Shown here: positions 1 to 64,000 of the stretch, in pieces
Position numbering within the stretch: the stretch's first letter is position 1
How the letters are laid out: every line of letters starts with the position of its first letter
Source of the DNA: a virus
IMG/VR virus record: IMGVR_UViG_3300036852_000353
Location: 16,435-80,434 of that record
Length of the DNA: 64,000 bases
Direction: 5' to 3' (one strand)
Program-made: the position numbers and the translations under genes
The notes under the pieces: model-generated
What the model saw: the letters and a program-made list of their open reading frames with translations, nothing else
What the model was told of the DNA's origin: nothing
The model's database searches: none

Positions 1-1
1 G

Positions 2-559
2 CCGCCCGAAAAGCCCGACGGCTACCCGCCCTACCACAACTACAAGCGCGACCGCGAAGCCGTCCGCCTCAAGGCCATGGGCTGGGCACCGGAAGACATC
101 GCCGAAAAACTCGGCCTCACCAGCGACCGCGCCGGTGGCCAGCCGGACCCGCAGCGCGCCGTCGCCGCGATCAAACGCGGCACCGCCCTGCTCCACCAGG
201 TCAACGTGGACGAAAAACGCCTCGAACAGCTGCAGCACTACGAAATGATGAAGCAGCACATCTGGGCCAGCATCAACATGGAACACGTCCTCGTCCAGCA
301 GGGCAAAGTCGTCTTCCAGGACGGCGTCCCCGTCGAGGACCGCCGCTTCGCCCTCGAAGCCTTCGACCGCCTCAACCGCATCGAAGAGTCCATCTCCAAC
401 CTGCTCGGCACCAAGGCCGCCCAGCGCTTCTCCGTCGAGGCCGACCAGCTCGGCACCGAGATCAGCCAGCTCATCTCCCTCATCAACACCGACGACACCA
501 TCCAGGCCACCACCGAACGCCTGGACCGCACGGCCCTGGAAGCAGGAGACGAGACGTGA
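2..559 (+). CDS. Terminase small subunit-like HTH protein (5' partial)
   Basis: Frame is open from the window edge; RDREAVRLKAMGWAPEDIAEKLGL is HTH-like; acidic helical C-terminus; lies upstream of TerL. Confidence 0.6.
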   Translation, partial: PPEKPDGYPPYHNYKRDREAVRLKAMGWAPEDIAEKLGLTSDRAGGQPDPQRAVAAIKRGTALLHQVNVDEKRLEQLQHYEMMKQHIWASINMEHVLVQQGKVVFQDGVPVEDRRFALEAFDRLNRIEESISNLLGTKAAQRFSVEADQLGTEISQLISLINTDDTIQATTERLDRTALEAGDET

Positions 560-795
560 GCGACGACGCACAACGCATCGCCCTGACCTACATCAACCTG
601 CGCCTCATGGCCTCCGACACCGAAGCCGCACTGAAGAAGCTGGCCGCGCGCGGAGAGCACGTCGAGTTCCAGGCCGGGATCCTGCTCGGACTGACCGGTG
701 CCAAATACGTGCTCGACGGACACACCGCCGACGAAACGTGGGACCTCCTCAAGCCCCTCGTCGAAGAACTCCGCAAGGACACCGAGGCAGCATGA
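556..795 (+). CDS. Hypothetical protein
   Basis: GTGA overlap with the upstream stop; GC3-rich codons. Confidence 0.7.
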   Translation: MSDDAQRIALTYINLRLMASDTEAALKKLAARGEHVEFQAGILLGLTGAKYVLDGHTADETWDLLKPLVEELRKDTEAA

Positions 796-953
796 GCGAC
801 AGTGAACTCCCCGACAGCCCCCTCACCGACCTCGCCCAGGGCGCCGCACAGCTCCACGAGATGTACGCCTCCTACATGGACGCCGGATTCCCCGAAGGCC
901 GCGCCTTCGAGCTGGTCCGCATGACCCTCGGCCACTTCCTCGACAGCGACTGA
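792..953 (+). CDS. Small hypothetical protein (MSDSELPDSPLTDLAQ...)
   Basis: ATGA overlap, GAGG RBS. Confidence 0.7.
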   Translation: MSDSELPDSPLTDLAQGAAQLHEMYASYMDAGFPEGRAFELVRMTLGHFLDSD

Positions 954-965
954 CCCGGAGAAGCG

Positions 966-1076
966 ATGCTGCGTTTCCACCGCACCCACTACACCACCAT
1001 GACCGGCCGCCTCATGGAAGCCACCTGGTGGCAGCTCGGCGACCGCATCTTCCGCCACCGCCAGCGCGCCCTCTGA
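966..1076 (+). CDS. 36-aa hypothetical protein
   Basis: GGAG RBS then ATG; MLRFHRTHYTTMTGRLMEATWWQLGDRIFRHRQRAL; ends just before a hairpin. Confidence 0.45.
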   Translation: MLRFHRTHYTTMTGRLMEATWWQLGDRIFRHRQRAL

Positions 1077-1081
1077 CATGC

Positions 1082-1120
1082 GAAAGGTCCGCCCCTCGAA
1101 AAACAAGAGGCGGACCTTTC
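1082..1120. terminator. Hairpin, probable intrinsic terminator between convergent units
   Basis: gaaaggtccgcc...ggcggacctttc inverted repeat. Confidence 0.65.
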
Positions 1121-1183
1121 ACAACCTCAGCATGAGCCGGGGTCAGAACTTCTTGACGGTTGCCGTCCCACTGTAACATGCGA

Positions 1184-1216
1184 AAGGACCGCCCCGTAGC
1201 AAGTGGGGCGGTCCTT
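1184..1216. terminator. Hairpin, probable terminator downstream of tRNA-fMet
   Basis: aaggaccgcccc-9nt-ggggcggtcctt. Confidence 0.65.
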
Positions 1217-1247
1217 CGTTAAGGCAGGCCCAACGTCCTGCACTGCG

Positions 1248-1322
<75 letters not shown>

Positions 1323-1334
1323 TCCTGCAGTGTA

Positions 1335-1643
1335 TCACTCGATCTCGCGGTAGCAGGGAATCACCCACGCGTTCTCACCCGCCGGACGCCACCCCGCCAG
1401 CGCCGTCAGCGCCAGCTTCTCCACTTCCGACATGGACAGCGCCCCATACATCGCCCGCCGGTCCGGCATCCACCCCAGATCGATCAGCCGGTGCCCGAGG
1501 CTGTTGCCGGGGAAGTAGCCATGCTGCACATCCTGGTCATGCCACAGCTCATGCTTCTCGATGTCCGTGCCCGCCACTGACAGCCACCACTGCCCGAAGT
1601 CATCGATCCACGCACGGGCGATCCGCATGTCATACCTCGTCAC
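1335..1643 (-). CDS. Hypothetical protein
   Basis: GGAGG RBS, GTG overlapping the recombinase stop. Confidence 0.6.
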   Translation of the reverse strand: MTRYDMRIARAWIDDFGQWWLSVAGTDIEKHELWHDQDVQHGYFPGNSLGHRLIDLGWMPDRRAMYGALSMSEVEKLALTALAGWRPAGENAWVIPCYREIE

Positions 1644-2674
1644 ATCAAACCCTCCGTCACACTCTCCTGCTCCTCCGGCCGGTTGTAGCGGTGCACCTGC
1701 GTCCCCTTCACCGACCACCCGCCATGCTCGGCGATCATCATGGACGGCTTGCCCGCACGAAACGCCATCGTCGCACCCGAAGCCCGTGTCGAGTGTGCCC
1801 GGTACGTACGCCCCGACGGCGCCGTGATCCCCGCCTCCAGCGTCGCGCACTTGACCACCCGGCCCAGCCAGTCGCCTTCCAGACGGTAGTCGAGGACCGT
1901 GTAGCCGAAGGACGTCTTGCGCATCTGCCGGAACAACGGCCCGCTGTGGATGCCCTTCGAGCTGAGCACGTTCACCCAACGCCTGAGCGCCCAGACCGCA
2001 TCCGACATCGGATGTGCGCCGCGGTCAACGACGAGCCGACGGCCGCGGGCGCGCTGGTCCTCCTTGGACTTGGCGATGGTCATGACGACCTTGCCGTGGG
2101 TGAAGTGGATGTCTGCGATGTCCAGGCCCACGATCTGCGAACGCCGCGCGAACGCACCGGTCGCCAGCAACAGACCCGCCCGGTCACGGATCCCAAGTGC
2201 CGTATCTCCGGGCAGAGTTGCGCTCATCGCACGCAGCTGCTCGATGGTGTAGGTGGCCGCCTCATCCGGCCGCCAGCCCGACTCGATCAGCCTGCGCCGG
2301 TACCCGGCCACGATCCGCCAGCAGTCCTCCCGGTCCGGCATGTGACGCTCGGCCACGTTGTGGACGTTCTTGTGGAAGAACACCACGGCGGAGATGCCCT
2401 GCTCGATCACCGTCTGCGAGTGCCCGGCCGTGCACCGGTCGGCCACCCAGTTCGTGAGGTGGTCGGTCAGCACCGGCACCGGGTTGATGTCGTTGTACTC
2501 GCACCACGCAAGGAACTTGCCCCACTCGCGCTTGTACGCGTTGTACGTCTGCGTCGGGACCGAATCGAACAATTGTTGCCAGGCGTTGGCCGACAGACGG
2601 GACCGACGCGCCGGAAGCTGAGCTGACGGGGCATCAGATTCTTCGTCAGGATCGATTCTGACGAGAGTGGTCAT
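1640..2674 (-). CDS. Tyrosine recombinase (Cre-like architecture)
   Basis: RDRAGLLLATGAFARRSQ box I, HSTR (HxxR), GGW and RY C-terminal motifs; N-terminal SAM-like core-binding region; ATG overlaps the HIT stop. Confidence 0.9.
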   Translation of the reverse strand: MTTLVRIDPDEESDAPSAQLPARRSRLSANAWQQLFDSVPTQTYNAYKREWGKFLAWCEYNDINPVPVLTDHLTNWVADRCTAGHSQTVIEQGISAVVFFHKNVHNVAERHMPDREDCWRIVAGYRRRLIESGWRPDEAATYTIEQLRAMSATLPGDTALGIRDRAGLLLATGAFARRSQIVGLDIADIHFTHGKVVMTIAKSKEDQRARGRRLVVDRGAHPMSDAVWALRRWVNVLSSKGIHSGPLFRQMRKTSFGYTVLDYRLEGDWLGRVVKCATLEAGITAPSGRTYRAHSTRASGATMAFRAGKPSMMIAEHGGWSVKGTQVHRYNRPEEQESVTEGLM

Positions 2675-3063
2675 GACGACCACAGCTCCGGAGTGCAGTT
2701 CGGGACCGCCTGCCGGATCCCGCCGCGAGGATCCTCGACGTCCCCGAAATGCCGGGGGATCATATGGATGTGCAGGTGGTCGACGGTCCTTCCGGCCGCC
2801 CGCCCCTCGTTGACACCGATGGTGAACCCATCAGGATGGTGCTCTTCCACCAGGCGCTCGCGCGCGGTCACGCTCAGCGCATAGGCATCAGTCACCTCCT
2901 GCGCGGTCAGATCGAAGAAGGACTCCACGTGCCGCTTCGGCACGACTTCCACATGGCCAGCAGCGGCCGGGAAGTTGTCGTACCGGACGTAGAACGTCTC
3001 GTTCTCGGCCAGGATCCGGTTGAGATCGGCGCGGCCCCGCTGACAGAACAGACACACAGGCAT
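2671..3063 (-). CDS. HIT family nucleotide hydrolase
   Basis: CLFC N-terminus, GHVEVVPKRH, GRTVDHLHIHMIPR histidine triad. Confidence 0.92.
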   Translation of the reverse strand: MPVCLFCQRGRADLNRILAENETFYVRYDNFPAAAGHVEVVPKRHVESFFDLTAQEVTDAYALSVTARERLVEEHHPDGFTIGVNEGRAAGRTVDHLHIHMIPRHFGDVEDPRGGIRQAVPNCTPELWSS

Positions 3064-3174
3064 TCCGCCTCGATGATCGATCAGATGGTTGTCCACCTGA
3101 GGTTGACGCTTGTCGTAGTAAGGCAGCTTACACCAACCACCGTAAACCCCGAGTTGACAAACGAGGAGTTGATC

Positions 3175-3372
3175 ATGCTGCGTCGTTTCGCTCACCGCCG
3201 AGGCTGGCTGTGGTCCCCGTCGTGCGCGTGGATGGGTGTGCCGTTCGGGAAGCACGGGACTCCGCTGCTGCCAGTCAACGAGCGGCATAGGGCCTTGGTG
3301 ATGCGCGGCCATGATCAGTTCAACGAGAGTATGCGTCATTTCCTGGGGGAGTCATGTCGAACTTCGAACTGA
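3175..3372 (+). CDS. Hypothetical protein
   Basis: GAGGAG RBS 6 nt upstream of ATG. Confidence 0.45.
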   Translation: MLRRFAHRRGWLWSPSCAWMGVPFGKHGTPLLPVNERHRALVMRGHDQFNESMRHFLGESCRTSN

Positions 3373-3434
3373 TCTTGCTCATCGAAGTAGGGATCATCGC
3401 GGTCGGCAGCCTGCTCGGCTGGCGGCGCCCCTGA
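3354..3434 (+). CDS. 26-aa membrane peptide MSNFELILLIEVGIIAVGSLLGWRRP
   Basis: GGGGGAG RBS; single hydrophobic helix with basic tail. Confidence 0.55.
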   Translation: MSNFELILLIEVGIIAVGSLLGWRRP

Positions 3435-3438
3435 CCCA

Positions 3439-3510
3439 GGGGGCGTGGTGTAACTGGCAGCACGCGGCTCTCCAAAGGCCCTGGTCCGGGTTCAAATCCT
3501 GGCGCCCTCG
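3439..3510 (+). tRNA. tRNA-Trp (CCA)
   Basis: GGGGGCG/CGCCCTC acceptor, CT-CCA-AA loop, TTCAAAT T-loop; one C-C mismatch at the top of the anticodon stem. Confidence 0.88.
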
Positions 3511-3523
3511 CTGTTCGTTTTCT

Positions 3524-3829
3524 CTAACCCTCGCTGACTCGCCGTCCTCGCCGGGCCAGTCGGGCTTTTGCCTGTAGGTCCATCAGGCGTACGCGTGACG
3601 CCTCGCGAGCGGCTCGTTGGGCCTCTGAGTTCCACCAGTCCGATTTCATCCCGTGTTTCGGGCATTCCGGGTTCCAGTTGAGTGCTCCGCCGATGGACAG
3701 GCGCTGGCACGCGCAATTTGCCACGAAGCAGCGCTTCAGGTGCTGGGTGATCCCGCGCCGTACGTACTGCTCGCAGTAAGGGCATTCCGGATTGCGTCGC
3801 CTTTTTGAGGCTTTACGACATTTTCCCAT
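3524..3829 (-). CDS. Cys/His-rich hypothetical protein (possible Zn finger)
   Basis: CPYC...HLKRC, CACQ...CPKH; GACAAGGAAGG RBS at 3841-3850. Confidence 0.6.
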   Translation of the reverse strand: MGKCRKASKRRRNPECPYCEQYVRRGITQHLKRCFVANCACQRLSIGGALNWNPECPKHGMKSDWWNSEAQRAAREASRVRLMDLQAKARLARRGRRVSEG

Positions 3830-3873
3830 GGCACACAGGCCTTCCTTGTCACCAGCATCCTAGGGGAACCAGC

Positions 3874-4137
3874 ATGAGTTTCAGCATCCATGCCGCGGGC
3901 CGTATCGCGGACGTCATCGAGCAGGTCAAGGCCCACGACTTCGGGGGCGGCGACACCTCGCAGGCCGAGGCCGTGAGGGCGTTTGTGCTGTCTGAACTGC
4001 AGGCGTGGCCGGATGGTCCTTATTACCGGGGTGTCGTCGTCGAGTCGTCTGGCCACCACGATGGTAGCTCGCGGAATGTGACGCTGACGCTGCGTGCACT
4101 GCATATCCGGGAGCCGAAGCCGGAGGGTGATGCGTGA
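3874..4137 (+). CDS. Hypothetical protein
   Basis: AGGGG RBS; stop overlaps next ATG. Confidence 0.7.
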   Translation: MSFSIHAAGRIADVIEQVKAHDFGGGDTSQAEAVRAFVLSELQAWPDGPYYRGVVVESSGHHDGSSRNVTLTLRALHIREPKPEGDA

Positions 4138-4403
4138 TGGCGCGGTGTGCATCATGCGATGAGCCGGGGATCGGCGACATGGCGCAGCATCAGTGCGGTA
4201 GCAAAGAGCGCTTGATGAGGTACTTCGAGTTCGGTCATCTGCCCGTCAAGCTGCAGCACGTCTCGCGGCATTTCTACACGGTGGCCGATCTGGTGCGGAA
4301 TACGGTGCCGGACGGTCCGGAGAAGACGGTGTGTCTGCGGAAGCTGCTGGAGGCCAAGGACTGCGCGGTGCGGGCGGCGCTTGATCTGCCGGACGTTTCC
4401 TGA
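4134..4403 (+). CDS. Small helical-hairpin protein, possibly Acb2/Tad1-like
   Basis: LMRYFEFGHLP...PDGPEKTVCLRKLLEAKDCAVRAAL; translationally coupled on both sides; family recognised from memory only. Confidence 0.45.
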   Translation: MMARCASCDEPGIGDMAQHQCGSKERLMRYFEFGHLPVKLQHVSRHFYTVADLVRNTVPDGPEKTVCLRKLLEAKDCAVRAALDLPDVS

Positions 4404-4756
4404 TGAGGGTCCGTACGGTCGCGGTCGATTTCGACGGCGTCATCCACGCCTACAGCAGGGGTTGGCAGGACGGCTCGATTTATGATCCGCCGATGTGCGG
4501 TGCTCTGGATGGTCTGCGGACGCTGATGGCGTTGTATGCGGTGTTCATCTTCACCACTCGTGATCCCTGTCAGGTTGCGGCGTGGCTGACGGCGCACGGT
4601 TTTGTCTGCCGCACCGAGCATGAGGGTGAGTTCTGGAATGAGCAGGGGGTTCTTCTCGTGACGAACCGGAAGCTTGCTGCTGTGGCGTACCTCGATGACC
4701 GCGCTGTCCATTTTGAGGACTGGGATCAGGCGCTGGCTGATCTTGCGGACGTGTGA
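4403..4756 (+). CDS. HAD-superfamily phosphatase-like protein
   Basis: VAVDFDGVIH (DxD motif I), FTTR, RK and YLDD motifs. Confidence 0.8.
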   Translation: MRVRTVAVDFDGVIHAYSRGWQDGSIYDPPMCGALDGLRTLMALYAVFIFTTRDPCQVAAWLTAHGFVCRTEHEGEFWNEQGVLLVTNRKLAAVAYLDDRAVHFEDWDQALADLADV

Positions 4757-5103
4757 TGGGCGCGCCGCTTTCGTATGTGGTGAAGGCGCCGCGGGTGAGT
4801 GAGCTGGTCGCCTGGCTGAAATGCAATGACGTGGACCCGCAGGATGTGCCGTATTCGTCTTTGGTGTTCGTGGAGACGCCGGACGGTGAGCAGTGGTTCA
4901 TCCGGCACGAGGCGTATGTCCGTGAGGACGGGGTTATCAAGTACGACCCGGTGGCGAATTCCTGGGAGTACATCGAGCAGTTGACCGTGATGGTCAGTGA
5001 TCCGCCGATGTCGTGGCTCGTGGAAGCGGCCCCAACGGGGGATGGAGCCGCTCCCACTGGACCTGTCGGAGCAGAGGATCGACAGATCGTAACCGCACGA
5101 TAG
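4753..5103 (+). CDS. Hypothetical protein
   Basis: Coupled ORF, coding-like composition. Confidence 0.7.
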   Translation: MMGAPLSYVVKAPRVSELVAWLKCNDVDPQDVPYSSLVFVETPDGEQWFIRHEAYVREDGVIKYDPVANSWEYIEQLTVMVSDPPMSWLVEAAPTGDGAAPTGPVGAEDRQIVTAR

Positions 5104-5120
5104 CAGGTCGTGCGTACACC

Positions 5121-5354
5121 ATGAGTACGGAGAACATGATGTCCAAGATGCCTGACCTCCCGGAGTACACCTTTACGGTATCCACGGAGGGGTTCGACGG
5201 TATGCAGCGTGATGACAAGGTGGAGGCTGCGTACTTCCAGGAGTCCGGCCAGTACACCGTACTCAAGGACGCCACTCACGTGCCGGTGAGCGCGTTCAAG
5301 ACGGCCACGGTGCTGCAGATCAAGCGCTCGGCAGAGCCCCTTGACTTCGACTGA
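5121..5354 (+). CDS. Hypothetical protein
   Basis: ORF overlapping the TerL start. Confidence 0.65.
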   Translation: MSTENMMSKMPDLPEYTFTVSTEGFDGMQRDDKVEAAYFQESGQYTVLKDATHVPVSAFKTATVLQIKRSAEPLDFD

Positions 5355-6851
5355 CGTCGATCTGGAGCAGCTGCGGGACCAGGTCGAACGGCTGGTGCGG
5401 ACCGGTGACACGAAGCGGCTGAAGCTGGTGCATGCGCAGCTGAAGGCGGCGGTGGACCGCAAGCAGGCGGCTGAGCGTGCGGACCGGTGGGCGCAGGATC
5501 CCTCCGCGTGGGTCTCCGACCGGCTGGGTCAGCTGGTGTGGTCGAAGCAGCGCGAGATCATGGAGTCGGTGCGGGACAACCGCAAGACGGCCGTGAGGAG
5601 TTGTCACTCCTCGGGAAAAGTCATGTGGCTTCGCTCATCGTGGCGTGGTGGCTGGATGCGCACCCGCCGGGCGAAGCCTTTGTAGTCACCACCGCACCCA
5701 CGACGGCGCAGGTCCGTGCCATTCTCTGGCGGTATATCCGCCGGATACAAAGACAGCACAATCTGCCGGGCCGTGTGAATCAAGTCGAGTGGTTGATCGA
5801 CGAAGAACTCGTTGCTTTCGGACGGAAGCCTGCCGATACGGATGAGGCTGCGTTCGTCGGTATCCACGCACCCTATGTATTGGTTGTCATCGACGAAGCA
5901 TGCGGTGTGCCGGAGTCGCTGTGGATAGGTTCCGAGGCCATCACCACCGGTCCGTGGTGCCGTATCCTGGCCATCGGCAACCCCGACAATAGCGCCACTC
6001 ATTTCTACAAGGTGTCCCAGCCGGGTTCGGGCTGGAAATCGATCCGGATCTCCGCTTTCGACACGCCGAACTTCACCGGTGAGAAGGTGCCGGAGAAGGT
6101 GGCGGTCTCCCTCATCTCGCAGGAGTGGGCGGAGGAGAAGAAGCTGGAGTGGGGCGAGGGCAATGCCCTCTACAACTCCAAGGTTCTGGGTGAGTTCACC
6201 CTGGATGCCGCTGACACGGTGGTGCGTGCTTCCGATGTGGCGACCTGCTGTCTCGATACCGAGGCCGTCTACTCACCCGCCGATCTCTCCCCGGTGGAGC
6301 TGGGTGTCGACGTGGGTGGCGGGCTCGATGAGACCGTGGTGCGTGAGCGTCGTGGTGTGCTGGCCGGTCGTGAGTGGCGGATCCGTACGGACCGGCCGGA
6401 GAAGATTGCTCCGCTGGTGCTGAAGGCGATCCGTGAGTCGGGCGCGACCGCGGTGAAGATCGACTCGATTGGCGTCGGCTTCGGTGTGATCGGTGAGCTG
6501 CGCAATGCCGCTTCCCGTGGTGAGCACGCGGCCCGGATCATTGGGGTCAACGTCTCCGAGAACCCGCGGGACAAGAAGAAGTTCGCGAACCTGCGGGCGG
6601 AGATGTGGTGGACCCTCGGCCGGGAACTCTCGGCGCAGGGCGGCTGGGATCTGTCGCGGATGGAGAACGGCGACATCACCTGCGCGCAGCTGCTGCAGCC
6701 GCGGTGGGAGCTGGACACCAAGGGGCGAATCCTCGTCGAGCCCAAGGACAAGATCCGGGCAAGAACGGGCAGATCACCCGATAACGCCGACGCACTGCTG
6801 CTCGCGTACTACAGCGGGGCCAAGCCCCGTATCCGATTCCTCAGCAGCTGA
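5341..6851 (+). CDS. terL: Terminase large subunit, read across a -1 frame change at 5613-5619
   Basis: Frame 0 gives WSKQREIMESVRDNRKTAVRSCHSSGK; the -1 frame continues GKSHVAS...VLVVIDEA (Walker B), GNP, and a RNase H-like nuclease (LGVDVGGG, RSPDNADA). Confidence 0.9.
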
Positions 6852-6860
6852 AAGAAAACC

Positions 6861-7067
6861 ATGACAACGAAGACAAAGAACAATCACTCTGTTGCGGGCG
6901 ACCTCATCAGTCTGGTGCTGCAGGTTCTGCCTGCCGCCTATGTGGTGCTCACCGGACAGGCACCGTGGTGGATCCGGGCGTGGCTGGCCACCTGGCTGTC
7001 CCTGTGGCTCATCATGACCGTCGTCCAGGCGGCTCAAAAGCGCGAGCAGCTGAGGGGGGCGCGGTGA
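6861..7067 (+). CDS. Small membrane protein
   Basis: Two hydrophobic helices. Confidence 0.7.
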   Translation: MTTKTKNNHSVAGDLISLVLQVLPAAYVVLTGQAPWWIRAWLATWLSLWLIMTVVQAAQKREQLRGAR

Positions 7068-7345
7068 GCGACGAAGTCTTCGCCGTACCGTGCCGCCCGC
7101 AGACACTTCGGCAGGTGACGGAATGCACCACATCCGGCACGCCGGACAGTCCTCACTGGATGCACCGCAAGCTGACCGGGCTGGCGCATTACTCATGCAA
7201 CTGCGGCTATTCCAGCGGCTGGGTGCCCGTTGGCACGCTGCCGCTGGCGTCGGACTTCATCGACGCCCACATGCCCGATCAGGCATTCCTGGAGCGCGAG
7301 GAGACGCTCCGGCGCATGGAGCTGGGGTGCGCCTGCCATGAATGA
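7064..7345 (+). CDS. Cys/His-containing hypothetical protein
   Basis: GTGA overlap; HWMH...CNCG. Confidence 0.6.
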   Translation: MSDEVFAVPCRPQTLRQVTECTTSGTPDSPHWMHRKLTGLAHYSCNCGYSSGWVPVGTLPLASDFIDAHMPDQAFLEREETLRRMELGCACHE

Positions 7346-7535
7346 CAAGACGACCAACCGCACCCTGCTGCCCCGGCTGTCACCCGGGGCGCTGTCGTCT
7401 GCGGGGTCAGGGCTGCTCGCCCTGGTCACCGTGGCCTTGATCGCTCTCGGTGTCGGCATGATCTATCTGCCCGCTGGTGTCATCGTCGCCGGGCTCGGGT
7501 GTGCCGCTTTGCAGTGGCAGTTTTTCGGCGGCTGA
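7338..7535 (+). CDS. Small membrane protein preceding the portal
   Basis: Hydrophobic ALGVGMIYLPAGVIVAGL segment. Confidence 0.7.
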   Translation: MNDKTTNRTLLPRLSPGALSSAGSGLLALVTVALIALGVGMIYLPAGVIVAGLGCAALQWQFFGG

Positions 7536-7874
7536 CGCGGGCGCGTAGACCAGGTTCCCCATGCCGGGGCGTGACTCCATGTAGTGACGGGTGCCTCTCT
7601 TCTCGGGGTCCGGGGCGAGCTGATCGGCGTAGACGTGCGTGCTGCCGACTGTGAACTGGATGCTGCCGCCGAGTGCGCCAATGTAGCGGACCAGCGTCTC
7701 GTAGTTGACGTTCGGGTAACGGGCTTCGATCGCCGTGACGCGTGTCCTGTGTACGCCCATGCGTTCCGCGAGTTGTGCCACCCCGAGTCCTGTGGCTTTC
7801 CGCAGGTCGGAGAGGGTGCGCGGTGCCGGTGCTGGCTTGTCCGCGGTGGTCTTTCCGTCGGTTGTGATGGTCAT
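7407..7874 (-). CDS. XRE-family HTH transcriptional regulator
   Basis: TLSDLRKATGLGVAQLAERMGVHRTRVTAIE...LVRYIGALGG; GAGG RBS. Confidence 0.8.
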   Translation of the reverse strand: MTITTDGKTTADKPAPAPRTLSDLRKATGLGVAQLAERMGVHRTRVTAIEARYPNVNYETLVRYIGALGGSIQFTVGSTHVYADQLAPDPEKRGTRHYMESRPGMGNLVYAPASAAEKLPLQSGTPEPGDDDTSGQIDHADTESDQGHGDQGEQP

Positions 7875-7982
7875 GCAGTTCCTCACCTTGTGGTTCCTCT
7901 CATGATACGGCCACCCCGCGCGGCCTTGGATTCCAAGACGCCCGCCGAGGCGCCTCTTACGAATTGAAGACGGAGGGCCCCG

Positions 7983-9380
7983 ATGGCACGCACGCTTGTA
8001 GGGGCCCTCGTCCGGAACAAGGCCCCGGTCCCCTACGTACCGGCCGGTATGGGGCGCCGCGGGTGGCTGCCCACGACGATGTCGCCCGGCGGCATGCAGG
8101 CCCAGATGGACGCCGTCGGCCGCGTGGGCACCCTGTTCGCCATCACCGACCGCATCATCACCGCCTACTCGCAGGTCGAGTGGCGGCTGTACCGGGTGGC
8201 CAAGGACGGACGGCGCCGGTATGAGTCCGGCACCTCCGGCGCCACCGACGGCCGCATCGAGGTCACCAAACACCCCGTGCTGGACCTGTGGAAGCGGCCC
8301 AACCCGTTCTTCATGGGCAGCGCATTCCGCGAATCGGCACAGCAGCACGAAGAACTGACCGGCGAGCAGTACTGGGTCATCGAACGCAACGCGTTCGGCC
8401 TGCCCGCCGAGCTGTGGTTCGTACGGCCCGACCGCATGATGCCCATACCCGACCCGGAGAACTTCCTGATCGGCTACATCTACCGCGGCCCCGGCGGCGA
8501 AGAAGTCCCCCTCAGGGTCGAAGACGTCATCTTCCTGCGCCGCCCGCACCCCACCGACCCCTACCGCGGACTCGGCGCCGTCCAGTCCATCCTCGGCGAC
8601 CTGGACGCCCGCTACCTCTCCACCGAGTACAACCGCAACTTCTTCCTGAACTCCGCCACCCCTGGTGGAGTCATCGAAGCCGAGCAGAACATCTCGGACG
8701 ACGACTTCAACCAGTTCCAGGCGCGCTGGGCAGAAACCCACAAGGGAGTGTCCAACGCACACCGGGTGGCGATCCTCGAAGCCGGAATGAAGTGGGTCGA
8801 CCGCCGCTACACCATGGACGACATGCAGTTCGTGGAACTGCAGGAAGCCTCCCGCGAAACCATCCGCGAAGCATTCGGCTTCCCCAAAGCCATGACCGGC
8901 GCCACCGACGACGTCAACAAGGCCAACGCCTACGCCGGTGAAGTCATGTTCGCCCGGTGGATGACCAAGCCCCGCCTGATCCGCACCCGGGAAGCACTCA
9001 ACAACATCCTGCTCCCCATGTACGGGCGCTCCACCGCAGGCCTGGAATTCGACTTCGTCAACCCCGTCCCCGAAGACGACGAAATCTCCGCCCAAGTGCT
9101 GTTCAACAAAGCACAGTCAGCGAAATTCCTCGCCGAGACCGGCCAGTACGACGCGCGGTCCATCGCCGAAGTCTGCGGACTTCCGGACCTGAAGGAACTC
9201 GCCGACGCCCTCCCCATGGGCCAGCAGCAGCAACAGCAGCAGGAAGACCACCCCCTCGAACCCAAGAAGGACCCGGACGAGGACGGCCCCGTGCGCCCGG
9301 ACAAGCCCGTCAAGGACCCGAAGCGGAAGACGGAAAAAGAGCTTCAGCCCGACGACTGGCTCGACATTCTGCACCTGTAA
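7983..9380 (+). CDS. Portal protein (HK97 family)
   Basis: RPNP, LWFVRPDRM, GLGAV, FFLNSATPGG, ILEAGMKW, IREAFGFP motifs. Confidence 0.93.
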   Translation: MARTLVGALVRNKAPVPYVPAGMGRRGWLPTTMSPGGMQAQMDAVGRVGTLFAITDRIITAYSQVEWRLYRVAKDGRRRYESGTSGATDGRIEVTKHPVLDLWKRPNPFFMGSAFRESAQQHEELTGEQYWVIERNAFGLPAELWFVRPDRMMPIPDPENFLIGYIYRGPGGEEVPLRVEDVIFLRRPHPTDPYRGLGAVQSILGDLDARYLSTEYNRNFFLNSATPGGVIEAEQNISDDDFNQFQARWAETHKGVSNAHRVAILEAGMKWVDRRYTMDDMQFVELQEASRETIREAFGFPKAMTGATDDVNKANAYAGEVMFARWMTKPRLIRTREALNNILLPMYGRSTAGLEFDFVNPVPEDDEISAQVLFNKAQSAKFLAETGQYDARSIAEVCGLPDLKELADALPMGQQQQQQQEDHPLEPKKDPDEDGPVRPDKPVKDPKRKTEKELQPDDWLDILHL

Positions 9381-9402
9381 ACCGCCGCCGAGGAGGCGAC
9401 AC

Positions 9403-10950
9403 ATGCCATTCATTGAGCTGGTGGCGCAGCGCCGTCCGCCGACTCCGCCCCCGGGCATGCAGCCGCCGGAAAACGCCAAAGAGTGGTTCCGTATCGAGAA
9501 CAACGCCGACGACGCGGACACCACGGACGTGCTGATCTACTCCAGCATCGGCGGCTGGTTCGGCATGTGGGCCGACGAATTCATCGAAGAACTCGGCGCC
9601 GTCGCCACAAAGAACATCAACATCCGGCTGAACTCCCCCGGCGGTTCGGTTTTCGACGGAATTGCCATCGCCAATGCGATCCGCAGCCACCCTGCGAACG
9701 TCACCGTATACGTCGACTCCCTGGCCGCCTCGATCGCGTCGGTGATCGCCCTGGCAGGCGACCGCCTGGTGATGATGCCACAGTCGCAAATAATGGTGCA
9801 TAACGCCTCGGGCGCCTGCTATGGCGACGCCACCGAGATGACGAAGATGGCCGATCTGCTGGACAAGCAGTCCCGCAACATCGCCGAAGCCTACGCCCAG
9901 CACACCGGCCGCCCCCTGGCCGAGTGGCAGGACTACATGGCCGACGAAACCTGGTTCACCGCCGAGGAAGCCGTCACCGCGGGCCTGGCCGACGAGGTCA
10001 TGCCGATGCGCCCCAAGAAGGGCGAAGAGGCAGAAGACCCCGCCGCTGTCGGCGCCGAGCTGAACCGGGCCTGGGATCTGTCCATGTACAACTACGCGGG
10101 CCGCGAGGCAGCTCCCGCGCCGGTCATCCCCGAGAAGCAGACGCTCGTCCCGGGCGCAGTCATCACCGCTTCGGCACTGCGGGAGCTGTCCACGGTTCCC
10201 GCCGAGCCGATCGTCAAGGCCGACGTCAGGGGCGTTGACGCAGTTGTCCTGGACGTGATCCGGGACATGGTGCGCCAGGCCGTGCGCGACGAACTCGCCG
10301 TCATCGAAGGCACCGCCTGCCCATCCCACTCCACCGCCGTCAAGGACGGCACCTGGGACGCGGGCGCCAACGAAGGCCACCTCCCCTCACCGGTCCCGGT
10401 GGCGACGGTGAAGAAGATGTACGCCTACTACGACGAGGAAAAGGTCGAGGACGGCGCCGTGCCCAAGAGCGCGGCCAAGCTCCCCCACCACTTCGTCTCC
10501 TCTGATGGCACTCCCGGCGCCGCCTCCGTCAACGGTGTGCGCAACGCGCTGGCCCGTCTGCCACAGACACAGGGACTGTCCGACGCCGAACGCAAGGCGG
10601 CCGAAGCCCATCTGCGAAGCCACCTCAACGCCTACTCCGGCGGCGACGAGGACAACCACGATGGCCACGACCCCATCGCCGCGGACGAAACCGAGGACGC
10701 ACAGCCGGACGACGCCCCGGCTGCACCACCCCCCGAAGATCCCGGCGAAGAGCAGCAGGCCCCATCCGACGAGACGGACCCGCCGCCCATCGAGCAGCAC
10801 GCGCCGGAGGAGATCCCGCCGGACGACGGTGACCACGTCACCGAAACCCATGACGAAGCCGACGACTGGAACACCGTCGTCGGCTTTCTTTCTGCCCCCA
10901 CGTCACCCAGCGCGGATGACGTGTTCGCCACGCTCAAGGAGGCATGGTAA
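9403..10950 (+). CDS. ClpP-like capsid maturation protease with scaffold-like C-terminal extension
   Basis: IRLNSPGGSVFDG, LAASIASVI, IMVHNA, ETWFTAEEAV motifs; acidic/Pro-rich tail. Confidence 0.9.
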   Translation: MPFIELVAQRRPPTPPPGMQPPENAKEWFRIENNADDADTTDVLIYSSIGGWFGMWADEFIEELGAVATKNINIRLNSPGGSVFDGIAIANAIRSHPANVTVYVDSLAASIASVIALAGDRLVMMPQSQIMVHNASGACYGDATEMTKMADLLDKQSRNIAEAYAQHTGRPLAEWQDYMADETWFTAEEAVTAGLADEVMPMRPKKGEEAEDPAAVGAELNRAWDLSMYNYAGREAAPAPVIPEKQTLVPGAVITASALRELSTVPAEPIVKADVRGVDAVVLDVIRDMVRQAVRDELAVIEGTACPSHSTAVKDGTWDAGANEGHLPSPVPVATVKKMYAYYDEEKVEDGAVPKSAAKLPHHFVSSDGTPGAASVNGVRNALARLPQTQGLSDAERKAAEAHLRSHLNAYSGGDEDNHDGHDPIAADETEDAQPDDAPAAPPPEDPGEEQQAPSDETDPPPIEQHAPEEIPPDDGDHVTETHDEADDWNTVVGFLSAPTSPSADDVFATLKEAW

Positions 10951-12311
10951 TGGCGACTCCAGTCATTCCGCGCAATGACAACGAACTCGAAGAGATGTTC
11001 AACGACAAGGCCACCCTCACCGAGGTCGCCGCGTCGCGTACGTCCCTTCTGGACTTCGTCAAGGCGTATGCGGGCCAGTTCAACAAGGCCACCAACGGCG
11101 ACCTCGACGCCCAGATCGAGGCGGCCGTCCAGGACGGCCTCATCAAGTACATCGCCGCACAGGGCTCCACCGACGCGAAGGGCGACGCCAAGCGCCTCGA
11201 CCTGCGCCCCGCATCCTCGACGAAGCACGCGCGGATCGCGGACAAGTACAACCCCAACGCCCCCGGCGCGAAGCTGGACGCCATGTTCCCGGACGTCCGG
11301 GACTTCATGAAGGCGATCTGGCACGGCACCCGCTCCTCCGACGCGGTGGCCGCGCAGCACCAGATCAAGGAGATCATGAACTCCTTCGGCAGCAACGTGC
11401 CTGCCGACGGCGGATTCCTGATCCCCGAGTACCTGCGCTCCGAGCTGCTCCGCGTCGCCCTGGAAAAGGCGGTTGTACGCCCCCGGGCCCGCGTGGTCCC
11501 GATGGAAACACTCACCGTTCCTTTCCCGATGATCGACACGACCTCCAACGCGTCGAACATCTACGGCGGTGTCACCGCGTACTGGACGGAAGAGGCCGCC
11601 TCCCTCACCGACTCCTCGCCGACGTTCGGCCGCGTCAAGCTCGAAGCCAAGAAACTCACCGCGTACTCGGAAATCCCGAACGAACTGTTCGCGGACTCCA
11701 TCATCTCGCTGCAGATGTTCATCAACGAGATCTTCCCCGAGGCCATCGCCTGGTTCGAAGACATCGCCTTCATCGACGGCAGCGGCGTCGGCGAGCCCCT
11801 CGGCTTCCAGAACGGCTCGGCGGTCGTCTCCGTCACCAAGGAAACCGGCCAGGCAGCCGCGACCATCGTGTGGGAAAACATCGTCAAGATGTACTCCCGC
11901 ATGCTCCCGAGTTCCCTGAACTCGGCGGTGTGGCTGGCACACATCGACACGTTCCCGGAGCTGGCGACCATGTCGCTCTCCGTCGGCACCGGCGGCTCCG
12001 CGATCTGGCTCAACAACGGCGTCGGCGGCCCCCCGATGACCATCCTCGGCCGTCCGGTGATGTTCACCGAGAAGGCGGAGACCCTGGGCACCGCGGGCGA
12101 CATCCAGTTCGTCGACTTCTCATATTATCTGATCGGCGACCGCCAGGCCATCCAGGCGGACACGTCTCCCCACTATCGTTTTCAAAACGATCAGAGCACA
12201 ATTCGTTTTATCGAAAGGGTGGACGGGAGGCCGTGGATCCAGTCCGCGATCACGCCTCAGACCGGCAGTAACACCCTTTCGCCGTTCGTACAGCTGCAGA
12301 CCCGGAGCTGA
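10950..12311 (+). CDS. Major capsid protein (HK97 fold)
   Basis: DGGFLIPE, AYWTEE, LEAKKL, FIDGSG, ILGRPV, GDFSYY-like motifs. Confidence 0.93.
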   Translation: MATPVIPRNDNELEEMFNDKATLTEVAASRTSLLDFVKAYAGQFNKATNGDLDAQIEAAVQDGLIKYIAAQGSTDAKGDAKRLDLRPASSTKHARIADKYNPNAPGAKLDAMFPDVRDFMKAIWHGTRSSDAVAAQHQIKEIMNSFGSNVPADGGFLIPEYLRSELLRVALEKAVVRPRARVVPMETLTVPFPMIDTTSNASNIYGGVTAYWTEEAASLTDSSPTFGRVKLEAKKLTAYSEIPNELFADSIISLQMFINEIFPEAIAWFEDIAFIDGSGVGEPLGFQNGSAVVSVTKETGQAAATIVWENIVKMYSRMLPSSLNSAVWLAHIDTFPELATMSLSVGTGGSAIWLNNGVGGPPMTILGRPVMFTEKAETLGTAGDIQFVDFSYYLIGDRQAIQADTSPHYRFQNDQSTIRFIERVDGRPWIQSAITPQTGSNTLSPFVQLQTRS

Positions 12312-12321
12312 CAATTGATCT

Positions 12322-12347
12322 TGTTCGCATGACATAGAATGCGAACA
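12322..12347 (+). promoter_or_regulatory. Putative -10 box (TAGAAT) for a leaderless HNH transcript, inside a 9-bp inverted repeat
   Basis: TAGAAT at 12335-12340, ATG 6 nt later; tgttcgcat/atgcgaaca arms. Confidence 0.45.
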
Positions 12348-12883
12348 TGACCGGACGCGCGAAGTGCGTGCCGGGGTGTACCTGTCTCAAGCACACCCCG
12401 GCACCCAAGAAGAAGTGCCCCGAAGGCTGCACCTGCGGGAAGCACAACAAGCAGCGGCGGATCAACTGGGACGACCCCGAGGTACGCAAGGCGTACAACC
12501 GGGACATGGCCAGGAAGATCCGCGCAGTGAACCCTGAACCGAACCGGGAAGCGGCTCGACGCTGGCAAGCACGCAATCCGTACTACGTGAAGTACAGGAT
12601 CACGCGGGCCGACTGGGACCGTATGTTCACGGACCAGCAGGGGCGGTGCTACCTCTGTGGTAGCGCATTCGATTTGGAGAACCGTAAGGCCATCCATATC
12701 GATCATGACCATGAGTGCTGCCCGAGCGGTCGCGATGGGTCATCGTGCGGGAAGTGCATCCGAGGGCTGGCCTGCCGCATGTGCAATCAGGGCATCGGAT
12801 CGTTCAAGGATGATCCCGATCTGATGGAACGTGCGGCATCAGCACTCCGTGAAGCGAACAACCGGGTTCGTAAAACTGAATAA
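12347..12883 (+). CDS. HNH / endonuclease VII-family homing endonuclease
   Basis: QQGRCYLC...HIDHDH...IRGLACRMCNQGIG; two N-terminal CxxGCTCxxH repeats. Confidence 0.88.
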   Translation: MTGRAKCVPGCTCLKHTPAPKKKCPEGCTCGKHNKQRRINWDDPEVRKAYNRDMARKIRAVNPEPNREAARRWQARNPYYVKYRITRADWDRMFTDQQGRCYLCGSAFDLENRKAIHIDHDHECCPSGRDGSSCGKCIRGLACRMCNQGIGSFKDDPDLMERAASALREANNRVRKTE

Positions 12884-12899
12884 GTAACACCCCAAGACG

Positions 12900-12929
12900 A
12901 AGGACCCCGGCAATCCCGGGGTCCTTTTC
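12900..12929 (+). terminator. Intrinsic terminator
   Basis: aaggaccccgg/ccggggtcctt stem followed by a T-run. Confidence 0.75.
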
Positions 12930-13045
12930 TATGCCACTTTGCGCTGTGGCACGCACAGCCCTGCGGCGCATTCACACCCAATGCAGGGCCACGGACGCGG
13001 CGGCATTCATACCCCGCCGTGCCCGGCACTCCCTAGGAGATCAAG

Positions 13046-13567
13046 ATGACCACTGGCGCTTTCGGCCTGGGCAAGTCTTTTGACATTGTCTCGGGCATTG
13101 TTCCCGTCAACCTCAACACGGCTGGCAACACCGGCGAGCGTGTCCACATGAAGGACTGCCGCGCGATCAGCATCGTCGTTTTCGCGTCGATCGGCACGGC
13201 TGGTTCGGACCTCGCGGTCGACGTGCAGGAGGCCAATGCGGCCACTGGCGGCACGATCCGTGACCTGGACATCGTCACCAAGTACTACATCAAGGACGCG
13301 CTGTCCCTGACGTCGGCGACCACGTGGGCGGAGATCTCGCAGTCCGCGGCCTCCGAGATCAGCGACACCGGCGGCGCCGGTACCTCCGCTGAGCACTCGC
13401 AGATCGTCGTCATCGATGTCCGCGCCGAGCAGCTTTCGGACGGCTACGAGTGGCTGTCGGTGAACGTCCCCCAGCCTGGTGCAACCAAGCTGGGCTGCGC
13501 GTTCTACATCCGTCATGGCCTCGAAGTGATGCGCAAGCCGCAGAACCTCGCCGACCCGAACGCCTGA
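13046..13567 (+). CDS. Virion (head decoration-like) protein
   Basis: Position after MCP; beta-rich Thr/Ala/Gly composition. Confidence 0.55.
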   Translation: MTTGAFGLGKSFDIVSGIVPVNLNTAGNTGERVHMKDCRAISIVVFASIGTAGSDLAVDVQEANAATGGTIRDLDIVTKYYIKDALSLTSATTWAEISQSAASEISDTGGAGTSAEHSQIVVIDVRAEQLSDGYEWLSVNVPQPGATKLGCAFYIRHGLEVMRKPQNLADPNA

Positions 13568-13582
13568 TTGGGGCTGTGATCC

Positions 13583-14056
13583 ATGTCAACGATCATTCAG
13601 GGTTCCCAGATGCGGAACCTGCTGCTGGGCAGCTCGCCGGTCACCAAGTCGACCGGTACGCTCGCAGCGACGACGGTGGCGCTGTTCACCATTGCTGGCG
13701 GTGAGGTTCTCATCACCGCGATGTGGGGCAAGGTGACGACTGCGATCACCGTGGCCAACTCCTACAAGCTGCAGCTCAACCCGACCACCGGTGACACCGG
13801 TGACATGTGTGCGGCCACGGACATCGGTACCAACGACTCGGCGGCAGGGTCTTTGCTGACCTTCGCCCTGTCCACGACCACGGCGCCGCCGAAGCTGATC
13901 GCCGGTTCGGCGTCTGCCGGTGGCTACGCCGGTCCGCTGTCCACGGTGGTCACGACCGGCCAGATCGAGCACGTCTCCGCGGGCACCGACGGTGTCATCT
14001 CCTGGAACGTCTGCTGGGTTCCGCTCACTGACGGCGCCACGCTGGTGGCCGCCTGA
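13583..14056 (+). CDS. Virion structural protein, paralog A
   Basis: LFTIAGGEVLIT...GATLVAA; similar to the next gene. Confidence 0.6.
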   Translation: MSTIIQGSQMRNLLLGSSPVTKSTGTLAATTVALFTIAGGEVLITAMWGKVTTAITVANSYKLQLNPTTGDTGDMCAATDIGTNDSAAGSLLTFALSTTTAPPKLIAGSASAGGYAGPLSTVVTTGQIEHVSAGTDGVISWNVCWVPLTDGATLVAA

Positions 14057-14057
14057 T

Positions 14058-14516
14058 ATGAGCGTCATTCTCAGGGCCGCCGGGCCGCTGGGGCAGAAGG
14101 TGGAGAGGGCCACGGCAACGCTCCCGCAGAGCACTGCCGGGGCCCTGTTCACCGTCGCTGGCGGTCGTGTTCTCGTCACGTCGGTCGTCGGCGAGGTGAC
14201 CACGGTCATCCAGACTCAGGCGGATGCCACGAAGCTGACGTTCGATCCGACCGATGCGGGTGCCACGCAGGATCTGTGTGCAACGACCGACATCACTGCG
14301 GACGCGGTCGGCACGATGTATTCCATTACCGGCACGCCGGGCACCGTTTTGCAGGATGCACTCAATTTCTTGCCGAGTAACAAGGTGCTGGCGCAGCCGC
14401 TGATTCTGAAGCCGGGCAGTGTCCTGCTGGACTGTGCTGGGTCCAATACCGGTTCGGTGAAGTGGACGCTGGCCTATTGGCCCATTGACACCGGCGCGAC
14501 GGTTGTCGCTGCCTGA
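14058..14516 (+). CDS. Virion structural protein, paralog B
   Basis: LFTVAGGRVLVT...GATVVAA. Confidence 0.6.
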   Translation: MSVILRAAGPLGQKVERATATLPQSTAGALFTVAGGRVLVTSVVGEVTTVIQTQADATKLTFDPTDAGATQDLCATTDITADAVGTMYSITGTPGTVLQDALNFLPSNKVLAQPLILKPGSVLLDCAGSNTGSVKWTLAYWPIDTGATVVAA

Positions 14517-14533
14517 TCAACCACCTCGGAGTT

Positions 14534-15169
14534 TTGATGCCTGCCAACTTGCGGACGTGCGCCGACTGTACGACGGCATATGCGCTCGATCTGTTGACCT
14601 GTCCGCACTGCGGCAGCAGCAACTTCGTGGACGAGGGGGGAGCTGTGATGAAGCGGTTTCCCCTCTTCGTCTCCCTGTCCTGCGGCAGCTGCGGGCGTGG
14701 TCCCTGGACTGTGCGGCTTCAGTCCGTGACGTCCGGGCTCATTGAACTCCCGACACTGGCCTGCTCCTCGTGCGGTTGCCGGGTGCCGGTCACCTGGCCT
14801 CCCGAGGAGGAGCCGATGTCTCCCAAGATCACCGCTCATGGCGGTGCCACGAACGCTCGCGACGCGGACGTCTCCCCGGCTGCGGTCGTGAGCCAGCCCC
14901 AGGACGTAGCCGAGGACGTCCTGGGGCGTCCAACTTCTGATGCTCAGGAGCCTGTTACCACCTTGCAGGAGGCCATGCCGGGCGATGCGCTGCCGGAGGT
15001 TGCAGAGTCGGCGTACACCGCAGACTCCGTGCCGTTGCCGCTGGTCAAGGACTACGAGTCGATGACGCTGGCCGAGCTCCGCGAGGAGGCCACCGGCCGC
15101 GACGTTCCCTCCTATGGCACCAAGGCGCAGATCGCTGAGCGTCTGCGTGAGGCCGACACCGAGGAGTAG
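14534..15169 (+). CDS. Zn-ribbon protein with C-terminal SAP/Rho-N-like domain
   Basis: CADC...CPHC, CGSC...CSSC; MTLAELREEA...GTKAQIAERL. Confidence 0.65.
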   Translation: MMPANLRTCADCTTAYALDLLTCPHCGSSNFVDEGGAVMKRFPLFVSLSCGSCGRGPWTVRLQSVTSGLIELPTLACSSCGCRVPVTWPPEEEPMSPKITAHGGATNARDADVSPAAVVSQPQDVAEDVLGRPTSDAQEPVTTLQEAMPGDALPEVAESAYTADSVPLPLVKDYESMTLAELREEATGRDVPSYGTKAQIAERLREADTEE

Positions 15170-15172
15170 TCC

Positions 15173-15352
15173 GTGTCCTGGGAGCAGATGCTGAGCATCG
15201 TCACGGAAGCCGTCGGCTACCAGGAGCGTGAGCGTACTGATCCGCCTCTGGCATGCCCTTTCGACGGTGAGCCCCTGCGTTCGTCACCCGACGGCGGTCT
15301 GTTTTGTCTGCTCGGGAACTACGAGTGGCCCAGGCAGCCGCGCATCATCTGA
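15173..15352 (+). CDS. Small hypothetical protein
   Basis: GAGGAG RBS, GTG start; CPFDGEPL...C motif. Confidence 0.65.
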   Translation: MSWEQMLSIVTEAVGYQERERTDPPLACPFDGEPLRSSPDGGLFCLLGNYEWPRQPRII

Positions 15353-15367
15353 TCGAGGGGGTCACTG

Positions 15368-16336
15368 GTGACCATCAATACGGTAACCGATCTCCGTAAT
15401 ACCGATGCGGGACAGACGGCTTTCACGGTCCGGCAGAACCCGGTCGGCGGGTCTACCGCTTGCCACGCTGTCCAGGTCACCCAGGCGGCGACGGCCGGGG
15501 ACGGCGCAGGTGTCAACGTTGTCTCCAACAACACCAGTTCCCCCGCGGTCCGGGTCAAGGCGGCCGGTCCGCTGGTGCAGTTGTACGACGCCAGCAACAT
15601 TCTCAAGTTCGAGATCAGCAACGGTGGCGCTATCACTACGGTCAGCGGTATCACGCTGACGGGTGCGATCAGTGCGACCACCCTCACGTCCACCGGCGCC
15701 ACGTCGGTGGGCACCACGCTGGCGGTGACGGGTGCAACGACGCTGACGGGTGCACTCTCCGGTAGTAGTGCGACGTTCAGCACCACCCTGGGCGTCACAG
15801 GCGCCACCACGTTGTCGACCGTGTCGACGTCAGGTGCGGCGACGCTGAACTCTGCCGCCGTGACCAACAACGCCACGGTGGGCGGCACCCTGGGCGTGAC
15901 GGGCACGACGACGGTGGCCGCGGTCAACGCGTCCGGGAATATCACAGTGACCGGTGCGGACCTGCAGATCAACGGCACCAACAAGGCCTACCGGTTCCGC
16001 CGCGGCGGTGGCGGCCTGGACCTCGAAGCCACCGGCGCCGACCTGGTCGTCTCCAACTGGTCGGGGACGAACTTCAACGGGACACAGCGCTCCTACTTCC
16101 GCCTGTCCGCCGATGCACAGAATGTGCAGGTCGCGGGCAAGGTCGAGTTCGTGGACGCCCTGTATGGGGCGACGAAGCACGTTCTGGACGGCGCCGCCAA
16201 CACCATCGGCTTCTTCGGTACCGCAGCGGCGGCCAAGCAGACGGTGTCCGGGGCGAAGGGCGGCAACGCGGCGTTGGCGTCCCTGCTGACGGCACTCGTC
16301 GCGTACGGGCTGGTCACGGATTCGACGTCGGCATGA
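15368..16336 (+). CDS. Fibre-like virion protein
   Basis: Repeated VGTTLAVTGATTL / VGGTLGVTGTTTV beta-spiral-like motifs. Confidence 0.65.
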   Translation: MTINTVTDLRNTDAGQTAFTVRQNPVGGSTACHAVQVTQAATAGDGAGVNVVSNNTSSPAVRVKAAGPLVQLYDASNILKFEISNGGAITTVSGITLTGAISATTLTSTGATSVGTTLAVTGATTLTGALSGSSATFSTTLGVTGATTLSTVSTSGAATLNSAAVTNNATVGGTLGVTGTTTVAAVNASGNITVTGADLQINGTNKAYRFRRGGGGLDLEATGADLVVSNWSGTNFNGTQRSYFRLSADAQNVQVAGKVEFVDALYGATKHVLDGAANTIGFFGTAAAAKQTVSGAKGGNAALASLLTALVAYGLVTDSTSA

Positions 16337-16479
16337 GTGATCTGTCGGTCGAGGATTTCAAGAACATTCTTCTGGACCTGTATCTGGTGCAGCGCGAGAA
16401 CGCCGAGCTGAGGGGCGAACTTGCGCTGCTCAAGCAGCCCCATCTCCTAGCAGAAGAGCGTGCAGACGAGGAGGTCTGA
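16333..16479 (+). CDS. Small coiled-coil protein (possible fibre chaperone)
   Basis: ATGA overlap; LYLVQRENAELRGELALLK heptads. Confidence 0.55.
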   Translation: MSDLSVEDFKNILLDLYLVQRENAELRGELALLKQPHLLAEERADEEV

Positions 16480-17556
16480 ATGACCATCACGACCCCCGTC
16501 TACACCACCCGTGAAATCATCAAGCGGGCCCTGGACCAGGGCGAGATTTCGCGGAACAACCGGAACATCGACCGGTGCATCGAATCGGCGTCCCGGAATG
16601 CGGAGGGCCTGTGCCACCGCATCTTCTACCCGCGGATCGCCACGAAGTACTTCGACTGGCCCAACGACCAGGGCACTCTGCCCTGGCGGCTGTGGCTGGA
16701 CGACCAGGATCTGATATCCGTCACCACGCTGTCCTCGGGCGGCACCACGATCCCCGCAGCCAACTACAACCTGGAACCGAACACCACGGGCCCCCCGTAC
16801 ACCCGGCTGGAAATCAACATCGGCACCAGCTCGGCGTTCGGAGGCGGCTCCACGCACCAGCGCGACATCACCATCACCGGGCTGTGGGGATCCACCGACG
16901 ACCACGTCAGCACGGGCACCGTCGCCGAGGCCCTCGACGCCACGGAGACCGGGGTCGACGTGTCGGCCGCCGCATCCGTCGACATCGGGGTGGGCTCCAT
17001 CCTGAAGGTCGATACGGAGCGGATGCTGGTGACCGACCGGGCCCAGCTGAGCACCGGGCAGACCGTCGGCGGCACCGGACTGACCACGAACAAGAACTCC
17101 CAGGCGCTGACCGTCGCCGACGGCACGCAGTTCGCCGTCGACGAGGCGCTGCTCATCGAGAGTGAACGCGTCCTGGTCACCGACATCGCAGGCAACGTGC
17201 TCACCGTCGAGCGGGCTTTTGACGGGTCCACCATCGCCGCCCACGCGGCGGGCGTCACCATCTACGCCCCGCGCACCCTCACCGTCACACGGGGGGCTCT
17301 GGGATCGACGGCGGCCACCCACCTGACCGGGGCCACCGTATCCGTGTGGCGGCCCCCCATGCCGGTGCGGCAGTACGTCGCCGCGGAAGCCATCCACGAA
17401 CTGATGCAGGAACAGACCGGGTGGTTCCGCACCATGTCGGCGTCGTCGATCTTCGGCGGCACCGCCAAACGGGCCGCCACCATCGAAGCCCTCATCGACT
17501 ACCGCGACCAGCTGTACCAGACGCACGGCCGCAAGGCCCGCACCCGGGCCATCTGA
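16480..17556 (+). CDS. Head-to-tail adaptor-like protein
   Basis: Synteny; YTTRE N-terminus; internal duplicated ERMLVT/ERVLVT domain. Confidence 0.65.
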   Translation: MTITTPVYTTREIIKRALDQGEISRNNRNIDRCIESASRNAEGLCHRIFYPRIATKYFDWPNDQGTLPWRLWLDDQDLISVTTLSSGGTTIPAANYNLEPNTTGPPYTRLEINIGTSSAFGGGSTHQRDITITGLWGSTDDHVSTGTVAEALDATETGVDVSAAASVDIGVGSILKVDTERMLVTDRAQLSTGQTVGGTGLTTNKNSQALTVADGTQFAVDEALLIESERVLVTDIAGNVLTVERAFDGSTIAAHAAGVTIYAPRTLTVTRGALGSTAATHLTGATVSVWRPPMPVRQYVAAEAIHELMQEQTGWFRTMSASSIFGGTAKRAATIEALIDYRDQLYQTHGRKARTRAI

Positions 17557-17571
17557 ACGGGGAGCCGGGAC

Positions 17572-17964
17572 ATGTTCGAAATCAAGTTCAAGAGCCGCGT
17601 CCAGGGCCCCATCAGCTCCGGGCGGATGGCCCGTGACGCCGCGGCGTACTCCCATGACGTCGCCAGCGCGATCGCCGACTCCGCCAAGGACACGTGGCTG
17701 AACAATCTGCACAGCTCCATCCGTCACCAGACGCCGTACTACACCACGCAGATCCGCAAGCACGAGCTGACGCCGACGCATTACCGCATCGACGACGGCG
17801 GCGTCATCTACGGCGACTGGCTTGAGTCCGGTGCTTATACACCCCGCCGCAGGTTCGAGGGCTACCGCGCCCAGGAACGCTCCGAGGCCGAGGTGCAGGC
17901 CAAACGCGGCAACATCTCCCGCCGCATCCTGCGCCGCTACCGCTCCAGCGGACGACTGATCTGA
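17572..17964 (+). CDS. Neck / tail completion-like protein
   Basis: Synteny; GVIYGDWLE...FEGY motif. Confidence 0.55.
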   Translation: MFEIKFKSRVQGPISSGRMARDAAAYSHDVASAIADSAKDTWLNNLHSSIRHQTPYYTTQIRKHELTPTHYRIDDGGVIYGDWLESGAYTPRRRFEGYRAQERSEAEVQAKRGNISRRILRRYRSSGRLI

Positions 17965-17974
17965 AGGAGCCGGG

Positions 17975-18430
17975 ATGGCCCTCGACATCAACGGCATCCT
18001 CGACGCCGTCGTCTCCCACACCCTGTCCACCGGACACTTCCAGACCGTCAACGAACACGAGTCGAAACAGTCCGGTACGAACGGCATCACCGCCGGTGTG
18101 TGGGTGGAGAGAATCACGCCGGTCAAATCCTCCGGACTGGCCAACACATCGATCCGCCTCGAACTGCAAATGCGGATCTACAACTCCACCATGGCCGAGC
18201 CGTACGACCACATCGACGCCAACCTGACGCTCGCCCTGGACGCCGTCTTCACCAACTTCATCTCCGACTTCGACCTGTTCGGCGAGGCCCGGCACATTGA
18301 CATCTTCGGCGCCTACGGACAGAGCCTCCAAGTCGACGTCGGATATATGAACATGGACGGCCGCGAGTTCAGGGTTTTCCAGATCCGCCTCCCAGTGATT
18401 ATTGACGACGCCTGGCCGCAGTCAGCGTAA
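17975..18430 (+). CDS. Tail terminator-like protein
   Basis: Synteny before the tail-tube genes. Confidence 0.6.
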   Translation: MALDINGILDAVVSHTLSTGHFQTVNEHESKQSGTNGITAGVWVERITPVKSSGLANTSIRLELQMRIYNSTMAEPYDHIDANLTLALDAVFTNFISDFDLFGEARHIDIFGAYGQSLQVDVGYMNMDGREFRVFQIRLPVIIDDAWPQSA

Positions 18431-18442
18431 TCAGTCCCACTC

Positions 18443-18474
18443 ACAAAGGACCGCTCTCTTGAGCGGTCCTTTGT
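18443..18474. terminator. Perfect 14-bp hairpin
   Basis: acaaaggaccgctc-tctt-gagcggtcctttgt. Confidence 0.75.
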
Positions 18475-18498
18475 CATGTCCCGAGGAGGGCAGTAGAT

Positions 18499-19257
18499 AT
18501 CGCAAAGACCAGCGGCCTCGGCGACAATTTTTTCGTGGGTGGTTATGACCTCTCCGGAGACACCGCCTCCCTCGACGAAGTCGGCGGCGGCCCCGCCCTT
18601 ATCGACGTCACCGGCATCAACAAGTCAGCCTTCGAGCGGATCGGCGGTATCCGGGACGGCCGAATCGAGTGGACGTCCCACTGGAACCCAGATGATGTCG
18701 GCGTCACGTTCACCGAGCACACCGCGCTGGCCGGTCTGACCACGGCGGACCGCGGCACCATGTACTGCCGCGGCACCACGCTGGGCAACCCAGCCGCCTG
18801 CCTGGTCGGCAAGCAGCTCAACTACGACCCCACCAGGGCCGACGACGGCAAGATGACCTTCAAGATCCGCGTGGAAGGCAACGCCTACGGCCTGGAGTGG
18901 GGACGGCAGCTGACCGCCGGTATCCGTACAGACACCGCGGCGACGAACGGTGCGTCGATCGACACCACCGCCTCGGCTTCTTTCGGCGGCCAGGCCTACC
19001 TCCAGGTTTTTGCGTTTACCGGCACGGACGTGACCGTGAAGATCCAGGACTCGGCCGACGACTCGTCTTTCGCAGACGTCACGTCGTTCGCCTTCACCCA
19101 GGTGACGACCGGCCGACAGACCCAGCGGATCTCGATCACGAACACCTCGACCATCCGCCGCTATGTACGCGCCGTGACCGTGACCACGGGTGGCTTCACC
19201 TCGGCCGCCTTCGCCGTGGCTGTGGTCAAAAATGACACGGCCGGAATTCTCTTCTGA
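18499..19257 (+). CDS. Tail-tube-related structural protein, apparent ATC start
   Basis: GAGGAGG at 18483-18489, then ATC-GCA-AAG-ACC-AGC-GGC-CTC (xAKTSGL) matching MAKQSGL of the paralog at 20830; DVTGINKSAFER motif. Confidence 0.7.
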   Translation: MAKTSGLGDNFFVGGYDLSGDTASLDEVGGGPALIDVTGINKSAFERIGGIRDGRIEWTSHWNPDDVGVTFTEHTALAGLTTADRGTMYCRGTTLGNPAACLVGKQLNYDPTRADDGKMTFKIRVEGNAYGLEWGRQLTAGIRTDTAATNGASIDTTASASFGGQAYLQVFAFTGTDVTVKIQDSADDSSFADVTSFAFTQVTTGRQTQRISITNTSTIRRYVRAVTVTTGGFTSAAFAVAVVKNDTAGILF

Positions 19258-19706
19258 TGAAGGTTTGCCGTACATGCGGGGTGTCCAAGCCTTTCGGAGA
19301 TTTCTACGCTCATCCAAGAACCGCAGACGGTCTACTCGCATTGTGCAAGGAGTGCCAGAAAAGGGTATCGAGGGATCGTCATGCTCGACTTCGCGATGAT
19401 CCTGAGTATAAGCGGGGCAATGCGCGAAGGAATCGCGTACTTCGCTTGAAAAAGTATGGACTCTCGGAGAGCGAGTACGAGGCGCTGCTTCATGGTCAGG
19501 GCGGCGTATGCGCCATATGCGGTTCTGCTCATCCCGGCCTGGACTTCTCCTTCTTTCCCGTGGATCACGATCACGTGACTGGAGAGGTGCGCGGACTTCT
19601 CTGTAACGACTGCAATCTTGGGATTCAACGCTTCAAGGACAACGCAAACTTCCTCGTCTCGGCCGCGACATATCTGCTGAAGCACGTCAACGTCCTGGAG
19701 TCGTAA
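19257..19706 (+). CDS. HNH / endonuclease VII-family endonuclease
   Basis: CRTC...CKEC; QGGVCAIC...VDHDHVTGEVRGLLCNDCN. Confidence 0.9.
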   Translation: MKVCRTCGVSKPFGDFYAHPRTADGLLALCKECQKRVSRDRHARLRDDPEYKRGNARRNRVLRLKKYGLSESEYEALLHGQGGVCAICGSAHPGLDFSFFPVDHDHVTGEVRGLLCNDCNLGIQRFKDNANFLVSAATYLLKHVNVLES

Positions 19707-19717
19707 GGGGAGAAGCC

Positions 19718-20158
19718 ATGCAGCGCATGAACCGCATCGAGCCCCAGGGGCGCGTACAGGACTACAAGACCTACCAGATCGTCTCGCCGCTCAGTACGCA
19801 CTGGCGCCCTGCCACCTGCGCCGAGGTGGAGTGCCCAGAGTACGAGAACGGCTGGCGCGTGCGGATCGAGGGCCTACCGCCGGAGATGGTGCACGCAGCC
19901 CGCACATCGGGCCGGAAGTACACCGAGCTGGAAGTCGCGGCAAACGAGCACTGGCTCGTGTTCGAAGCCGGACAGTCCTGCTTCCGCGCCGCGTACCACC
20001 GGCGCCTGCTCGACAAGCAGGAGATCTTCATCGTGCGCGACGGGGATTTTCGTGGGAACCCGACCGGTCAGGTTCGCAGGCATACTCGCCCGATGGATTG
20101 GCAAGAAGATTTCGCCGACCACCAGGACAGGCTAGCTCAGCGAATCCAACAGGGTTGA
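19718..20158 (+). CDS. Conserved hypothetical tail-region protein
   Basis: THWRPATCAEVEC...GQSCF; between the tube genes. Confidence 0.7.
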   Translation: MQRMNRIEPQGRVQDYKTYQIVSPLSTHWRPATCAEVECPEYENGWRVRIEGLPPEMVHAARTSGRKYTELEVAANEHWLVFEAGQSCFRAAYHRRLLDKQEIFIVRDGDFRGNPTGQVRRHTRPMDWQEDFADHQDRLAQRIQQG

Positions 20159-20189
20159 TCACGTTCCTGATGTGTATTAACCTGGACGT

Positions 20190-20750
20190 GTGAACTCAGA
20201 AAAGGAAGAGCCCCCACCCTGTGCATGCGGATGCGGTGAGTCAACGCGCTGGTACCCCAGGACTGGATGGAAGAAATTCAGGCGAGGGCACAATTCCCGG
20301 AACACTGGTGCAGCCAGTCACCCAGGGCGTACCCACAGCATGACCAACACGCCCACGTACTATTCGTGGGCCAACATGCTCGCCCGCTGCACGAACACGA
20401 ACCACCCGGCATATCCGCGGTACGGAGGCCGTGGCATCACGGTCTGCGATCGATGGAAGGGCAAGGAAGGCTTCAAGAACTTCCTCACCGACATGGGTGA
20501 GAAGCCCAACGGACTCACGCTGGAGCGGATCGACAACAGCGGGGGTTATACGTCGACGAACTGCCGTTGGGCCACACGCAAGGAGCAGGCGGCCAACACT
20601 CGACACATCAACCTCCTCGACATTGACATCGAGTGGGTCCGCGCTCACCCGGAGAAGTCGCGCAACGAGCTTGCACAAGCTCTCGGCGTGTCCGAGGTGA
20701 CGATCTCAAACATACGAAACCGGAAGGGGCGCTTCGCCGACCCCTCCTAA
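20190..20750 (+). CDS. HNH homing endonuclease with C-terminal HTH
   Basis: CACGCG, YYSWANMLARC, YGGRGITVCDRW, TLERIDNSGGY...NCRWAT. Confidence 0.9.
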   Translation: MNSEKEEPPPCACGCGESTRWYPRTGWKKFRRGHNSRNTGAASHPGRTHSMTNTPTYYSWANMLARCTNTNHPAYPRYGGRGITVCDRWKGKEGFKNFLTDMGEKPNGLTLERIDNSGGYTSTNCRWATRKEQAANTRHINLLDIDIEWVRAHPEKSRNELAQALGVSEVTISNIRNRKGRFADPS

Positions 20751-20765
20751 CAAACAAGAGGCAAT

Positions 20766-20799
20766 AAAGGCCCGCTGTATTCACAGCGGGCCTTTGTTA
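20766..20799. terminator. Hairpin terminator
   Basis: aaaggcccgctg-tattca-cagcgggccttt. Confidence 0.7.
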
Positions 20800-20829
20800 T
20801 GCCTCAAAACGGACAAAGGAGGGTGAGTC

Positions 20830-21237
20830 ATGGCAAAGCAGAGCGGACTTGCATGGACCACGCTGAGTGTGGACGATTCAGGCGGAACGCCCCGAGACCT
20901 GAGGAATGACATCACCAACCTCGAATTCGCCACACCTCGCGCAACCCAGGACGTAACGGGCATCGACAAGTCCGCGATGGAGCGCCTGCTTCTGCTCGCC
21001 GACTTCACCATCACGCTCAACGGCGTGTTCAACGCGGCGTCCAACCAGGCGCACGACGTGTTCAAGACGGTGCCGTCGACCAGCGTCAACCGGACCGTGT
21101 CGATCACTGTCGGCGGCAAGTCGCTGCCGAACGAGTGCATCTTCACGGACTACCCGTTGACGCGTGCGGACAGCGGTGAGTTGACCTGGGCTGTTCCTGG
21201 GCAGCTGGCCGATGGGACAGTACCGCTTTGGGCGTGA
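20830..21237 (+). CDS. Major tail (tube) protein
   Basis: DVTGIDKSAMERLLLLAD; directly before TAC and TMP. Confidence 0.75.
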   Translation: MAKQSGLAWTTLSVDDSGGTPRDLRNDITNLEFATPRATQDVTGIDKSAMERLLLLADFTITLNGVFNAASNQAHDVFKTVPSTSVNRTVSITVGGKSLPNECIFTDYPLTRADSGELTWAVPGQLADGTVPLWA

Positions 21238-21320
21238 TGTCCGTTTCGTTCTAGGCAGTGCCTCGGCAGTCCATCGCAGACGCGGTGGGCTTTTTTCATG
21301 CCCACGTTCGGGGAGAACGC

Positions 21321-21710
21321 ATGGCTTTTCAGCGCAAGCGCAAGGTGTACCGGCTGGATTTCTCCGGTACCGAGTACGACGGCCTTGAGGTCCGGGTCCA
21401 GGGACTCACCACGGGTGAGTACCTGGAACTGGTCTCACTGACTGGTTCTTCGGGTGATTCGGAGAACGAGACCGAGCAGTTGCTGAAGCTGTTCGCCACC
21501 CACCTCGTCGCCTGGAACTTGCAGGATGAGGAGGGCGAGCCGGTGTCATCTGATTTCGCAGGCATCAAGGCCAACGATCTCGCGATGAACATGGCGATCA
21601 TCAACGCCTGGACGGATGCCATGGTGACGGTTTCGGCGGCCACGGAAAAAAAGTCGCTCGTTGGCGATCCTTCCCTGGTGGCGTCGATTCCGACGGAGAG
21701 TCTGTTGTAA
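21321..21710 (+). CDS. Tail assembly chaperone (short form)
   Basis: GGGAG RBS; LVAWNL motif; precedes TMP. Confidence 0.85.
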   Translation: MAFQRKRKVYRLDFSGTEYDGLEVRVQGLTTGEYLELVSLTGSSGDSENETEQLLKLFATHLVAWNLQDEEGEPVSSDFAGIKANDLAMNMAIINAWTDAMVTVSAATEKKSLVGDPSLVASIPTESLL

Positions 21711-21859
21711 AGCCGGAAGAGGTCGCGCGGGCTGAGGCAATTCTTAGTCTGTGCGACCGCTTTCATGTGTTGCCCAGTCAGCTTCTGGACGAGCCTGTCG
21801 AACTTCTGCAGCTCCTTGATCTCGCGGCGCTGGCCGCCACGGAAGGCGGTGATGGCTGA
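21321..21859 (+). CDS. Tail assembly chaperone long form via -1 frameshift at A AAA AAG (21647-21653)
   Basis: In-frame heptamer; the -1 frame reads KVARW...CDRFHVLPSQLLDEPVELLQLL and stops at 21857-21859, overlapping the TMP ATG. Confidence 0.85.
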
Positions 21860-24800
21860 TGGCTGATGACATTACTCTCACCGTTCGGGTCCGCGACCTG
21901 ACCCGCGGCGACTTCAATCGTCTTGACCATCAGCTCGACCGTATGCGGCGTGATCTGCGGGGTGTGTCCCGGGACACGGACAGTGCCGGTATGCACTCGC
22001 GGCGCCTCGGTCAGGACATCAACCAGCTGCAGCAGCGTTTTCAGCGTATGCAGACGACGGGCAGTCTGACCCGTCGTGAGCTGACGCAGATGCGCGGTCA
22101 GCTGGATGCCATGGGGCGCAGCGCCCTGAACGCGGCGCGCTCCGGTGAGATCACACATGACCGGTTTCACTCTCTGAACAGTGAGATCGGCTCCATGCGC
22201 GCACAGCTAGCGCGGCTCGACGAAGGGCTCAACAACAACACCAACGCGCTGCGCCGGAACAACAGCCAGACACGCACGACGGTGCGGATGGTGAACGGCG
22301 TAACACAGTCCATCCGTACCGCCACGCGGTCCACGGACGGCAACACCAATGTGATCAACACGTGGCGGCGGTCGGCCAATACGGCAGGCAACACCATGCG
22401 CCGCCTGGGCACCAATGGAAGTTTCGCGGGCGGTGTGTTCAGCAACATGCGGTCCAAGCTGATTGGCCTGGCCGTCGTGCTGATCGCGTCGGTGCTGCCG
22501 ACGCTCGGTGCGCTGGCGCCCATGCTGGCCGGTATCGCGGCGATCGTCGGTACGGTGGCGCTGGCCTTCAGCGGGCTGAGCAAGCCGACGAGGATGCTGG
22601 GCAAGGACGAGAAGGAGTTCCTCAAGGGGCTTTCGCCTCTCAAGAGGGAGTTCGAGGCGCTGCAGAAGACGGCGCGCAAGGCTGTTCTGCCGGGTCTGAC
22701 GAAGTCCTTCAAGGATGTCGGCAACGCCGTGAAGGGCATGAACCCGGTCATCAAGATCGCGGGTGAGCATTTCAGTACGCTGGTCGGGAAGATTGCCAAG
22801 GGGGTCGGCAACAAAGACTTCATGAAGTCTTTCACCGAGAACGTTCGGATCGGTTCCGACTGGGTCATCAAGTTCACCGGCTCATTCGGAAAATTCCTGA
22901 AGGAGTTTCTCGACTTCGGCACGAAGTCGAAGCCAGCGCTGGATGCGTGGCAGTCTCTGCTCGGCGGTTTCCTGGACACGGGCCTGCCGAATATGTTCAA
23001 GGAGATGGAACGCGGGATCAAGGGGTCGTCCACGTATCTGACCGGGTTCGCTGACTTCCTCAACGGGAAACTGCTTCCGGTTCTGGGGCGTGTCATTGCG
23101 GCCTTCATGGACGCGTTCGGCCCGCTTCTCGCACAGGTACTGCGTACGGCGGGTAATCTCCTCGACGTTTTCGGCACCGTATTCGCCGGTGTCATGGAAG
23201 GCCTCAAGCCCGGTATCAGCCTGGTCACCGACGTCTTCGCCGGTCTGAACGAGATGTTTGAGATCGCGATCGGTACGGTCGGAAACCTCGCGAAGGCACT
23301 CGGGACGGTGTTGTTCGGCGCGCTGGCCGATCTGGCGGGTGAGAACCGGTTCACCGCCATGAAGGATGACTTCACCGGTTTCTCCGACTGGGTCAAGACG
23401 AACCAGTCGTCGATCCGCGCGACGTTCGACGCGGTCGCCCTGGCGATCATCGACATGGTGGACACCGGTGTGGGGATGCTGCCGCTGCTTGCGAATGCCT
23501 TCAAGCTCATGGTGGATGCTGCTCTCATCGCCGTGGGTGCGATGATCACCGGCTTGGCCACTGCGTTCGGGCACCTGCCCGGCATGGGGTGGCTGAAGGA
23601 CGCCAAAAAGAATTTCGATGAATTCGCGGCGGGAGTCAACGAGAAATTTGATAAGGCTGCCGGTGCGGCGGAGAAGTTCGCCACATCGGTGTCGAAGCGG
23701 TCCGCGCGCGCCAAGTTCGTCTTCAAGGTGGACGAGGCGAAAGCGAACCTTGATTACATCAAGGGGCAGCTGAACGACAAGTCTCTGTCCAAGCCCCGTC
23801 GTGCACATCTGGAAGTCGAGAAGAAGCAGGCGGAGCAGAAACTTGCCGAGGCGAGGCGTGAGCTGCGTTCCTTCGACCGGAAGAGGGCCATAGCCACGGT
23901 CGAGGCGAACAACGCTCCCTTCTTCGGAAAAATCCGCCAGGCACGCATGGCGCGGATCCCGAGAAAGTCCGTCACGATCACCGCGAACCCCGGTTCCTTC
24001 TGGGAACGGGTCAGGTCACTGACCGGCCGGGTGCTGGGCACGTCCTACATCAACGTGCAGATGCGCAAGGTCGAGGCACAGAACGCGCCGAGGTTCAGCG
24101 CCCACGGCAATATCTTCCGGAGCTTCGCCGATGGCGGCATGGAAGACCACCGCGCGCAGATTGCGGACGGCGGCCCGACACGCATATGGAACGAGCCGGA
24201 GACCGGGGGCGAGTCCTACATCCCCCTCGGCCCGTCGAAACGGACACGCTCACGGCAGATCGCCACCACGACCGTCGGCATTCTCGGCGGCTCGGTGCAG
24301 TGGTTCGCCAAGGGCGGTCTCACCAAGAAGCAGAAGGCCCAGGCCGATGCCGAGAGGCAGGCCCGCAGTGAGGCGCGCGGCGAACTCACCATCTCGCACT
24401 TCGGCCGCATGGCCGGGTACAAGAACGATGAGTTCAAGAAGGCGCTCGGCCTCCCCGAGGCCCTGGGCAGCCTGGTCTCCTCCCTGAACCACTGGCGCAG
24501 CGTCATCCTCAAGGCGACGCACGGCGGCGTTGAGCGCAGTCTGCTCAAGCAGCTCGACAGGGCGGGCAAGTCGCTCATCAAGTATGAGAAGTCCCTGTCC
24601 AAGGTCGAGAAGTCCCTGGACAAGGCGAAGACCAAGCTGGATGACCTCAAGTCGGCGGCGTCCCAGCTCCGGGAGTCCGTCACGTCCGGTGTCATGTCGG
24701 CGACGAACATCACCAGGAACACCAGCGAGGACAAGAACCTCACCGTCGCCGACCTCATGACCACGATGACGCAGGGCCGTGACAAGGCGACAGCTTTCTC

Positions 24801-25437
24801 CGACGCACTCGCCCGTCTCAAGAAAAAGGGTGTCGCCAAGGAGATCATCCAGCAGATCGCCGAGGCCGGTATCGAGGGCGGCGGCCTGCAGACCGCGGGA
24901 ACCCTGCTCACGGCCTCGGAATCCGAGATCGCCTCGCTCAACAGCCTGCAGAAGCAGATCAACGAGGCTGCAAAGAGTTCCGGCAAGACCGCGGCGGACG
25001 CCATGTACGCCGCGGGCATCAAGGCGGCCGAGGGTCTCGTCAAGGGCCTGGAGAAGAAGCAAAAAGACATTGAGAAAGCGATGATGAGGATCGCTAAGTC
25101 AATGGAAAAGGCCATCAAGAAGGCTCTGGGCATCCACTCCCCCTCCAAGGTCATGCAAGAGGTCGGCCACCTCACCGCCGAGGGCTATGCCATCGGCATC
25201 CAGAAGAACCGCAGGGTCAACTCGGCGTGGGAATCCATGCTCACCACGAAATCGACCGGACCGCGTTCTGGGGGCGGCGCCATGTACGGCGGGGGTGGCG
25301 AGCCGATGATCCTTCGTGTGCAGATCGGTGACCGTGTCCTGGACGAGATCATGCTCGATTCGGCGCGCCGCGTTGTGCGTACCCGCGGCGGAAATGTCCA
25401 GGCCGTCCTCGGTCCTCCCGGGCGTAGGACCGGCTGA
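21859..25437 (+). CDS. Tape measure protein
   Basis: 1192 aa, helical, after TAC; FADGG...EPETGGESYIP and IHSPSKV motifs. Confidence 0.93.
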   Translation: MADDITLTVRVRDLTRGDFNRLDHQLDRMRRDLRGVSRDTDSAGMHSRRLGQDINQLQQRFQRMQTTGSLTRRELTQMRGQLDAMGRSALNAARSGEITHDRFHSLNSEIGSMRAQLARLDEGLNNNTNALRRNNSQTRTTVRMVNGVTQSIRTATRSTDGNTNVINTWRRSANTAGNTMRRLGTNGSFAGGVFSNMRSKLIGLAVVLIASVLPTLGALAPMLAGIAAIVGTVALAFSGLSKPTRMLGKDEKEFLKGLSPLKREFEALQKTARKAVLPGLTKSFKDVGNAVKGMNPVIKIAGEHFSTLVGKIAKGVGNKDFMKSFTENVRIGSDWVIKFTGSFGKFLKEFLDFGTKSKPALDAWQSLLGGFLDTGLPNMFKEMERGIKGSSTYLTGFADFLNGKLLPVLGRVIAAFMDAFGPLLAQVLRTAGNLLDVFGTVFAGVMEGLKPGISLVTDVFAGLNEMFEIAIGTVGNLAKALGTVLFGALADLAGENRFTAMKDDFTGFSDWVKTNQSSIRATFDAVALAIIDMVDTGVGMLPLLANAFKLMVDAALIAVGAMITGLATAFGHLPGMGWLKDAKKNFDEFAAGVNEKFDKAAGAAEKFATSVSKRSARAKFVFKVDEAKANLDYIKGQLNDKSLSKPRRAHLEVEKKQAEQKLAEARRELRSFDRKRAIATVEANNAPFFGKIRQARMARIPRKSVTITANPGSFWERVRSLTGRVLGTSYINVQMRKVEAQNAPRFSAHGNIFRSFADGGMEDHRAQIADGGPTRIWNEPETGGESYIPLGPSKRTRSRQIATTTVGILGGSVQWFAKGGLTKKQKAQADAERQARSEARGELTISHFGRMAGYKNDEFKKALGLPEALGSLVSSLNHWRSVILKATHGGVERSLLKQLDRAGKSLIKYEKSLSKVEKSLDKAKTKLDDLKSAASQLRESVTSGVMSATNITRNTSEDKNLTVADLMTTMTQGRDKATAFSDALARLKKKGVAKEIIQQIAEAGIEGGGLQTAGTLLTASESEIASLNSLQKQINEAAKSSGKTAADAMYAAGIKAAEGLVKGLEKKQKDIEKAMMRIAKSMEKAIKKALGIHSPSKVMQEVGHLTAEGYAIGIQKNRRVNSAWESMLTTKSTGPRSGGGAMYGGGGEPMILRVQIGDRVLDEIMLDSARRVVRTRGGNVQAVLGPPGRRTG

Positions 25438-26214
25438 TCAGTCGGCGTCGTGGGACTTCCAGGCGGTCCCACGACGCTGATTGTGCCGCTGCGTCACAGG
25501 GTCCGCCCAGCGGAGATTTCCCGGCTCGTAGTTCCCTTCGTTGTCGATGCGGTCCATCGAGTACCCGTCAGGACATGGACCGAGTTTTTCCTCAAGGTAT
25601 CGAATGAACACAGCTGCATCGTGCCACTCTGTAGCGACTTCGATCCCGCGTGCTCCGTAGTACGTGTAGTGGTCGTTACTCGGGTCATAGCAGCGGTCCA
25701 TCATGTTGGACCATCGCGAATAGTGTGGATGATTAGACATCCCATGGGTTGCCCTGATCCGGTTCGATTCAGAAGCTCGCTCACGCTGCAGACAACCGCA
25801 CGACTGCACGCTTCCTGCTCTGAGGTTATTGACCGTGGCGATGGTCTTCTTGCCGCAGTCGCATGAGCAGTGTGCGATCCAGATCTTGGTGCCGTCGCGT
25901 CGCGCTTCCTGCTCTTCTGCGTCGACGGTCAGGCGTCCGAAACGATCACCTGGCTGTGTCGTGAAGAGTCGGGGACGTCCCCTGGTTTCACGGAAACGTT
26001 CGGACATGGTGGCACGTTTCTTGATGCAGCCACATGACTGTGTGCCCCCTTTAAGCCCTTGCAGGAGAACAGTTATGCGTTCTCCACAGTCGCAGTCACA
26101 GACGGCTTCCCATAGTGAGGCTTTACCGGGCCGCTCCCTGAGCCTTTCCTCACGCACGACGAGGCGTCCGAACCGTTGGCCTGGATGTACGAAGAATGAT
26201 CGCTTCTTTCCCAT
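25438..26214 (-). CDS. HNH endonuclease with two GxRFGRL...CxCxCG repeats, antisense to the tail operon
   Basis: GQRFGRLVV...CDCDCG...SCGC twice; YYGARGIEV, MDRIDNEGNYEPGNLRWA. Confidence 0.9.
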   Translation of the reverse strand: MGKKRSFFVHPGQRFGRLVVREERLRERPGKASLWEAVCDCDCGERITVLLQGLKGGTQSCGCIKKRATMSERFRETRGRPRLFTTQPGDRFGRLTVDAEEQEARRDGTKIWIAHCSCDCGKKTIATVNNLRAGSVQSCGCLQRERASESNRIRATHGMSNHPHYSRWSNMMDRCYDPSNDHYTYYGARGIEVATEWHDAAVFIRYLEEKLGPCPDGYSMDRIDNEGNYEPGNLRWADPVTQRHNQRRGTAWKSHDAD

Positions 26215-26221
26215 GGAGAGA

Positions 26222-26249
26222 AGCATACCACAGGTTTGAGGAGTTGTAA
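26222..26249 (-). promoter_or_regulatory. Putative promoter for a leaderless HNH transcript
   Basis: TTACAA-N16-TATGCT, ATG 7 nt downstream. Confidence 0.45.
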
Positions 26250-26251
26250 CT

Positions 26252-26758
26252 GTGCATCGATACCGCACGTGGAACGGCCCGATGCCAACTACTGCTGCCC
26301 AGCAGACGGTAACCACCGGCACGGGCGTCAAGACCATGCTGCAGATCGCCACCCCGTCGACCCGTCAGATTCAGCTTATCAGCTGGGGCTTTAGTTTCGA
26401 TGATTTCCCGGGTGATGACTCGACGATCGAGCTCCTTCAGACGGACGTGGCGGCCACCGTCACTGCCCACGTGGCGGCCGGTGTGCAGCCACTTGATCCG
26501 AACGCCCCGGCGTCTCTTATGACGCTCAGCACCACAGCTACCGGTTATACCGCGACGGCTGAAGGCACCACTACAGCCAGTCGTGTCTTCGATGTGGTCG
26601 GTATTGGTACGGCGGCGGGCATTGTCAGCTCGCCTTACGTGTATCAGTGGATGCCGGATGAGCGGCCGATTATCGCGGTGTCGAAGTTTCTTCGGGTGCG
26701 CACCACGGTGTCGACTTCTGCGATCGATTTTCGGACCTGGGTGGTTTGGGACGAGTGA
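26252..26758 (+). CDS. Minor tail protein
   Basis: Synteny after TMP. Confidence 0.7.
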   Translation: MHRYRTWNGPMPTTAAQQTVTTGTGVKTMLQIATPSTRQIQLISWGFSFDDFPGDDSTIELLQTDVAATVTAHVAAGVQPLDPNAPASLMTLSTTATGYTATAEGTTTASRVFDVVGIGTAAGIVSSPYVYQWMPDERPIIAVSKFLRVRTTVSTSAIDFRTWVVWDE

Positions 26759-26789
26759 TCCCTTCTTGTCCCTTTTAGGAGTGTAGCGC

Positions 26790-29681
26790 ATGCCGGGGAG
26801 AATCGCCCCCCTGGCGATGGCCTGGCGCCGCCGTATGGGCGGGACTGCCGGGCCTTTGTCAGCTTCGGGGGAAGCCAGCAACGGGGATCCCGTCCAGATC
26901 GAGATGTACATCAACGGGTCCTGGGTCGACATCACGTCGTATGTGATGGTCCGGGACAACAGTGGGAACATCTCGGTTGCCCGTGGCCGTCGTGATGAAG
27001 GGTCGGCGACCGAGCAGTCCACCTGTCAGATGACGCTGGACAATCGGGACGGCCGTTGGTCGCCGCGCAATCCCACGGGCGCCTACTACGGGTTGATCGG
27101 ACGTAATCAGCCGATCCGTGTGTCGGTCCCCAATGGCCTCGGTGGGAAGTCGTACCGGTTTCAGGGCGAGGTTTCTCTGTGGCCGCAGATGTGGGATCCG
27201 ACCGGTACGGATGTGTACACGGAGATCGAGGCGTCCGGGATTCTGCGCCGTCTTTCGCAGGGGCCTGCGCCGTCCCACTCTGTCCTGTACGACGCACTGA
27301 CGGGGTCGTTCCGCAGCACTCTGCTGGCTTACTGGCCGATGGAGGACGCTGCGGAGTCCTCGAAGCTGTCGACGCCGCTGACCAATGGGTCGGCCATGAC
27401 GTACACGGGGACGCCGGACCTCGCTTCGTTCGACGGTTTCACGGCGTCAGACCCTGTGCCTTCGCTCACTGGCTCTGCTTTCACCGGGAATGTCACGAAA
27501 TTCGACACCTCGTCCATGACGGGGTATCAGATGCGTTTCCTGCTCAACGTTCCCGCAGCGGGGTTCAGCAACCTGGATGCCATCGCGCGCATGCATGTCC
27601 TGGAAGTGGCAGCAGGCGCTTCTCTGCTGAACTACTACGACATCTTCTACAACGATCCTCCGGGCGGTCTGGGAAGCTTCGGCGGGCCGGGGACGCTCAC
27701 TGTTCAGGCGAGGGACGGCGATCAGGCAGATATCGGTGCCAGCGCCTCAATTGCGCTGGACGTACGTGGCCGTCGCCTGTGGGTGTCCCTGGAGATAGCC
27801 ATCAGCGGCACCACGATTACCCCCACACTCCGGGTCCTGGACATCGACAGTGGCGTTACGGACTCTGCTGCCAGCTCACTCGTCTCGACCAGTCTTTCCC
27901 GGGTCGTGTACATGTCGCTGGCGCCCTCCACTCTGGCCGATTCGTCGGCGGGCGTCACCGGCGCATCGGCCGGTCACCTGATTCTGCAGAACAGCATCAC
28001 GTCCATCACCGATCTCGGGCGTCATCTCCAGCCGAACGGTGAGACAGCGGGGCGCCGGGTTGAGCGTCTGTGCGGTGAGAACGGTATTCCTTTCGAGTCG
28101 ATTGGTGACCTCGACAGCAGCACGCAGCTCGGAAATCAGTCCCGGCTCAATCCGCTGGACCTGATGCAGGAAGCCGAGCTGGCGGACACCGGGATGCTGT
28201 ACGAGAGCATGCCGATGCTGGGGCTCGGTTACCGCACGCGACTCGCCCTGGGCAATCAGGATCCGCAGCTCACCCTCAGCTATTCCGGGTTCAACCTGGC
28301 GGAGATCCCGACCCCTGTCGAGGACGACCGGTATATCCAGAACCAGGTCACCGTTACCGTCAGCGACATTTCCCAGACGTATTCACTGTCGGACGGCTCG
28401 GTTCTTTCCACATCGCTGCCGCCCGCCGGTGTCGGTGTGTACGGGACAGATCTGTCGCTGAACCTCAAGGACACGCAGACCGCGATGCTCCGGGACCAGG
28501 CGGCGTGGCGTGTCCATCTGGGGACTGTGGATGAGCCCCGTTATCCGCATATCAGTGTGAATCTGGCGCACAGCAGCTTCACCAGCAATCCGGCGCTCAA
28601 GCAGGCCGTTCTCGGGCTGCGCCAGGGCGACCGGGTTCTCGTGCAGAATCCGCCGTCGTGGCTTCCTCCCGGTGACATTGACCAGATCATCCTCGGGTTC
28701 GAGGAGACGATCACCCATTTCGAGCACCGGGTCACGTTCATCTGTGCTCCGGCCAGCCCCTACAACAATCTTGGCATTCTGGATGCCACGGATGCACGTA
28801 TCGACACCGACGGCTCGGAAGTCCTTTCCGCCATCACGTCGTCGGCCACCACCATGATGGTGATTCCGTCCACGTTCGGCGGCTCACTGTGGACGACGGC
28901 CAACGCCGATGCCCCCTGGAACATCAGGGTCGGTGGCGAAGTCATGACGGTGACCGCGAACACCTCGTCCGTCTACGACAGCTTCACCAGAACCGAGTCG
29001 AACGGCTGGGGCACCGCGAATTCCGGGCAGACCTGGACGGTGGTCGGAACGGCCGCGGATTACGCCGTTGGTTCCGGTATTGGCACGGCGACGTTGCCTG
29101 CGACGGGTATCGCTCACATCACCACCATCACGTCACCCAGCGCGAACACCGACGTGTACGTGTATGTCGGCACCTCGGTCCTTGCCACCGGTGCGTCACT
29201 GCTCGCCGGTCCGGTCGTCCGGTATATCGACAACAACAACCATTACATGGCGAGGATCGAATTCACCACGTCGAACACGTTGATTCTGACTCTGCGCAAA
29301 CGTGTCGGTGGGACGGAGACGTCACTTGCCAGTTACGCCCCGACCGATATCACCCATGTCGCGGGGACGCTGTATGCACTCAGGTTTCAGGTGAATGGAT
29401 CGTCCCTGAAAGCCCGCGTATGGGATACGGGAGCCTCCATCGAGCCGCCGCACTGGCATGTCGAAGCGACTGATACGGCGCTTGTCCTTGCCAGCAGCCT
29501 CGGTACCCGGTGCTTTTCCAACACCGGAAATACGAACGTGAACCCGGTTGTCCAATACGACGGCTATGACCTGCACAACGTACAGACGTTCACGGTCACC
29601 CGATCTGTCAACGCGGTCGTGAAAGCGCAGGTGGCTGGTGAAGACGTCCGTCTGGCAACTCCGACCATCATCTCGCTGTAG
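26790..29681 (+). CDS. Minor tail / baseplate hub-like protein
   Basis: ITSYV...RGRRDE...LTLDN-like N-terminus, YWPMED, DSFTRT...WG lectin-like C-terminal region. Confidence 0.8.
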   Translation: MPGRIAPLAMAWRRRMGGTAGPLSASGEASNGDPVQIEMYINGSWVDITSYVMVRDNSGNISVARGRRDEGSATEQSTCQMTLDNRDGRWSPRNPTGAYYGLIGRNQPIRVSVPNGLGGKSYRFQGEVSLWPQMWDPTGTDVYTEIEASGILRRLSQGPAPSHSVLYDALTGSFRSTLLAYWPMEDAAESSKLSTPLTNGSAMTYTGTPDLASFDGFTASDPVPSLTGSAFTGNVTKFDTSSMTGYQMRFLLNVPAAGFSNLDAIARMHVLEVAAGASLLNYYDIFYNDPPGGLGSFGGPGTLTVQARDGDQADIGASASIALDVRGRRLWVSLEIAISGTTITPTLRVLDIDSGVTDSAASSLVSTSLSRVVYMSLAPSTLADSSAGVTGASAGHLILQNSITSITDLGRHLQPNGETAGRRVERLCGENGIPFESIGDLDSSTQLGNQSRLNPLDLMQEAELADTGMLYESMPMLGLGYRTRLALGNQDPQLTLSYSGFNLAEIPTPVEDDRYIQNQVTVTVSDISQTYSLSDGSVLSTSLPPAGVGVYGTDLSLNLKDTQTAMLRDQAAWRVHLGTVDEPRYPHISVNLAHSSFTSNPALKQAVLGLRQGDRVLVQNPPSWLPPGDIDQIILGFEETITHFEHRVTFICAPASPYNNLGILDATDARIDTDGSEVLSAITSSATTMMVIPSTFGGSLWTTANADAPWNIRVGGEVMTVTANTSSVYDSFTRTESNGWGTANSGQTWTVVGTAADYAVGSGIGTATLPATGIAHITTITSPSANTDVYVYVGTSVLATGASLLAGPVVRYIDNNNHYMARIEFTTSNTLILTLRKRVGGTETSLASYAPTDITHVAGTLYALRFQVNGSSLKARVWDTGASIEPPHWHVEATDTALVLASSLGTRCFSNTGNTNVNPVVQYDGYDLHNVQTFTVTRSVNAVVKAQVAGEDVRLATPTIISL

Positions 29682-29690
29682 GGAGGCAGC

Positions 29691-30218
29691 ATGGCCGCTG
29701 AATCATATCCGACACCTCTGGCCGGTCAGAAGATTACGGCATCGCTGCTGAGGTCCATGCTGCCGCAGGTGGTCAGGAAAACAGCTGACACGTCGAGGTC
29801 CGCCACGACGACTTTCGCCGATGATGACCATCTGGTGTATGCCGCGGAGGCAAGCGCCGTGTACACCATGGTCGGCTGGATCAAGTATTTCGCCGACTCC
29901 ACGCCGGACATCAAGGTGCAGTTCACGGTACCAACGGGATGTTTGGGCGAATGGGCCTGGATGATGCCCGGACAGCTCACTGCCGGTGCCACTGTGAACG
30001 GTTATTCCATCCGGACAGAGACGAATGATGTCGGATCCGGTAACTTCCGTACTGGTTACGGAACGACTGACTCCACTCATTTCACGCCGATGAGCGGTCT
30101 TTTTCGTATGAGCACCACTGCCGGGAATATTGCTCTGCAGTGGGCGCAGAACACTTCGAACGCGACGGCAACCGTCTTGTACACCGACAGCTGGATGCAG
30201 TTTACCCGGATCGCATAA
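29691..30218 (+). CDS. Minor tail protein
   Basis: AGQKITASLL...VRKTAD; synteny. Confidence 0.7.
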   Translation: MAAESYPTPLAGQKITASLLRSMLPQVVRKTADTSRSATTTFADDDHLVYAAEASAVYTMVGWIKYFADSTPDIKVQFTVPTGCLGEWAWMMPGQLTAGATVNGYSIRTETNDVGSGNFRTGYGTTDSTHFTPMSGLFRMSTTAGNIALQWAQNTSNATATVLYTDSWMQFTRIA

Positions 30219-30227
30219 GGAGGATCC

Positions 30228-31145
30228 ATGGCGACGCCTCTGACAGCGGACCATTTCCTCGCCGCCCTCAAGGCCGAGGGCCTGCATGTGGTTGAGCGTG
30301 CCGGATGGCGCACCCACAACCGCGAGGGCCACGGCGGGTGGGGGCCGATGAACGGTGTGGTTATTCATCACACCGCCGGGACCGAGAGCAAAAGCATCGT
30401 CTGGAATGGTGTCACCGGTCTTCCGGGCCCGTTGTGCCACACCCACCTGGGCAAGGACGGCGTGGCGACGATGATTGCGAACGGCCGGGCCAATCACGCC
30501 GGAACGTTTGCGCAGAACGCCCACAACGCCGTGGTGAATGAATCCTCGACGCACCCGTATCCGGACGCCGCGGAGCCGGTCGACGGCAACGCCCACTACT
30601 ACGGCATCGAGATCGAGAATCTCGGCAATGGCCATGACCCCTACCCGGCTGTGCAGTACGAGGCGGCGGTGCGGTGGGCAGCGGCGCTGTGCCGGGCGCA
30701 CGGCTGGTCCGAGGAGTCGGTCATCGGCCACAAGGAGGGCACGCGCCGGAAGATCGACCCCTCTTTCGACATGAAGCTGTTCCGCAAGAACGTGGCCGAG
30801 CGGCTTGCTCATTCGGCCGACTGGACTTCCGGGGAGGAAGATGACATGCCCACGGCAACCGAGATCGCTGACGCGGTGCTCACCCGGGACGGGAAGATCT
30901 CCATTCCAGGCGCTCCGGCGTCCAACCCCACCTACACGCTCGCCAGCACGCAGACCGAGATCCTCAAGCGGATCGACAAGGCGAATGCGGCCATTGCGGC
31001 GCAGCAGGCGGCTATCACCGAGCTGGTGAAGACCGTGGTCTCGCTGGCCTCCAATGTGACGGCCATCGACCCGGATGCGCTCGTCGCGCGTATCACCGGC
31101 GCCATCGAGAGCGTCACCGTACATCTCGATGTTCCGGACAACTGA
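30228..31145 (+). CDS. Endolysin, N-acetylmuramoyl-L-alanine amidase
   Basis: VVIHHTAG, GRANHAG, YGIEIEN, VIGHKE...KIDP. Confidence 0.92.
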   Translation: MATPLTADHFLAALKAEGLHVVERAGWRTHNREGHGGWGPMNGVVIHHTAGTESKSIVWNGVTGLPGPLCHTHLGKDGVATMIANGRANHAGTFAQNAHNAVVNESSTHPYPDAAEPVDGNAHYYGIEIENLGNGHDPYPAVQYEAAVRWAAALCRAHGWSEESVIGHKEGTRRKIDPSFDMKLFRKNVAERLAHSADWTSGEEDDMPTATEIADAVLTRDGKISIPGAPASNPTYTLASTQTEILKRIDKANAAIAAQQAAITELVKTVVSLASNVTAIDPDALVARITGAIESVTVHLDVPDN

Positions 31146-31402
31146 TGGAAGGGAAGCACGCCGTGGCTTCAGCCGCTGTGGAAACGAAGGTGAAGGCGGC
31201 CACCAGCGCAGCCGTCGCCGTAGGCGTCGCAATTGCCCTGCTGAATGGCACTGTGGGCAACTCCCAGCTTCTGGGGGTGCTTCCTGCCTGGGCGCAGGCG
31301 GTCGCGGTCGCGGTCGTGCCACCTGTGGTGACGTTCCTGTCCGGCTGGCAGGCCCGGCACACTCCGCGTTCCGATACGGGCGTACTCACCCCGGAGGACT
31401 GA
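31145..31402 (+). CDS. Holin
   Basis: VETKVKAAT, two TM helices, GWQARHTPR; follows the lysin. Confidence 0.8.
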   Translation: MEGKHAVASAAVETKVKAATSAAVAVGVAIALLNGTVGNSQLLGVLPAWAQAVAVAVVPPVVTFLSGWQARHTPRSDTGVLTPED

Positions 31403-31420
31403 CCCTGAGCGGAGGCGCTC

Positions 31421-31768
31421 ATGCCGGACAACGTCACCCTCGGCGAGGTGATGAGACGCCTGGACGATGTCCGCCTCGACCTCAAGGAAGACATCCGCCA
31501 ACTGCTGCAGATGCTGGAGACCAAGGTTTCCATGGAGCGCTATCAGTTGGAGCAGCTGGCGCGTGATGAGACAGCCCGGATGATCCTGGCCAGAATCCAG
31601 GCCATTGAGGAGTCCCGGGAAAGAGAACAGCAGCAAAAACGCGAGGATGAGCAGAGGCTCGCCGACCGCCGTGCCGCCGACCGCCGCCTGATCTTCACGG
31701 CCATCATCGCGCCCGTGATCATGCTCTTCCTCACGCTGTATCTGAGCGCACGAGGGGCCGGTTCATGA
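31421..31768 (+). CDS. Coiled-coil membrane protein (lysis cassette)
   Basis: Coiled coil plus C-terminal TM helix. Confidence 0.7.
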   Translation: MPDNVTLGEVMRRLDDVRLDLKEDIRQLLQMLETKVSMERYQLEQLARDETARMILARIQAIEESREREQQQKREDEQRLADRRAADRRLIFTAIIAPVIMLFLTLYLSARGAGS

Positions 31769-32406
31769 GCGGGCAGCACAAGGATGCCGTACAGAGCAAG
31801 CGGCGCATGGATGTCGTTTTCGGTCTGCTGGCTTTCGCCGTCCTTGTCGCTTTCGCCGTTCTGGCTTTCTGGGTTCAGAGTCTGTCCAGTGAGCTGCGGG
31901 TTTCCAATGATGCCCGGGATGCGCTGGCGCGTCAGGTCCAGCAGCTCGGGCAGAAGCCGGTGGCTGGTCCGCCGGGCAGCCGTGGAGAGTCAGGTAAGTC
32001 TGTTGTCGGGCCGAAAGGCGACAAGGGAGACAAGGGCGATACGGGACCTGAGGGACCGGCCGGGAAGACCGGCCCGAAGGGTGACAAGGGCGATCCAGGC
32101 AACGAGGGCACGTCAGCTACCGGGAGTCCCGGCACGAACGGCGCGGACGGGTTGCAGGGACCTGCCGGTCCCGCGGGGCCCCAGGGTGAGGCAGGACCGG
32201 CAGGACCGCAGGGGCCCGCTGGCGCGGACGGGGCGGATGGTCAGGACGGTCAGACCTGCCCCGACGGATATGGCCTCCAGGCGCCGAGCTACGATCCGGA
32301 TGCGCTGGTCTGCCGCAAGGACGGTAGCAGCGATCCGTCGCCCACCGACAGCCCGTCCACGGCCGCCATGAGCGGTCTCGATCCTCAGCGTCGTCAGTAC
32401 ACGTGA
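31765..32406 (+). CDS. Membrane-anchored collagen-like protein
   Basis: N-terminal TM, coiled coil, Gly-X-Y repeats, CPDG...C. Confidence 0.8.
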   Translation: MSGQHKDAVQSKRRMDVVFGLLAFAVLVAFAVLAFWVQSLSSELRVSNDARDALARQVQQLGQKPVAGPPGSRGESGKSVVGPKGDKGDKGDTGPEGPAGKTGPKGDKGDPGNEGTSATGSPGTNGADGLQGPAGPAGPQGEAGPAGPQGPAGADGADGQDGQTCPDGYGLQAPSYDPDALVCRKDGSSDPSPTDSPSTAAMSGLDPQRRQYT

Positions 32407-32421
32407 GAGGAGGTGGACTTC

Positions 32422-32472
32422 ATGCTCGACGTTCTCGTACAGGTAATGGTCTCGCTCTCGCTGTTCCTCTGA
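32422..32472 (+). CDS. 16-aa hydrophobic micropeptide MLDVLVQVMVSLSLFL
   Basis: Strong GAGGAGGT RBS. Confidence 0.35.
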   Translation: MLDVLVQVMVSLSLFL

Positions 32473-32487
32473 TTGTAGGGTCGTGCC

Positions 32488-32745
32488 ATGGCTCGCATGT
32501 ATGGGGCGTATGGCCGCCCGCGTTGTCCTTCATGCCGTGCGTCATCCGGTCCTGGCTGTCCTGATCAGTCGCGTGGCAAGCGCGGTCAGCGGCAACTCGA
32601 AGAGCGGCAGTGGCGCCGAGAGGCGGAACCGGACATTCTCGATGTCGAGGAGGAGCTGCGTGCCCTTGACTTCATCGAGAGAACATGGCTGCCCGGCTGG
32701 TATCTTGATCGCTTCGACTTCATATGGATTCGCCCGGTAGAGTGA
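32488..32745 (+). CDS. Hypothetical protein
   Basis: ORF before a terminator; CPSC. Confidence 0.5.
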   Translation: MARMYGAYGRPRCPSCRASSGPGCPDQSRGKRGQRQLEERQWRREAEPDILDVEEELRALDFIERTWLPGWYLDRFDFIWIRPVE

Positions 32746-32778
32746 ATCCGTCCACAACAGTTGAGGCGTGGCACAGTG

Positions 32779-32820
32779 AGGCCCCCGGTTGCTGCTCAGG
32801 CAGCGGCCGGGGGCTTTTCT
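32779..32820. terminator. Bidirectional terminator at the convergence of the two arms
   Basis: gcccccgg...ccgggggc stem plus T-run. Confidence 0.7.
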
Positions 32821-33110
32821 TCGTTGTCGGGGTCCATCAGTTCGTACAGGGCGATGAAGTCGGCCGAGCGGTAGACGCGGGCGTAGCGGCCGGGCTGTCC
32901 TGGGCGGGTGCTGCGTCGTTTGCCTGCGGGTGGCACCTGGTAGTGGTGGTAGCGGGTGAGGTTGCGCAGCTTGGTGACGGTGACGTCGAGAGGGGTGTCC
33001 TCGGGGTCACCGGGCAGCGGGCCGAGGTGGCGGGCGGCGTCGGTGATGGTCCACAGGCGTGCGTCGTCACCGACGGCGGACAGATCCTGGGAGGTCCAGC
33101 CGCGTGTCAT
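32796..33110 (-). CDS. HTH DNA-binding protein
   Basis: LWTITDAARHL...RVYRSADFIALY. Confidence 0.6.
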   Translation of the reverse strand: MTRGWTSQDLSAVGDDARLWTITDAARHLGPLPGDPEDTPLDVTVTKLRNLTRYHHYQVPPAGKRRSTRPGQPGRYARVYRSADFIALYELMDPDNEEKPPAAA

Positions 33111-33325
33111 GTGAGTTCCTTCGGGTAGTCGATCCAGGCGGTTTCGTGCCCGCCCCAGGGACAGGGAACCGGAACGACTTCAGCAACGTCCGACCACTCA
33201 CGGAGTAGTGCCGTGTGTTCGGAGCACTCGTGAACGTGTCCGTACTGGCCGTGGAAGCGTAGGGCGAAGGCCGCCGCCTTCGGGCAGCCGGACCAGCTGC
33301 ATTCGTCAGGCCGCGCGGGTGTCAT
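33107..33325 (-). CDS. Small Cys/His protein
   Basis: CSWSGC...ECSEH; coupled. Confidence 0.65.
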   Translation of the reverse strand: MTPARPDECSWSGCPKAAAFALRFHGQYGHVHECSEHTALLREWSDVAEVVPVPCPWGGHETAWIDYPKELT

Positions 33326-33948
33326 GCCGCCTCCGTCTCGTCCCAGCGGAACGCCAGACCGTTCGCCGTGATGGTGAACTCGGCGGACCAGCGCGGGCGT
33401 TGGTCGTTGTGGTTGCGGCAGTCAGGGTTGACGCAGACGGCGAGGCCGCGGGCCGGGTTCCAGCGCATGGTCTTGTGCTGGCAGTACGGGCAGGGCGGTT
33501 CCTTCTCGCCGGGCTCCCGGGGCAGGCGGTGCAGTCCGCCCGCCGGGTTGAAGTAGACCTCGGCGCGGCGGGCCCAGCCGGTGAAGTAGTTCAGGATGGC
33601 GAGGACATCATTGTCGTCGCAGGCCTCGCAGAGGTTGACCACCGAGTCGACGGCGTAGCGGGTGTTGTCGGCGGAGGAACCCCGCCGCTTCAGGTACCCG
33701 CCGGTGACGCGTTCCTTGAGGTGGATTTCCAGGCGTCGTATCTCCTGGTGGAATTCGAGCGTCAACTCCGCGGCGACAGAATTCCATGGAATGGGCGCCA
33801 CGGAGCGCTTGTGGTGCGGTATCGGCGCCTGATATTCGCCGGTGACCTGCCGGTATGGCACGGCGAGTTCGAGGGTGTTGTGGAGGCGAAGTGCGTGGTC
33901 GGCGGTGGTGCGCAGGCGTGCGCGGAGGCTCCCCGGCTCATGGATCAT
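33322..33948 (-). CDS. Hypothetical protein with C-terminal Zn ribbon
   Basis: CPYC...CVNPDC. Confidence 0.75.
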   Translation of the reverse strand: MIHEPGSLRARLRTTADHALRLHNTLELAVPYRQVTGEYQAPIPHHKRSVAPIPWNSVAAELTLEFHQEIRRLEIHLKERVTGGYLKRRGSSADNTRYAVDSVVNLCEACDDNDVLAILNYFTGWARRAEVYFNPAGGLHRLPREPGEKEPPCPYCQHKTMRWNPARGLAVCVNPDCRNHNDQRPRWSAEFTITANGLAFRWDETEAA

Positions 33949-33981
33949 GCTGGAATTGTAACCAGTAATGCGGGAAAGAAA

Positions 33982-34015
33982 GCCCCGCCCCCGGAATTCC
34001 TCCCGGGGGCGGGGC
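33982..34015. terminator. Bidirectional terminator
   Basis: gccccgcccccgg/ccgggggcggggc with A-tract on the left and T-tract on the right. Confidence 0.8.
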
Positions 34016-34064
34016 GCATTTTGTTTTTCTGACGTATTGAATTACGTCGTGGTGTGTCGTGTCA

Positions 34065-34430
34065 TCATCCGTCGTCTGGTTCTTCGGCACCGGCGCCGTG
34101 TGTGCTCACTACGGCCGTGGGGCCCGGTACCCAGTCGCCGCCGCACTTCTTGGGGTCCTGCACCACAATCATCTGGGATCCGTTGTAGTCGGTGTTGGTG
34201 CCCTCGATGAGACGCCACGGCGGGGCGCCCGCCACGCACTTCGTGGAGACGTTGCCGTACCCGTCGGGCATGTTGGTGACGATGGCCGGGGTGTCGTCGC
34301 CACCCTTCTTGCCGGTGCTGCTGGTGGCTACCGGCGCGTCGCCCATGCCCTTGCTGTCGTTGTCCCTGCTGCAGCCGGTGGCCGTCAGAGCGAGAGTGGC
34401 CGCCGCGGCGGCTGCGAGCCAGCGCCTCAT
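34065..34430 (-). CDS. Lipoprotein
   Basis: MRRWLAAAAAATLALTATGC signal peptide and lipobox; ATG overlaps the TerD stop. Confidence 0.85.
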   Translation of the reverse strand: MRRWLAAAAAATLALTATGCSRDNDSKGMGDAPVATSSTGKKGGDDTPAIVTNMPDGYGNVSTKCVAGAPPWRLIEGTNTDYNGSQMIVVQDPKKCGGDWVPGPTAVVSTHGAGAEEPDDG

Positions 34431-35011
34431 GCGTACTGAGCCGCTCGTGCCATCAGGACATCCTGGCTGCTGGCGGTGAAAAGCTCGTCGATCAGCGACA
34501 GCTCCCACTCCTGACCGGCGCGCTTGGCGCGGAGCATGGCGCAGGTGTTCTGGCTGGAGTTGATGGTGACGCGCGAGGGCTCCCACGCCTGGCCGTCGAC
34601 CGTGATCTCCACGGTCACGGAGGAGACGTCGCGGAAGGAGACGCCCGGCTTGTAGGCGGAGATGCAGAAGACGAGTGTGTCGACGTAGGCCGGGACGGTG
34701 GAGAGGTCGACCTCGTGGGCCTCTCGGGAGAGCGGGTCTTTCTTGCCGAAGGGCAGCTTGCGCCCCTTGGCGTCCTTCCCGGCGACGAGAGAGCCGTTGT
34801 TGAAGGGATCGGTGTCGTCGAACCAGCAGATGCCCTTGGCGGCGGTCCCGAGCAGGCCCACGGTAATGATGTCGAGGTCGACACCCACGGCAGACTTCAC
34901 CTTCCCCGCCAGGGACTTGTCGCCGCCGCTGGTGCCCTTCCAGGCGCCCCCCACACGGACATTGCGGCCGGTCACGCGGACGGCGGGGCCGTCCTTCGTC
35001 ATGCTGTGCAT
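34427..35011 (-). CDS. TerD-domain protein
   Basis: GAWK, VDLD, EAHEVDLSTVPAYVDTLVFCISAY...SF, LRAKRAGQEW; GACAAGGAAG RBS. Confidence 0.8.
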   Translation of the reverse strand: MHSMTKDGPAVRVTGRNVRVGGAWKGTSGGDKSLAGKVKSAVGVDLDIITVGLLGTAAKGICWFDDTDPFNNGSLVAGKDAKGRKLPFGKKDPLSREAHEVDLSTVPAYVDTLVFCISAYKPGVSFRDVSSVTVEITVDGQAWEPSRVTINSSQNTCAMLRAKRAGQEWELSLIDELFTASSQDVLMARAAQYA

Positions 35012-35054
35012 AGAGGTGGTTCTCTTCCTTGTCGGTGGTACAGAAGGCAGCCCG

Positions 35055-35404
35055 CTACTGTGCGGACTGCCGGTTTTCCTGCGCGAGGCGGCTGGTGTTC
35101 GCCTCGTTGCGGGCCAGGATCTCGCCGGGCGGTGTCTGTCCCTCCCCGTAGCCGGGGACTTCGTCCAGTGTCCAGACGGTGACCTTCCTCCAGACCCGCA
35201 GGTCCGTGTCATCCGGGTCCTTGGCGAGGTGGTAAGCCTGGATCCTGGTGACCTCGTCCCGGTCCACGCGTTCGTTGGTGGACTGCACCCAAGCGCCATG
35301 GGACAGCTTGGTCTGCATGACGTAGACCGGTTCGGTTTCGATGACGTACCCCTGAAGCTGGTCGATCTTCAGCGGATCGTTCTTCCACAGTTCCTCGTCG
35401 GGCA
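35055..35404 (-). CDS. Hypothetical protein
   Basis: MPDEELWKND..., coding-like composition. Confidence 0.65.
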
Positions 35405-35512
35405 TACGACACCTTTCACCAGGGGCAAAACGCGAGAAACCCGCAGTGCAAGCACCCGAGAGATGAGGAACTTGCACTGCGGGAGCGCCGTGGCATGGGC
35501 CGCGGCGCTTCG

Positions 35513-35586
35513 TACGCACGGAGGGACTTGAACCCCCATCATCCAGGACCTGAACCTGGCGCCTCTGCCAATTGGACTACGTGCGC
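35513..35586 (-). tRNA. tRNA-Leu (CAG) with a short variable loop
   Basis: GCGCACG/CGTGCGT acceptor, A73, CCAGG-TT-CAG-GT-CCTGG, 5-nt variable loop. Confidence 0.85.
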
Positions 35587-35619
35587 TCGTTCACCCGCAG
35601 CTTTGATGCACACGGGTGA

Positions 35620-35647
35620 ACTCTATGCTATTCACTACCCTCATCAA
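35620..35647 (-). promoter_or_regulatory. Possible promoter for tRNA-Leu
   Basis: TTGATG-N16-TAGAGT. Confidence 0.3.
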
Positions 35648-35769
35648 GCGGCAGTCATTGGTGTTTCCTCGCCGGACCACTGCACTCCGGCGAGGAACTG
35701 ATGCGAAACCCCGTCGTGCACTTCCGCATCCACCACTGAGGTGCGTGCATGCGGCATGTCTTCAGGCAC
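35644..35769 (-). CDS. Small hypothetical protein
   Basis: GACAAGGAAG RBS at 35781-35790; GTG start. Confidence 0.4.
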   Translation of the reverse strand: MPEDMPHARTSVVDAEVHDGVSHQFLAGVQWSGEETPMTAA

Positions 35770-35833
35770 ATGCCGCGCACCTTCCTTGTCGGTGCGGGCC
35801 GGAAGACCTCCCCAGGTGCGTCCGGCCCGCGGA

Positions 35834-37504
35834 TCAATCGCCCTGGGACACCGCATCCCAGGGCCAGACGCCCGCCACTCCCGCTTCGAGCATCGGGATC
35901 AGCTTGAACGCCTGGTCAGTTAGTCCGCCAAGCGTGAAGCGGGCATCACTGCCGCTCGGCATGGCGGAGGCCGTGTATCCCGCGAAGTTCCACATGTACA
36001 CGGGAACGTTGAGAGGGACGACGGCGTCGATGCGGGTGTGCTCGACGCTGTAGCCGTTCTCGTTGGAGGGCAGGTACCCGGGCTGGGTCTGCTCGTCGGT
36101 GATGATGACGACACGGTCGTGGTTGTTGTAGTGGCGGCGGACAGCGGCGGGGATGTTGGTGCCCCAGTCCTTGCCGAACTGCTCGACCAGGGGCAGCACA
36201 CTGGTGCCCTTCTTGACCGTGATCTCCCGGGACTGGCCGTGAAATTCGACCAGGGTCGGGATCTCGGCACGTACAGCCAGCGCGGACCCGAAAACAGCGG
36301 CCTGGTCGGCGCGGGAGATGTCTTTCATCTTCATGTTCGGGAACTTGTGATCCCAGTCGGGGAACATCGACGGGCTGCGGTCCACGAGGATCAGCGTGCG
36401 CCCGCCGAGGGAGGGCACGTTGGCCAGTGAGTGGTTCAGTGCCTGTTCCAGCGGATAGGCCCAGCGCAGCAACCCGGCGTCCTTCGTCGCGCGGTGGGCG
36501 GCGAGAAAGCGGAAGGGGAACTGCCGCGACCGCGCGATGACGTCGGCGTCGGTCAGCGCGGACACGATCTGCTGGGCGACCTTGTCAGAGACCCCTGCCT
36601 GGTCGAAGTTCCGCAAATTGCGGATCTGCGACATGATGCCCATGGACGGGATCATCGCTTCCCAGGCCGCCTTGTCCAATGGGCCCTGCAGCCATCCGGC
36701 CAACGCCTCCCACGTCATCCCCGCTTTGGCGAGGATCTCCGGACCGTCGGGGCCGGTGACCACCGCACGGCGTTCCTCGACCGGCATCTCCATCAGCCTC
36801 TTGCGTGCCGTGAGTGTCCGGTTCGAGTCGGGCGGTACCGCGGTGTCGGGGTGGTGGCGGCGGTCGAGGGCGTATTGGAAGACGTCGCCCTGCCACGGCT
36901 TGTCGGGGTCCGGCGACGCGTGCACCAGGTTGAGGATGTCGCCGAAGCGGTAGCCCTTGGACGCGGTGTCGTACTTCAGCAGCGCCTTGCCGTTGTAGAG
37001 ACGGCGTACGGCGTCGGCGATGCCGCGCTTGACGGGCTTGGGTACGTTGCGGCCGTACGTGGACGTCCAGTAGGCGAGCAGCTCGCCGGGCTCGTCGGCG
37101 CGCTGCAGCACGGAGTCGATGACCTTGCGCGAGCCGAGCTGGTTGTGCTGGAGGCGTTCGGCGGTGAACTCGGCCGCACCAACGAGGGCGGCAGTGCGCA
37201 TGTTGCCCGGTCCGCGGAGCCACTTGAGCATGTCGGCTGTCCAGACCGGGTCTTCCACGGTGGTCTTGCGGATGAGGCGGGCGAAGCGGCTGTCACGGTC
37301 GATGCCCGACTCGTGGAGATGGTCCTTGCCGTCCAGGAGGGCACCGGACGCCATGAGGAATAGCTCACCCTGTGCGGTACGTGTCCATCCCGGCGCGCCG
37401 AGGGCGGTCGTGGTGTCGGGGGTCTTGGAGACCGTGGCGATGGGACTCGTGGTCGTGGCGACCGGAGGCTTGGTCTTGTGGCTGGTGGTGTTGAAGCGGG
37501 CCAC
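35834..37504 (-). CDS. Ro60/Rsr-like TROVE-domain RNA-binding protein with vWA domain
   Basis: ELFL, LRGPGNMRTAALVGAAE, RADEPGE, KYD, LRNFDQAG, RQFPFRF; vWA LILVDRSPSM and VVIITDEQ. Confidence 0.93.
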   Translation of the reverse strand: MARFNTTSHKTKPPVATTTSPIATVSKTPDTTTALGAPGWTRTAQGELFLMASGALLDGKDHLHESGIDRDSRFARLIRKTTVEDPVWTADMLKWLRGPGNMRTAALVGAAEFTAERLQHNQLGSRKVIDSVLQRADEPGELLAYWTSTYGRNVPKPVKRGIADAVRRLYNGKALLKYDTASKGYRFGDILNLVHASPDPDKPWQGDVFQYALDRRHHPDTAVPPDSNRTLTARKRLMEMPVEERRAVVTGPDGPEILAKAGMTWEALAGWLQGPLDKAAWEAMIPSMGIMSQIRNLRNFDQAGVSDKVAQQIVSALTDADVIARSRQFPFRFLAAHRATKDAGLLRWAYPLEQALNHSLANVPSLGGRTLILVDRSPSMFPDWDHKFPNMKMKDISRADQAAVFGSALAVRAEIPTLVEFHGQSREITVKKGTSVLPLVEQFGKDWGTNIPAAVRRHYNNHDRVVIITDEQTQPGYLPSNENGYSVEHTRIDAVVPLNVPVYMWNFAGYTASAMPSGSDARFTLGGLTDQAFKLIPMLEAGVAGVWPWDAVSQGD

Positions 37505-37551
37505 GCCTGTCCTTCCTTGTCATCGCACCAGCCGGTGGCTGGTGATCAGGT

Positions 37552-37683
37552 GTCCCCGAGATCAGGTCGGTATCGGAACAAGGCGTCTTGGGCCACTCGA
37601 CCACACCAGCAAGCTGGCGACGGGATTCGAACCCGCGTCTCCCTCTGGAAAGGAGAAGTAGCCGATACCTTCGCACCGGGGAC
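37552..37683 (-). ncRNA. Y RNA, YrlA-like (permuted tRNA-like domain), copy A
   Basis: GTCCCC-GGTGCGAAGG 5' strand pairs with CCTGATCTC-GGGGAC 3' strand; inside, a T-arm (GCGGG TTCGAAT CCCGT) precedes a closed acceptor-like stem and a D-arm. Confidence 0.85.
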
Positions 37684-37687
37684 GTCG

Positions 37688-37765
37688 TGGGAGATGAGGG
37701 ATTCGAACCCTCTCGCGACCGGGGCCTGCCGGTGCTTCAGCCGTGTGTCTGGCCAGGACTCTCCC
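37688..37765 (-). ncRNA. Aberrant tRNA-like RNA (Ser-like acceptor, T-arm and long variable arm; irregular D and anticodon arms)
   Basis: GGGAGA/TCTCCC-A acceptor, GAGGG TTCGAAT CCCTC T-arm. Confidence 0.55.
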
Positions 37766-37780
37766 GTGTTCAGTTATATG

Positions 37781-37816
37781 CTGACGGGCTGCGGGAACCA
37801 CCCCGCAGCCCGTCAG
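37781..37816. other. Perfect 15-bp hairpin inside the RNA array
   Basis: ctgacgggctgcggg-aaccac-cccgcagcccgtcag. Confidence 0.8.
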
Positions 37817-37848
37817 TGTGGCCGGACCCACCCGGATACCAGACCAAG

Positions 37849-37923
37849 TGGAACATGGGGGAATCGAACCCCCGACCTCTCGCTTTTCAGACGAGCGCTC
37901 TCTCCGAGCTGAGCTAATGTTCC
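37849..37923 (-). tRNA. tRNA-Phe (GAA)
   Basis: GGAACAT/ATGTTCC acceptor, CT-GAA-AA loop, canonical D and T arms. Confidence 0.93.
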
Positions 37924-38055
37924 GGGTGACCCCTCCCTGTGACGGAAGGGGCAGCGCGACTCGGGACGATCACTCCGGGGTATTCAAGGAAGTGACTCCA
38001 TCACGCTTCTCCAGCGGCCCGTGAAGGCGTACTGCACTGGAGCCGATTTCGGTTG

Positions 38056-38130
38056 TAGGGCCTGGAGGACTTGAACCTCCGACCACTTGCGTATCAGGCA
38101 AGTGCTCTAACCGGGCTGAGCTAAGACCCC
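38056..38130 (-). tRNA. tRNA-Ile (GAT)
   Basis: CTTGC-CT-GAT-AC-GCAAG; canonical cloverleaf. Confidence 0.93.
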
Positions 38131-38133
38131 TAG

Positions 38134-38279
38134 GTGCCTGAGATCAAGATCGACGACACTGTTCGTACCAATGCTCTACCAACTGAGCTACCGGACAGAG
38201 GGGGGAGCTGCCCGGACAGGACTTGAACCTGTGACCTTTGGTTCCCTGTGAAGTAGGTATCGTCTGTCGCACCAGGCAC
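38134..38279 (-). ncRNA. Y RNA, YrlA-like, copy B
   Basis: GTGCCT-GGTGCGACAG / CTTGATCTC-AGGCAC terminal helix; ACAGG TTCAAGT CCTGT T-arm before TAGCTCAGTTGGTAGAGC D-arm. Confidence 0.88.
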
Positions 38280-38288
38280 ATGATGTGA

Positions 38289-38358
38289 CTGTCTGAGATC
38301 AGATCGGCGTCAGGGGGGACTTTTATCAGAAGTACCCTGTTGCCTGCGCACCAGACAG
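38289..38358 (-). ncRNA. Short Y RNA without a tRNA-like domain, copy C
   Basis: CTGTCT-GGTGCGCAGGC / GCCGATCTGATCTC-AGACAG; TACTTCT loop. Confidence 0.75.
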
Positions 38359-38369
38359 AAGTCATGCGC

Positions 38370-38447
38370 GCGCCTGAGGTCAAGAGTGGGCGTTCCGGCG
38401 TGATTTCACCAGAAGAAGTAGCCGGGGGTGCCGTTCGCACCAGGCGC
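38370..38447 (-). ncRNA. Short Y RNA, copy D
   Basis: GCGCCT-GGTGCGAACGG / CTTGACCTC-AGGCGC; CTACTTCTTCT loop. Confidence 0.75.
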
Positions 38448-38478
38448 ACAATGGTTGGCACTCTGTTGAGTTGTCTAG

Positions 38479-38553
38479 GACAGACGACGGGATTTGAACC
38501 CGCACTGCCCCCTCGCATGGCGGGGGCGTGCTGCCAACTACACCACGTCCGTC
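38479..38553 (-). tRNA. Atypical tRNA with His identity (G-1:C73) and ATG at the centre of the anticodon loop
   Basis: 8-bp acceptor GACGGACG/CGTCTGTC; CCCCC-GCCATGCGA-GGGGG anticodon arm; normal D and T arms. Confidence 0.6.
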
Positions 38554-38557
38554 AGGT

Positions 38558-38697
38558 GTACTGCCCGAGATCAAGTCGACGACGCGTTCGTAAGCGCTCT
38601 GCCAGACTGAGCCACCGGCCGACAGCCGGGCGGGATTTGAACCCGCGACCTCTCCATTAACGGTGGAAGAATTCGTCATCTGCGCACCGGGCAGTAT
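38558..38697 (-). ncRNA. Y RNA, YrlA-like, copy E
   Basis: TACTGCCC-GGTGCGCAG / CTTGATCTC-GGGCAGTA; GCGGG TTCAAAT CCCGC T-arm before TGGCTCAGTCTGGCAGAGC D-arm. Confidence 0.88.
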
Positions 38698-38769
38698 TGA
38701 GCGGCCCACCTTGGCGGGTGGCCCACCCTCGGTTGCACTCAGGCCTTGAGATGCCACCGAAATTTTGGT

Positions 38770-38847
38770 TCGAACGGCAGAGGTCCGTGGCGTCGCCGGG
38801 TCGTATCTTGGAAGGAAGGAACCGGCTCCTTCGCACCTGCCGTTCGA
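38770..38847 (-). ncRNA. Short Y RNA, copy F
   Basis: TCGAACGGCA-GGTGCGAAGG / GACCTC-TGCCGTTCGA; TTCCTTCCTTCC loop. Confidence 0.72.
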
Positions 38848-38855
38848 GTGCGTTC

Positions 38856-38883
38856 ACACTATCACCGCCGGTGACTCTGTCAA
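38856..38883 (-). promoter_or_regulatory. Sigma70-type promoter heading the Y RNA/tRNA array
   Basis: TTGACA-N16-TAGTGT with extended TG; predicted start a few nt before copy F. Confidence 0.65.
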
Positions 38884-38943
38884 CGCGCTTTCTTGCTTTA
38901 GTCGGCTGAAAGTTCTGACCGGGTTTCAGAACGCTGCCTCATG

Positions 38944-39282
38944 TCAACTAGCTTTGGCCATAGGTTTGTTGACGGTGCGCAGCGGGATCGTGGTTTCCGT
39001 GTCGTCGCTGTCGAACGAATGGCTGGTCGGCATATTTCGCATGACCTCGTTGATGTCGTCCTGAAGGTAGAACGTGTTGTTCTCGCCTTGCAGGCGGCGC
39101 AGTTCTCCGCGCAGGAACTTGACATCTGAAGTCAGTGAAAGGTTGTGCTCCTGTGAGGACTTGTAGGCCTGGTAGATCTCCTGCATCCGGCGGTTGATGC
39201 GTCTCTTGCCTCTGCCGGGGGAGATGACACCGATGGCGAAGGTCAGCAGCCAGAAGACACGGCCGGGTTTGCGTGGTGCCAT
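38944..39282 (-). CDS. Membrane-anchored coiled-coil protein
   Basis: N-terminal hydrophobic stretch; GACAAGGAAGG RBS. Confidence 0.65.
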   Translation of the reverse strand: MAPRKPGRVFWLLTFAIGVISPGRGKRRINRRMQEIYQAYKSSQEHNLSLTSDVKFLRGELRRLQGENNTFYLQDDINEVMRNMPTSHSFDSDDTETTIPLRTVNKPMAKAS

Positions 39283-39326
39283 AGGCGGTGTACGCCTTCC
39301 TTGTCATGGCATGTCCTGATGTCCGA

Positions 39327-39695
39327 TCAGGCGGCCAGGGTGCCCTTGTCGTCCGTGGACGGTTCGGTGCCCGTGATGCGCTGTGTCTGCTCCTGCGGGG
39401 CGGCGCTGTGCACGCCCCGATGTCGGAGGTAACTGGCGTACCAGTTTTCGACCTCGGTCAGGTCGAAGACGGAGCGTCCCTTGCCTCCGTTGGCCGTTCC
39501 TGTTGTCTGGACGGCTTCAGGAAAATCGTTGAAGTGGCGGTAGTGCCACCACTTGTGTACTAGCTGTCGGCTGATCGGACGTGGACGAGTCGGGTAGAGC
39601 TTGTTGAGGTGTTCCGCCGCCTTGGCGAAGCCCCCCCGGTCAGCAGTGCCGTCGTCGTCTACAACCGGTTCAGCCGGACGTTCCTTGTCAGTCAT
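39327..39695 (-). CDS. Excisionase/AlpA-like HTH protein
   Basis: ISRQLVHKWW...DFPEAV...FDLTEVENWY. Confidence 0.6.
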   Translation of the reverse strand: MTDKERPAEPVVDDDGTADRGGFAKAAEHLNKLYPTRPRPISRQLVHKWWHYRHFNDFPEAVQTTGTANGGKGRSVFDLTEVENWYASYLRHRGVHSAAPQEQTQRITGTEPSTDDKGTLAA

Positions 39696-40081
39696 CCGTA
39701 CCTCCCCGTGTTGCATGCGGTGGTGCGGGGGCCGGATGTGGACCGGCACAGGGGTCTGGTTTTCCGCCAGGCTGGGCTACCCCGCGTTGGTGTACCGCGT
39801 ATTGAGAGCAGGCCCACAGTAGACACGAGTAGACGCAGATGCGCCTGCGGGTCTGTCACTTTTGTGCAACGCCTGTATACGGACTGTGTCACAGCCGTTG
39901 CGGGAAGCTGCCGGTCCCTGTGTGCCCGGCAGCTACAGAATGCAGGTTATCCCCCGGCACACGCGCGACGACACAGGCAGGCTCACGGTGGTCCGTCAAG
40001 AATCAGCGGTGATCTCACCCTAACAGGTAAGGGTCGTGTGTTGAAGGAGTGAAGCAGGAGGTGGGACGGCGTGTCGGAGCG

Positions 40082-40603
40082 TCAGAACGGGGGCAGTCCG
40101 GGGGCGTTGGGGTCGGCCACCGGACCGGGCGCGGGCGCGGTGGCCATCGCCATCGGGTCCGGGGCGGGCGGCGCCACGGGACCGGCCGATACCACGGGTG
40201 GCAGAATCCGGATGTCCTCCACCTCTTCGTCGCTGTTCTTCTTCTTCCGGCGGCCGACCTGGGCGCGGGCGGTGCGGCCCTTGAGGGCGGCGATGACAGC
40301 GTCGTCGCTCGGCTCGGCCTCGAAGAAGCCGTCGTCGAGGCCGAGAGCGGCCATCTCTTTCAGCCAGATCGCGACGAGGCCCGGGTACTGCTCGATGACC
40401 GTGTCCGAGAGGGTCATCCAGTTCTTGAACTTCCGTCCGGCCAGCGGGCCGGTGGTCACCTCGAACTGGACGATGAAGCCCATGCCGCCCTTGCTCGGCT
40501 TCTCGGCGTCCACCACCTTCACGTCGTAGGCGCCGACGGGGAACAGCTCGAATCCGGCGTCGCGTCGCTTCGCCAGCAGGTCTCGGTAAAAGGCATTCGC
40601 CAC
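40082..40603 (-). CDS. DUF669-like (SSB-like OB-fold) protein
   Basis: FPVGAYDVKVVDAE...QFEVTTGPLAGRKF; downstream of the AAA and exonuclease genes; start could be 40615. Confidence 0.7.
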   Translation of the reverse strand: MANAFYRDLLAKRRDAGFELFPVGAYDVKVVDAEKPSKGGMGFIVQFEVTTGPLAGRKFKNWMTLSDTVIEQYPGLVAIWLKEMAALGLDDGFFEAEPSDDAVIAALKGRTARAQVGRRKKKNSDEEVEDIRILPPVVSAGPVAPPAPDPMAMATAPAPGPVADPNAPGLPPF

Positions 40604-40604
40604 T

Positions 40605-41096
40605 TTAGTCACCATCTTTCCGATTTCGCCTGGATTGCCAGGCTTTGCGCGTGTTCTCGGATCGCTGCTCAGGAGTGAGTGATGCATTCCATGCCCGCTG
40701 GGTCTCGCTCCGTCGAGCCCGTTGAGCATCGGTGAACCTGCGCCCCACGTTCGCGGCGCGCAACTTCTCGAACACGCCGTCGTAGGTGAAGTGGCAGGAC
40801 ACACACATGGCTTGGTAGTGCTCGTAGGGATCGAGACCGTCGGTGTCGTGGATCTGCGCCCAGTGCTTTGCCCCGGATCCGCACTCGCAGCACTGTTGAT
40901 CAGCCGCCTTGCCACGTGTCTCCCAGACGCGCGCATGGCGCGCTTGGTATCCCACGGGCGAGTCGCCGTGCTTACCACACGCGCAGTCCGGCTCGCACTT
41001 CCGCATCCTGTGGCGTGCGCAGACGCACCCGGGCTCACAGAAGACACCCCGGTGACGACCGCATGTACAACCCGGCGGACACTTCGGGCGTTTCAT
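40605..41096 (-). CDS. HNH endonuclease with three CxxxCxCxxH repeats
   Basis: KCPPGCTCGRH / FCEPGCVCARH / KCEPDCACGKH; CCECG...CVSCHFTYD. Confidence 0.8.
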   Translation of the reverse strand: MKRPKCPPGCTCGRHRGVFCEPGCVCARHRMRKCEPDCACGKHGDSPVGYQARHARVWETRGKAADQQCCECGSGAKHWAQIHDTDGLDPYEHYQAMCVSCHFTYDGVFEKLRAANVGRRFTDAQRARRSETQRAWNASLTPEQRSENTRKAWQSRRNRKDGD

Positions 41097-41824
41097 GCGG
41101 CTGGCGCCTCGTCATCCATGCTGCCGTGAATCACGGAGAGCATGTCCGTGATGCTGGGGTTGTCGATAAACCGACCCAGTCGTCCGCCCACGCGTTCACC
41201 GGTTGCGTAACCCTGGGCCGGTCCGATCAGGAGCCGGTGGACTGCGGTGCCATCCTCTTGGGGGAGCGCCGCCAGATATGTCAGCAAATCGACATAATAG
41301 GGCAAAGTGACCTTCAGCTGGCCCTGCACGAAGGGGAACCAGGTGCCGTCCTGGCGCTGGTTGGTCATGGCGATGAACAGCACCGCGTCGAGTGGCTTGA
41401 CGGGGTGGGTGACGAGGTCGCGGAGGTTGCGGATCAGGAGCGAGGCCTTGCGGAGCATCTCGCCCCAGTCCTTGATCTCCAGCGGGTGGTCGCCCTTGAG
41501 GCTGTCGGCGAGGCGTTGCTGGACCTCGGAGATGGAGTCGACGACGACGCTGCGGAAGGGGTGCTGGCCGGTGTTGAGCCACTCGTAGGCCTTCTCCACC
41601 GCGCGGTATTCGCGGACGGTGACCAGGCAAGAGTCCCAGGTTCCGTCGTGCTCGGGGATCTTGTCGGTCAGCGGGTTCCAGTAGATCTTCCGGGAAGGGG
41701 TGAAGCGGGAGCCCATCTCGGCGTCCAGGACGAGTCGCGGTGCGGGGGTGGTGTCTCCGAGGTAGGACTTCCCGGCGCCCTTCGGGCCGTGGACGATCAT
41801 CGAGATGCCGGGCATGTCAGCCAT
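41093..41824 (-). CDS. AAA ATPase, Sak4-like annealing protein
   Basis: HGPKGAGKS Walker A, VVVDSISE Walker B. Confidence 0.85.
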   Translation of the reverse strand: MADMPGISMIVHGPKGAGKSYLGDTTPAPRLVLDAEMGSRFTPSRKIYWNPLTDKIPEHDGTWDSCLVTVREYRAVEKAYEWLNTGQHPFRSVVVDSISEVQQRLADSLKGDHPLEIKDWGEMLRKASLLIRNLRDLVTHPVKPLDAVLFIAMTNQRQDGTWFPFVQGQLKVTLPYYVDLLTYLAALPQEDGTAVHRLLIGPAQGYATGERVGGRLGRFIDNPSITDMLSVIHGSMDDEAPAA

Positions 41825-42782
41825 GCGTGCCCCCTTCCGGCGAGGACATGCCGATGGCCGCCTTCACCTGAGCGAGAAGATCGAGCTTGCGATATGCGTA
41901 TGCGTCGGCGTTCTCGATGAACTCGGCGCGCATCGCGTCCTCGACGCGGGAGCCGTCGTCGAACAGCGGACACATGTTGACGAAGGGGCAGTCCCAGTCG
42001 CAGCGGTCCGGGATGGGGTTGTGGTAGGCGACGAGGCGGTGGTCGACGCCTGCATTGAGCTGGCGGACCACCCGGTCCATGTCGTCCATGATCCCGGTGA
42101 TGCGGGTGAGGGCGTTCTTGCGCTCGACCTCGTTGTATCTGATATGAACCTGGTCGTAGAACGGGCCGGTGGCGCGGGCGGTGCGCTTGGAGCGGAGCAT
42201 CATCGTGTAGAGAGCGCCGTCGACCCGCTCGTCCTTGTTGGACAGGTCCAGGAGGGTGGAGTAGATCAGCATCTGGGGATCGAGCATGATCCGGTTTGCC
42301 TTGCTGAGAGTGCCGACCGTTTTCCAGTCCCTCAGCTGCAGGGCGCCGTCCAGGGTGCGGCGGACGATCTGGTCGAGTTTGCCGTGGATGCGGGCCATCG
42401 ATCCGTTGGTGAGCAGGATGTAGGTGTCGATCTCCTGCTCGGTGGAGACGACTTCGTGCTGTTCGTCGAGTCCGTTCTCTGCGGCCCACTCCATGAATCC
42501 CGCGATCATGATCGTGGCGTAGTCCTGCTCGCCCGTCAGTTCCGCCGCATACTCGGGCCGCTGACTGCGGGCGATGTCGTAGATGATGGCGACCGAGGCG
42601 AACGGGTCGATGTCGTACCCGTAGTACCCCTCCATGGCAGCGTGAATGCGGGTGCCGAGAAGGGCGGCGCCGACGGGCTTGGCACGCATCGGGTCGACGC
42701 CCCACTTGAAGTAGTAGGTGAGTGCCCACTGCCGACGACAGCGCAAGAATTTGGCGAGTTCCGAAGGGCTGGCGCTGAGCAT
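41817..42782 (-). CDS. PD-(D/E)XK (Cas4/RecB-like) exonuclease
   Basis: SPSEL..FLRCRRQW, GTRIH, GKLDQIV, DWKT, C-terminal C..DCPF...C. Confidence 0.9.
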   Translation of the reverse strand: MLSASPSELAKFLRCRRQWALTYYFKWGVDPMRAKPVGAALLGTRIHAAMEGYYGYDIDPFASVAIIYDIARSQRPEYAAELTGEQDYATIMIAGFMEWAAENGLDEQHEVVSTEQEIDTYILLTNGSMARIHGKLDQIVRRTLDGALQLRDWKTVGTLSKANRIMLDPQMLIYSTLLDLSNKDERVDGALYTMMLRSKRTARATGPFYDQVHIRYNEVERKNALTRITGIMDDMDRVVRQLNAGVDHRLVAYHNPIPDRCDWDCPFVNMCPLFDDGSRVEDAMRAEFIENADAYAYRKLDLLAQVKAAIGMSSPEGGTHG

Positions 42783-42988
42783 CAGGCGGCCTCCCCGAAG
42801 AGGTGGTCGTCGCACTCCCAGGAGTAGAAGTCCGCCTCGCAGGTGAGTTCACCGTCGTGGTTGTTGCCGTCGTGTGTGCACCGTCCCCACGGGACCCAGT
42901 GGCTGCCCTCGTTGATGCAGCGCACGGAGGTGGCCTCGCTGTAGATCTGGCAGCGGCGGACGGCCGGTGGGTGCATGTCGATGCTCAT
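42782..42988 (-). CDS. Small Cys/His protein
   Basis: Coupled ORF. Confidence 0.6.
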   Translation of the reverse strand: MSIDMHPPAVRRCQIYSEATSVRCINEGSHWVPWGRCTHDGNNHDGELTCEADFYSWECDDHLFGEAA

Positions 42989-43278
42989 GTGTGATCGCCG
43001 TCCGGCCCGGTGTGGCGGGCCCAGATGCCGTGCTTGCCGCCTGTGGTACGTGCGACTGCCTCGAAGGTGCCCTCTGGTGCGTAGGCGGCAATCTTTCCTC
43101 GGCGGATGAGGTGGGCCACGGAGTTCGCGCTGGATGCGTTGTCGTAGGTGCCGATATGCGCCCATTCCCCTGTGACCTTGCGGAGCTTGTCGGCGATCTT
43201 CCGGTGCTTGGACCTCTTGGCATTGCCGTGGATCTTCGCGGGAGGTTCTTCGAAGCGGATCCGTGTGTGGAGGGTCAT
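42985..43278 (-). CDS. Hypothetical protein
   Basis: Coupled ORF; GEWAHI...IWARH. Confidence 0.7.
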   Translation of the reverse strand: MTLHTRIRFEEPPAKIHGNAKRSKHRKIADKLRKVTGEWAHIGTYDNASSANSVAHLIRRGKIAAYAPEGTFEAVARTTGGKHGIWARHTGPDGDHT

Positions 43279-44852
43279 GGTTTCTCCCCGAGGAGTCGGA
43301 GCAGGGTGGTCCGGTCCCGGACGAGTTCCTCCGCGTGTATCGCCTTGGCCTGGAGGATGTCCTGCTTGGTCTCTTCGACCGTTCCCGGGGTGATCTGCCG
43401 GATGATCTGGATGGAGTCGTGGCGTTCGGATCCGATGCGGTAGATCCGGTCGACGAATTGCTGGTTGCGGATGCTGCTGTAGCTGTCCTGCATGGACAGC
43501 AGCCTGGACGCCCGGGTCAGGGTGAGTCCCTCGGCCCCTGCCCCGAGCGTCAGCAGGATGACGCGGAGTTTGCCGTTCTGGAATCGTTCGACGGCCTGTC
43601 CGCGTTCGTATCCCGACTGGGCCCCCGTCACGAGGCCGTGCGGGATGTCAAGTTTGACTAGTCGTTCTGCTGCCAGTTCGATGAGCTGGCGTGATTCGGC
43701 GCCGACGACGAGGGGCTCGTCACCGAGTTCTTCGAGGAGGTCGGCGAGGTCGTCGACCTTGGGTGAGGGGGCGACGAGCTTGACGTCGAAGTCGGGGTAC
43801 TCGTAGAGGTACCTCTCGTAGACGAAGTCACCATTCTCATCGCGCTTTTGTTCACGGATGAGTCTGCCGTCGAAGTCCACAAGCCGGTTGCCTGTGTAGA
43901 CCGGGCGTCGTCGCCATTCACGGCGGGTGACCGGCTCCAACTCGGCGCAGGAGGAGGCCAGCTGGTTCAGGCGCATGACCTGGGCGAGCGGGTTGGGGGC
44001 GACGAGCAGGCCGTCGATGTTGGCGATCATGTGCAGGCGCATCTGCTCGTACGCCTTCTTCTGCTTGGGCAGCATCGGCGTGTGCCGGATCTGGTCCGGC
44101 AACTTCGGTGGGAGCTGCGGCAGGGCGGCCTGCTTGGGGATGCGCCGCATCAGAGGGTCGACGATCTGGAAGAACTCGGCCTTGTTCTCGGACTTGATGC
44201 CGTGGACGTCAAGGCCGCCGAAAAAGTTGGGTGTGACGTCGGCGTACCGTTCGGTGTACTTGATCTTGGACGGGGTCCACTCGGGCTCGATGCCATGCAG
44301 GAGTGCCCAGAGCTGGACGATGTCCTTGTCGATGGGTGTGCCGGTGGCGAGGTAGCGGAACTCGGCGCCGTGCAGGACTGCCCAAGTCGCCCTGGTCTGG
44401 GCTGACCTCGGCTCCTTTAGTCGGTGCGCCTCGTCACAGATGACGGTGCGCAGGCCCATCTCGTTGAGTTCTTTGGGCTCGCGGTCCTTGTCGGAGAGGG
44501 CGATGGTGCCGTATCCGGCGAGGCGGGAGTGCAGGCGCACGGCCTCCCAGTTGACTATGAACACCGAGGCGTCGCTCGCGAGCTGCTTGCGTCGCTTGAG
44601 GGCGGAGCCGTCGACCACCTGGACGGTGAGTTCGGGCGCCCACTTCGCGAGTTCGAAACTCCAGGTTGACGACTTCAGGGAGTTTGGGCACACTACGAGG
44701 GCTGGGAAGGGGTTCTGCCCCATCTCGGCAAGGACCTGAAGGGTCCGGATCAATTGGGCTGTTTTGCCCAATCCGGGCGAATCGGCAAGAATCGCCCGTT
44801 TGTTCCGTACGAGAAACGCGACACCGGGGCGCTGGAAGTCAAGCAGCTTCAC
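43275..44852 (-). CDS. SNF2-family DNA helicase (core)
   Basis: DSPGLGKT, VVCP, VICDEAH, LATGTP, QFVDRIYRIG. Confidence 0.92.
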   Translation of the reverse strand: MKLLDFQRPGVAFLVRNKRAILADSPGLGKTAQLIRTLQVLAEMGQNPFPALVVCPNSLKSSTWSFELAKWAPELTVQVVDGSALKRRKQLASDASVFIVNWEAVRLHSRLAGYGTIALSDKDREPKELNEMGLRTVICDEAHRLKEPRSAQTRATWAVLHGAEFRYLATGTPIDKDIVQLWALLHGIEPEWTPSKIKYTERYADVTPNFFGGLDVHGIKSENKAEFFQIVDPLMRRIPKQAALPQLPPKLPDQIRHTPMLPKQKKAYEQMRLHMIANIDGLLVAPNPLAQVMRLNQLASSCAELEPVTRREWRRRPVYTGNRLVDFDGRLIREQKRDENGDFVYERYLYEYPDFDVKLVAPSPKVDDLADLLEELGDEPLVVGAESRQLIELAAERLVKLDIPHGLVTGAQSGYERGQAVERFQNGKLRVILLTLGAGAEGLTLTRASRLLSMQDSYSSIRNQQFVDRIYRIGSERHDSIQIIRQITPGTVEETKQDILQAKAIHAEELVRDRTTLLRLLGEKP

Positions 44853-45174
44853 GTGTCTCCCCTCGCGCTTCGATGCGGTCGATGATCTGGGCGATGGGGT
44901 CGCTGGCAGGCAACTCCATCGCAGTTCTCAGGTCTGTGGCCGGTTTGATCCGGCTGTTGTATTCCTCCCACGACCACTTCGTCAGCAGCGTCCCCACGCT
45001 CAGATCGCTGTCGAAGAGGCCTCGGAGGGTAATGCATGTGGCCCAGCTCAGCGGGGCCGTCCAGTACCCGGCGTTCTTGTCGTAACGGGCGCCGGGTACT
45101 TGCTGGACCAGGTGCCGCTCGTGGTACTGCGTACGCACGGCGATGCGACCGTCCACGATCTCAGCGACCGGCAT
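44839..45174 (-). CDS. Probable helicase N-terminal (HARP-like) domain encoded separately
   Basis: VPGARYDKNAGYWTAPLSW; stop overlaps the helicase start. Confidence 0.55.
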   Translation of the reverse strand: MPVAEIVDGRIAVRTQYHERHLVQQVPGARYDKNAGYWTAPLSWATCITLRGLFDSDLSVGTLLTKWSWEEYNSRIKPATDLRTAMELPASDPIAQIIDRIEARGETREAA

Positions 45175-45239
45175 GCCATCCTCCGCATGTCTGCCGCCTC
45201 GAACAAGATTCCGAGTACGGCGGCGATCATAACACCTGC

Positions 45240-45731
45240 TCAGTAGCCGAGGGGTAGTCCCTTGCGGACGTTTTCCGGCACAGGTTTCATTCTGATCAGG
45301 TGTCTGAACAGGTGACATGCCGCGTCGTTGGCGTGCTGCTGGCCCGGCTGGTACCAGCCCAGACGGCGCAGGAAGACCGTCGTACTGCCCGCCATGCGGG
45401 CCGAGGACGGCTGCCCCTTGATCTGCGGGATGCCGTACTGCTGGCATGCCTGGTCGATGACGGCAATGGCGTCGTTACTGGGCTTCGCGTTCGACCCCGG
45501 CCGAGGGCGAGGCGTCTGGATGTACAGCTCGTAGCCGACGGCGAGGCGCCCTTCGTACATGTACTGCAAGTCGGCAAGACACTGCCCGAGTTCCTCGTAG
45601 CTGTACTGACCGGAGGTGACGTCAAGGACGGCACTGTACTGGCCGGAGGTGAACCGGTCGGCCGTGATGTCATAGACGGCGCCGCCGGTGGTGAGGCCGG
45701 GATCGAACCAGGCAATGACGTCCTCGGTCAC
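45240..45731 (-). CDS. RuvC-like Holliday junction resolvase
   Basis: AWFDPGLTTG, VGYE, HANDAACH; GTGA overlap. Confidence 0.75.
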   Translation of the reverse strand: MTEDVIAWFDPGLTTGGAVYDITADRFTSGQYSAVLDVTSGQYSYEELGQCLADLQYMYEGRLAVGYELYIQTPRPRPGSNAKPSNDAIAVIDQACQQYGIPQIKGQPSSARMAGSTTVFLRRLGWYQPGQQHANDAACHLFRHLIRMKPVPENVRKGLPLGY

Positions 45732-46042
45732 TGGTCGTCCTTGATCTCGGTGACCTTCACCCCGCGCCGCCAGCCACCGCGCCACATCTCGTGGTACTTC
45801 TGCTGGTCGATCCTGGCGAGTTCGAGCAGCAGCTCGGGATCCTCCGGCGGCGCGGCGGCCATCAGGCGCTGGACTTCGCACACGGGGTAGCGGCGCAGAC
45901 CGTTGGGTGTGCGGAAGAACCCGATGATGCCGTTCGTGGCCCACTTGGTGACGGTCCGGGCGTCGACGTCGAAGATCTTCCCAACGTCGCGGGGGGTGAG
46001 TGTCTCCTCGTGGAGCCAGTGCTTGGGGATCTCGGCAGCCAT
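45728..46042 (-). CDS. BldC-like MerR-family HTH protein
   Basis: LTPRDVGKIFDVDARTVTKWA...RTPNGLRRY..EV. Confidence 0.8.
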   Translation of the reverse strand: MAAEIPKHWLHEETLTPRDVGKIFDVDARTVTKWATNGIIGFFRTPNGLRRYPVCEVQRLMAAAPPEDPELLLELARIDQQKYHEMWRGGWRRGVKVTEIKDDQ

Positions 46043-46075
46043 GCGGCCTCCTTTACGCCAACGTTCGGTTGTGGG

Positions 46076-46432
46076 TCACAGGGCAGGCGGCCGGGCCAGC
46101 AGCCGGGCGATGTCGCTGAGAGTCTTGGTGTGTTCGTCAACCCGCTTGCGCTCGGCGTCGTAGTCGCGTCGCAGGGCGCGGGTGTCTTCGGCGCCCTGGT
46201 AGTGACGCACCAGCGCATCGAGGAGTGACTGGCCGACCTCGAACGGCAGACAGAAGGACGGCTTGTCCTCCTGGTCCGAGGCAGCGGCACCATCCGGGAG
46301 CGGTTCCCACCGGCGCCCGAACTCGTCGCCTTCCGGTCGCAGGATGTAGCGCGGATCGCCGTCAAACTTGCGGATGATGTAGATATCGAGACTGTCGCGG
46401 AAGAATCTCTCGCCGATGTAGACCTGGATCAC
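46076..46432 (-). CDS. Hypothetical protein
   Basis: GTGA overlap; C-terminal coiled coil. Confidence 0.7.
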   Translation of the reverse strand: MIQVYIGERFFRDSLDIYIIRKFDGDPRYILRPEGDEFGRRWEPLPDGAAASDQEDKPSFCLPFEVGQSLLDALVRHYQGAEDTRALRRDYDAERKRVDEHTKTLSDIARLLARPPAL

Positions 46433-46797
46433 CAGCTCACCACCCTCGGAGCATCGTCGGAGACCTCGTGGTGCGACCACACCGTGATGTGCTTGAAGCC
46501 CCCGGCCTTCAGGCGATCGACCAGCTCATCGGGCTGGGCGTAGTTCCAGCCGAACCAGATGACCGCGCTCCCGGCGACCTTGCTGCCGTGCTGTAGCGTT
46601 GGCCAGTCGTCCCGCTCCAGGGAGATGATCGGGATGTCTGCGGAGAAGTCTTCTACCGGACAGTCGTCGCCGTACTCGCGTGCGGGGATGGCATAGACGG
46701 CTTCCCAGATGGCCTTGGCGACCTTCGGTGCGACGGCTTCGGCGAGTCCGTCTTCGCTGTCGCCGATGATGACGAACATGTCGGTGACGCTGCTCAT
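46429..46797 (-). CDS. Hypothetical protein
   Basis: Coupled ORF. Confidence 0.7.
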   Translation of the reverse strand: MSSVTDMFVIIGDSEDGLAEAVAPKVAKAIWEAVYAIPAREYGDDCPVEDFSADIPIISLERDDWPTLQHGSKVAGSAVIWFGWNYAQPDELVDRLKAGGFKHITVWSHHEVSDDAPRVVSW

Positions 46798-47081
46798 GAC
46801 GACACCGCCTTCCACAGATCCGACACCAGGTGCCAGACCAGCGCTCCGTCCGGTGTCAGCGCGGTGCCTACATACAGAGCTTCCTCGGGTATCTCGTGGC
46901 CAGTGCCATAGACACGGAAACGCAGCTCGTCTACAAACTCGTCAGCGTCGTCTTCAAAAGGATGCGCCCAAAACTCCACGAAACCATGGTGGCGGCAGGC
47001 CACGTGCAACGGCGGCCCGCACTTGAAGGTGTGCCAGCGGTCGTCGACTGGGACCTCGTAGCGGTAGATGCGGTATGTCAC
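46794..47081 (-). CDS. Hypothetical protein
   Basis: GTG overlapping the polymerase stop; YVGT...LVWHL. Confidence 0.7.
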   Translation of the reverse strand: MTYRIYRYEVPVDDRWHTFKCGPPLHVACRHHGFVEFWAHPFEDDADEFVDELRFRVYGTGHEIPEEALYVGTALTPDGALVWHLVSDLWKAVSS

Positions 47082-48862
47082 TTCTGCCACCTCTCCGCCA
47101 TGATCTTTCCGCCAGCAGTGAGGGGCACGCGGTAGGACGTTCTGTCGGTCATGCACTCCTGGACGGTCCTCAGAACTTCTTCAGCCTGGTCGGCAGGCGC
47201 TTCGAGAAGGATCTCGTCGTGCACGGGCAGGCGCAGCATGGAGGTCAGGCCTGCTGCGTCCATGTTCAGCAGGCAGAGCTTCATGTAGCGAGCGGCTTCG
47301 CCCTGGATTGCGTAGTTGAGGGTGGCGTATTCCTTGCCTCTGTCGCAGGGCAGGAAGCGGCCGTCGCTGAGGTGCACTCCCCCTCGTCCGTGGGGACCGT
47401 TGCCGCGTTTCGCGTCGTGTTCGAGGCGGTTCATCAGCCGCTTCATGCCGGGGAAGCGGGAGTTGAACATTTTCTCGAAGTAGGCCACGTGCTCCAGGCT
47501 GGCGCCGGAGGTCATGGCGATCTTGTCGCGGCCTCCGCCGTATGCCTTCGCGTAGACGCTGTTCTTCGTCAGCTGACGGCGGGGGTCGTCCTTGATGAGG
47601 GCGGCGTCGGCGTAGAGGGTCCGCGCGACCAGGGTGAAGAAGTCGGGGCCGATCGTGTCTGCTTCATGGAACGCCTGGATGAGGCCTTCGTCGCCGGAAA
47701 GGTGCGCGAGGATACGCGCTTCAACTTGATCCAAGTCGCATGAAACCAGGACGCATCCGGGGCGCGGGATGAAGCTGCCGCGGATGACTTTGTCATCCCG
47801 TGGGAGCTGCTGCAGCGGTGGGTCGGAGACGGACATCCGCCCTGTGCGGGCGCCCATGACGTTGATGCTGCAGTGGACTACATCATGTGCGTCGGCCAGT
47901 TCCAGGAAGGCGCTGCTGTAGCGGTCGCGGATGTCTTCGGTGTGCCGGACGGCGCGTATGTACTGGGCGAGCTGGCGGACGGCTGCATTCTCGCCGTGGT
48001 CGGCGTAGAACTTGAGGGCGTCCTTGTCGAATTGCGGGGCGCCCTTGTCCGTGTAGTACATGATCTTTTGCCCGCAGGCGTCCATGGCCTTGGCTATCTG
48101 GGCGCTGGACTTGGGGCTGGTGATCTTGTGGGCGTTCTTGAGCCAGGTGCGGATCTTGTCCGATGCGGCGTCGAAGTCGTCGATGGACTGCTTGACGTAG
48201 GGGACGTCGAGCTGCAGGCCGCTGCGCATCATGAGGGTGCAGATGCGGGTGGCGGCCCGCTCCAGGGAGTACGCATCGGGGCAGGTGGCGTTGACGCGTG
48301 AGCTGAGGTGCGGCTCCAGGTGGACGGTCTCCACCGGGTCGAGACTCCCGTACAACCAGAAGGGCGGGTAGTCGATGGGGACGGTGCCCCAGTCCCAGCC
48401 GTTGGCTTTCATGCCTTCGTCGAGTTCCTGCTGGCCGACGGCGGCCTGCGGGTCGACGAATCGTTTGTTCAGCGGCTTGAGGCGGTTGTCCCGGGTGGGG
48501 TCGTCGAGCCGGGCCATGGTGAGGGTGTCGTGCAGGCGCTCCCAGGGGATTTCGTAGCCGGTGTGCTCGGCGACGAACTGCCAGTCGAAGGGCGCGTTGT
48601 GGGCGACGTACTCGCCGTCGTACTCGCGGAAGGCTTCGAGGGCGACGCCACCCCACTGCTGCCAGGGGATGAGCCAGCCGTGGTGGTGGTCGCCGAACTG
48701 GAGGGTGCGCAGGTGATTGCGGTACGCGCTGAGCCCGGATGTTTCTGTGTCGAATCCGAGGGGGCCTTCGCGGCGCTGGCCGAGCCAGGTCTTGAATGCG
48801 ACGGCGTCGGCAACGGACTCCACCAGGTGGAGTTCTACGTCTGCGAGAGGTGACGTCGTCAC
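47078..48862 (-). CDS. polA: DNA polymerase, family A (3'-5' exonuclease plus polymerase)
   Basis: GFDTETSG, HNAPFD, TGRMSVSDPPLQQ, SCDLDQVEARI (motif A), KNSVYAKAYG (motif B), VHDEI (motif C). Confidence 0.95.
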   Translation of the reverse strand: MTTSPLADVELHLVESVADAVAFKTWLGQRREGPLGFDTETSGLSAYRNHLRTLQFGDHHHGWLIPWQQWGGVALEAFREYDGEYVAHNAPFDWQFVAEHTGYEIPWERLHDTLTMARLDDPTRDNRLKPLNKRFVDPQAAVGQQELDEGMKANGWDWGTVPIDYPPFWLYGSLDPVETVHLEPHLSSRVNATCPDAYSLERAATRICTLMMRSGLQLDVPYVKQSIDDFDAASDKIRTWLKNAHKITSPKSSAQIAKAMDACGQKIMYYTDKGAPQFDKDALKFYADHGENAAVRQLAQYIRAVRHTEDIRDRYSSAFLELADAHDVVHCSINVMGARTGRMSVSDPPLQQLPRDDKVIRGSFIPRPGCVLVSCDLDQVEARILAHLSGDEGLIQAFHEADTIGPDFFTLVARTLYADAALIKDDPRRQLTKNSVYAKAYGGGRDKIAMTSGASLEHVAYFEKMFNSRFPGMKRLMNRLEHDAKRGNGPHGRGGVHLSDGRFLPCDRGKEYATLNYAIQGEAARYMKLCLLNMDAAGLTSMLRLPVHDEILLEAPADQAEEVLRTVQECMTDRTSYRVPLTAGGKIMAERWQK

Positions 48863-48917
48863 GTGTGTGCACTCCTCGTGCTGTTGTTGCCGAGGAGTGC
48901 ACAGTAAACACGTCAGA

Positions 48918-48996
48918 GTTGACGCGGCAAGATTTTCTCAGATCAAATCTAGCTTGTCAACCTGGTGGAGACAAAAAGTGTCAACCCGGTGGTGAC
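48918..48996. promoter_or_regulatory. AT-rich control region upstream of polA with an 18-nt direct repeat
   Basis: tgtcaacctggtggagac (48955-48972) and tgtcaacccggtggtgac (48979-48996); each contains TTGACA on the minus strand. Confidence 0.5.
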
Positions 48997-49001
48997 GAAG
49001 A

Positions 49002-49355
49002 TCAGGCGGCCTGTTCCTCCACCGGGCCGGACTGCCCGATCCACTTCAGCCACGTGCGTTTTTCGGCCTCCGTGACCGATGGGAAGCTGGAATCGAGGCC
49101 CAGCGTGTCGAGGATGCCCGGGTGCCGTTCGTCCGTGGTGAGCAGGCTGTCGGCGTCCCGGCGGTGATTGGGGTGCGTGCACGGCGTGGTCGGCGTGGCG
49201 TCGCATCGGTGCCGGTTGCTCAGGCGGCGTGCTTCCATGGTGGCCATGCGGCGCTGAATGTCTTCGGCGACGTCGTCGGGGACCCGGGTAGCGTGCCGCG
49301 GGCGGCGTACGGGGCGGGCGGAGGGGTCCTCGGCGTACAGCTCATCGATATTCAT
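49002..49355 (-). CDS. Hypothetical protein
   Basis: AAGGA RBS; CD...CTHPNH. Confidence 0.65.
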   Translation of the reverse strand: MNIDELYAEDPSARPVRRPRHATRVPDDVAEDIQRRMATMEARRLSNRHRCDATPTTPCTHPNHRRDADSLLTTDERHPGILDTLGLDSSFPSVTEAEKRTWLKWIGQSGPVEEQAA

Positions 49356-49369
49356 ACAGTTTCCTTATC

Positions 49370-50023
49370 TCAAATCCTTCTCGGACCCTTCCACGCCATC
49401 GCGATGTCCGGATCTTTTCGGGCCGCCTCTCGTAGCATCCTGGCGGCCATTTGGCTGATTTCACCACTGTGGCGATACAGCCTGCTGACGATGGCAGCCG
49501 CGTCGGAGCACAGATAAACATGGGTGTCCGAACGTTCTTCGGCGATACGTTCATCGGCCCGCATCTCTTCCAGGTCCAGCGGTTTGCACGTCGGGCAGGG
49601 ATAAAGATTGCGCCAACGGGTGGGATTTCGTTGTACGGATCCGACCGCGTTGATCATATGCCTTCTTCTGACGCAGGGACCATCGGCGCGGTGGTAGACC
49701 CAGGAGCGGGCGATGATCTCCAGGGCGTAGCGGAAGGGTTTGTCCTGCTGCCTTTCGTCGGGGGCGAAAGGTTTTGCGCAAGCTGCGCAGATGATCTGGC
49801 CCTCCGTGAGCGTGTCCTCGCTGGCCAGCAGCGTGCGGGGTGGACTGCACCCTCCGCAGCTGAGTGTGAGCCGCCAGTCATGGACCGTCTCGACGATCTG
49901 ATAGAGCGCCATATCGGTCCAGCGTGGTTTGCGGTCACTGCCGAAGCGCTGGTCGACCAGCAATACGCCTGTGACGGTGAACGGGCCCAGACGGTCGTGC
50001 ACGGTGAATTCTTTGTTTTCCAT
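49370..50023 (-). CDS. Hypothetical protein with Zn ribbons
   Basis: CGGC...CAAC, CPTC. Confidence 0.7.
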   Translation of the reverse strand: MENKEFTVHDRLGPFTVTGVLLVDQRFGSDRKPRWTDMALYQIVETVHDWRLTLSCGGCSPPRTLLASEDTLTEGQIICAACAKPFAPDERQQDKPFRYALEIIARSWVYHRADGPCVRRRHMINAVGSVQRNPTRWRNLYPCPTCKPLDLEEMRADERIAEERSDTHVYLCSDAAAIVSRLYRHSGEISQMAARMLREAARKDPDIAMAWKGPRRI

Positions 50024-50291
50024 GTGCTCGTCCTAGCTGGCGCCTACATGTCCCTACTGCTTCCGGCGAGCAAAGTAGTTGACTGGGGTTCAATGCCCGT
50101 CGCACGCCATAGGAGTGCGACGGGCTTCCTCGTCCTGGCGCGAAGCGTAACAGAGAGTGTGCAAAATTGCCGCCCCGATGTGGCACGAATCATGCCCACG
50201 ATCGGGGCGGCTGCTCCGTTCATTCCGTCGAGTAGTGTTTCGGTCAAAACCAGGTGGACAGGACCGGCCGTTGCACAGTGCGTCAGTATGC

Positions 50292-50480
50292 CTACGGTCG
50301 GTGCGTATATCCGTCCTCTTGTGCAACTTCCTGACCGATGTCCACTTGCTTCCCCCTGCCACTCATACAAGCGGATGAGTGCCCGTGAATGTCACAGCAG
50401 GCGCCGCAGTCGCAGGCGGGGTCGCGCCGCAGGTGGGCGGGTACGCCATCCATCAGACTGCCCCCTGGTCGGTCATCCAT
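50292..50480 (-). CDS. Possible small Cys-rich protein
   Basis: CDCGACC...H..C; weak support. Confidence 0.3.
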   Translation of the reverse strand: MDDRPGGSLMDGVPAHLRRDPACDCGACCDIHGHSSACMSGRGKQVDIGQEVAQEDGYTHRP

Positions 50481-50908
50481 CTACGGGCGCGCTGGACGGA
50501 CCACTCGTCAACCTCGATGCACGACTCCTTCATGCGCTTGACACAGTCCCAGGTTCCACGCGAGGTCGGCTCGGGGAAGGCCAGACCGTGAATCATGTCG
50601 GTGGGTGCCAGCTGCAGGGCCTCATTCACGATGCCCTGATTGCGGATGGGGCCCGCCGCATTGTCGTAGCGGTCCCAGTCCGCCGGACGGCGCCGCAGAT
50701 CGATGCCCGGGGCGGTCTGCGCCCAGTCGTCTGCGTAGCGGTCGGCACCTGTCATCTCGTCGCTGCCGAGTGGCTGGCAGGCGCCGTGGAAGAGGATGAA
50801 GTTCCCATACCAGACGTAGAGGGTGTTGAGGTTCGATTCGACCACGCGGCGCAGGTTCTGCGGGTAGCTGCGTCCGCCGGTCACGATGACGACGTGCTGA
50901 GCATTCAC
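50453..50908 (-). CDS. SLOG-superfamily (DUF2493-like) protein
   Basis: VIVTGGRSY, LFHGAC, GAD, ADWDRY..AAGPIRN, FP...SRGTWDC. Confidence 0.85.
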   Translation of the reverse strand: MNAQHVVIVTGGRSYPQNLRRVVESNLNTLYVWYGNFILFHGACQPLGSDEMTGADRYADDWAQTAPGIDLRRRPADWDRYDNAAGPIRNQGIVNEALQLAPTDMIHGLAFPEPTSRGTWDCVKRMKESCIEVDEWSVQRARRWMTDQGAV

Positions 50909-51051
50909 GCGGCCATCCCGTTCAGTGCGTCGAGAACACGCCGCATGGTGTCGATGTCGTTGTCGTAGGGCCGGGCCAGCGGGTTTTCCTGCTCGCTGGC
51001 GGGCTCGCCCTGCGTGATGTCATCGGTGTCGTCGTGCTTGTCCAAAGCCAT
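50905..51051 (-). CDS. Small acidic protein
   Basis: GACAAGGAAGG RBS; stop overlaps next GTG. Confidence 0.6.
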   Translation of the reverse strand: MALDKHDDTDDITQGEPASEQENPLARPYDNDIDTMRRVLDALNGMAA

Positions 51052-51093
51052 GGCTGGCCTTCCTTGTCATGTTCCCCTGTACCCGAGGGGCGG

Positions 51094-51609
51094 TTACTGC
51101 TGTGGTGCGGGGGGCTCATCGTCGATCCAGACGATCTCAGTGTTGCCGTTGTGACCGCTGATCTGCTGGAACGGCGCGATGCCGGGGTTGTCGTAGAACT
51201 CGAACTTGGGCTGATTCCGCGGCGGGCCGCCGAGCCAGCGGATGGCGGTGGCGCCATCGGAGAAGACGCAGAACTCCACGATGTGGCCGAGACCGGAGAT
51301 CCCGGTGATGTCGACCTTGCGCAGGGCCGTTCCGCGGCTCGGCTGCCGCTCTGGTATCGGCCGCACCGGCTGGGGTGGTGCGTGGATGACGCCGTCGTCG
51401 TGGTTCTCGGGTATGTACGACATAGGTTCCTCCTGTGCCGGTTGCTTCAGGGCCTCGCGCAACCTGACGTACAGGTCGCGTGTGGCCTCGCTGACACTGT
51501 GCCCGAGGGGCAGGTCCGCCATGATGTCGTCGGCCTGCCCCTCGGTGAAGCTCAGGGTGATCGTGCGCTGCCCCGGGGGCGCACTATTGGCTGCTGGCAG
51601 CTCGTTCAT
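51094..51609 (-). CDS. Hypothetical protein
   Basis: DITGISGLGHIVEFCVFSDG...IRW...HNGNTEIVWID. Confidence 0.7.
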   Translation of the reverse strand: MNELPAANSAPPGQRTITLSFTEGQADDIMADLPLGHSVSEATRDLYVRLREALKQPAQEEPMSYIPENHDDGVIHAPPQPVRPIPERQPSRGTALRKVDITGISGLGHIVEFCVFSDGATAIRWLGGPPRNQPKFEFYDNPGIAPFQQISGHNGNTEIVWIDDEPPAPQQ

Positions 51610-52264
51610 CGGACTTCTTCGGGGCTCCTTCCGGCTCCTGGTCGATGCGCGGCAGCGGGCATCCCCGGTAGTGCTGCGGCAGACTCTGCGGCGTGGTGAA
51701 CGCCAGGCCCAGCTTGATGCACTGCGCGTGGGCCCGGCACTGGTAGCGGGGCTCGCCGTTGCTCTCCCGGGGCAGGATGCCCTCGGGGTCTTCCCAGGCG
51801 ATGTCCCACGCCCTGAGACCGTCATGGATCATGTCGGCGTGGGAGTTGCGGTCGGAGTAGTTGACGAGTTTCGGCCCGCCGCCTTCGGTGGGGTGCGGCA
51901 GCGGGCAGAGGATGCGGCGGACGGGCTTGTCGGATTTGCCCTCCTCGGCCTTGTCTTCGATGGGCAGCTGCTCGGCGGCCTGGGGAGGGGGAGCACCCAG
52001 TTCCTTTGGCTTGGCAGTCTTCACTGCCTTGGCCCTCTTCCTGGGTGGTGCTTCCTCCTGAGCGGGGGCTGGGATCTCCCGGCCGCAGTCGACGAAGAGC
52101 CGCACGAACTCCTGGAAGAACACCTCATCCCTGCCGCACACGTCGACTTCCACCGGCGGGCGCCCGTCGACGGCGATGGTGTGCTGAGCAACAGCTTCCG
52201 TGTTGGGGAGGTCGTGCTGGTTGCAGGGATCGCATACTTCGATCCACTTGATGTCCTTGGCCAT
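51584..52264 (-). CDS. Lsr2-like N-terminal domain fused to a Cys/His C-terminus
   Basis: MAKDIKWIEVCD...EAVAQHTIAVDGRPPVEVDVC...GR follows the Lsr2 oligomerisation-domain pattern. Confidence 0.55.
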   Translation of the reverse strand: MAKDIKWIEVCDPCNQHDLPNTEAVAQHTIAVDGRPPVEVDVCGRDEVFFQEFVRLFVDCGREIPAPAQEEAPPRKRAKAVKTAKPKELGAPPPQAAEQLPIEDKAEEGKSDKPVRRILCPLPHPTEGGGPKLVNYSDRNSHADMIHDGLRAWDIAWEDPEGILPRESNGEPRYQCRAHAQCIKLGLAFTTPQSLPQHYRGCPLPRIDQEPEGAPKKSDERAASSQ

Positions 52265-52620
52265 CAGCGGTTCGCCTTGCTCCGGTACTCGGCCTCGACG
52301 GCGGCTTCCCGGAAGACGGCGCGGCCGTCGCTGTCGAGGCGGCCGGTGCCCTTCGGCATCAGGTAGCCGTCGGGGTATTCCGACGTCGCATTGAGGATGT
52401 GGCCGCCGCTGATGACGTAGTGCCGCTTGTAGCCGCAGCGGCGGCAGCGGCGTGTGCGGATGTAGGTGCCGTTCTCGTCCATCTGGACGTCGTGCTTGGC
52501 CATGCTGTGGCCGTCGCTGCGGCACTCCACCCACGCCTGCTTGATGGTGCTGGCGAACTCCTGGACGTCGCCCACTTCGGCGATGGGCGACGCCTGCTTC
52601 TTCCTGCGGTTGGCAGCCAT
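52264..52620 (-). CDS. Zn-binding hypothetical protein
   Basis: VECRSDGH...RCRRCG. Confidence 0.7.
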   Translation of the reverse strand: MAANRRKKQASPIAEVGDVQEFASTIKQAWVECRSDGHSMAKHDVQMDENGTYIRTRRCRRCGYKRHYVISGGHILNATSEYPDGYLMPKGTGRLDSDGRAVFREAAVEAEYRSKANR

Positions 52621-52685
52621 GCGGATGTCCTTTGTGGTGGTGGTGATCCGGTGGTGTGCAGGTTACCTGCACACCACCGGGTGTT

Positions 52686-52958
52686 TCAGCGGCTGGTCGG
52701 GGATTTACGGCCCCTGAGTTCGCTGGCCTTCTTCTTGCCTGCTTTGGTGACGGTGTAGACGGGGCTGTTGTCCTCCAGCTTCTCGTCGAGGAAGCCGTGG
52801 CGGACCAGGCCCTGGCACACGGCGTCGGTCAGCGCCCGGTTCTCGTCGTACAAGGCGTCGCCGTCCTTCAGGCGCCAGACGGGCTCCTTGCGTTTGGCCG
52901 CGGTGAGCTTGAGGAGCACCTCGGCGTGGGCTGTGCCGAAGGGGAGCTGCCGCGTCAT
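52686..52958 (-). CDS. Hypothetical (winged-helix-like) protein
   Basis: ATGA coupling; LVRHGFL...YTVTKAG. Confidence 0.6.
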   Translation of the reverse strand: MTRQLPFGTAHAEVLLKLTAAKRKEPVWRLKDGDALYDENRALTDAVCQGLVRHGFLDEKLEDNSPVYTVTKAGKKKASELRGRKSPTSR

Positions 52959-53338
52959 CGCCGCGCCTTCTTCCTGCTGTAGTCGACAGCCGAGTTGTAG
53001 CGGTCGCCCGCCCCCAGGGCGTTGTAGGCGGCCTTGTCGCACACCTCGATCTCCTTGCCGGTGTAGTCGGCGCGGATGTCGAGTTCGTAGCACTCCGGCT
53101 TGGTGGTGGCCGTGGCGGTGATGGACCCGGTCGTCACCGTCGTGCAGGTGCGCTTGCCCTTCTTGACGGTGCAGACCCGCTCCTTGACGGGCTTGTTCGT
53201 CTTCTTCGTCTTGGCGGGCTCGTACTCCTTTTCGATGACGGTGCCCTTGACGGGCCTGGTGTGGGTGTCGGCGCCGCAGGCGGTGATCAGGAGCACCGGT
53301 GCAGCGATGAGGGCGGCGATTACGAGGCTGGTTCTCAT
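52955..53338 (-). CDS. Lipoprotein
   Basis: Hydrophobic N-terminus ending LITAC; GACAAGGAAG RBS. Confidence 0.75.
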   Translation of the reverse strand: MRTSLVIAALIAAPVLLITACGADTHTRPVKGTVIEKEYEPAKTKKTNKPVKERVCTVKKGKRTCTTVTTGSITATATTKPECYELDIRADYTGKEIEVCDKAAYNALGAGDRYNSAVDYSRKKARR

Positions 53339-53419
53339 AGACGATGTGTCGTCTTCCTTGTCAGATGCGGAAACGGCGGCCAGCTGCAGGGGCTGGCCGC
53401 CGTCCTAGTGTGGCGCTTC

Positions 53420-54838
53420 TTACCGGAGGTTTCCAGGAATCGGCAACTCCGTGGTGATCGTGCTATGTGGGTCGTAGAGCGTGTGGACTGGCGCCGTCAA
53501 CTTCCGTAGTGGCATGGTCTCCTCGTGCCGCTGCGCCGGGATGATCACCTTCGGCGGTGCTTCATCCGCGGTGCTCTTGCGCGTTCCCCAGTGGGTGGTC
53601 CGTGCCTGTGTGATGGCCCAGTACATGGCGGGCTTGATGAGGAGCAGGTTCAGCAGCGAGACGAGCGGCGTCAGGAAGAGCCACGCAACGAACTTCTGTC
53701 CTGTACTCATCTCGGGGCGCAGTGCCACGTACATGCCCGTCTGCGCGTAGGTCATGATGACCCAGTACCCGAAGCCTTGGAGGAATACGAAGTATTCGCC
53801 CTGGTGGTACGGAAGCGCGAAGAACACCCAGGCGTAGAGAACAGGCGCGACTCCTGTGAGCACCATGCCGTACAGCCGGAAGAAGAGCGGTGCACCCTCG
53901 AAGTAGGTCAGTTCGTAGCCGACGTACTTCCAGTAGGACTTGAACCACCGTACTCGTTGCGTCCAGAGTTCCCCCAGGCCTGTCGGCATGGCGCTATACA
54001 CGAGTGCTTCGTTGACGGCGACGACCTGTCCACGCTGGAGTGCGTAGTGCGTGAGACGGCGGTCGTCGCCTGCGGTGCCGGAGGTGATGTAGTCCTCAAG
54101 GTTGTTGAGGACCAGCTCCTTGCGGTAGACCGCGAGGATTCCGGATGTCGGTGCTACGGCGCCGAGCTGGGAGCGTGCCATGCGGGTGACCAGGCACCAG
54201 GTGACGATCTCGACGTCGATGACGCGGGTCAGCCAGTTGTCGAGGCGGTTACGCACCAGTGTCAGGCCGGTGCATGCCTGGATTCGGGCGTCCGACATGG
54301 CCTTCATGCAGTGCCAGAGGGCCATCCTGTGGAGCACCGAGTCGGAGTCCACCGTCAGGAGCATGTCGTAGGAAGCGGGGTCGACGCGTCGCAGGACGTA
54401 GGCCTGTGCGTGACGCTTGCCCGCGTTGGCCTGCCGGTGCCACGTCACCAGCGGGTGGTCGAAGGGGACCACAGGCACCCGGGATCCATCGTCGACCACG
54501 TGAATCGCTTGGGGCGGGCGCGCCTGGTTGATGAGCGCCCACACCGTAGCGTAGAGCGCTTCTTGCGGTTCGTTGTAGGCGGGCACGATTGCGAGGACAC
54601 GCGCCGGGGAAGGCGGGTAGTGCTGGAAGCTGCGCCCCCGGATGGCGGCAGTGAGAGAGAAGACCATTACCACCGTGATGACGCAGTAGAAGACCAGCGC
54701 TACACCGAAAGACTGCTTGCTCCACATGAAGTGGTACAGCAGCGACCATGCGGTGGCCGCCAGGATGGCGGCCACACACACGAACACCTGCCAGGGGGAG
54801 CGGGTCCTCCTGGGCTTCATGCGGTGTTTATTACCCAC
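53420..54838 (-). CDS. Processive GT2 glycosyltransferase, hyaluronan-synthase-like
   Basis: Two N-terminal TMs; PAYNE, VVDDGS, GKRHA, TVDSD, GDDRRLT, QRVRW; C-terminal TMs. Confidence 0.88.
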   Translation of the reverse strand: MGNKHRMKPRRTRSPWQVFVCVAAILAATAWSLLYHFMWSKQSFGVALVFYCVITVVMVFSLTAAIRGRSFQHYPPSPARVLAIVPAYNEPQEALYATVWALINQARPPQAIHVVDDGSRVPVVPFDHPLVTWHRQANAGKRHAQAYVLRRVDPASYDMLLTVDSDSVLHRMALWHCMKAMSDARIQACTGLTLVRNRLDNWLTRVIDVEIVTWCLVTRMARSQLGAVAPTSGILAVYRKELVLNNLEDYITSGTAGDDRRLTHYALQRGQVVAVNEALVYSAMPTGLGELWTQRVRWFKSYWKYVGYELTYFEGAPLFFRLYGMVLTGVAPVLYAWVFFALPYHQGEYFVFLQGFGYWVIMTYAQTGMYVALRPEMSTGQKFVAWLFLTPLVSLLNLLLIKPAMYWAITQARTTHWGTRKSTADEAPPKVIIPAQRHEETMPLRKLTAPVHTLYDPHSTITTELPIPGNLR

Positions 54839-54989
54839 GGGTGCCGTTCCGCTTGGCCACGCGGTAGGTGAACGCGCCGATCAGGATCAGCGCGATGACT
54901 ATCGCAAGGAGCCAGTCGATGCCCACCCCCACGCCGAAAATCGTCAGCGTGCCCAACCCCGTCTTCGCGAGGGCTCCTTCGTCGTACAT
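54831..54989 (-). CDS. 52-aa peptide with LAKTG motif, TM helix and basic tail
   Basis: MYDEGALAKTGLGTLTIFGVGVGIDWLLAIVIALILIGAFTYRVAKRNGTRG; GACAAGGAAGG RBS; stop overlaps the GT2 start. Confidence 0.8.
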   Translation of the reverse strand: MYDEGALAKTGLGTLTIFGVGVGIDWLLAIVIALILIGAFTYRVAKRNGTRG

Positions 54990-55012
54990 GATTTCCTTCC
55001 TTGTCGGTGCGG

Positions 55013-56278
55013 CTAGAGCCGCTCGATGTGTGGGGCCGTCGGCATGACGCCCCGGGTGTCCAGCACGTAGGTCGCGTAGACGGCGACGTGCTGGAGATCG
55101 AAGGCCGTGTGCGGCGTGAGCAGCACGACGGCGTCGTAGTCCCCGATGTTGAGATCGTGACGGTCGGGAATCTCCTTGAGCTGGTCGAGGTCCCCCTCAG
55201 GGAAGAAGGGGTCGACCACGGTGACGCGGGCTCCGGCCTCGCGCAGCAGGTCAATGACGTCGGTGGCCGGGGATTCGCGCATGTCGGCGGTGTCAGGCTT
55301 GTAGGCCTGGCCGAGCGCGAGGATGAAGGCGCCGTTGAGCGCCTGGCCGTAGCGCTGGCTGAGACCGTCCTGCAGACGGCGTACGACATAGGCGGGCTGG
55401 TTGTCGTTGATCTCCTGCGCCAGTTCGACGAGGCGGAACGTGGCGCCGAACTCGGTACGCAGATGGTGGGTCAGGTAGACCGGGTCGCAGGGGATGCAGT
55501 GGCCTCCGACGCCGGGCCCGGGGGTGAACTTGGTGAAGCCGAAGGGCTTGGTGGCGGCGAGGTTGAGGACGTGGTGGACATTGACGCCGAGGGTGTGGGC
55601 GTGCCGCTGGAGTTCGTTGACCAGCGCGATGTTGACCTGGCGGTAGGTGTTTTCGAACACCTTGGCCAGCTCGGCTTCTTCGAGGCTGTCGGCCGGGACC
55701 AGGTGAGCGGTGATGCCCTGGTAGAACTCCATCACCTTGGCCAGGCAGTCTTCGGTGAGGCCGGAGATGATCTTCGGGGTCTTTTGGAACGTCCAGATGT
55801 GGTTACCGGGGTCGATGCGCTCCGGGCTGAAGCCGACGTGGAAGTCCTTGCCCGCGGTGAGTTCGGAGGCCGTCTCCAGGATGGGGATGACGACGCTGTG
55901 GGTGGTGCCCGGGTAGGTCGTCGACTCCAGGATGACGGTGGCGCCGGGGTTCAGGTACATCGCCACTGTGGTGACGGCGCTTTCGACGTAGCTGAGGTCG
56001 GGGGCGCCCTTCTTCACGGGTGTGGGGACCGTGATGATGGCGACGTCGAAGTCCTTCATGTGGTGTTCGTCGTTGATGGGGCGGTACAGCCCGTGCAGGC
56101 CAGCGAGGGTCTCCTGCAGCTGGAGGGAGGTGATGTCTTCTACGTAGGAGATGCCTGCTGTCAGCTGCTGGTAGCGCTGCTGGTCGGGTTCGTAGCCGAG
56201 TACTTCATGGCCCGCTTGCGCGGCAGCCATGGCCAGGGGCAGGCCGACGTAGCCCTGCCCCATGACGAGAATCTTCAC
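55013..56278 (-). CDS. Nucleotide-sugar 6-dehydrogenase (WbpA/WecC/TviB type)
   Basis: GQGYVGLP Rossmann motif, ESTTYPGTT, SPERIDPG, KVFENTYRQVNIA, PGPGVGGHCIPCDP, YKPDTADMRESP. Confidence 0.93.
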   Translation of the reverse strand: MKILVMGQGYVGLPLAMAAAQAGHEVLGYEPDQQRYQQLTAGISYVEDITSLQLQETLAGLHGLYRPINDEHHMKDFDVAIITVPTPVKKGAPDLSYVESAVTTVAMYLNPGATVILESTTYPGTTHSVVIPILETASELTAGKDFHVGFSPERIDPGNHIWTFQKTPKIISGLTEDCLAKVMEFYQGITAHLVPADSLEEAELAKVFENTYRQVNIALVNELQRHAHTLGVNVHHVLNLAATKPFGFTKFTPGPGVGGHCIPCDPVYLTHHLRTEFGATFRLVELAQEINDNQPAYVVRRLQDGLSQRYGQALNGAFILALGQAYKPDTADMRESPATDVIDLLREAGARVTVVDPFFPEGDLDQLKEIPDRHDLNIGDYDAVVLLTPHTAFDLQHVAVYATYVLDTRGVMPTAPHIERL

Positions 56279-56419
56279 AGGGATTGCCCTTCCTTTTCAC
56301 GGATCATCGTACTGGTCAGAAGTTGACGTTCTGCTTGTAGTGACGCATCTGAGACATGCGTCAGCCCGGAACCTCAGGCTCCGGGCTGAGTTGGTGTTGT
56401 GATCAGCAGTTGTGGCTGA

Positions 56420-56617
56420 CTAGAAGCCCCAGGCCTCATCGCACATGTCGACGATCTCGGCCAACAGGATGTTGCCTTCGGTGACGGAGTCCGACCAGGC
56501 GGACGCGTCGGGGTAGTCGGCGTCAATCATCTTCTGTCGCTTGTCGCGCCAGCCTTTGGCCTCGACCAGCTTGCGCTGCAACTTCGGGGGGATGTGGTGG
56601 GTGGGTTCGCTGTCCAT
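56420..56617 (-). CDS. Hypothetical protein
   Basis: AGGAG RBS. Confidence 0.6.
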   Translation of the reverse strand: MDSEPTHHIPPKLQRKLVEAKGWRDKRQKMIDADYPDASAWSDSVTEGNILLAEIVDMCDEAWGF

Positions 56618-56723
56618 GGCGTTCTCCTGTTGGTGGTGGGGTGAGGTGCGGCACTCGCGAGAGTGGCGTCCAACCCGGCCCGACGCCGTGCTGCACCTCC
56701 TTACCGGCCAGTCGACCCTCACA

Positions 56724-56933
56724 TCATGCGGCGTTCCTGTGCACTGCCTGGCGGATCTCGTCGCTTCTGCGGACTAGGCAGCCGTCGCATGTGCAGGCTT
56801 CGGGATGGCTGAGGGTGTCCTGGCGGCGGGCGGCGGCGAGGGCCTTGATCTCGTCGACCAGCTGCTCGTTGCTGTCAGGCAACGGGCTCTCCCCGATGGC
56901 CCAGGGGTTGGGGATGTCCTTCTTGCGTGCCAT
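56724..56933 (-). CDS. Hypothetical protein
   Basis: Coupled; H..CTCDGC. Confidence 0.6.
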   Translation of the reverse strand: MARKKDIPNPWAIGESPLPDSNEQLVDEIKALAAARRQDTLSHPEACTCDGCLVRRSDEIRQAVHRNAA

Positions 56934-57184
56934 CAGATGACCTCCGCGTGCAGAATCCGGGCGGGTGCGACGTCACTCTTGATCATGCCGTCGTCGGTAC
57001 GGGCGAAAACGCCGGAGGGTCCGATGGACAGGACGTTGCCCTGGTACACGCCGTAGACGCTGTCGTCGGTGAAGGTGACGCGGAGGATGCCGTGGGCGGT
57101 GACGTGGCTGTAGGTGGCTCCGTAGTGGAGGGCCTTCAGGGTTGTGAGTGAGTAGCGCGGTTCCTCTGCGATGAGCTGTTTCAT
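56933..57184 (-). CDS. Hypothetical protein
   Basis: GACAAGGAAGG RBS. Confidence 0.65.
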   Translation of the reverse strand: MKQLIAEEPRYSLTTLKALHYGATYSHVTAHGILRVTFTDDSVYGVYQGNVLSIGPSGVFARTDDGMIKSDVAPARILHAEVI

Positions 57185-57265
57185 AGGGTCTGAGCCCTTC
57201 CTTGTCGTGTTCCGGGAGTCGGCCCGGCTCCGTCAACTCCTGTCTGGACCGTGTCCAGTTTGCGA

Positions 57266-57796
57266 TCAGGCTCCTTTCAGGTCATACACGGTAACGGGGA
57301 TACCACACGCAGTGAGGGTGTTTTGGATGATCGGTTCGATTTCATCCCAGGTGCCGCCGCCGAGACCGCATCCGATGCGCGGCATGTGGACGGAGGCTTC
57401 GTTGAGGTAGGCGATGTGGGCGACCTGTTCCAGACAGGAGTGCACCGCGTCGTAGTCGACGGCGCGGGGTGCGCTGCTGTGGTGCCGGATGCCCCGCTGG
57501 GCGATCATGTTGGCGACCAGGGTCCTGGACTCGTAGTCCGCCTGCTCCATGGGGCGCGGGTTGTAGTGGGTGAGCTGGATCTGTCCCAGCGTGAACGGGA
57601 CTTCTTGGTCGCCGTTCTTGTAGAAGGTGTTCTCGGCCCAGTGGCGGTAGCACATCTCCGGTTCACGGTCGCGCTTGGAGAGTGCGACCACGAATCCACT
57701 GCCCCACTTGCCCTTGTCGTTACAGACGTGCGCGATGATCTTGAGGCCGTCGCCCTGGGGGTCGGTGGCATCGCCGGTGGTGTAGGTGATGGTCAA
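57266..57796 (-). CDS. Macrodomain ADP-ribose hydrolase (TARG1/DarG/SCO6735-like)
   Basis: GDAT, IIAHVCNDKGKWGSGF, VANMIAQRG, VHMPRIGCGLGGGTW, GIPVTVYD; TTG overlaps the upstream stop. Confidence 0.9.
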   Translation of the reverse strand: MTITYTTGDATDPQGDGLKIIAHVCNDKGKWGSGFVVALSKRDREPEMCYRHWAENTFYKNGDQEVPFTLGQIQLTHYNPRPMEQADYESRTLVANMIAQRGIRHHSSAPRAVDYDAVHSCLEQVAHIAYLNEASVHMPRIGCGLGGGTWDEIEPIIQNTLTACGIPVTVYDLKGA

Positions 57797-58071
57797 GTTG
57801 CTGCCTTCTGCTTCCTCGTCAGGGAGATGCCGGGCCTCTTCGGGCTGGCTGCCCGGGGCGGGCAGGGAGGCAGCTGCGCGGGCTGGTGGTTGAGCCGGTC
57901 GCATTCGGCGTCGGCGCTGGTGTAGTCGGGGTGCTGGCTGATGAAGGTGTACGTCTCCTTCTCGCCGAGGGCCACGGCGACCCACTCCTTCAGATGGACC
58001 ACGGCGTAGTCCTTGGTGGGGTTCAGCCGCATGCCGCGGTGCAGGACTATGTAGGGGTGCGAGGTTTTCAT
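57793..58071 (-). CDS. Hypothetical protein
   Basis: Coupled ORF. Confidence 0.6.
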   Translation of the reverse strand: MKTSHPYIVLHRGMRLNPTKDYAVVHLKEWVAVALGEKETYTFISQHPDYTSADAECDRLNHQPAQLPPCPPRAASPKRPGISLTRKQKAAT

Positions 58072-58439
58072 GTGCGGCGTCCTCTCCTTACGGCTTCGGC
58101 GCGGATGGCGTCGGCGGGGTAGAGCGCGATCATGCGTCCGCTGTTCTCGTCTTGTCGTTCACGGGATCTCTTGATACCCCAGCGGGACAGGGCGGAGCGG
58201 GCGGCGGCTGCATCGCGGTAGCCGAGGTACTCGGCTGTCTCGGCTGCGTTCCACGCTTCGGCTGTGTCCGCTTTTGCTGCCTCTTCAACAGCAGCCGTGA
58301 CGTACCGGTCGATCAGCTTCATGGCGGCAGCGACGTCGCTGTCACAGGAGCAGTGGCAGAAGGGACACATCTCCTCGTTGCCGCCCGGACATCCGATGAT
58401 CAGTTCGCGTAGCTGTTGTTCGAGTTCGTCACGGTTCAT
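58068..58439 (-). CDS. Protein with C-terminal HTH
   Basis: WNAAETAEYLGY...ARSALSRWGI...LYPADAIRA. Confidence 0.7.
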   Translation of the reverse strand: MNRDELEQQLRELIIGCPGGNEEMCPFCHCSCDSDVAAAMKLIDRYVTAAVEEAAKADTAEAWNAAETAEYLGYRDAAAARSALSRWGIKRSRERQDENSGRMIALYPADAIRAEAVRRGRRT

Positions 58440-58821
58440 GGTGTGGTTCCCTGCCAGGGTGCGAGGTATACGACGAGCCAGGAGACGGCCAGCCAGCAGA
58501 GAATGACGGATACGCAGCCGATGCAGTACTCGGCGACGGGGTTACGCTCGCGTGGTGGTGGCTCTTGCGCCGTCTCGTGATCCATTGCCCTATGTTTTTC
58601 AGGAGTGCCAGGACGTCGGCAACGATCCTCGCGATGAAGGCGGCGGTCCACAAGATGGACGCGGCGGCCATGGGGGCGATGTAGCCGGTTGCCAGCAGCC
58701 AGTCGGTCCGCGTGGAGGGTACGGGCAGCACGCCGATGGTGATGACCAGCCACTCTGCGAGTGTGAGGACCGTGAGGCAGACGAGCAGGCAGCCCAGGGC
58801 GGATCTTCGTGGAGCGGCCAT
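58429..58821 (-). CDS. Membrane protein
   Basis: Two TM helices then RRRK; GACAAGGAAGG RBS. Confidence 0.6.
   Translation of the reverse strand: MAAPRRSALGCLLVCLTVLTLAEWLVITIGVLPVPSTRTDWLLATGYIAPMAAASILWTAAFIARIVADVLALLKNIGQWITRRRKSHHHASVTPSPSTASAAYPSFSAGWPSPGSSYTSHPGREPHHEP
58436..58585 (-). CDS. Possible small membrane protein
   Basis: Hydrophobic C-terminal half; stop overlaps next ATG; lies within the tail of the upstream ORF. Confidence 0.35.
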   Translation of the reverse strand: MDHETAQEPPPRERNPVAEYCIGCVSVILCWLAVSWLVVYLAPWQGTTP

Positions 58822-58855
58822 CGGGCCGTCCTTCCTTGTCGGGGTGGTGCGGGTG

Positions 58856-59128
58856 TTACTCGTCGATCTCGCGTGCGGAGAAGGAGCAGACGCGCGGGAT
58901 GTAGGCGCCGGTGGCCTGCGCCGCATCGTGCAGGATGGGGCGCGCTGTGTCCATGGCGTCGTACACGGTGTCGGCGTCGACCTGCCAGCACAGGTGGACC
59001 TGCTTGTTGACGCGGTCGAACTTGACGAACGATCCGAAGCCGAGGATCTGCCGGATGGCGAGCGTCTCCGTGGTCTTGAGCCATCCCACGTCTGCGATGA
59101 CGCTTTCGATGCTGTAGGTCTGTATCAC
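58856..59128 (-). CDS. Hypothetical protein
   Basis: AGGAGG RBS, GTG. Confidence 0.7.
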   Translation of the reverse strand: MIQTYSIESVIADVGWLKTTETLAIRQILGFGSFVKFDRVNKQVHLCWQVDADTVYDAMDTARPILHDAAQATGAYIPRVCSFSAREIDE

Positions 59129-59176
59129 TGTTTCACCTCCTTGAACAGGGTCTGTGCTCATGGGTGTTGTGGATGG

Positions 59177-59371
59177 TCATGGTGCCTCCCAGTCGACGCA
59201 GCCGTTGAGGAACATGGCGGCCTCCAATGCGGTGTCGTGGTCGGTGTAGTTGCCGATCCGCTGGGTGGGGCGGTGCGGGCTGTGGCGTGCTATCTGGAAG
59301 CAGCCGTCCAGCTCTGTGTGCGGCTCGACGCGGTACTCGGCGACGGGCCTGGGTAAGGGATCGGCTGGCAC
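59177..59371 (-). CDS. Hypothetical protein
   Basis: GGAGG RBS, GTG. Confidence 0.55.
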   Translation of the reverse strand: MPADPLPRPVAEYRVEPHTELDGCFQIARHSPHRPTQRIGNYTDHDTALEAAMFLNGCVDWEAP

Positions 59372-59385
59372 GGCTGCCTCCGGCG

Positions 59386-59538
59386 TCAGGCGGTGAGCAT
59401 CTGGATCAGGACCCACCCGGCGACGGCGGCGATGGACCACCAGATGCAGAAGCGGGTCAATGGGTGATGCCGATCGTTTCTCCAGAGATAGACCCAGGTA
59501 TCGACATCTTGGTCGTACTCGTCGTCGTAGTCGTTCAC
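59386..59538 (-). CDS. 50-aa membrane protein
   Basis: GACAAGGAAG RBS; acidic N-terminus plus one TM. Confidence 0.6.
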   Translation of the reverse strand: MNDYDDEYDQDVDTWVYLWRNDRHHPLTRFCIWWSIAAVAGWVLIQMLTA

Positions 59539-60024
59539 TGACTTCCTTGTCGTGGCATCTCGCTGCAGAACGGGTCGATATCGCAGACCCGGTCGTGAAG
59601 ATAGCTGCCGTGGACGCAGCGTGGGCGGTTGTAGTCGGGATTGTGATCCCGGCCGGGTGCCCGGCGCGGCTCACCGGCGCGCTTGTGCCAGAAGAGGGGC
59701 TCGTCCTGGGTGCCCGGCGCGGCTCACCGGCGCGCTTGTGCCAGAAGAGGGGCTCGTCCTGGGTGCCCGGCGCGGCTCACCGGCGCGCTTGTGCCAGAAG
59801 AGGGGCTCGTCCTGGGTGTCCGGCTCCCAGAGCAGGAGTGCGGCGTAGGCATGGTGGTAGGTCTTGAAGCACCAGCCATATGTGGGCATGTTCCGCTGGT
59901 CGATGCCGATGAGCCGGTGGTTGAGGCCCATGCGGACAATCAGGTAGCGGTGCGTGCCGTCCGTTGCCAGCTCTGCGGCCTTCCACGCCGCGTTGAGGGC
60001 GTGGGGCTGCTCATGGAGCTGCAT
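59535..60024 (-). pseudogene. Gene frameshifted by a 53-bp tandem triplication
   Basis: Removing two repeat units (106 nt) gives a 384-nt ORF whose TGA overlaps the next GTG. Confidence 0.7.
59655..59824. repeat. Three perfect 53-bp tandem copies plus an 11-nt partial copy
   Basis: Units start at 59655, 59708 and 59761; partial gggtgtccggc at 59814. Confidence 0.97.
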
Positions 60025-60601
60025 GCTCGGTCTCCGGGTCCGGGATGTACTGCATGTCGGTCTCCAGCTGTTCGTCGTCGCCGGTGTCCTCGACGGGCTG
60101 CGGGAGTGGGTGTGTGAGGAAGTAGCGGACAGGGAACTCAGGGCTGCTCCGGGCGGTGGAGTAGAGCGTGAGGCCGAACTGGTTGCCGAGGTTCTTGGTG
60201 GCACGCAGGAAGGCCACGGAGAGAGCACCGTTCATGCAGTCGCTGTGCAGGTCCCAGATGGCTGTTTTGTCGCGTGCCTCCCTGCCCTGGCCCCAGGCTC
60301 CGGCGCCGTCCCAGAACGCTCCGGGAGTGCCATCGGGGTTGCGGATGATGATGCGGACGCGGGCGCGGTAGGCGACGTATCTGTTGAAGGATTTTCCGTC
60401 GTCGCCGGTGGGTACTTCGGTCAGTTCGAGCGTTTGTTCGCTCCAGCCCAGGGGGCCGAAGATTTCGCTGAGCCGTGCCCTCACATAGTCGTGGGGAACG
60501 ATGAGCTGGTTGTCGCTCTCTCGTTGCCCGACGATGTTGTGGTCGAAGGGTTCGAGGAGTTCTTTGATTTGGGCGTGGCTGAGTCCGTTCACGGTGTTCA
60601 T
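60011..60601 (-). CDS. Rad52/Rad22-family single-strand annealing protein (Sak-like)
   Basis: YVRARLSEIFGPLGWS, ARVRIII, AFLRATKNLGNQFGLTLY. Confidence 0.85.
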   Translation of the reverse strand: MNTVNGLSHAQIKELLEPFDHNIVGQRESDNQLIVPHDYVRARLSEIFGPLGWSEQTLELTEVPTGDDGKSFNRYVAYRARVRIIIRNPDGTPGAFWDGAGAWGQGREARDKTAIWDLHSDCMNGALSVAFLRATKNLGNQFGLTLYSTARSSPEFPVRYFLTHPLPQPVEDTGDDEQLETDMQYIPDPETEHAAP

Positions 60602-60671
60602 GCGGACTTCCTTGTCGGTGGAAGGTGGTGCTGAAAAGGGCGGCACGAAGCCGCCCTTTTTTCTGGTTTGT

Positions 60672-60917
60672 TCAGTTGTTGACGAACCGCAGTGCGAACC
60701 CGTCGTGATCCCGCAGGGTCGCCATCTCGGCCTTCTTCTTGTGGGCCTTCGCCCAGACCGTTGCGTTCATGCGGGCGCTGCTGGTCTGGACGTGGTAGTC
60801 CTCGCCCTTCCGCAGTTCCCACCAGTCGCCGTCGTCGTAGTGCTCCCAGTTGTACTCGGTACGCGGGGCGGTCTTGGTGATGTGAGAGACCATCTCGTTG
60901 GGGATTTTCTTAGCCAT
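60672..60917 (-). CDS. Hypothetical protein (YNW...DG.WW family)
   Basis: EYNWEHYDDGDWWELRKGEDY; probably leaderless. Confidence 0.7.
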   Translation of the reverse strand: MAKKIPNEMVSHITKTAPRTEYNWEHYDDGDWWELRKGEDYHVQTSSARMNATVWAKAHKKKAEMATLRDHDGFALRFVNN

Positions 60918-60923
60918 GCGAGG

Positions 60924-60952
60924 AATCTATAGAGACGTGCTGTTCCGCGCAA
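60924..60952 (-). promoter_or_regulatory. Promoter for a leaderless mRNA
   Basis: TTGCGC-N17-TAGATT, ATG 6 nt downstream. Confidence 0.5.
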
Positions 60953-60983
60953 CCAGTTGTTCTCACAATTTTATGGATTTTCG

Positions 60984-62405
60984 TCAACGCCGGTAGCTTG
61001 TGATGATCGCTGCATCCTTGGCTCGTGTGAGGGCCGTGTAGAGCCACTGTGGATAGATGCCGCCCGGTGCGCCCTCATCCATCACAATCACCTGGCTGAA
61101 CTCCGATCCCTGCGCCTTGTGTGCGGTGAGTGCGTAGGCGTAGTCCCACAGGCGGGAGTGCCGCGGGCGGTCCGGGGAGTTCTTCCACAGGTCCCGCTCG
61201 GCGCCGAACTGGGCGCGTGCGCAGCCTGCGACGAGGAGACAGACTGGTGCGGCGGGCGTGGCCAGGACGTGGTCGTCGAGCTGAACGACCATGTCGAGGG
61301 TGGGGCCGCCGCGGTCGTGCACGTGCCGCACGGTGCCGGTCATGCCGTTGTGGACTTGCAGGAAGTCGGCCGTTGCGCGGTAGCTGGCGCCCTCCATGAC
61401 GACGCGGACCGTGTCGTAGGGCTGTCCGCCGAGTGCGACGACCCTGTCTCCTGGGCGGGGCGGGCCTCCGCCGTGGTGGGAGGCGTTGATCTCGGCGCGC
61501 AGGCGGTTGGAATGGGTGATGATGACCCGCTCCGGGTCGGGGACCCAGCGCTCGAAAACGCCCTGCATGACGGGGTCGGACAGCGGGTAGCGCACCGCGT
61601 CCCCCTGGCCGTACCGCTGTCGTGTCAGGTAACCGTGGTTGCGGACGTCGTAGGCGGCCTGCAGGATGCCGGAGTCGGCGCCCTGACGGTGGATCTGGGT
61701 GAGCAGCACCTCGGGGTTGCGGGTCCAGTGGTTCATGTCCGCCTTGACGGGCGGGAGCTGGCCGTGGTCGCCGACGATGATGACGGGTATGCCGAAGGAG
61801 CGGACGTCTTCGACCTGTTCCTCGGAGAGCATGGACGATTCGTCGATGATGACGATCTCCCGGTGGCCGCCGAGGTAACGGCGGCGCTCGTGGGCGAGTT
61901 CTTCCCGGATCTTGCAGGTGTGGTCTGCTCGGGGGGTGCAGGGCTCGAAGCGTGCCGGGCACTGGCAGGCGTCGTCCTGCTGGCAGGTGCAGGTGTCGAC
62001 GACGCGCTGTACGAGCTTGCCGGTGGTGTCACAGTGGTAGACCGGCAGCATGTGGTAGATGAGCGAGTGGTAGGTGCGTACCCGGTGGCTCTGGTTGCCG
62101 GTGAGTTTCCTGCGCAGGACGGCTGCCGCCTTGTGGGTGGGCGTGCCGAAGACGGCCCTCACGCCGAGGGCGTTCTCCAGGGCCTGCATGAGGGTGGTTT
62201 TTCCCGTACCGGCGAGACCTCCGAGGGAGATGGCGGGGGCGCGGCCGGAGGCGTGGGTGTGGGGCGCGTTCGGGCACGCGCCGAAGCCGAGTTCTTTCTT
62301 GCCTCCGTTGCAGTGGACGATGTTCGTTGTGAGTGATTTGTGCCATTCGGTGAGCTGGTCGAGGGCGTTGGCCTGGTCGGCGCTGAGGGTGGTGGTAGTG
62401 GTCAA
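60984..62405 (-). CDS. RecD/Dda-like SF1B helicase
   Basis: GLAGTGKTT, TPTHKAA, IIDESSM, GDHGQLPPV, LTQIHRQ, YALTAHKAQGSEF, YTALTRA. Confidence 0.92.
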   Translation of the reverse strand: MTTTTTLSADQANALDQLTEWHKSLTTNIVHCNGGKKELGFGACPNAPHTHASGRAPAISLGGLAGTGKTTLMQALENALGVRAVFGTPTHKAAAVLRRKLTGNQSHRVRTYHSLIYHMLPVYHCDTTGKLVQRVVDTCTCQQDDACQCPARFEPCTPRADHTCKIREELAHERRRYLGGHREIVIIDESSMLSEEQVEDVRSFGIPVIIVGDHGQLPPVKADMNHWTRNPEVLLTQIHRQGADSGILQAAYDVRNHGYLTRQRYGQGDAVRYPLSDPVMQGVFERWVPDPERVIITHSNRLRAEINASHHGGGPPRPGDRVVALGGQPYDTVRVVMEGASYRATADFLQVHNGMTGTVRHVHDRGGPTLDMVVQLDDHVLATPAAPVCLLVAGCARAQFGAERDLWKNSPDRPRHSRLWDYAYALTAHKAQGSEFSQVIVMDEGAPGGIYPQWLYTALTRAKDAAIITSYRR

Positions 62406-63004
62406 AGCACCTTCTCACCTTCGAGGAGGCTGGAGACGGCGTGAGTGAGCATGCCTTGCTGCACCTGCTCGCTGACGATGAGCGTAGAAGCCCTGTGCGC
62501 CCATGACGTGATACACCGCTTACACGCCCGATCGGGACGTCCTCGCTTGTGACGACAGTATTGCGCAAGCAAACTGATGGCTTCCTGCAGCTGCTCCGCA
62601 TACGCAGATTCACCGCCACCCACGACAGGCAGGCCTGTCCTATGCGCCAGCGCTTGTCCGGCTGGCGAGAGCGGACCCTTGAGGATCAGTTGCTCTGGAC
62701 ATGCGTCGCGCAGCTCCTGTAGGGCTGCACGTCCGATGCCGCATCCGCGGTACGTCCTGTCCAAGTACATGAGTTCCACGGCGGGAGGGTGTATTTGCAC
62801 CGTGACGAAGCCCACAGCGCTCTCTTTTCCGGTGGTCACAATAAGCAACGTTCGGAGGTAAGGAGCTAGTGGAGCACCCGCCAGCGATAGTCCGGCAGAC
62901 ATCTGCTCGACGAGGAAATGTCTGTAGAGACGGGCTATCTGCATACGGTCTTCTGGATCCGCCACATCGAAGCGCCGTAGGGAAACTTCTTCCTTGTCTG
63001 TCAT
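62402..63004 (-). CDS. GNAT-family acetyltransferase
   Basis: ELMYLDRTYRGCGIGRAALQEL (motif A). Confidence 0.75.
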   Translation of the reverse strand: MTDKEEVSLRRFDVADPEDRMQIARLYRHFLVEQMSAGLSLAGAPLAPYLRTLLIVTTGKESAVGFVTVQIHPPAVELMYLDRTYRGCGIGRAALQELRDACPEQLILKGPLSPAGQALAHRTGLPVVGGGESAYAEQLQEAISLLAQYCRHKRGRPDRACKRCITSWAHRASTLIVSEQVQQGMLTHAVSSLLEGEKVL

Positions 63005-63024
63005 GATGCACCATGTTCTATTAA

Positions 63025-63999
63025 CTATTGTCGGTTTTCTTCTGATCTTTTATGGACAACGGTGGCGGATCGGCTCACTGTACGAAGAACCGAGTTGACA
63101 CAGCTACCAACCTCAGCCCCGCGGCGTGACGGCGGGCCGCTTGCGCCCTCTCGCGGGGCAGGTACGGAGTCGACCGCTGGCTGTGGTGAATCCGGCACCG
63201 GGAGCGCTTCCTGCACGGGTCCGTCGGACTCATTGTCCTCATCGGCCTCGGGTGCGGGATGGTCGATACGCAGGCCGATCCCCCGGTAGACCGGGGTGAG
63301 TTTGCCGTCGATACGCTTCTTCTGGTCCCTCGCCTGAATGGTGGGGACCATGCCGAGGAGCTTCGTGGTGAAGGACTCCCGGGTGTCGGGAACTGTGCGG
63401 CCGTGCTCGCGGTTCCAGAGGACCCACATTTCGCGCAGGCGTTCCTTGGACACCCACTTGTCGCCGCCGAGGACGCATACCTCCTCGACGAAGCCTTTCT
63501 GCGGGGCCGAGCGGTCCCGCTGGGCGCCGACGATCTCGGGGGTGGCGGTATTGACGGTGAACTGGCCCTGCTTGATGAGTCGGTCGAGGCCGTCGAGTGC
63601 CCAGTTGAGGATGCCGGGGAGTTCGGTGACGAGCCGCCCGAAGAGTGAGGGGTCTTCCTTGCCCAGGAAGGATCGCGCGGTCGTGGCGACGATCCACCGG
63701 GTGGGCAGCACGCCTGCCGAGTCCGCCCAGTTGGGGATCTCGTTGCTCAGCAGAACGATCCGGGCGGGGATCTTGCCCTGCCAGGGCTTCATCCACTTGC
63801 GGTCGACCTGGATGGTGTCCTCGCCGGTGATCGACAGCAGCCGCTCGGTGATGATCTCCGTGCCACTCTTGGGCAGGCGGGCGTCACCGATGACGGCCAG
63901 GGTCTTGTCGGTCAGGGCCCACAGGCCGAACTGTTCCGTGAGGCTGTTGAGCGTGGGTCCGCAGCAGTTCGAGGTTCCCGCGAGCTTCTGGAGGATCCG
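63025..63999 (-). CDS. D5/P4-family primase-helicase, C-terminal part (5' partial)
   Basis: Frame is open to the window edge: LAVIGDAR (Walker B), LLSITGEDTIQVDRK, LLSNEIP, ELPGILNWALDG. Confidence 0.9.
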   Translation of the reverse strand, partial: RILQKLAGTSNCCGPTLNSLTEQFGLWALTDKTLAVIGDARLPKSGTEIITERLLSITGEDTIQVDRKWMKPWQGKIPARIVLLSNEIPNWADSAGVLPTRWIVATTARSFLGKEDPSLFGRLVTELPGILNWALDGLDRLIKQGQFTVNTATPEIVGAQRDRSAPQKGFVEEVCVLGGDKWVSKERLREMWVLWNREHGRTVPDTRESFTTKLLGMVPTIQARDQKKRIDGKLTPVYRGIGLRIDHPAPEADEDNESDGPVQEALPVPDSPQPAVDSVPAPREGASGPPSRRGAEVGSCVNSVLRTVSRSATVVHKRSEENRQ

Positions 64000-64000
64000 A

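What the first reader, a model, noticed from the sequence alone, without database searches (positions are those of the whole stretch)
5613..5678. TerL split at Walker A by a canonical -1 slippery site with a downstream stem-loop
Seen: frame 0 reads TCG GGA AAA GTC (heptamer G GGA AAA, 5613-5619) and stops at 5685; the -1 frame supplies GKSHVAS and the rest of TerL. Seven nt after the heptamer GGCTTCGC (5627-5634) pairs perfectly with GCGAAGCC (5671-5678). Established: GGGAAAA-type heptamers drive tail-chaperone -1 frameshifts, and a 5-9 nt spacer plus stem is the standard stimulator. Inference: programmed frameshifting would limit active TerL and yield a 114-aa N-terminal product. I know of no such case for terminases. 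A one-base homopolymer error or inactivating mutation is an equally simple explanation.
Basis: partly seen in the sequence, partly recalled or inferred. Interest (0 to 1): 0.75.

Follow-up and report, generated by a model that had tools for sequence, protein, structure and literature searches.

The report
Conserved -1 frameshift inside phage terminase
The only DNA-packaging motor gene (large terminase) of this complete 111-kb soil actinophage lacks one base inside its ATP-binding loop. The same break, with a slippery site and a covarying RNA hairpin, is kept in at least 14 other environmental samples, so the enzyme is almost certainly made by ribosomes slipping back one base.

Summary
terL is split at G_GGA_AAA (5613-5619), and a stem starts 7 nt downstream.

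It is not a sequencing error:
- An independent Logan assembly of the probable source run is identical.
- A second soil sample carries a strain with 8 SNPs and no indel.

It is not a dead gene:
- The same one-base break occurs in 13 contigs with DNA in hand, from different samples. They include two complete DTR genomes whose only terL is the broken one.
- The downstream frame is intact, with dN/dS 0.05-0.13.
- The heptamer is invariant.
- The 10-bp stem pairs in 130 of 130 cells, and three pairs show compensatory changes.
- 10 of 13 members add an AGGAG 12 nt upstream, as in dnaX.
- In-frame relatives lack all three signals.

On the protein tree the broken and in-frame forms are interleaved, needing at least 5-6 switches. 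That implies recombination or repeated gain and loss.

Best reading (about 0.8): an obligatory programmed -1 ribosomal frameshift makes TerL, and non-shifted ribosomes make a short N-terminal fragment.

No slippage has been measured and no cultured member is known. I found no paper on this; the nearest is candidate UUA bypassing in phage Hau3 terminase. This scan noted the same kind of site before on other DNA (e1-3580645, e1-3424894).

The parts
5341..5619 (+). terL, 0-frame part (codons 1-93): N-terminal helical hairpin, adenine-binding helix, strand beta1 and the first half of the P-loop (…SCHSSGK)
   Evidence: ORF list and translation. It aligns to residues 1-99 of in-frame homologues. The AF2 model of homologue P0003 gives H14-27, H30-56, H60-68, H74-85 and E88-93 before the P-loop.
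5596..5600 (+). Shine-Dalgarno-like AGGAG, 12 nt 5' of the heptamer, built from the rare codons AGG and AGT
   Evidence: Present in 10 of 13 frameshifted members and 0 of 28 in-frame relatives. Synonymous identity is 1.00 in frameshifted members against 0.13-0.27 in in-frame ones. AGG is 7% of Arg codons and AGT 6% of Ser codons.
5613..5619 (+). Slippery heptamer G_GGA_AAA; a -1 slip gives GGG AAA, then AGT (Ser), which completes the Walker A motif GKS
   Evidence: It is invariant at the homologous place in all 13 frameshifted contigs.
5620..5626 (+). 7-nt spacer between the heptamer and the stem
   Evidence: The spacer length is the same in all 13 members.
5627..5636 (+). 5' arm of the 10-bp stimulatory helix
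   Evidence: 130 of 130 cells paired, three pairs with changes on both sides, 0 of 500 shuffles reach the covariation score. Sliding the partner gives 30-53% paired.
5669..5678 (+). 3' arm of the 10-bp helix
   Evidence: Frameshifted members pair 10 of 10; in-frame relatives average 7.0 of 10 and none reaches 10.
5647..5668 (+). Apical helix GGUGG (5647-5651) with CCGCC (5664-5668) inside the hairpin loop. It does not vary, so it is untested by covariation.
   Evidence: RNAalifold consensus and the window's minimum-energy fold.
5683..5685 (+). 0-frame stop (TAG) that ends the 114-aa non-shifted product. Its position is not conserved among relatives.
   Evidence: The 0-frame products of relatives have full lengths of 102-149 aa.
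5619..6851 (+). terL, -1-frame part (410 codons plus stop): rest of the ATPase domain and the nuclease domain
   Evidence: phrog_2 terminase large subunit, E 1.3e-31 on homologue P0003. Foldseek on the P0003 model finds Sf6 gp2, D6E and T4 gp17 terminases, E down to 3e-19. It is the only phrog_2 match in the 111.5-kb genome.

Best explanation
This is an obligatory programmed -1 ribosomal frameshift in the large terminase gene.

Proposed mechanism (inferred):
- Ribosomes translating the 0 frame reach GGA (Gly) in the P site and AAA (Lys) in the A site.
- The 10-bp hairpin, 7 nt downstream, sits at the mRNA entrance.
- In most lineages an AGGAG 12 nt upstream is still paired to the anti-Shine-Dalgarno sequence.
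- Both tRNAs re-pair one base back, on GGG and AAA.
- Reading resumes at AGT, giving ...HSSGK-SHVAS..., the canonical Walker A motif and a full-length TerL of about 503 aa.

Ribosomes that do not slip terminate 7-56 codons later, depending on the relative. They release the N-terminal helical hairpin plus a fragment of the ATPase fold with an unconserved tail. This is most likely a by-product.

The net effect would be a fixed, sub-stoichiometric supply of TerL from an mRNA translated at a higher rate.

Shown here: the DNA break is real, it is conserved, the downstream frame is under selection, the stem covaries, and the signals occur only with the break.
Inferred: that slippage occurs, how efficient it is, and what it is for.
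For: The break is real in DNA.
- A Logan contig of 58 kb at depth 13.7 is identical over 5300-6300.
- A second soil sample holds a 496-nt contig with 8 SNPs and no gap across the site.

The break recurs.
- In 13 contigs from Logan, ENA, JGI and IMG/VR samples, the N-part match ends on the same base where the C-part match begins. All carry GGGAAAAG there.
- 10 of 11 database proteins similar to the 114-aa ORF carry out-of-frame tails.

The gene is essential and single.
- TerL identity rests on phrog_2 and on fold.
- Two complete DTR genomes (111.5 kb and 59.6 kb) each have one match only.

Selection acts on the downstream frame.
- dN/dS is 0.05-0.13 at dS 0.28-0.95 between close frameshifted members. 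This includes the clade L111/L118/L119, where every member is frameshifted.

The RNA signals are conserved and specific.
- The heptamer is invariant.
- The 10-bp stem is 100% paired, with U-A to C-G, G-C to A-U and G-C to C-G exchanges at synonymous sites.
- AGGAG is present in 10 of 13 members.
- No in-frame relative has the heptamer in the slippery register, 10 of 10 stem pairs, or AGGAG.
- Synonymous variation is suppressed only at these elements.
- The elements use the phage's rare codons.

The predicted product matches in-frame homologues exactly.

The same phage uses a canonical -1 site, A_AAA_AAG, in its tail chaperone gene.
Against: - No protein, reporter or RNA data exist. Metatranscriptome runs hold only small shares of the stretch.
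- No cultured phage is closer than about 40% identity, so the viability of a frameshifted phage has not been seen directly.
- Most relatives are in frame and do well without the shift. On the tree the two states are interleaved, so the shift is not indispensable and could be nearly neutral.
- The L111 lineage lacks the AGGAG.
- The 0-frame stop is not conserved.
- G_GGA_AAA ends in A rather than G. From my own knowledge, this is the weaker form in E. coli.
Confidence: 0.8

Rival explanations
1. Split terminase. The N-terminal piece and a separately initiated C-terminal piece (starting in the -1 frame near the P-loop) assemble without any frameshift.
For: Gene callers start the C-part at the GTG four codons after GK (P0018, P0024). 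Ten members have a TTG in the -1 frame four codons before GGG, directly after AGGAG.
Against: - The AGGAG-to-TTG spacing is 0 nt, too short for initiation.
- The TTG and the downstream GTG are both absent in L111/L118/L119, and the GTG is also absent in L090.
- A piece that starts after GKSH has no P-loop.
- The N-piece reads GKV or GKA, not GKS, so neither piece has a complete Walker A motif.
- This model gives no role to the invariant heptamer or the covarying stem.
Confidence: 0.05
2. An inactivating mutation. The gene is dead or dying, in defective phages or in phages rescued by another terminase.
For: Most relatives are in frame. No cultured member exists.
Against: - The 410-codon downstream frame is intact in every full-length member, with dN/dS 0.05-0.13, including inside a clade where all members are frameshifted.
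- Two complete DTR genomes have no second terL.
- Compensatory stem changes and frozen synonymous sites show selection on the site itself.
Confidence: 0.04
3. Correction at the RNA level. RNA polymerase slips on the A run and adds one A, so the mRNA is in frame.
For: The site contains a homopolymer, and transcriptional slippage is used by some phages and IS elements (reviewed in PMC5009743).
Against: The run is only four A's. From my own knowledge, productive slippage needs about 7 or more. This model does not explain the conserved G_GG part of the heptamer, the 7-nt spacer or the covarying hairpin.
Confidence: 0.03
4. A sequencing or assembly error in a short G/A homopolymer.
For: The contig comes from a metagenome. 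An in-frame version would need only one more G or A.
Against: - An independent assembly is identical at depth 13.7.
- A second strain in another sample has the same length.
- About 14 other samples from different pipelines share the break, together with linked substitutions that in-frame alleles lack.
Confidence: 0.01

Closest known systems
E. coli dnaX -1 frameshift (tau/gamma): A_AAA_AAG with an upstream Shine-Dalgarno-like element and a downstream hairpin (Blinkowa & Walker 1990; Larsen et al. 1994, both cited in PMC10732093)
   Same: It has the same three-part layout: an internal SD-like sequence about 10-12 nt 5' of the site, a Lys-codon heptamer, and a stable hairpin about 6-7 nt 3' of it. 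The host gene is also an ATPase.
   Different: The heptamer here is G_GGA_AAA. Here the shifted product is the long, essential enzyme, while in dnaX the shift makes the short form. The site lies inside the catalytic P-loop. One lineage lacks the SD-like element.
Tail assembly chaperone G/GT -1 frameshifts of tailed phages (lambda type, G_GGA_AAG)
   Same: Same virus class, the same GGGAAA-type slippery sequence and the same direction. This phage has its own such site (A_AAA_AAG at 21647-21653).
   Different: In G/GT both products are needed in a set ratio, and the site is nearly universal in long-tailed phages. Here only the shifted product has an obvious function, and the site is present in a minority of otherwise in-frame relatives.
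IS3-family OrfA/OrfAB and retroviral gag-pol frameshifts
   Same: The catalytic protein is made only by the minority of ribosomes that shift, which sets a low enzyme dose.
   Different: In those cases the upstream product is a functional protein with a conserved end. Here the 0-frame tail and stop are not conserved.
Candidate UUA-triggered translational bypassing in the large terminase of Streptomyces phage Hau3 and prophage StrepC.1 (Smith et al. 2013; PMC5009743; PMC10732093)
   Same: It is a recoding event proposed for the terminase gene of Streptomyces-type phages. The frame is disrupted in a conserved part of the protein, and only a few members of the family have it.
   Different: That case involves a different terminase family, a rare UUA codon followed by a short non-coding block, and hopping rather than a one-base tandem slip. 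There is no TTA at this site.
'Savior' or corrective indels with compensatory frameshifting; the T4 gene 60 insert that protects against a homing endonuclease (PMC5009743)
   Same: An indel in an essential gene is tolerated because translation compensates for it. This phage group carries inteins in terL.
   Different: I found no endonuclease that targets the P-loop codons. The elaborate, covarying stimulators argue for more than bare tolerance.

Membership tests
Programmed -1 ribosomal frameshift site | X_XXY_YYZ heptamer in the 0-frame register, at the point where the frame changes | tested here: met
   G_GGA_AAA at 5613-5619. It is invariant in all 13 members.
Programmed -1 ribosomal frameshift site | Stable RNA structure 5-9 nt 3' of the heptamer, supported by covariation | tested here: met
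   A 10-bp helix after a 7-nt spacer. All cells are paired, three pairs show compensatory changes, and 0 of 500 shuffles reach the score. Folding z-score is -2.56.
Programmed -1 ribosomal frameshift site | The break is conserved in diverged homologues, with both frames under purifying selection | tested here: met
   13 contigs, at least 3 lineages, dN/dS 0.05-0.26 downstream.
Programmed -1 ribosomal frameshift site | Measured frameshifting, or a trans-frame protein | not testable with these tools
   No proteomic or reporter data. RNA runs hold only small shares of the stretch.
dnaX-type site (SD-like element + heptamer + hairpin) | Internal Shine-Dalgarno-like sequence about 10-14 nt 5' of the heptamer | tested here: inconclusive
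   AGGAG lies 12 nt upstream in 10 of 13 frameshifted members and in 0 of 28 in-frame relatives. It is absent in L111/L118/L119.
dnaX-type site (SD-like element + heptamer + hairpin) | The shift yields the shorter of two functional products | tested here: not met
   Here the shift yields the long product, and the 0-frame product has an unconserved end.
Large terminase (TerL) | ASCE ATPase with Walker A and B motifs plus an RNase H-like nuclease domain | tested here: met
   phrog_2, E 1.3e-31. The AF2 model (pLDDT 87) matches Sf6 gp2, D6E, T4 gp17 and HK97 TerL. GKS and DEAC are conserved in the homologue alignment, with G, K, S, D and E invariant.
Large terminase (TerL) | Position in the head-packaging module, next to the portal gene | tested here: met
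   The portal gene (phrog_2662, E 1.6e-68) lies at 7983-9380. Relatives have the same order.
Hau3-type terminase recoding (UUA bypass) | Rare UUA codon followed by a short non-coding block at the junction | tested here: not met
   There is no TTA at or near 5590-5640, and the junction overlaps by exactly one base.

The most novel reading that the evidence does not exclude
The frameshift 'cassette' (AGGAG, heptamer, hairpin) may be an adaptive, exchangeable allele of terL that coexists with in-frame alleles across a whole family of soil actinophages. It would be gained, lost or moved by recombination at least 5-6 times. The proposed benefit is that throttling TerL, or breaking the DNA target at the P-loop codons, helps the phage escape TerL-sensing host immunity (Avs-type STAND sensors) or homing endonucleases. 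On this reading, recoding would be a counter-defence trait.
Probability: 0.12. Interest if true: 0.85.

Novelty: new member of a known kind. Interest (0 to 1): 0.66.

Why it matters
Programmed frameshifting in tailed phages is textbook for tail chaperones and a few capsid genes, but not for the packaging motor. In this case an essential enzyme's catalytic P-loop can only be completed by a ribosomal slip. The comparative support is unusually clean: an invariant heptamer, compensatory stem changes, signals found only with the break, and strong purifying selection.

Three consequences follow.
- Automatic annotation will split or discard such terL genes. Databases already hold 407-408-aa 'terminases' that lack a P-loop.
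- It offers a natural three-element -1 signal for high-GC Gram-positive hosts, where few have been characterised.
- Frameshifted and in-frame alleles in near-identical backgrounds form a ready-made natural experiment on what a frameshift is for: dose control, an extra product, or escape from a nuclease or immune sensor.

Tried and rejected
- **RNA evidence.** A search for RNA runs found only shares of 0.04-0.07 of the sampled words.
- **Cultured relatives.** None is closer than about 40% identity in INPHARED. The two-feature matches in phages JackieB and Amavida were only small overlaps with the upstream gene.
- **Isolate and MAG genomes.** The pattern scan of GTDB species representatives gave two unrelated hits.
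- **Pfam.** No hit for either half of the gene. TerL identity rests on PHROGs, fold and synteny.
- **First DNA pattern.** A strict pattern found nothing in viral contigs. A looser one found the L111 lineage.
- **phrog_2 scans of the L118 and L119 records.** No candidate was returned, although terL is there. This is a filter miss, not absence.
- **Literature.** Phrase searches for a terminase frameshift gave nothing.
- **Link between the intein and the frameshift site.** Rejected. The intein in L031 sits in Walker B, not in the P-loop.
- **Earlier scan note.** I could not establish whether e1-3580645 concerns the same TerL family; sequence look-ups found no overlap.

Full report
**1. What is in the sequence**

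The window is part of an IMG/VR virus record of 111,555 bp with direct terminal repeats, rated 100% complete.

An ORF of 114 codons (5341..5685, TTG start) reads ...TCG GGA AAA GTC... and stops at 5683-5685. The -1 frame continues from the heptamer to 6851.

GGCTTCGC (5627-5634) and GCGAAGCC (5671-5678) are exact complements, 7 nt after G_GGA_AAA (5613-5619). The helix extends to 10 bp and carries an apical 5-bp helix. The 71 nt after the heptamer fold at -34.2 kcal/mol, z = -2.56.

The heptamer alone is not enriched in the window: 4 copies against 3.3 expected.

**2. The gene is the large terminase**

- Pfam is silent on both halves.
- An in-frame homologue (P0003, 91% identical to the -1-frame part) matches phrog_2 'terminase large subunit' at E 1.3e-31.
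- Its AlphaFold model (pLDDT 87) matches the terminases of Sf6, D6E, T4 and HK97.
- The portal gene follows at 7983-9380.
- This is the only phrog_2 match in the genome.

In the model the order is: helical hairpin (14-56), two helices (60-85), strand beta1 (88-93), then the P-loop HSSGKS. The break therefore falls between the K and the S of Walker A.

**3. Not an error**

- Logan's independent contig of the probable source run (58 kb, depth 13.7) is identical over 5300-6300.
- A second soil sample holds a 496-nt contig across the site with 8 substitutions and no gap.
- A more distant relative in a third run has a net +1 base, so it is in frame.

**4. The break recurs**

About 30 viral-contig relatives and nearly all of 120 database homologues (about 500 aa) are in frame. 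They read GGN AAG at the site, which is not slippery.

Two 'terminases' of 407-408 aa begin exactly after GKSH. Their contigs carry the same break, the same GGGAAAA and the same stem arms.

Searching with the 114-aa ORF found 11 proteins, and 10 of them have out-of-frame tails after GK. A pattern scan added three IMG/VR contigs of a 68%-identical lineage.

In total there are 13 contigs with DNA in hand, plus P0125 and the second-sample strain. They come from Logan, ENA, JGI and IMG/VR samples. In each of the 13, the N-part match ends on the base where the C-part match begins.

One of the distant members lies in a complete 59.6-kb DTR genome with a single phrog_2 match.

**5. Signals**

- In all 13 members the heptamer is invariant.
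- The 10-bp helix is paired in 130 of 130 cells. Three pairs change on both sides (U-A/C-G, G-C/A-U, G-C/C-G), all at synonymous positions.
- No shuffle of 500 reaches the covariation score. Sliding the partner gives 30-53% pairing.
- Ten members also have AGGAG 12 nt upstream. The L111 lineage does not.
- Among 28 distinct in-frame relatives, none has AGGAG and none has 10 of 10 stem pairs (mean 7.0). Three have GGGAAAA, but in the non-slippery register.
- Within the window's clade, synonymous identity is 1.00 at the AGGAG codons, the heptamer and the stem arms. It is 0.2-0.6 elsewhere. In-frame relatives show 0.13-0.47 at those same codons.
- The elements are built from the phage's rare codons: AGG 7%, AGT 6%, GGA 7%, AAA 14% of their synonymous sets.

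**6. Selection**

The 410-codon downstream frame is intact in every full-length member.

dN/dS is 0.05-0.13 at dS 0.28-0.95 between close frameshifted members. This includes the clade L111/L118/L119, where all members are frameshifted. Between lineages it is 0.12-0.29.

The 0-frame tails end after 7 to 56 codons and are not conserved.

**7. Evolutionary pattern**

On a 155-row tree the frameshifted state needs 10 changes. On a careful 102-row tree it needs 6 (bootstrap range 6-6, at least 5 forced by well-supported branches).

Holding the five window-clade members together costs 156 log-likelihood units (AU p = 0.003). The group was named after the tree was seen.

A frameshifted contig (L085) and its near-identical in-frame sister (L125) differ by a cluster of synonymous changes across about 60 nt around the site.

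Sliding identity shows mosaic breakpoints at the site.

Each frameshifted allele keeps the residues typical of its own lineage before GK (SS, GA or GV). The data therefore fit short-tract recombination, repeated gain, or an old state repeatedly lost. I cannot tell which.

The protein sequence favours easy gain. G-K supplies GGN AAR, R-S can be written AGG AGT, and A-S-L against G-E-A is inherently near-complementary.

**8. Rivals**

- **Internal initiation.** It has no conserved, properly spaced start. The TTG abuts AGGAG with 0 spacing and is absent in one lineage. It would also leave neither piece with a complete GKS.
- **Transcriptional slippage.** It is unlikely on four A's, and it explains neither the G_GG part of the heptamer nor the hairpin.
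- **Pseudogene and sequencing error.** Sections 3-6 exclude both.

**9. Mechanism and purpose**

I commit to tandem -1 slippage on G_GGA_AAA, stimulated by the hairpin and, in most lineages, by the SD-like element. This produces a TerL identical in length and motif to in-frame homologues.

The purpose is inferred. Dose-setting of TerL is the simplest reading. The N-terminal fragment lacks any ATPase core and has an unconserved end, so it is probably a by-product.

The phage's tail chaperone gene uses a canonical A_AAA_AAG -1 site. The host's ribosomes are therefore already exploited in this way by the same genome.

**10. Literature and earlier notes**

Phrase and term searches found no report of a frameshift in a terminase.

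The Atkins et al. review (PMC5009743) and PMC10732093 describe candidate UUA-triggered bypassing in the terminase of Streptomyces phage Hau3. That involves a different family and a different mechanism.

This scan's notes e1-3580645 and e1-3424894 report -1 breaks at Walker A of terL in other phage genomes. I could not show that they concern the same family.

Note e1-5351507, on this window, flags an AT-rich synonymous patch over terL Walker A-B. At its 5' end, the frameshift signals account for that patch.

**11. Verdict**

This is a real feature with strong comparative support. The mechanism is a known kind (-1 programmed frameshifting), found in a new and notable gene, with an unusual mixture of frameshifted and in-frame alleles. 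It has not been tested experimentally.

Noticed in passing
window 21321-21859 (heptamer at 21647-21653): Canonical -1 frameshift of the tail assembly chaperone pair. A_AAA_AAG lies in the 0 frame (…ATEKKS…), and the -1 frame stays open to 21859, where the 1192-aa tape measure gene starts.
   Followed up: partly
L031:1420-3100 (IMGVR_UViG_3300045976_000118): A relative's terL is interrupted in frame by an insert of about 345 aa of LAGLIDADG type (probably an intein), inside Walker B (DEAC|…|GVPE). P0040 carries PF14528. It is not at the frameshift site.
   Followed up: partly
window 5341-5700 compared with L005, L083, L082/L089: terL is mosaic. Nucleotide identity to single relatives jumps between about 75% and 93-100% over stretches of tens of codons. 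Some breakpoints fall at the frameshift site.
   Followed up: partly
window ~5120-5354; same position in L082, L084, L086-L090, L126: A conserved ORF of about 70 aa overlaps the terL start by 14 nt in every relative. It has no PHROG hit. No small terminase was identified.
   Followed up: no
P0018, P0024 (public protein collections): Gene callers annotate frameshifted terL genes as 407-408-aa proteins that start just after the P-loop. These database 'terminases' lack Walker A.
   Followed up: yes
window 38478-38552: ARAGORN calls a tRNA-His with anticodon ATG, among six tRNA genes in the window. It lies in the Y-RNA/tRNA array already noted by this scan.
   Followed up: no

What the first reader, a model, noticed from the sequence alone, without database searches (positions are those of the whole stretch)
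35834..38883. Phage Ro60 gene fed by an array of six Y RNAs interleaved with tRNAs
Seen: one promoter-like site (38856-38883) heads a 1.3-kb ORF-free region. In it, six hairpin RNAs each carry a 5' GGTGCG strand opposite a 3' GA(T/C)CTC strand, plus a pyrimidine tract (mostly TACTTC). Minus-strand order: F, E, tRNA-His-like, D, C, B, tRNA-Ile, tRNA-Phe, Ser-like, A, then the TROVE CDS. Established: Ro60/Rsr binds a bulged helix in Y RNAs (human Y1 begins GGCUGGUCCGAAGG, close to GGUGCGAAGG here), and rsr with adjacent YrlA is known in bacteria and some mycobacteriophages. Inference: six diverged Y RNAs in two classes suggests a modular RNP in which one Ro ring is loaded with different adaptors, to tether different host nucleases or repair enzymes or to decoy tRNA-targeting defences. 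I know of no description of an array this large, but could not check.
Basis: partly seen in the sequence, partly recalled or inferred. Interest (0 to 1): 0.92.

Follow-up and report, generated by a model that had tools for sequence, protein, structure and literature searches.

The report
Phage Ro60 gene with six Y RNAs
A soil Streptomyces-type phage carries a Ro60 RNA-binding protein gene preceded by six small partner RNAs mixed with tRNA genes, an enlarged version of a known bacterial system that recurs, unannotated, in many related phages.

Summary
On the minus strand, a conserved promoter is followed by six Y-RNA-like hairpins, two normal tRNAs, two tRNA-like elements with abnormal anticodon loops, and then a complete Ro60 gene.

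- **Two classes.** A, B and E are YrlA-type, with a permuted tRNA-like module. C, D and F are short.
- **Specificity.** Two covariance models hit exactly these six sites in the whole 111.5-kb phage genome.
- **Structure.** All five helices of the long type covary: 94.7% of cells are paired, against 65% after shuffling.
- **Link to Ro60.** In 101 Streptomyces genomes the RNA and Ro60 co-occur 54/2/3/42 (p = 2.5e-22).
- **Protein.** The predicted fold matches every solved Ro60 structure.

The novelty claim holds only in part. Streptomyces chromosomes carry 2-3 such RNAs with the same motifs. Related phages, including the GenBank genomes BRock, GiJojo and Atuin, carry 4-6, and one uncultured contig carries 7. 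None of these is annotated, and some are mislabelled as tRNAs. I found no paper describing more than two Y RNAs in a phage.

The Y RNA order F-E-D-B-A is kept in related phages, while the tRNAs between them differ. Expression, Ro60 binding and distinct partners are untested. The tRNA-decoy idea is unlikely. This scan has reported similar phage Ro60 RNA arrays on other DNA before.

The parts
38856..38883 (-). Promoter-like site: -35 TTGACA (38883-38878), a 16-nt spacer, then an extended -10 TG-n-TAGTGT (38864-38856). The predicted start near 38849 falls 2-3 nt before Y RNA F.
   Evidence: Sequence. Both hexamers are invariant in L009, L010 and L012 while the spacer varies. The generic sigma-70 scan does not call it.
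38770..38847 (-). Y RNA F, short type, first in the array
   Evidence: R1 58 bits, E 7e-10; R2 37.6 bits; fold. Orthologues are L009_1, L010_1 and L012_1 at 72-78% identity.
38559..38696 (-). Y RNA E, YrlA type with a permuted tRNA-like module (T arm, loop-closed acceptor-like stem, D arm)
   Evidence: Rfam YrlA 57.3 bits, E 1.4e-11, below the gathering score of 69. R2 113.6 bits. Orthologues are 79-87% identical.
38478..38552 (-). tRNA-like gene that ARAGORN calls tRNA-His(atg), with a 9-nt anticodon loop. It starts 6 nt after E.
   Evidence: (Rfam tRNA 44.9 bits with a 9-nt loop insert). Its 90%-identical L009 counterpart is called tRNA-Gln(ttg).
38367..38450 (-). Y RNA D, short type. It is the counterpart of the short Y RNA of Streptomyces chromosomes and shares their loop TACTTC...TGGTGAAA.
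   Evidence: R1 64.3 bits, E 3e-11; alignment A5. Orthologues are 82-86% identical.
38289..38358 (-). Y RNA C, short type, with no clear orthologue in the related arrays
   Evidence: R1 49.6 bits; R2 42.4 bits. The best match is only 0.71 identity, to the short type of Streptomyces chromosomes.
38134..38279 (-). Y RNA B, YrlA type. tRNA-Ile starts 3 nt after it.
   Evidence: Rfam YrlA 39.4 bits, E 2e-6. R2 108.5 bits. Orthologues are L009_4 (87%) and L012_4 (83%).
38055..38130 (-). tRNA-Ile(GAT), canonical
   Evidence: ARAGORN; Rfam tRNA 68.1 bits.
37848..37923 (-). tRNA-Phe(GAA), canonical
   Evidence: ARAGORN; Rfam tRNA 68.7 bits.
37689..37765 (-). It ends about 5 nt before A.
   Evidence: Fold and relaxed ARAGORN call 'tRNA-???'. 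No Rfam tRNA hit. It is 93% conserved in L009 4546-4626, with a compensated T stem.
37552..37683 (-). Y RNA A, YrlA type, nearest to the Ro60 gene. Its D arm looks like that of class II tRNAs.
   Evidence: R2 109 bits; R1 35.8 bits. Orthologues are L012_6 (89%) and L010_5 (82%).
37505..37551 (-). Leader with a conserved small hairpin and the ribosome-binding site AAGGAAGGA, 6 nt before the GTG start
   Evidence: Sequence; fold. It is 89-91% conserved in L009 and L012.
35834..37504 (-). Ro60/Rsr gene (556 aa): TROVE ring plus vWA domain with the MIDAS motif D-x-S-x-S (residues 375-379)
   Evidence: Pfam TROVE 4.9e-15. PHROG 850 'RNA-binding protein' 5.6e-44. PDB phiLo Ro60 2.8e-23. AF2 model pLDDT 83.8, matching phiLo, Xenopus, human and Deinococcus Ro60 at TM 0.60-0.74. 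GC3 0.88.
35794..35830 (-). G+C-rich hairpin just after the Ro60 stop codon, a possible terminator or 3' stabiliser with no U tract
   Evidence: Fold. It is partly conserved in L009 and L012.
35512..35586 (-). tRNA-Leu(CAG) downstream on the same strand. Four of the phage's seven tRNA calls lie at this locus.

Best explanation
This is a phage copy of the actinobacterial Ro60 (Rsr)/Y RNA system, with the RNA part enlarged.

**Proposed mechanism**
- One promoter drives a precursor that holds six Y RNAs, two decoding tRNAs, two non-decoding tRNA-like elements and the Ro60 mRNA.
- Host RNase P and RNase Z cut at the tRNAs and tRNA-like elements. These abut the Y RNAs within 3-6 nt, so the cuts would release Y RNAs that end at their closing stems.
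- Each Y RNA binds the phage Ro60 ring through the shared basal module. That module is the closing stem plus 5' GGUGCG(A/C)AG facing 3' UGAYCUC, close to the metazoan GGUCCGA/UUGAC helix.
- The upper part presents an invariant U-N-CUUC tract plus either a tRNA-shaped module (A, B, E) or a short loop (C, D, F). By analogy with Deinococcus, Salmonella and Thermus phage phiLo, this part tethers or gates Ro60 with respect to host PNPase and tRNA-recognising enzymes.
- The expected result is a change in RNA decay or repair during infection.

**Shown here**
- The RNA family, its folds and the Ro60 identity of the protein.
- Strict genomic linkage of the RNA to Ro60.
- Expansion of the array relative to Streptomyces chromosomes, and conserved order of the paralogues.

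**Inferred**
- Co-transcription and tRNA-guided processing.
- Binding to Ro60 and the identity of any partners.
For: **The six sites are specific**
- Six full-length hits, and no others, in the 111.5-kb genome.

**The structures covary**
- Long type: 31 pairs in 5 helices, 26 with compensatory changes. 94.7% of cells are paired against 65.4% after shuffling and 36-46% after sliding. The covariation score is 0.709 against 0.19, reached by 0 of 500 shuffles.
- Short type: the closing stem covaries at 7 of 9 and at 6 of 6 pairs.

**The RNA goes with Ro60**
- Across 28 phage and Streptomyces loci, every full-length hit lies beside the Ro60 gene on the same strand.
- In 101 Streptomyces genomes, 54 have both, 2 the RNA only, 3 Ro60 only and 42 neither. 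Fisher p = 2.5e-22.

**Kinship with known Y RNAs**
- Rfam YrlA matches E (E 1.4e-11) and B (E 2e-6).
- The probe sequences published for M. smegmatis YrlA and YrlB contain the same ACUUC tract. Those RNAs co-precipitate with Rsr and are cut from one precursor (PMC4201824).

**The protein is Ro60**
-. The MIDAS residues D375, S377 and S379 are invariant.

**Transcription and arrangement**
- The promoter hexamers are invariant in four phage contigs.
- The Y RNA order is conserved: F, E, D, B and A each have 72-89% identical counterparts, in the same order, in L009, L010 or L012.

**Precedent for the mechanism**
- Y RNAs tether Ro60 to PNPase (10.1101/312249).
- Phage phiLo Ro60 with Yrl1/2 binds host PNPase (PMC12135203).
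Against: - **No expression data.** The only sequencing runs that hold this DNA are two soil metagenome DNA runs.
- **No binding test** is possible with these tools.
- **Rfam threshold.** No copy reaches the YrlA gathering score, and A gets no Rfam hit at all.
- **Ro-binding helix.** Its pairing register cannot be settled. In some lineages (BRock, L014) the 3' strand is U-rich and cannot form the metazoan-type helix.
- **Missing partners.** The phage encodes no RtcB, no RNA ligase of the PF09414 family and no obvious partner enzyme, so any effector must come from the host.
- **Cross-binding.** Streptomyces Rsr recognises RNAs with the same motifs. The phage RNAs could therefore act on the host protein instead, or as well.
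- **Promoter.** The -10 element matches TATAAT at only 3 of 6 positions.
Confidence: 0.75

Rival explanations
1. The six copies are redundant. The array would be a dosage amplification that raises the total amount of Y RNA per Ro60, or that saturates host Rsr. It would not be a set of adaptors with different partners.
For: All copies share the same basal module and the same invariant U-N-CUUC tract. Copy number varies from 1 to 7 among related phages. Copy C has no stable orthologue.
Against: Five of the six copies have positional orthologues at 72-89% identity in phages whose Ro60 is only 57-76% identical. The paralogues within the window are only about 68-71% alike. The modules differ consistently: A has a class-II-like D arm, B and E a class-I-like one, and D a conserved loop shared with the Streptomyces short type.
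Confidence: 0.3
2. The tRNA-like parts (the A, B and E modules and the two non-decoding tRNA-like genes) mainly work without Ro60. They would act as decoys or competitors for host enzymes or defence nucleases that recognise tRNA shape. Ro60 would only stabilise them.
For: YrlA modules are true tRNA mimics and are substrates of TruB, DusA, RNase P and the CCA-adding enzyme (PMC4201824; 10.1101/312249). Two elements in the array keep acceptor and T arms but have 9-nt and 6-nt 'anticodon' loops, and one is 93% conserved in L009.
Against: The YrlA-type modules have no anticodon loop, so they cannot be substrates of anticodon nucleases. The three short copies have no tRNA part yet are equally conserved. 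The RNA family is tied to Ro60 in 54 of 56 Streptomyces genomes that have it.
Confidence: 0.1
3. The elements are not stable RNAs. They would be structured spacers, processing signals or attenuators of a tRNA operon that happens to precede the Ro60 gene.
For: They lie between tRNAs and abut them within 0-12 nt, here and in relatives.
Against: Streptomyces chromosomal loci hold the same RNAs beside Ro60 with no tRNA genes at all. Conserved loop sequences, not only stems, are near-invariant across distant phages. M. smegmatis homologues accumulate and bind Rsr.
Confidence: 0.04

Closest known systems
Mycobacterium smegmatis rsr locus: YrlA and YrlB upstream of rsr (Chen et al. 2014, PMC4201824)
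   Same: It is an actinobacterial system with the Y RNAs upstream of Ro60 on the same strand, cut from one precursor. One RNA has a permuted tRNA-like module with a 7-bp acceptor-like stem, and there is a shorter second RNA. The ACUUC tract is present in the published probe sequences.
   Different: That locus has two RNAs and no interleaved tRNA genes. Here there are six RNAs (three long, three short), two tRNAs and two tRNA-like elements, on a phage.
Streptomyces chromosomal rsr loci (unpublished as far as I could find; seen here in L020-L028 and in 56-57 of 101 genomes)
   Same: Ro60 is 48-61% identical (up to 64% in the wider genome survey). The motifs GGTGCG(A/C)AG, TACTTC and TGATCTC are identical, and the long and short types are the same. 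In the Ro60 tree, phage and chromosomal genes interleave.
   Different: Chromosomes hold 2-3 Y RNAs per locus and no tRNAs. The phage clade of the window (with L009 and L012) holds six, with tRNAs between them.
Thermus phage phiLo Ro60 with Yrl1 and Yrl2 (PMC12135203, 2025)
   Same: The phage encodes Ro60 with Y-like RNAs just upstream. It is the best structural match to the window protein. A complex with host PNPase was shown in vitro.
   Different: phiLo has two RNAs and no tRNA interleaving. The protein is only about 24% identical, and the RNAs were identified by a CGAA motif.
Deinococcus radiodurans Rsr-Yrn1-PNPase (RYPER), and the Salmonella rsr-yrlBA-rtcBA operon
   Same: The modular logic is the same: the stem binds Ro60 and the distal module binds an effector, either the PNPase KH/S1 domains or a tRNA-like module.
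   Different: No RtcB or RNA ligase is found in this phage. Any effector is unknown here. Copy number in those systems is at most 2 confirmed.
Cultured actinophages BRock, GiJojo, pSt2308, Alone3, Atuin, Kela, Satis, VanLee and Neville ('Ro-like RNA binding protein' genes)
   Same: The same RNA family lies beside Ro60, usually inside tRNA arrays, in 3-6 copies.
   Different: Their basal motifs differ (for example GATGCG...TTTTCTAG in the BRock group), and Ro60 is 36-46% identical. In GenBank the RNAs are unannotated or are called tRNAs or small ORFs.

Membership tests
Ro60/Rsr (TROVE-vWA ring protein) | TROVE domain detectable by profile | tested here: met
   Pfam PF05731, 56.1 bits against a cut-off of 23, E 4.9e-15. 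PHROG 850 over residues 25-549, E 5.6e-44.
Ro60/Rsr (TROVE-vWA ring protein) | Full-length fold: HEAT-repeat ring closed by a vWA domain | tested here: met
   The AF2 model has pLDDT 83.8 and pTM 0.82. The top 13 Foldseek PDB hits are all Ro60 (phiLo 9KOP/9L5Y, Xenopus 1YVP, human 9NEN, Deinococcus 2NVO), with TM 0.60-0.74 over more than 530 columns.
Ro60/Rsr (TROVE-vWA ring protein) | MIDAS motif D-x-S-x-S in the vWA domain | tested here: met
   The sequence reads VDRSPSM. D375, S377 and S379 are invariant in 17 relatives.
Ro60/Rsr (TROVE-vWA ring protein) | Binds Y RNA | not testable with these tools
   Only genomic linkage is available.
YrlA-type Y RNA as defined by Chen et al. 2014 (copies A, B, E) | Encoded within 4 kb of Ro60 on the same strand | tested here: met
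   A, B and E lie 48-1192 nt upstream of the CDS on the minus strand.
YrlA-type Y RNA as defined by Chen et al. 2014 (copies A, B, E) | Long 5'/3' stem plus a permuted tRNA-like module (T arm, loop-closed acceptor-like stem, D arm) supported by covariation | tested here: met
   Five helices, with 26 of 31 pairs carrying compensatory changes and 94.7% of cells paired against 65% after shuffling.
YrlA-type Y RNA as defined by Chen et al. 2014 (copies A, B, E) | GNCGAA(N)G motif near the 5' end | tested here: inconclusive
   Among the YrlA-type copies, A has GCGAAGG, B has GCGACAG and E has GCGCAG (the short copy F also has GCGAAGG). The first G of the published motif is U here. E also has GACGAA further in, which is where the Rfam model aligns it.
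Rfam family RF02553 (YrlA) as curated | Score at or above the gathering score of 69 bits | tested here: not met
   E scores 57.3 bits, B scores 39.4 bits and A has no hit. These are significant E-values below the curated cut-off. This reflects the Rfam model, which lacks the basal stem. I therefore do not file the RNAs under the curated Rfam family, only under the structural definition above.
[quoted passage not shown] | Ro-type closing stem and motif, pyrimidine-rich loop, no tRNA-like module | tested here: met
   Folds. R1 gives 49.6-64.3 bits. The closing stem covaries. Loops contain U-N-CUUC followed by more pyrimidines.
Canonical decoding tRNA (elements 38478-38552 and 37689-37765) | 7-nt anticodon loop with U33 | tested here: not met
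   The loops are 9 nt and 6 nt. They are best described as tRNA-like. tRNA-Ile and tRNA-Phe do meet this feature.

The most novel reading that the evidence does not exclude
The conserved set of five or six paralogous Y RNAs would be a phage-encoded adaptor kit. One Ro60 ring would be loaded in turn with RNAs that display different tRNA-shaped or loop modules. Each would dock Ro60 to a different host enzyme (PNPase, RNase P/Z, CCA-adding or tRNA-modifying or tRNA-repair enzymes). The interleaved tRNAs and non-decoding tRNA-like elements would set the processing points. In this way the phage would re-programme host RNA decay and repair with a single small operon.
Probability: 0.2. Interest if true: 0.75.

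Novelty: new variant of a known kind. Interest (0 to 1): 0.5.

Why it matters
What bacterial Y RNAs do, and why many of them imitate tRNA, is still unsettled. Work so far rests on loci with one or two RNAs.

This phage clade keeps five to seven distinct Y RNAs in a fixed order beside one Ro60 gene. Cultivable relatives (BRock, GiJojo and Alone3 on Streptomyces, Atuin on Arthrobacter) carry the same unannotated arrays. That gives a tractable system: single RNAs can be deleted or pulled down to ask whether different Y RNAs recruit different partners.

There is also a practical point. Current phage annotations miss these RNAs or label parts of them as tRNAs or small proteins. The two covariance models built here would correct that.

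Tried and rejected
- **Seventh descriptor hit.** The plus-strand site at 38967-39055 is not hit by R1 or R2, so I treat it as chance.
- **Mechanical ORFs inside the array.** They exist but show no GC3 bias, so they are not genes.
- **Rfam at gathering thresholds.** It finds only tRNAs.
- **Generic promoter and terminator scan.** It finds nothing useful.
- **Expression.** The search for sequencing runs found only two soil DNA runs and no RNA, so I did not use read laying.
- **RtcB and RNA ligase (PF01139, PF09414).** Not found in the phage genome.
- **Pairing register of the Ro-binding helix.** I compared a metazoan-like register with the RNAfold register. Lineages with U-rich 3' strands fit neither, so this is left open.
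- **Spacers.** The Ile-Phe spacer (132 nt, -58 kcal/mol) and the 16-bp hairpin after tRNA-Phe are not conserved in relatives. I do not count them as part of the system.
- **Papers not held.** The 2020 Annual Review and the 2018 Microbiology Spectrum review on bacterial Y RNAs are not in the library. The supplementary tables of Chen 2014 are not held either. A published mention of larger arrays therefore cannot be excluded.
- **Complex prediction.** Not used, because it does not take RNA.

Full report
**What the window is**

The window is part of a complete 111,555-bp IMG/VR phage genome with direct terminal repeats and 64.6% G+C. The finding lies in the replication/recombination gene block. 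Helicase, Sak4-like annealase and SSB genes sit upstream on the same strand.

**Checking the observation**

Reading the minus strand and searching motifs confirm six segments. Each has 5' GGTGCG and 3' GA(T/C)CTC flanked by a perfectly complementary stem of 6-10 bp, and the stem sequence differs in each copy. TACTTC is exact in A-D. E and F have one substitution each, so the invariant is U-N-CUUC.

A motif-plus-stem descriptor finds these six and one other site in both strands of the whole genome. The extra site is not hit by any model.

ARAGORN and Infernal confirm tRNA-Ile and tRNA-Phe. They also report a 'tRNA-His(atg)', which has a 9-nt anticodon loop.

Mechanical ORFs cross the region. 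They lack the strong GC3 bias of real genes here: 0.57-0.66 against 0.82-0.88.

The promoter-like site is TTGACA, 16 nt, then TG-n-TAGTGT. The generic scan rejects it. Both hexamers and the bases after them are invariant in three related phage contigs while the spacer varies. The predicted start falls 2-3 nt before the first hairpin.

**What the RNAs are**

Rfam's YrlA model matches E (57.3 bits, E 1.4e-11) and B (39.4 bits), below its gathering score of 69.

I collected relatives from three sources:
- Cultured actinophages found by tblastn (regions).
- IMG/VR contigs.
- Streptomyces chromosomes.

In all of them the gaps beside the Ro60 gene hold the same kind of element.

An alignment of 32 long-type copies gives the YrlA architecture: closing stem, upper stem, T arm, a 7-bp loop-closed acceptor-like stem and a D arm. 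Of 31 pairs, 26 carry compensatory changes. The controls are clear. 94.7% of cells are paired, against 65.4% after shuffling and 36-46% after sliding. The covariation score is 0.709 against 0.19, reached by 0 of 500 shuffles. Short-type alignments give a covarying closing stem, at 7 of 9 and at 6 of 6 pairs.

Two covariance models were built: R1 from short copies and R2 from long copies. Each recovers exactly the six window sites and nothing else in the window or the phage genome. A, B and E score 108-114 bits with R2. D, F and C score 50-64 bits with R1.

**Link to Ro60**

Every full-length hit in 28 loci lies next to the Ro60 gene on its strand.

In 101 sampled Streptomyces genomes the counts are:

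| RNA (R2, E <= 1e-10) | Ro60 (E <= 1e-20) | Genomes |
|---|---|---|
| present | present | 54 |
| present | absent | 2 |
| absent | present | 3 |
| absent | absent | 42 |

This gives Fisher p = 2.5e-22. Where both are present, the RNA typically lies tens of bases upstream of the gene.

The probe sequences published for M. smegmatis YrlA and YrlB contain the same ACUUC tract. Those RNAs co-precipitate with Rsr and come from one precursor (PMC4201824).

**The protein**

The 556-aa product has:
- A TROVE hit.
- A full-length PHROG 'RNA-binding protein' hit.
- A sequence hit to phage phiLo Ro60.
- An invariant MIDAS D-x-S-x-S motif.
- A confident predicted structure whose 13 best PDB matches are all Ro60 proteins, from phage to human.

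**How unusual six copies are**

| Source | Y RNAs per locus |
|---|---|
| Streptomyces chromosomes (same motifs, no tRNAs) | 2-3 |
| Window, L009, L012, L014, L019, L076, L086, Atuin | 6 |
| L010, L016, L099, GiJojo, pSt2308, Alone3 | 5 |
| L101 | 7 |
| BRock | 4 |
| Kela, Satis | 3 |
| Neville | 3-4 |
| VanLee | 2-3 |

Atuin's six are split into two copies upstream of Ro60 and four downstream.

A rough scan of the 80 best IMG/VR loci peaks at 2-3 copies, with about one in eight at 5 or more. That scanner both misses copies and over-calls.

The window is therefore at the high end of a continuum, not unique. In GenBank none of these RNAs is annotated as such. Some are called tRNAs and some are called small ORFs.

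**Evolution of the array**

Five of the six copies have positional orthologues in the same order in contigs whose Ro60 is 57-76% identical:
- F with copy 1.
- E with copy 2.
- D with copy 3.
- B with copy 4.
- A with the last copy.

These orthologues are 72-89% identical, whereas paralogues within the window are about 68-71% alike. The tRNAs between the Y RNAs differ from contig to contig.

Copy A corresponds to the gene-proximal long RNA of Streptomyces chromosomes, and D to their short RNA. In the Ro60 tree, phage and chromosomal genes interleave, and the window forms a supported clade with L009 and L012.

The array therefore looks like an old, maintained expansion of a cassette exchanged with the host.

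**Mechanism**

Established knowledge covers three points:
- Y RNAs bind Ro60 through the 5'/3' stem and use the distal module to tether or gate (10.1101/312249).
- YrlA modules are true tRNA mimics.
- A phage Ro60 with its two Yrl RNAs binds host PNPase in vitro (PMC12135203).

From this I infer the following:
- One transcript starts at 38849 +/- 2 and runs through the array into the Ro60 gene.
- It is cut by RNase P and RNase Z at the tRNAs and tRNA-like elements. E is followed by a tRNA-like gene after 6 nt. B is followed by tRNA-Ile after 3 nt. A is preceded by the cloverleaf by about 5 nt. In BRock and L014 a tRNA abuts the first Y RNA directly.
- Six Ro60 particles form that differ in their distal modules.

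The phage itself has no RtcB and no RNA ligase of the PF09414 family, so partners would be host proteins.

The decoy idea for anticodon nucleases is unlikely for the YrlA-type copies, because they have no anticodon loop.

**Literature and earlier notes of this scan**

Full-text searches found:
- YrlA in 254 bacteria and 22 phages, with at least two Y RNAs in each characterised species.
- Two Yrl RNAs in phage phiLo.
- Nothing that describes larger arrays or tRNA interleaving.

Two reviews and the supplementary tables were not available.

Earlier notes of this scan report many phage Ro60-like genes with arrays of 2-9 partner RNAs on other DNA. The pattern is therefore recurrent within this scan, though apparently unpublished.

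**Verdict**

The finding is real and well supported as an expanded, tRNA-interleaved Ro60/Y RNA operon. It is a new variant of a known kind and of moderate interest. The bold reading, different partners for each paralogue, remains untested.

Noticed in passing
L003 3769-3843; L006 3774-3847; L029 3204-3275; L030 2963-3373: GenBank features in cultured phages overlap Y RNAs. GiJojo 'tRNA-Arg(cct)', Alone3 'tRNA-Ser(gct)' and VanLee 'tRNA-Arg(tct)' lie inside YrlA-type hits. Neville gp88-90, small hypothetical proteins, overlap three or four Y RNA hits. These are probably mis-annotations.
   Followed up: partly
window 38478-38552 and 37689-37765: Two tRNA-like genes have 9-nt and 6-nt 'anticodon' loops. 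The second is 93% conserved in L009 with a compensated T stem. The first is 90% identical to an L009 gene called tRNA-Gln(ttg), which is itself imperfect. They may be non-decoding tRNA mimics kept for processing or for another role.
   Followed up: partly
L004 6079-6242; L006 5967-6199: Sub-threshold manA RNA (RF01745) matches, at 49.7 and 47.8 bits against a gathering score of 55.2, lie between the tRNA-Lys genes downstream of Ro60 in BRock and Alone3.
   Followed up: no
window 37781-37816 and 37924-38054: A perfect 16-bp hairpin follows tRNA-Phe, and a 132-nt strongly folded spacer lies between tRNA-Ile and tRNA-Phe. Neither is conserved in related arrays. They could be an internal attenuator, a nuclease site or filler.
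   Followed up: partly
G001 C1:1117745-1119788 and C10:169269-171196: One Streptomyces genome has two separate rsr loci, each with its own set of two or three Y RNAs. Several other genomes also have two Ro60 genes. One copy may be prophage-borne.
   Followed up: no
L007 3193-3945 (phage Kela): In Kela an annotated RNA ligase gene lies directly between the three Y RNAs and the Ro-like gene. This recalls the bacterial link between Ro60 and RtcB. The window phage has no such gene.
   Followed up: no
window 38944-38960: A second TTGACA box about 70 nt upstream of the array promoter is conserved in two of the three related contigs. It could be a second promoter or an operator.
   Followed up: no
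whole phage genome (G000): The genome has only seven tRNA calls, and four of them lie at the Ro60 locus.
   Followed up: yes

What the first reader, a model, noticed from the sequence alone, without database searches (positions are those of the whole stretch)
37552..38697. Three YrlA-type RNAs with different permuted tRNA mimic domains
Seen: copies A, B and E each place a T-arm before a D-arm, with the acceptor-like stem closed by a loop (circularly permuted tRNA). The D/T arms differ: TGGTCGAGTGGCCCAAGAC, TAGCTCAGTTGGTAGAGC and TGGCTCAGTCTGGCAGAGC. Established: this order is the YrlA hallmark. Inference: the three domains appear to derive from different tRNA families and present a tRNA elbow with no anticodon loop and no CCA end, so anticodon nucleases could not cleave them and synthetases could not charge them.
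Basis: partly seen in the sequence, partly recalled or inferred. Interest (0 to 1): 0.7.

Follow-up and report, generated by a model that had tools for sequence, protein, structure and literature searches.

The report
Three tRNA-mimic Y RNAs beside Ro60
A soil Streptomyces-type phage carries, just upstream of its Ro60 (Rsr) gene, three small RNA genes of the known YrlA kind, in which a Ro60-docking stem carries an inside-out tRNA body. They are three old, differently built versions, one shaped like a long-armed class II tRNA, so this refines a known family and is not a new kind of element.

Summary
On the minus strand, copies A (37683-37552), B (38279-38134) and E (38696-38559) each have a stem-closed RNA with the order T arm, loop-closed acceptor-like stem, two-nucleotide link, D arm. 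The quoted arm sequences are exact. A TROVE/Ro60 gene starts 48 nt downstream of A.

All three are YrlA-type Y RNAs. Rfam YrlA scores are 57, 39 and 15 bits, all below the curated 69.

They are old paralogues, not recent duplicates. Each is 79-89% identical to its counterpart in phages whose Ro60 is only 57-76% identical, but 63-72% identical to its neighbours.

Each is built differently:
- B is the canonical class I mimic.
- E adds a 5-bp hairpin with a 7-nt loop in tRNA register 27-43, so "no anticodon loop" does not hold for E.
- A is a class II-like mimic with a long variable arm, G9, a 3-bp D stem and a G13-A22 mismatch. I found this subtype only on viral or viral-like contigs.

Origin from three different tRNA families is only partly supported. 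T arms are the YrlA consensus, B and E D arms are interchangeable, and A's stem varies within its own lineage.

YrlAs, phage YrlAs, several per locus and long variable arms are already published. This scan has noted YrlA-like RNAs in many other genomes.

The parts
37552..37683 (-). Copy A: whole Y RNA module (Ro-binding lower stem GUCCCCGGUGCGAAGG / UGAUCUCGGGGAC, upper stem, class II-like tRNA domain)
   Evidence: MFE fold. 85-89% identical to L011/L009 counterparts. Consensus fold. Coordinates checked.
37638..37656 (-). A: variable-arm hairpin (7-8 bp), ending 1-2 nt before the T stem
   Evidence: 15 of 16 A-type relatives have a 5-8 bp hairpin ending 0-2 nt before the T stem.
37620..37636 (-). 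A: T arm GCGGG UUCGAAU CCCGU
37604..37619 (-). A: acceptor-like stem closed by a CUUG loop (6 bp)
   Evidence: In 16 A-type RNAs this stem is always paired, with 3-6 different pair types per position.
37585..37603 (-). A: link UG plus D arm GUC-GAGUGGCCCAA-GAC (3 bp, G13-A22 mismatch, 11-nt loop)
38134..38279 (-). Copy B: whole Y RNA module with class I-like tRNA domain
   Evidence: Rfam YrlA 39.4 bits, E = 9e-7. Consensus fold of 4 phages: 41 pairs, 8 with compensatory changes. Coordinates checked.
38167..38242 (-). B: tRNA-like core. Anticodon-stem-like helix ACCAA/UUGGU, V loop AGGUC, T arm 38232-38216, closed 8-bp acceptor-like stem 38215-38191, link UA, D arm 38188-38173
38559..38696 (-). 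Copy E: whole Y RNA module with class I-like tRNA domain plus extra hairpin
   Evidence: Rfam YrlA 57.3 bits, E = 6e-12. Consensus fold of 8 sequences (4 phages, 4 Streptomyces): 39 pairs, 12 with compensatory changes. Coordinates checked.
38652..38668 (-). E: hairpin UUCCA-CCGUUAA-UGGAG in tRNA register 27-43 (called the V arm in Chen 2014)
   Evidence: (C-G to G-C swap in L023/L022).
38596..38651 (-). E: V loop AGGUC, T arm 38646-38630, closed acceptor-like stem 38629-38615, link UG, D arm 38612-38596
35834..37504 (-). Ro60/Rsr orthologue (TROVE domain), the presumed protein partner. It starts 48 nt downstream of copy A.
   Evidence: Pfam TROVE E = 5e-15. 57-59% identical to Streptomyces chromosomal Rsr. 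Annotated 'Ro-like RNA binding protein' in related phages.

Best explanation
A, B and E are three paralogous YrlA-type Y RNAs of a Streptomyces-type phage. They lie on the same strand as three tRNA genes, short Y RNAs and the phage Ro60 (Rsr) gene, directly upstream of that gene, and are probably transcribed with them.

Each RNA has two modules. The first is a conserved bulged lower stem (GGUGCG... / ...UGAUCUC) that docks on the Ro60 ring. The second is a tRNA-like body in the order T arm, loop-closed acceptor stem, D arm, which folds into the tRNA L-shape through the usual D-loop/T-loop, 15:48 and 9-12-23 contacts.

By analogy with characterised Ro60-Y RNA particles, the tRNA-like body would act as the effector-binding end. 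It would tether Ro60 to, or gate it from, a host factor that recognises tRNA shape, or PNPase.

The three copies are long-separated subtypes that present different surfaces. B has a class I body whose anticodon stem runs on into the Y stem. E has a class I body with a separate anticodon-arm-like hairpin. A has a class II-like body with a long variable arm.

Shown here: sequence anatomy, conservation, covariation, genomic context. Inferred: Ro60 binding, tRNA-type modification, partner recruitment, co-transcription.
For: - Order of parts and exact coordinates.
- Rfam YrlA hits for E and B.
- TROVE gene on the same strand, 48 nt downstream.
- The same module types occur in the same order in phage contigs L008, L009 and L011. 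Similar modules stand upstream of rsr in 80 Streptomyces chromosomal loci.
- Orthologue identity is 0.79-0.89, against 0.63-0.72 within the window.
- Compensatory changes occur in the Ro stem, upper stem, hairpin, T stem and acceptor-like stem.
- In 122 distinct YrlA domains the Levitt pair is G15:C48 in 67 and A15:U48 in 51, with 4 exceptions. N9 follows the 12:23 pair in 116 of 122, the same rule as in host tRNAs.
- From the literature: YrlA is modified by TruB and DusA and lies next to rsr in 254 bacteria and 22 phages (PMC4201824). The crystal structure shows a tRNA L-shape (10.1101/312249). A phage Ro60 binds two phage Y-like RNAs and host PNPase (PMC12135203).
Against: - No expression or binding data exist for this phage.
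- None of the three reaches Rfam's gathering score, and A is not significant on that model.
- Folding-energy z-scores are only -1.5 to -1.75.
- The CGAA motif of the Ro-binding strand is intact only in A (GCGAAGG). B reads GCGACAG and E reads GCGCAG.
- The partner of the tRNA-like domain is unknown even in model organisms.
- No sigma-70-like promoter was found by the consensus scan.
Confidence: 0.8

Rival explanations
1. Origin rival: each tRNA-like domain was captured separately from a different tRNA family, for instance from different tRNA dimers in the array. On this view the three copies are convergent chimeras, not diverged paralogues.
For: - YrlA D arms fall into discrete classes whose best host-tRNA match is isotype-specific: GCGG/ACGC to Leu 20 of 20, GUGU to Gln 5 of 5, GUCG/AGAC to Ser 6 and Glu 3, GCGC to Pro/Ala.
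- A joins a class II-type D arm with a long variable arm.
- B's T arm equals the host tRNA-Ile(GAU) T arm at 17 of 17, and E's V loop plus T arm equals tRNA-Thr(CGU) at 22 of 22.
- A dimeric-tRNA origin, possibly repeated, is proposed in the literature (10.1101/312249).
- The modules sit inside a tRNA array.
Against: - All modules, including those without a tRNA domain, share the Ro stem and the YUAC-UUC motif.
- The T stems of A and E are the YrlA consensus.
- B's D arm is identical to the E-type D arm of L011.
- In the A lineage the same D-loop sits on GUC/GAC with a UG link, or on GCUC/GAGC with a UA link (L012, L020), so the change is stepwise and coordinated.
- A's D arm matches Glu(UUC) at 17 of 20, better than Ser, so no donor can be named.
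- Exact T-arm matches involve very common T stems.
Confidence: 0.2
2. Function rival: the tRNA-like bodies act mainly as decoys or sponges for host tRNA-directed defence nucleases or tRNA-binding enzymes, largely independent of Ro60.
For: - This is a phage with its own tRNA genes.
- Closed acceptor stems would resist charging.
- There are three different tRNA shapes. E's hairpin loop is anticodon-loop-like.
- The A subtype was found only on viral or viral-like contigs: 9 IMG/VR contigs plus 7 further distinct metagenome sequences, against 0 of 401 Actinomycetes-class genomes.
Against: - Every copy keeps a conserved, covarying Ro-binding stem and sits next to rsr.
- Subtypes with an E-type hairpin or a B-like anticodon stem also occur upstream of rsr in Streptomyces chromosomes, where a phage counter-defence role does not apply.
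- There is no defence or anti-defence assay.
Confidence: 0.1
3. They are not Y RNAs at all. They would be tandem-tRNA junctions, tRNA pseudogene debris, or permuted tRNA genes that are processed into decoding tRNAs.
For: - Tandem tRNAs can mimic the T-then-D order. Chen 2014 warns of this.
- The region is a tRNA array.
- M. smegmatis YrlA is cut by RNase P and receives CCA.
Against: - The acceptor-like stems are closed by 3-9 nt loops, with no room for two tRNA halves.
- There is no anticodon in A or B.
- Each element is enclosed by a Ro-type stem that is conserved with compensatory changes.
- ARAGORN calls no tRNA at these places.
Confidence: 0.02

Closest known systems
Salmonella Typhimurium YrlA (Rfam RF02553; Chen et al. 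2014, PMC4201824; structure in Wang et al. 2018, 10.1101/312249)
   Same: It has a Ro-binding stem plus a tRNA-like domain in the order T arm, closed acceptor stem, UA link, D arm. It keeps the tRNA tertiary nucleotides and lies beside rsr. Copy B has the same topology, with the anticodon-like stem continuing into the Y stem.
   Different: The window's RNAs score below Rfam's threshold. The lower stem keeps both conserved strands. A has a 3-bp D stem with a UG link and a long variable arm. E has an extra 7-nt-loop hairpin. The host operon context differs: there is no rtcBA here.
Mycobacterium smegmatis and mycobacteriophage YrlAs (Chen et al. 2014)
   Same: They are actinobacterial and actinophage YrlAs upstream of rsr on the same strand. 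They have V, T, AS and D stem-loops, and phage copies are known (22 phages).
   Different: M. smegmatis YrlA has a 7-bp acceptor stem that RNase P opens. Here the stems are 6, 8 and 5-6 bp, and processing is untested. Here three tRNA-like subtypes stand in one array, interleaved with tRNA genes.
Thermus phage phiLo Ro60 with Yrl1/Yrl2 (PMC12135203)
   Same: A phage-encoded Ro60 has several Y-like RNA genes directly upstream. Binding of those RNAs and of host PNPase has been shown in vitro.
   Different: The Ro60 is distant (28% identity). From the passages I read, no tRNA-like subtypes are described for Yrl1/Yrl2.
Streptomyces chromosomal rsr loci (found here)
   Same: They have the same Ro stem (GGUGCG / GAUCUC) and the same YUAC-UUC motif. 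There is an E-type hairpin copy plus a second YrlA upstream of rsr. Rsr is 57-59% identical to the phage protein.
   Different: Only two tRNA-like copies and one short copy, and no interleaved tRNAs. The second copy's D arm is class I, Leu-like or GCGC. No A-type (Ser/Glu-like) arm was found.
Class II tRNAs (Ser, Leu, Tyr in bacteria)
   Same: Copy A has a long variable arm ending 1-2 nt before the T stem, U8-G9, a 3-bp D stem with a G13-A22 mismatch, and a long D loop AGYGGCCYA identical to host Ser/Glu loops.
   Different: Copy A has no anticodon arm and its acceptor stem is closed by a tetraloop. The body is embedded in a Y RNA, and the T arm is the YrlA consensus.
Circularly permuted tRNA genes of Cyanidioschyzon merolae (from my own knowledge)
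   Same: The 3' half (T arm) precedes the 5' half (D arm) in the gene.
   Different: Those are processed through a circular intermediate into normal decoding tRNAs with anticodon and CCA. Here A and B have no anticodon, and the ends are locked in a Ro-binding stem.

Membership tests
YrlA-type Y RNA | Stem-closed RNA whose internal domain has the order T arm, loop-closed acceptor-like stem, 2-nt link, D arm | tested here: met
   All three copies. Consensus folds of orthologues. 16 A-type RNAs.
YrlA-type Y RNA | Match to Rfam RF02553 at the curated gathering score (69 bits) | tested here: inconclusive
   E scores 57.3 bits (E = 6e-12), B 39.4 bits (E = 9e-7) and A 15 bits (E = 0.17). All are below 69 bits; E and B are statistically significant. 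Orthologues in related phages score 31-49 bits. The control shows this model yields sub-threshold hits in 13 of 14 unrelated genomes, so weak hits alone mean little.
YrlA-type Y RNA | Encoded within 4 kb of, and on the same strand as, a Ro60/TROVE gene (criterion of Chen 2014) | tested here: met
   The TROVE ORF runs 37504-35834 on the minus strand. A ends 48 nt upstream of it, and E begins about 1.2 kb upstream.
YrlA-type Y RNA | tRNA tertiary-interaction nucleotides: U8, A14, R15:Y48, G18G19, T loop UUCRANY, G53:C61 | tested here: met
   Present in A, B and E. The 15:48 pair covaries in 118 of 122 domains, and N9 follows the 12:23 pair in 116 of 122. Host tRNAs follow the same rule.
YrlA-type Y RNA | Conserved Ro60-binding stem with the GNCGAA-type motif | tested here: inconclusive
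   The lower stem GGUGCG / UGAUCUC is conserved in all modules, with compensatory changes in flanking pairs. CGAA itself is present in A only; B has CGAC and E has CGCA.
YrlA-type Y RNA | Bound by Rsr; carries Psi55 and dihydrouridine made by tRNA enzymes | not testable with these tools
   No RNA run holds the stretch. This needs immunoprecipitation and modification mapping.
Class II tRNA mimic (copy A only) | Long variable-arm hairpin ending 1-2 nt before the T stem, with a 3-bp D stem, a 13-22 mismatch and G9 | tested here: met
   Copy A has an 8-bp hairpin with 1 nt before the T stem. 15 of 16 A-type RNAs have 5-8 bp hairpins with 0-2 nt before the T stem. D arm GUC-G...A-GAC with a UG link.
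Decoding tRNA | Free 5' and 3' acceptor ends, and an anticodon arm joined to the D stem | tested here: not met
   The acceptor stems are closed by loops. ARAGORN calls none of them. The Rfam tRNA model gives only 21 bits on part of E.
Descent of each domain from a distinct tRNA isotype | D arm and T arm of one copy both closest to one isotype, consistently across orthologues | tested here: not met
   Best host matches by part:
- E: D arm to Thr(GGU), T arm to Thr(CGU).
- B: D arm to Gly(GCC), T arm to Ile(GAU).
- A: D arm to Glu(UUC) or Ser, T arm to Gly or Glu.
Orthologues give other best matches. B and E D arms are interchangeable.

The most novel reading that the evidence does not exclude
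Phages of this kind keep a panel of Ro60-tethered tRNA bodies that imitate different structural classes of tRNA: a plain class I body, a class I body with an anticodon-arm look-alike (loop consensus CU-NNU-AA), and a class II (Ser-type) body seen so far only on viral or viral-like contigs. On this reading each body recruits, blocks or decoys a different tRNA-reading protein. Candidates are a long-variable-arm reader such as SerRS, enzymes or nucleases that read the anticodon loop, and elbow binders. The D arms of YrlAs would then be repeatedly re-modelled on those of particular tRNA classes.
Probability: 0.12. Interest if true: 0.75.

Novelty: new member of a known kind. Interest (0 to 1): 0.38.

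Why it matters
The protein partner of the tRNA-like end of YrlA is still unknown. Published work stresses how conserved its D and T stems are.

This locus and its relatives show that one phage can carry three long-separated subtypes. They also show that YrlA D arms come in discrete tRNA-like classes, obeying the same 9-12-23 and 15-48 rules as tRNAs. These include a class II-like subtype that the Rfam model barely detects.

That gives three natural variants to use as baits for finding partners, and a test bed for the proposal that YrlAs arose from tRNA dimers.

There is also a practical point. Parts of such RNAs are annotated as tRNA genes in deposited actinophage genomes.

Tried and rejected
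- Folding energy: z-scores of -1.5 to -1.75 are not decisive, and for E the opposite strand scores -2.1.
- RNAalifold on A-type modules mis-aligned the acceptor-like stem and D arm. I used position-anchored parsing instead.
- Naming a donor tRNA for each copy failed. Best matches differ between the D and T parts and between orthologues.
- RNA-repair context: there is no RtcB and no CCA-adding enzyme family in the phage genome. Pfam hits on the 18 flanking ORFs scanned (SNF2-type helicase, AAA_24, collagen repeat, weak TerD) include no RNA-repair domain.
- Promoter and terminator scan: no sigma-70-like promoter; the one terminator-like hit is on the wrong strand.
- The exact A-type pattern was not found in the 401 Actinomycetes-class genomes searched. 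This is a sample and an exact pattern, so it does not prove absence.
- Of 53 metagenome hits to the A-type D-arm string, most were chance matches inside coding DNA. Only those with a T arm and a closed stem upstream were kept.
- The two reviews by Sim and Wolin and the supplementary tables of Chen 2014 are not held. I could not check whether A-type copies are already listed there.
- Permuted-tRNA-gene and tandem-tRNA readings were rejected (see rivals).
Full report
WHERE THIS IS. The window is part of a complete 111,555-bp virus record with direct terminal repeats and 64.6% G+C. A 556-aa ORF on the minus strand (37504-35834) carries a TROVE domain (Pfam E = 5e-15). It is 57-59% identical to Rsr/Ro60 of many Streptomyces chromosomes and 36-47% identical to the 'Ro-like RNA binding protein' of cultured Streptomyces, Arthrobacter and Gordonia phages. 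The host is therefore most likely a Streptomyces or a close relative. Everything discussed here lies on the minus strand, directly upstream of that gene.

CHECK OF THE OBSERVATION.
- Copy A (module 37683-37552) reads, 5' to 3': Ro-type stem, hairpin 37656-37638, T arm 37636-37620, a 6-bp stem closed by CUUG (37619-37604), link UG, and a D arm with a 3-bp stem and 11-nt loop (37601-37585).
- Copy B (38279-38134) has the 5' strand ACCAA of an anticodon-stem-like helix, V loop AGGUC, T arm 38232-38216, an 8-bp closed stem, link UA, D arm 38188-38173, A26, and the pairing strand UUGGU.
- Copy E (38696-38559) has a 17-nt hairpin 38668-38652, AGGUC, T arm 38646-38630, a 5-6-bp closed stem, link UG, and D arm 38612-38596.

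ARAGORN calls six tRNAs in the window but none of these three. Rfam's YrlA model matches E (57.3 bits, E = 6e-12) and B (39.4 bits, E = 9e-7). A gets only 15 bits (E = 0.17), and none reaches the curated 69 bits. Minimum-energy folds of all three give the same outline: a bulged lower stem, an upper stem and a multi-branched tRNA-like domain. The energy z-scores are only -1.5 to -1.75, so stability alone proves nothing.

RELATIVES. Eleven IMG/VR contigs encode a related Ro60. In L008 (Ro60 76% identical), L009/L010 and L011 (59%), the same kinds of modules stand in the same order upstream of rsr, interleaved with tRNAs.

Each window copy is far closer to its counterpart elsewhere than to its neighbours:
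- A is 0.89 and 0.85 identical to the L011 and L009 copies, against 0.72 and 0.63 to E and B.
- B is 0.88, 0.83 and 0.80 identical to its orthologues, against 0.71 and 0.63 within the window.
- E is 0.86, 0.85 and 0.79 identical to its orthologues, against 0.72 and 0.71 within the window.

Consensus folding supports the helices. For E (four phages plus four Streptomyces), 39 pairs were predicted and 12 have compensatory changes. These lie in the Ro stem, the upper stem and the hairpin, where C-G becomes G-C in L023 and L022. For B (four phages), 41 pairs form a clean permuted cloverleaf, and 8 have compensatory changes in the anticodon-like stem, the T stem and the closed acceptor stem.

Streptomyces chromosomes carry a related operon: an E-type copy, a short Y RNA and a second YrlA, all with the same GGUGCG / GAUCUC stem, directly upstream of rsr. 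BRock-like Streptomyces phages, Gordonia phage VanLee and Mycobacterium prophage prophiGD43A-5 each have two YrlA-like hits beside their Ro gene.

THE tRNA-LIKE FOLD. I parsed 122 distinct YrlA domains (36 from phage contigs, 86 from Streptomyces) by anchoring on the T loop.
- The T stem and the first five pairs of the closed stem are always paired, with up to six pair types per position.
- The Levitt pair is G15:C48 in 67 and A15:U48 in 51, with four exceptions.
- Nucleotide 9 follows the 12:23 pair: A9 with U-A in 82, G9 with G-C or C-G in 34, and six exceptions.
- A set of 57 tRNAs from Streptomyces rectiverticillatus shows the same rule.

The parse required paired stems, so 'percent paired' is partly circular. 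The variety of pair types and the two tertiary covariations are not. A, B and E all carry U8, A14, G15, G18G19, C48, the T loop UUCRANY and G53:C61.

HOW THE THREE DIFFER. B is the canonical YrlA design. After the D stem and one nucleotide comes a 5-bp helix that continues towards the Y stem, and the V loop has five nucleotides.

E has instead a self-contained hairpin of 5 bp with a 7-nt loop, placed exactly where tRNA positions 27-43 would be and followed by AGGUC and the T stem.
- Across the 120 domains for which upstream sequence could be recovered, 52 have such a hairpin in this register. Other registers give far fewer: 15 or fewer for a 7-nt loop.
- The loop consensus is C32 U33 N N U36 A37 A38.
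- Chen et al. 2014 call this element the V arm. Wang et al. 2018 discuss long variable loops with possible duplexes.
- Whatever it is called, the statement that the domains have no anticodon-like loop does not hold for E.
- Gene-calling has been misled by this. VanLee 'tRNA-Arg(tct)', prophiGD43A-5 'tRNA-Thr(tgt)' and Alone3 'tRNA-Ser(gct)' overlap such hairpin-plus-T-arm segments, and the named anticodons are the hairpin-loop triplets.

A is a class II-like design: a 7-8-bp hairpin ending 1-2 nt before the T stem, U8-G9, a 3-bp D stem with a G13-A22 mismatch, and the D loop AGUGGCCCA.
- Its D-arm string occurs in nine IMG/VR contigs and in seven further distinct metagenome sequences.
- In every retained case it is preceded by a T arm and a closed stem. 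Fifteen of sixteen distinct A-type RNAs have the hairpin ending 0-2 nt before the T stem.
- These RNAs sit in Y stems of quite different sequence, and several contigs carry A-type copies together with other subtypes (L161, L162, L163, L165).
- The composite pattern (T arm, 10-40 nt, A-type D arm) was found in none of 401 Actinomycetes-class genomes sampled.

DO THE DOMAINS DERIVE FROM DIFFERENT tRNA FAMILIES? Evidence in favour: YrlA D arms fall into discrete classes, and each class has an isotype-specific best match among host tRNAs.
- GCUC/GAGC: 83 domains, a generic class I arm.
- GCGG/ACGC: 20 domains, all best matching Leu.
- GUCG/AGAC: 9 domains, best matching Ser (6) or Glu (3).
- GUGU: 5 domains, all best matching Gln.
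- GCGC: 4 domains, best matching Pro, Ala or Leu.
- GAGC/GCUC: 1 domain, best matching initiator Met.

Evidence against a separate origin for A, B and E:
- The T stems of A and E are the family-wide GCGGG/CCCGY.
- B's D arm is identical to the D arm of the E-type copy of L011.
- The best host matches differ between the D and T parts of one copy.
- A's D arm matches Glu(UUC) at 17 of 20, better than any Ser tRNA.
- Within the A lineage, L012 and L020 carry the same D loops on a GCUC/GAGC stem with a UA link. This looks like stepwise, coordinated change, not import of an arm.
- All modules, with or without a tRNA domain, share the Ro stem and a YUAC-UUC motif.

I conclude that A, B and E are diverged paralogues of one Y RNA family. 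Only A's D arm belongs to a clearly different tRNA-like class, and whether that class arose by conversion from a tRNA or by convergence cannot be decided here.

MECHANISM. Published work establishes the following:
- Y RNAs dock on Ro60 through the lower stem and tether or gate it. In D. radiodurans and S. Typhimurium the tethered partner is PNPase.
- S. Typhimurium YrlA is modified by TruB and DusA.
- M. smegmatis YrlA, which has a 7-bp acceptor stem, is cut by RNase P and receives CCA (PMC4201824).
- The YrlA domain is an L-shaped tRNA mimic, and its partner is expected to be an elbow-recognising tRNA-binding protein (10.1101/312249).
- A Thermus phage Ro60 binds two phage Y-like RNAs and forms a complex with host PNPase in vitro (PMC12135203).

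By inference, the window's three RNAs are released from a transcript shared with the tRNAs and bind the phage Ro60. They may also bind the host's Ro60, since the host's Y RNAs have the same stem. They would then offer three differently shaped tRNA bodies to host factors. I rate identity as YrlA-type Ro60 partners at about 0.8. The choice of partner is open.

NOVELTY. The following are already published: YrlAs, phage YrlAs, several YrlA-like sequences per rsr locus (355 in 276 genomes), V arms, class II-like long variable loops, and the dimeric-tRNA origin idea. This scan has also noted YrlA-like RNAs in many other genomes, and a sister finding covers the array as a whole.

What I did not find in the papers I could read:
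- the sorting of YrlA D arms into tRNA-isotype-like classes, with the 9-12-23 rule;
- the A-type subfamily, with a class II-type D arm and a viral-only distribution so far;
- the co-residence of three old subtypes in one phage operon.

The supplementary tables of Chen 2014 and two reviews were not available. A-type copies may therefore already be listed there. I file the finding as new members of a known kind, with copy A a candidate sub-variant.

Noticed in passing
window 37688-37765 (minus strand): A 78-nt tRNA-like element (X) ends 4 nt before copy A. It has a 7-position acceptor stem (6 pairs and one G-A mismatch) and a good T arm (GAGGG UUCGAAU CCCUC), but an aberrant D/anticodon region, and ARAGORN and Rfam do not call it. 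Its 3' part is conserved in the same place in L008, L009 and L165.
   Followed up: partly
L019:2537-2608, L020:3151-3229, L007:2774-2847: Deposited phage genomes annotate parts of YrlA-type RNAs as tRNA genes: VanLee tRNA-Arg(tct), prophiGD43A-5 tRNA-Thr(tgt) and Alone3 tRNA-Ser(gct). In each case the 'anticodon' is the loop triplet of the hairpin before the T arm, and the 'acceptor' runs into the closed stem.
   Followed up: partly
L021-L100, about 2750-2950 of each locus: In 54 Streptomyces chromosomal rsr loci, the D-arm class of the rsr-proximal YrlA is GCUC in 31, Leu-like in 19, GCGC in 3 and GAGC in 1. The class changes at least 13 times on the Rsr protein tree (label shuffles: mean 19.2, minimum 15), while the T arm and closed stem stay alike. 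This could reflect alternative alleles spread by recombination, or repeated remodelling.
   Followed up: partly
window 38478-38552 (minus strand): The tRNA between copies E and D has a 9-nt anticodon loop (GCCAUGCGA). ARAGORN reads it as His(atg), and Rfam tRNA gives 44.9 bits. L008 has a weak tRNA hit (43 bits) at the corresponding place.
   Followed up: no
window 37923-38055 (minus strand): A 133-nt G+C-rich spacer between tRNA-Ile and tRNA-Phe folds into three strong hairpins (MFE -58 kcal/mol). It matches no Rfam family.
   Followed up: no
window 38856-38883 (minus strand): TTGACA, a 16-nt spacer, then TAGTGT lie just upstream of the first (degenerate) Y module. This is a possible actinobacterial-type promoter for the whole array. 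The consensus scan did not report it, because only 3 of 6 bases of the -10 hexamer match.
   Followed up: no
all Y modules in the window, L008-L012 and L021-L100: A YUAC-UUC motif sits just above the upper stem in every module, with or without a tRNA domain. The UUC usually starts a short hairpin. The UA may correspond to the conserved kink dinucleotide described for Salmonella YrlA.
   Followed up: partly
L005:5079-5242, L007:4967-5199: Sub-threshold manA RNA hits (49.7 and 47.8 bits, cut-off 55.2) lie between tRNA-Lys genes downstream of the Ro gene in BRock-like Streptomyces phages.
   Followed up: no
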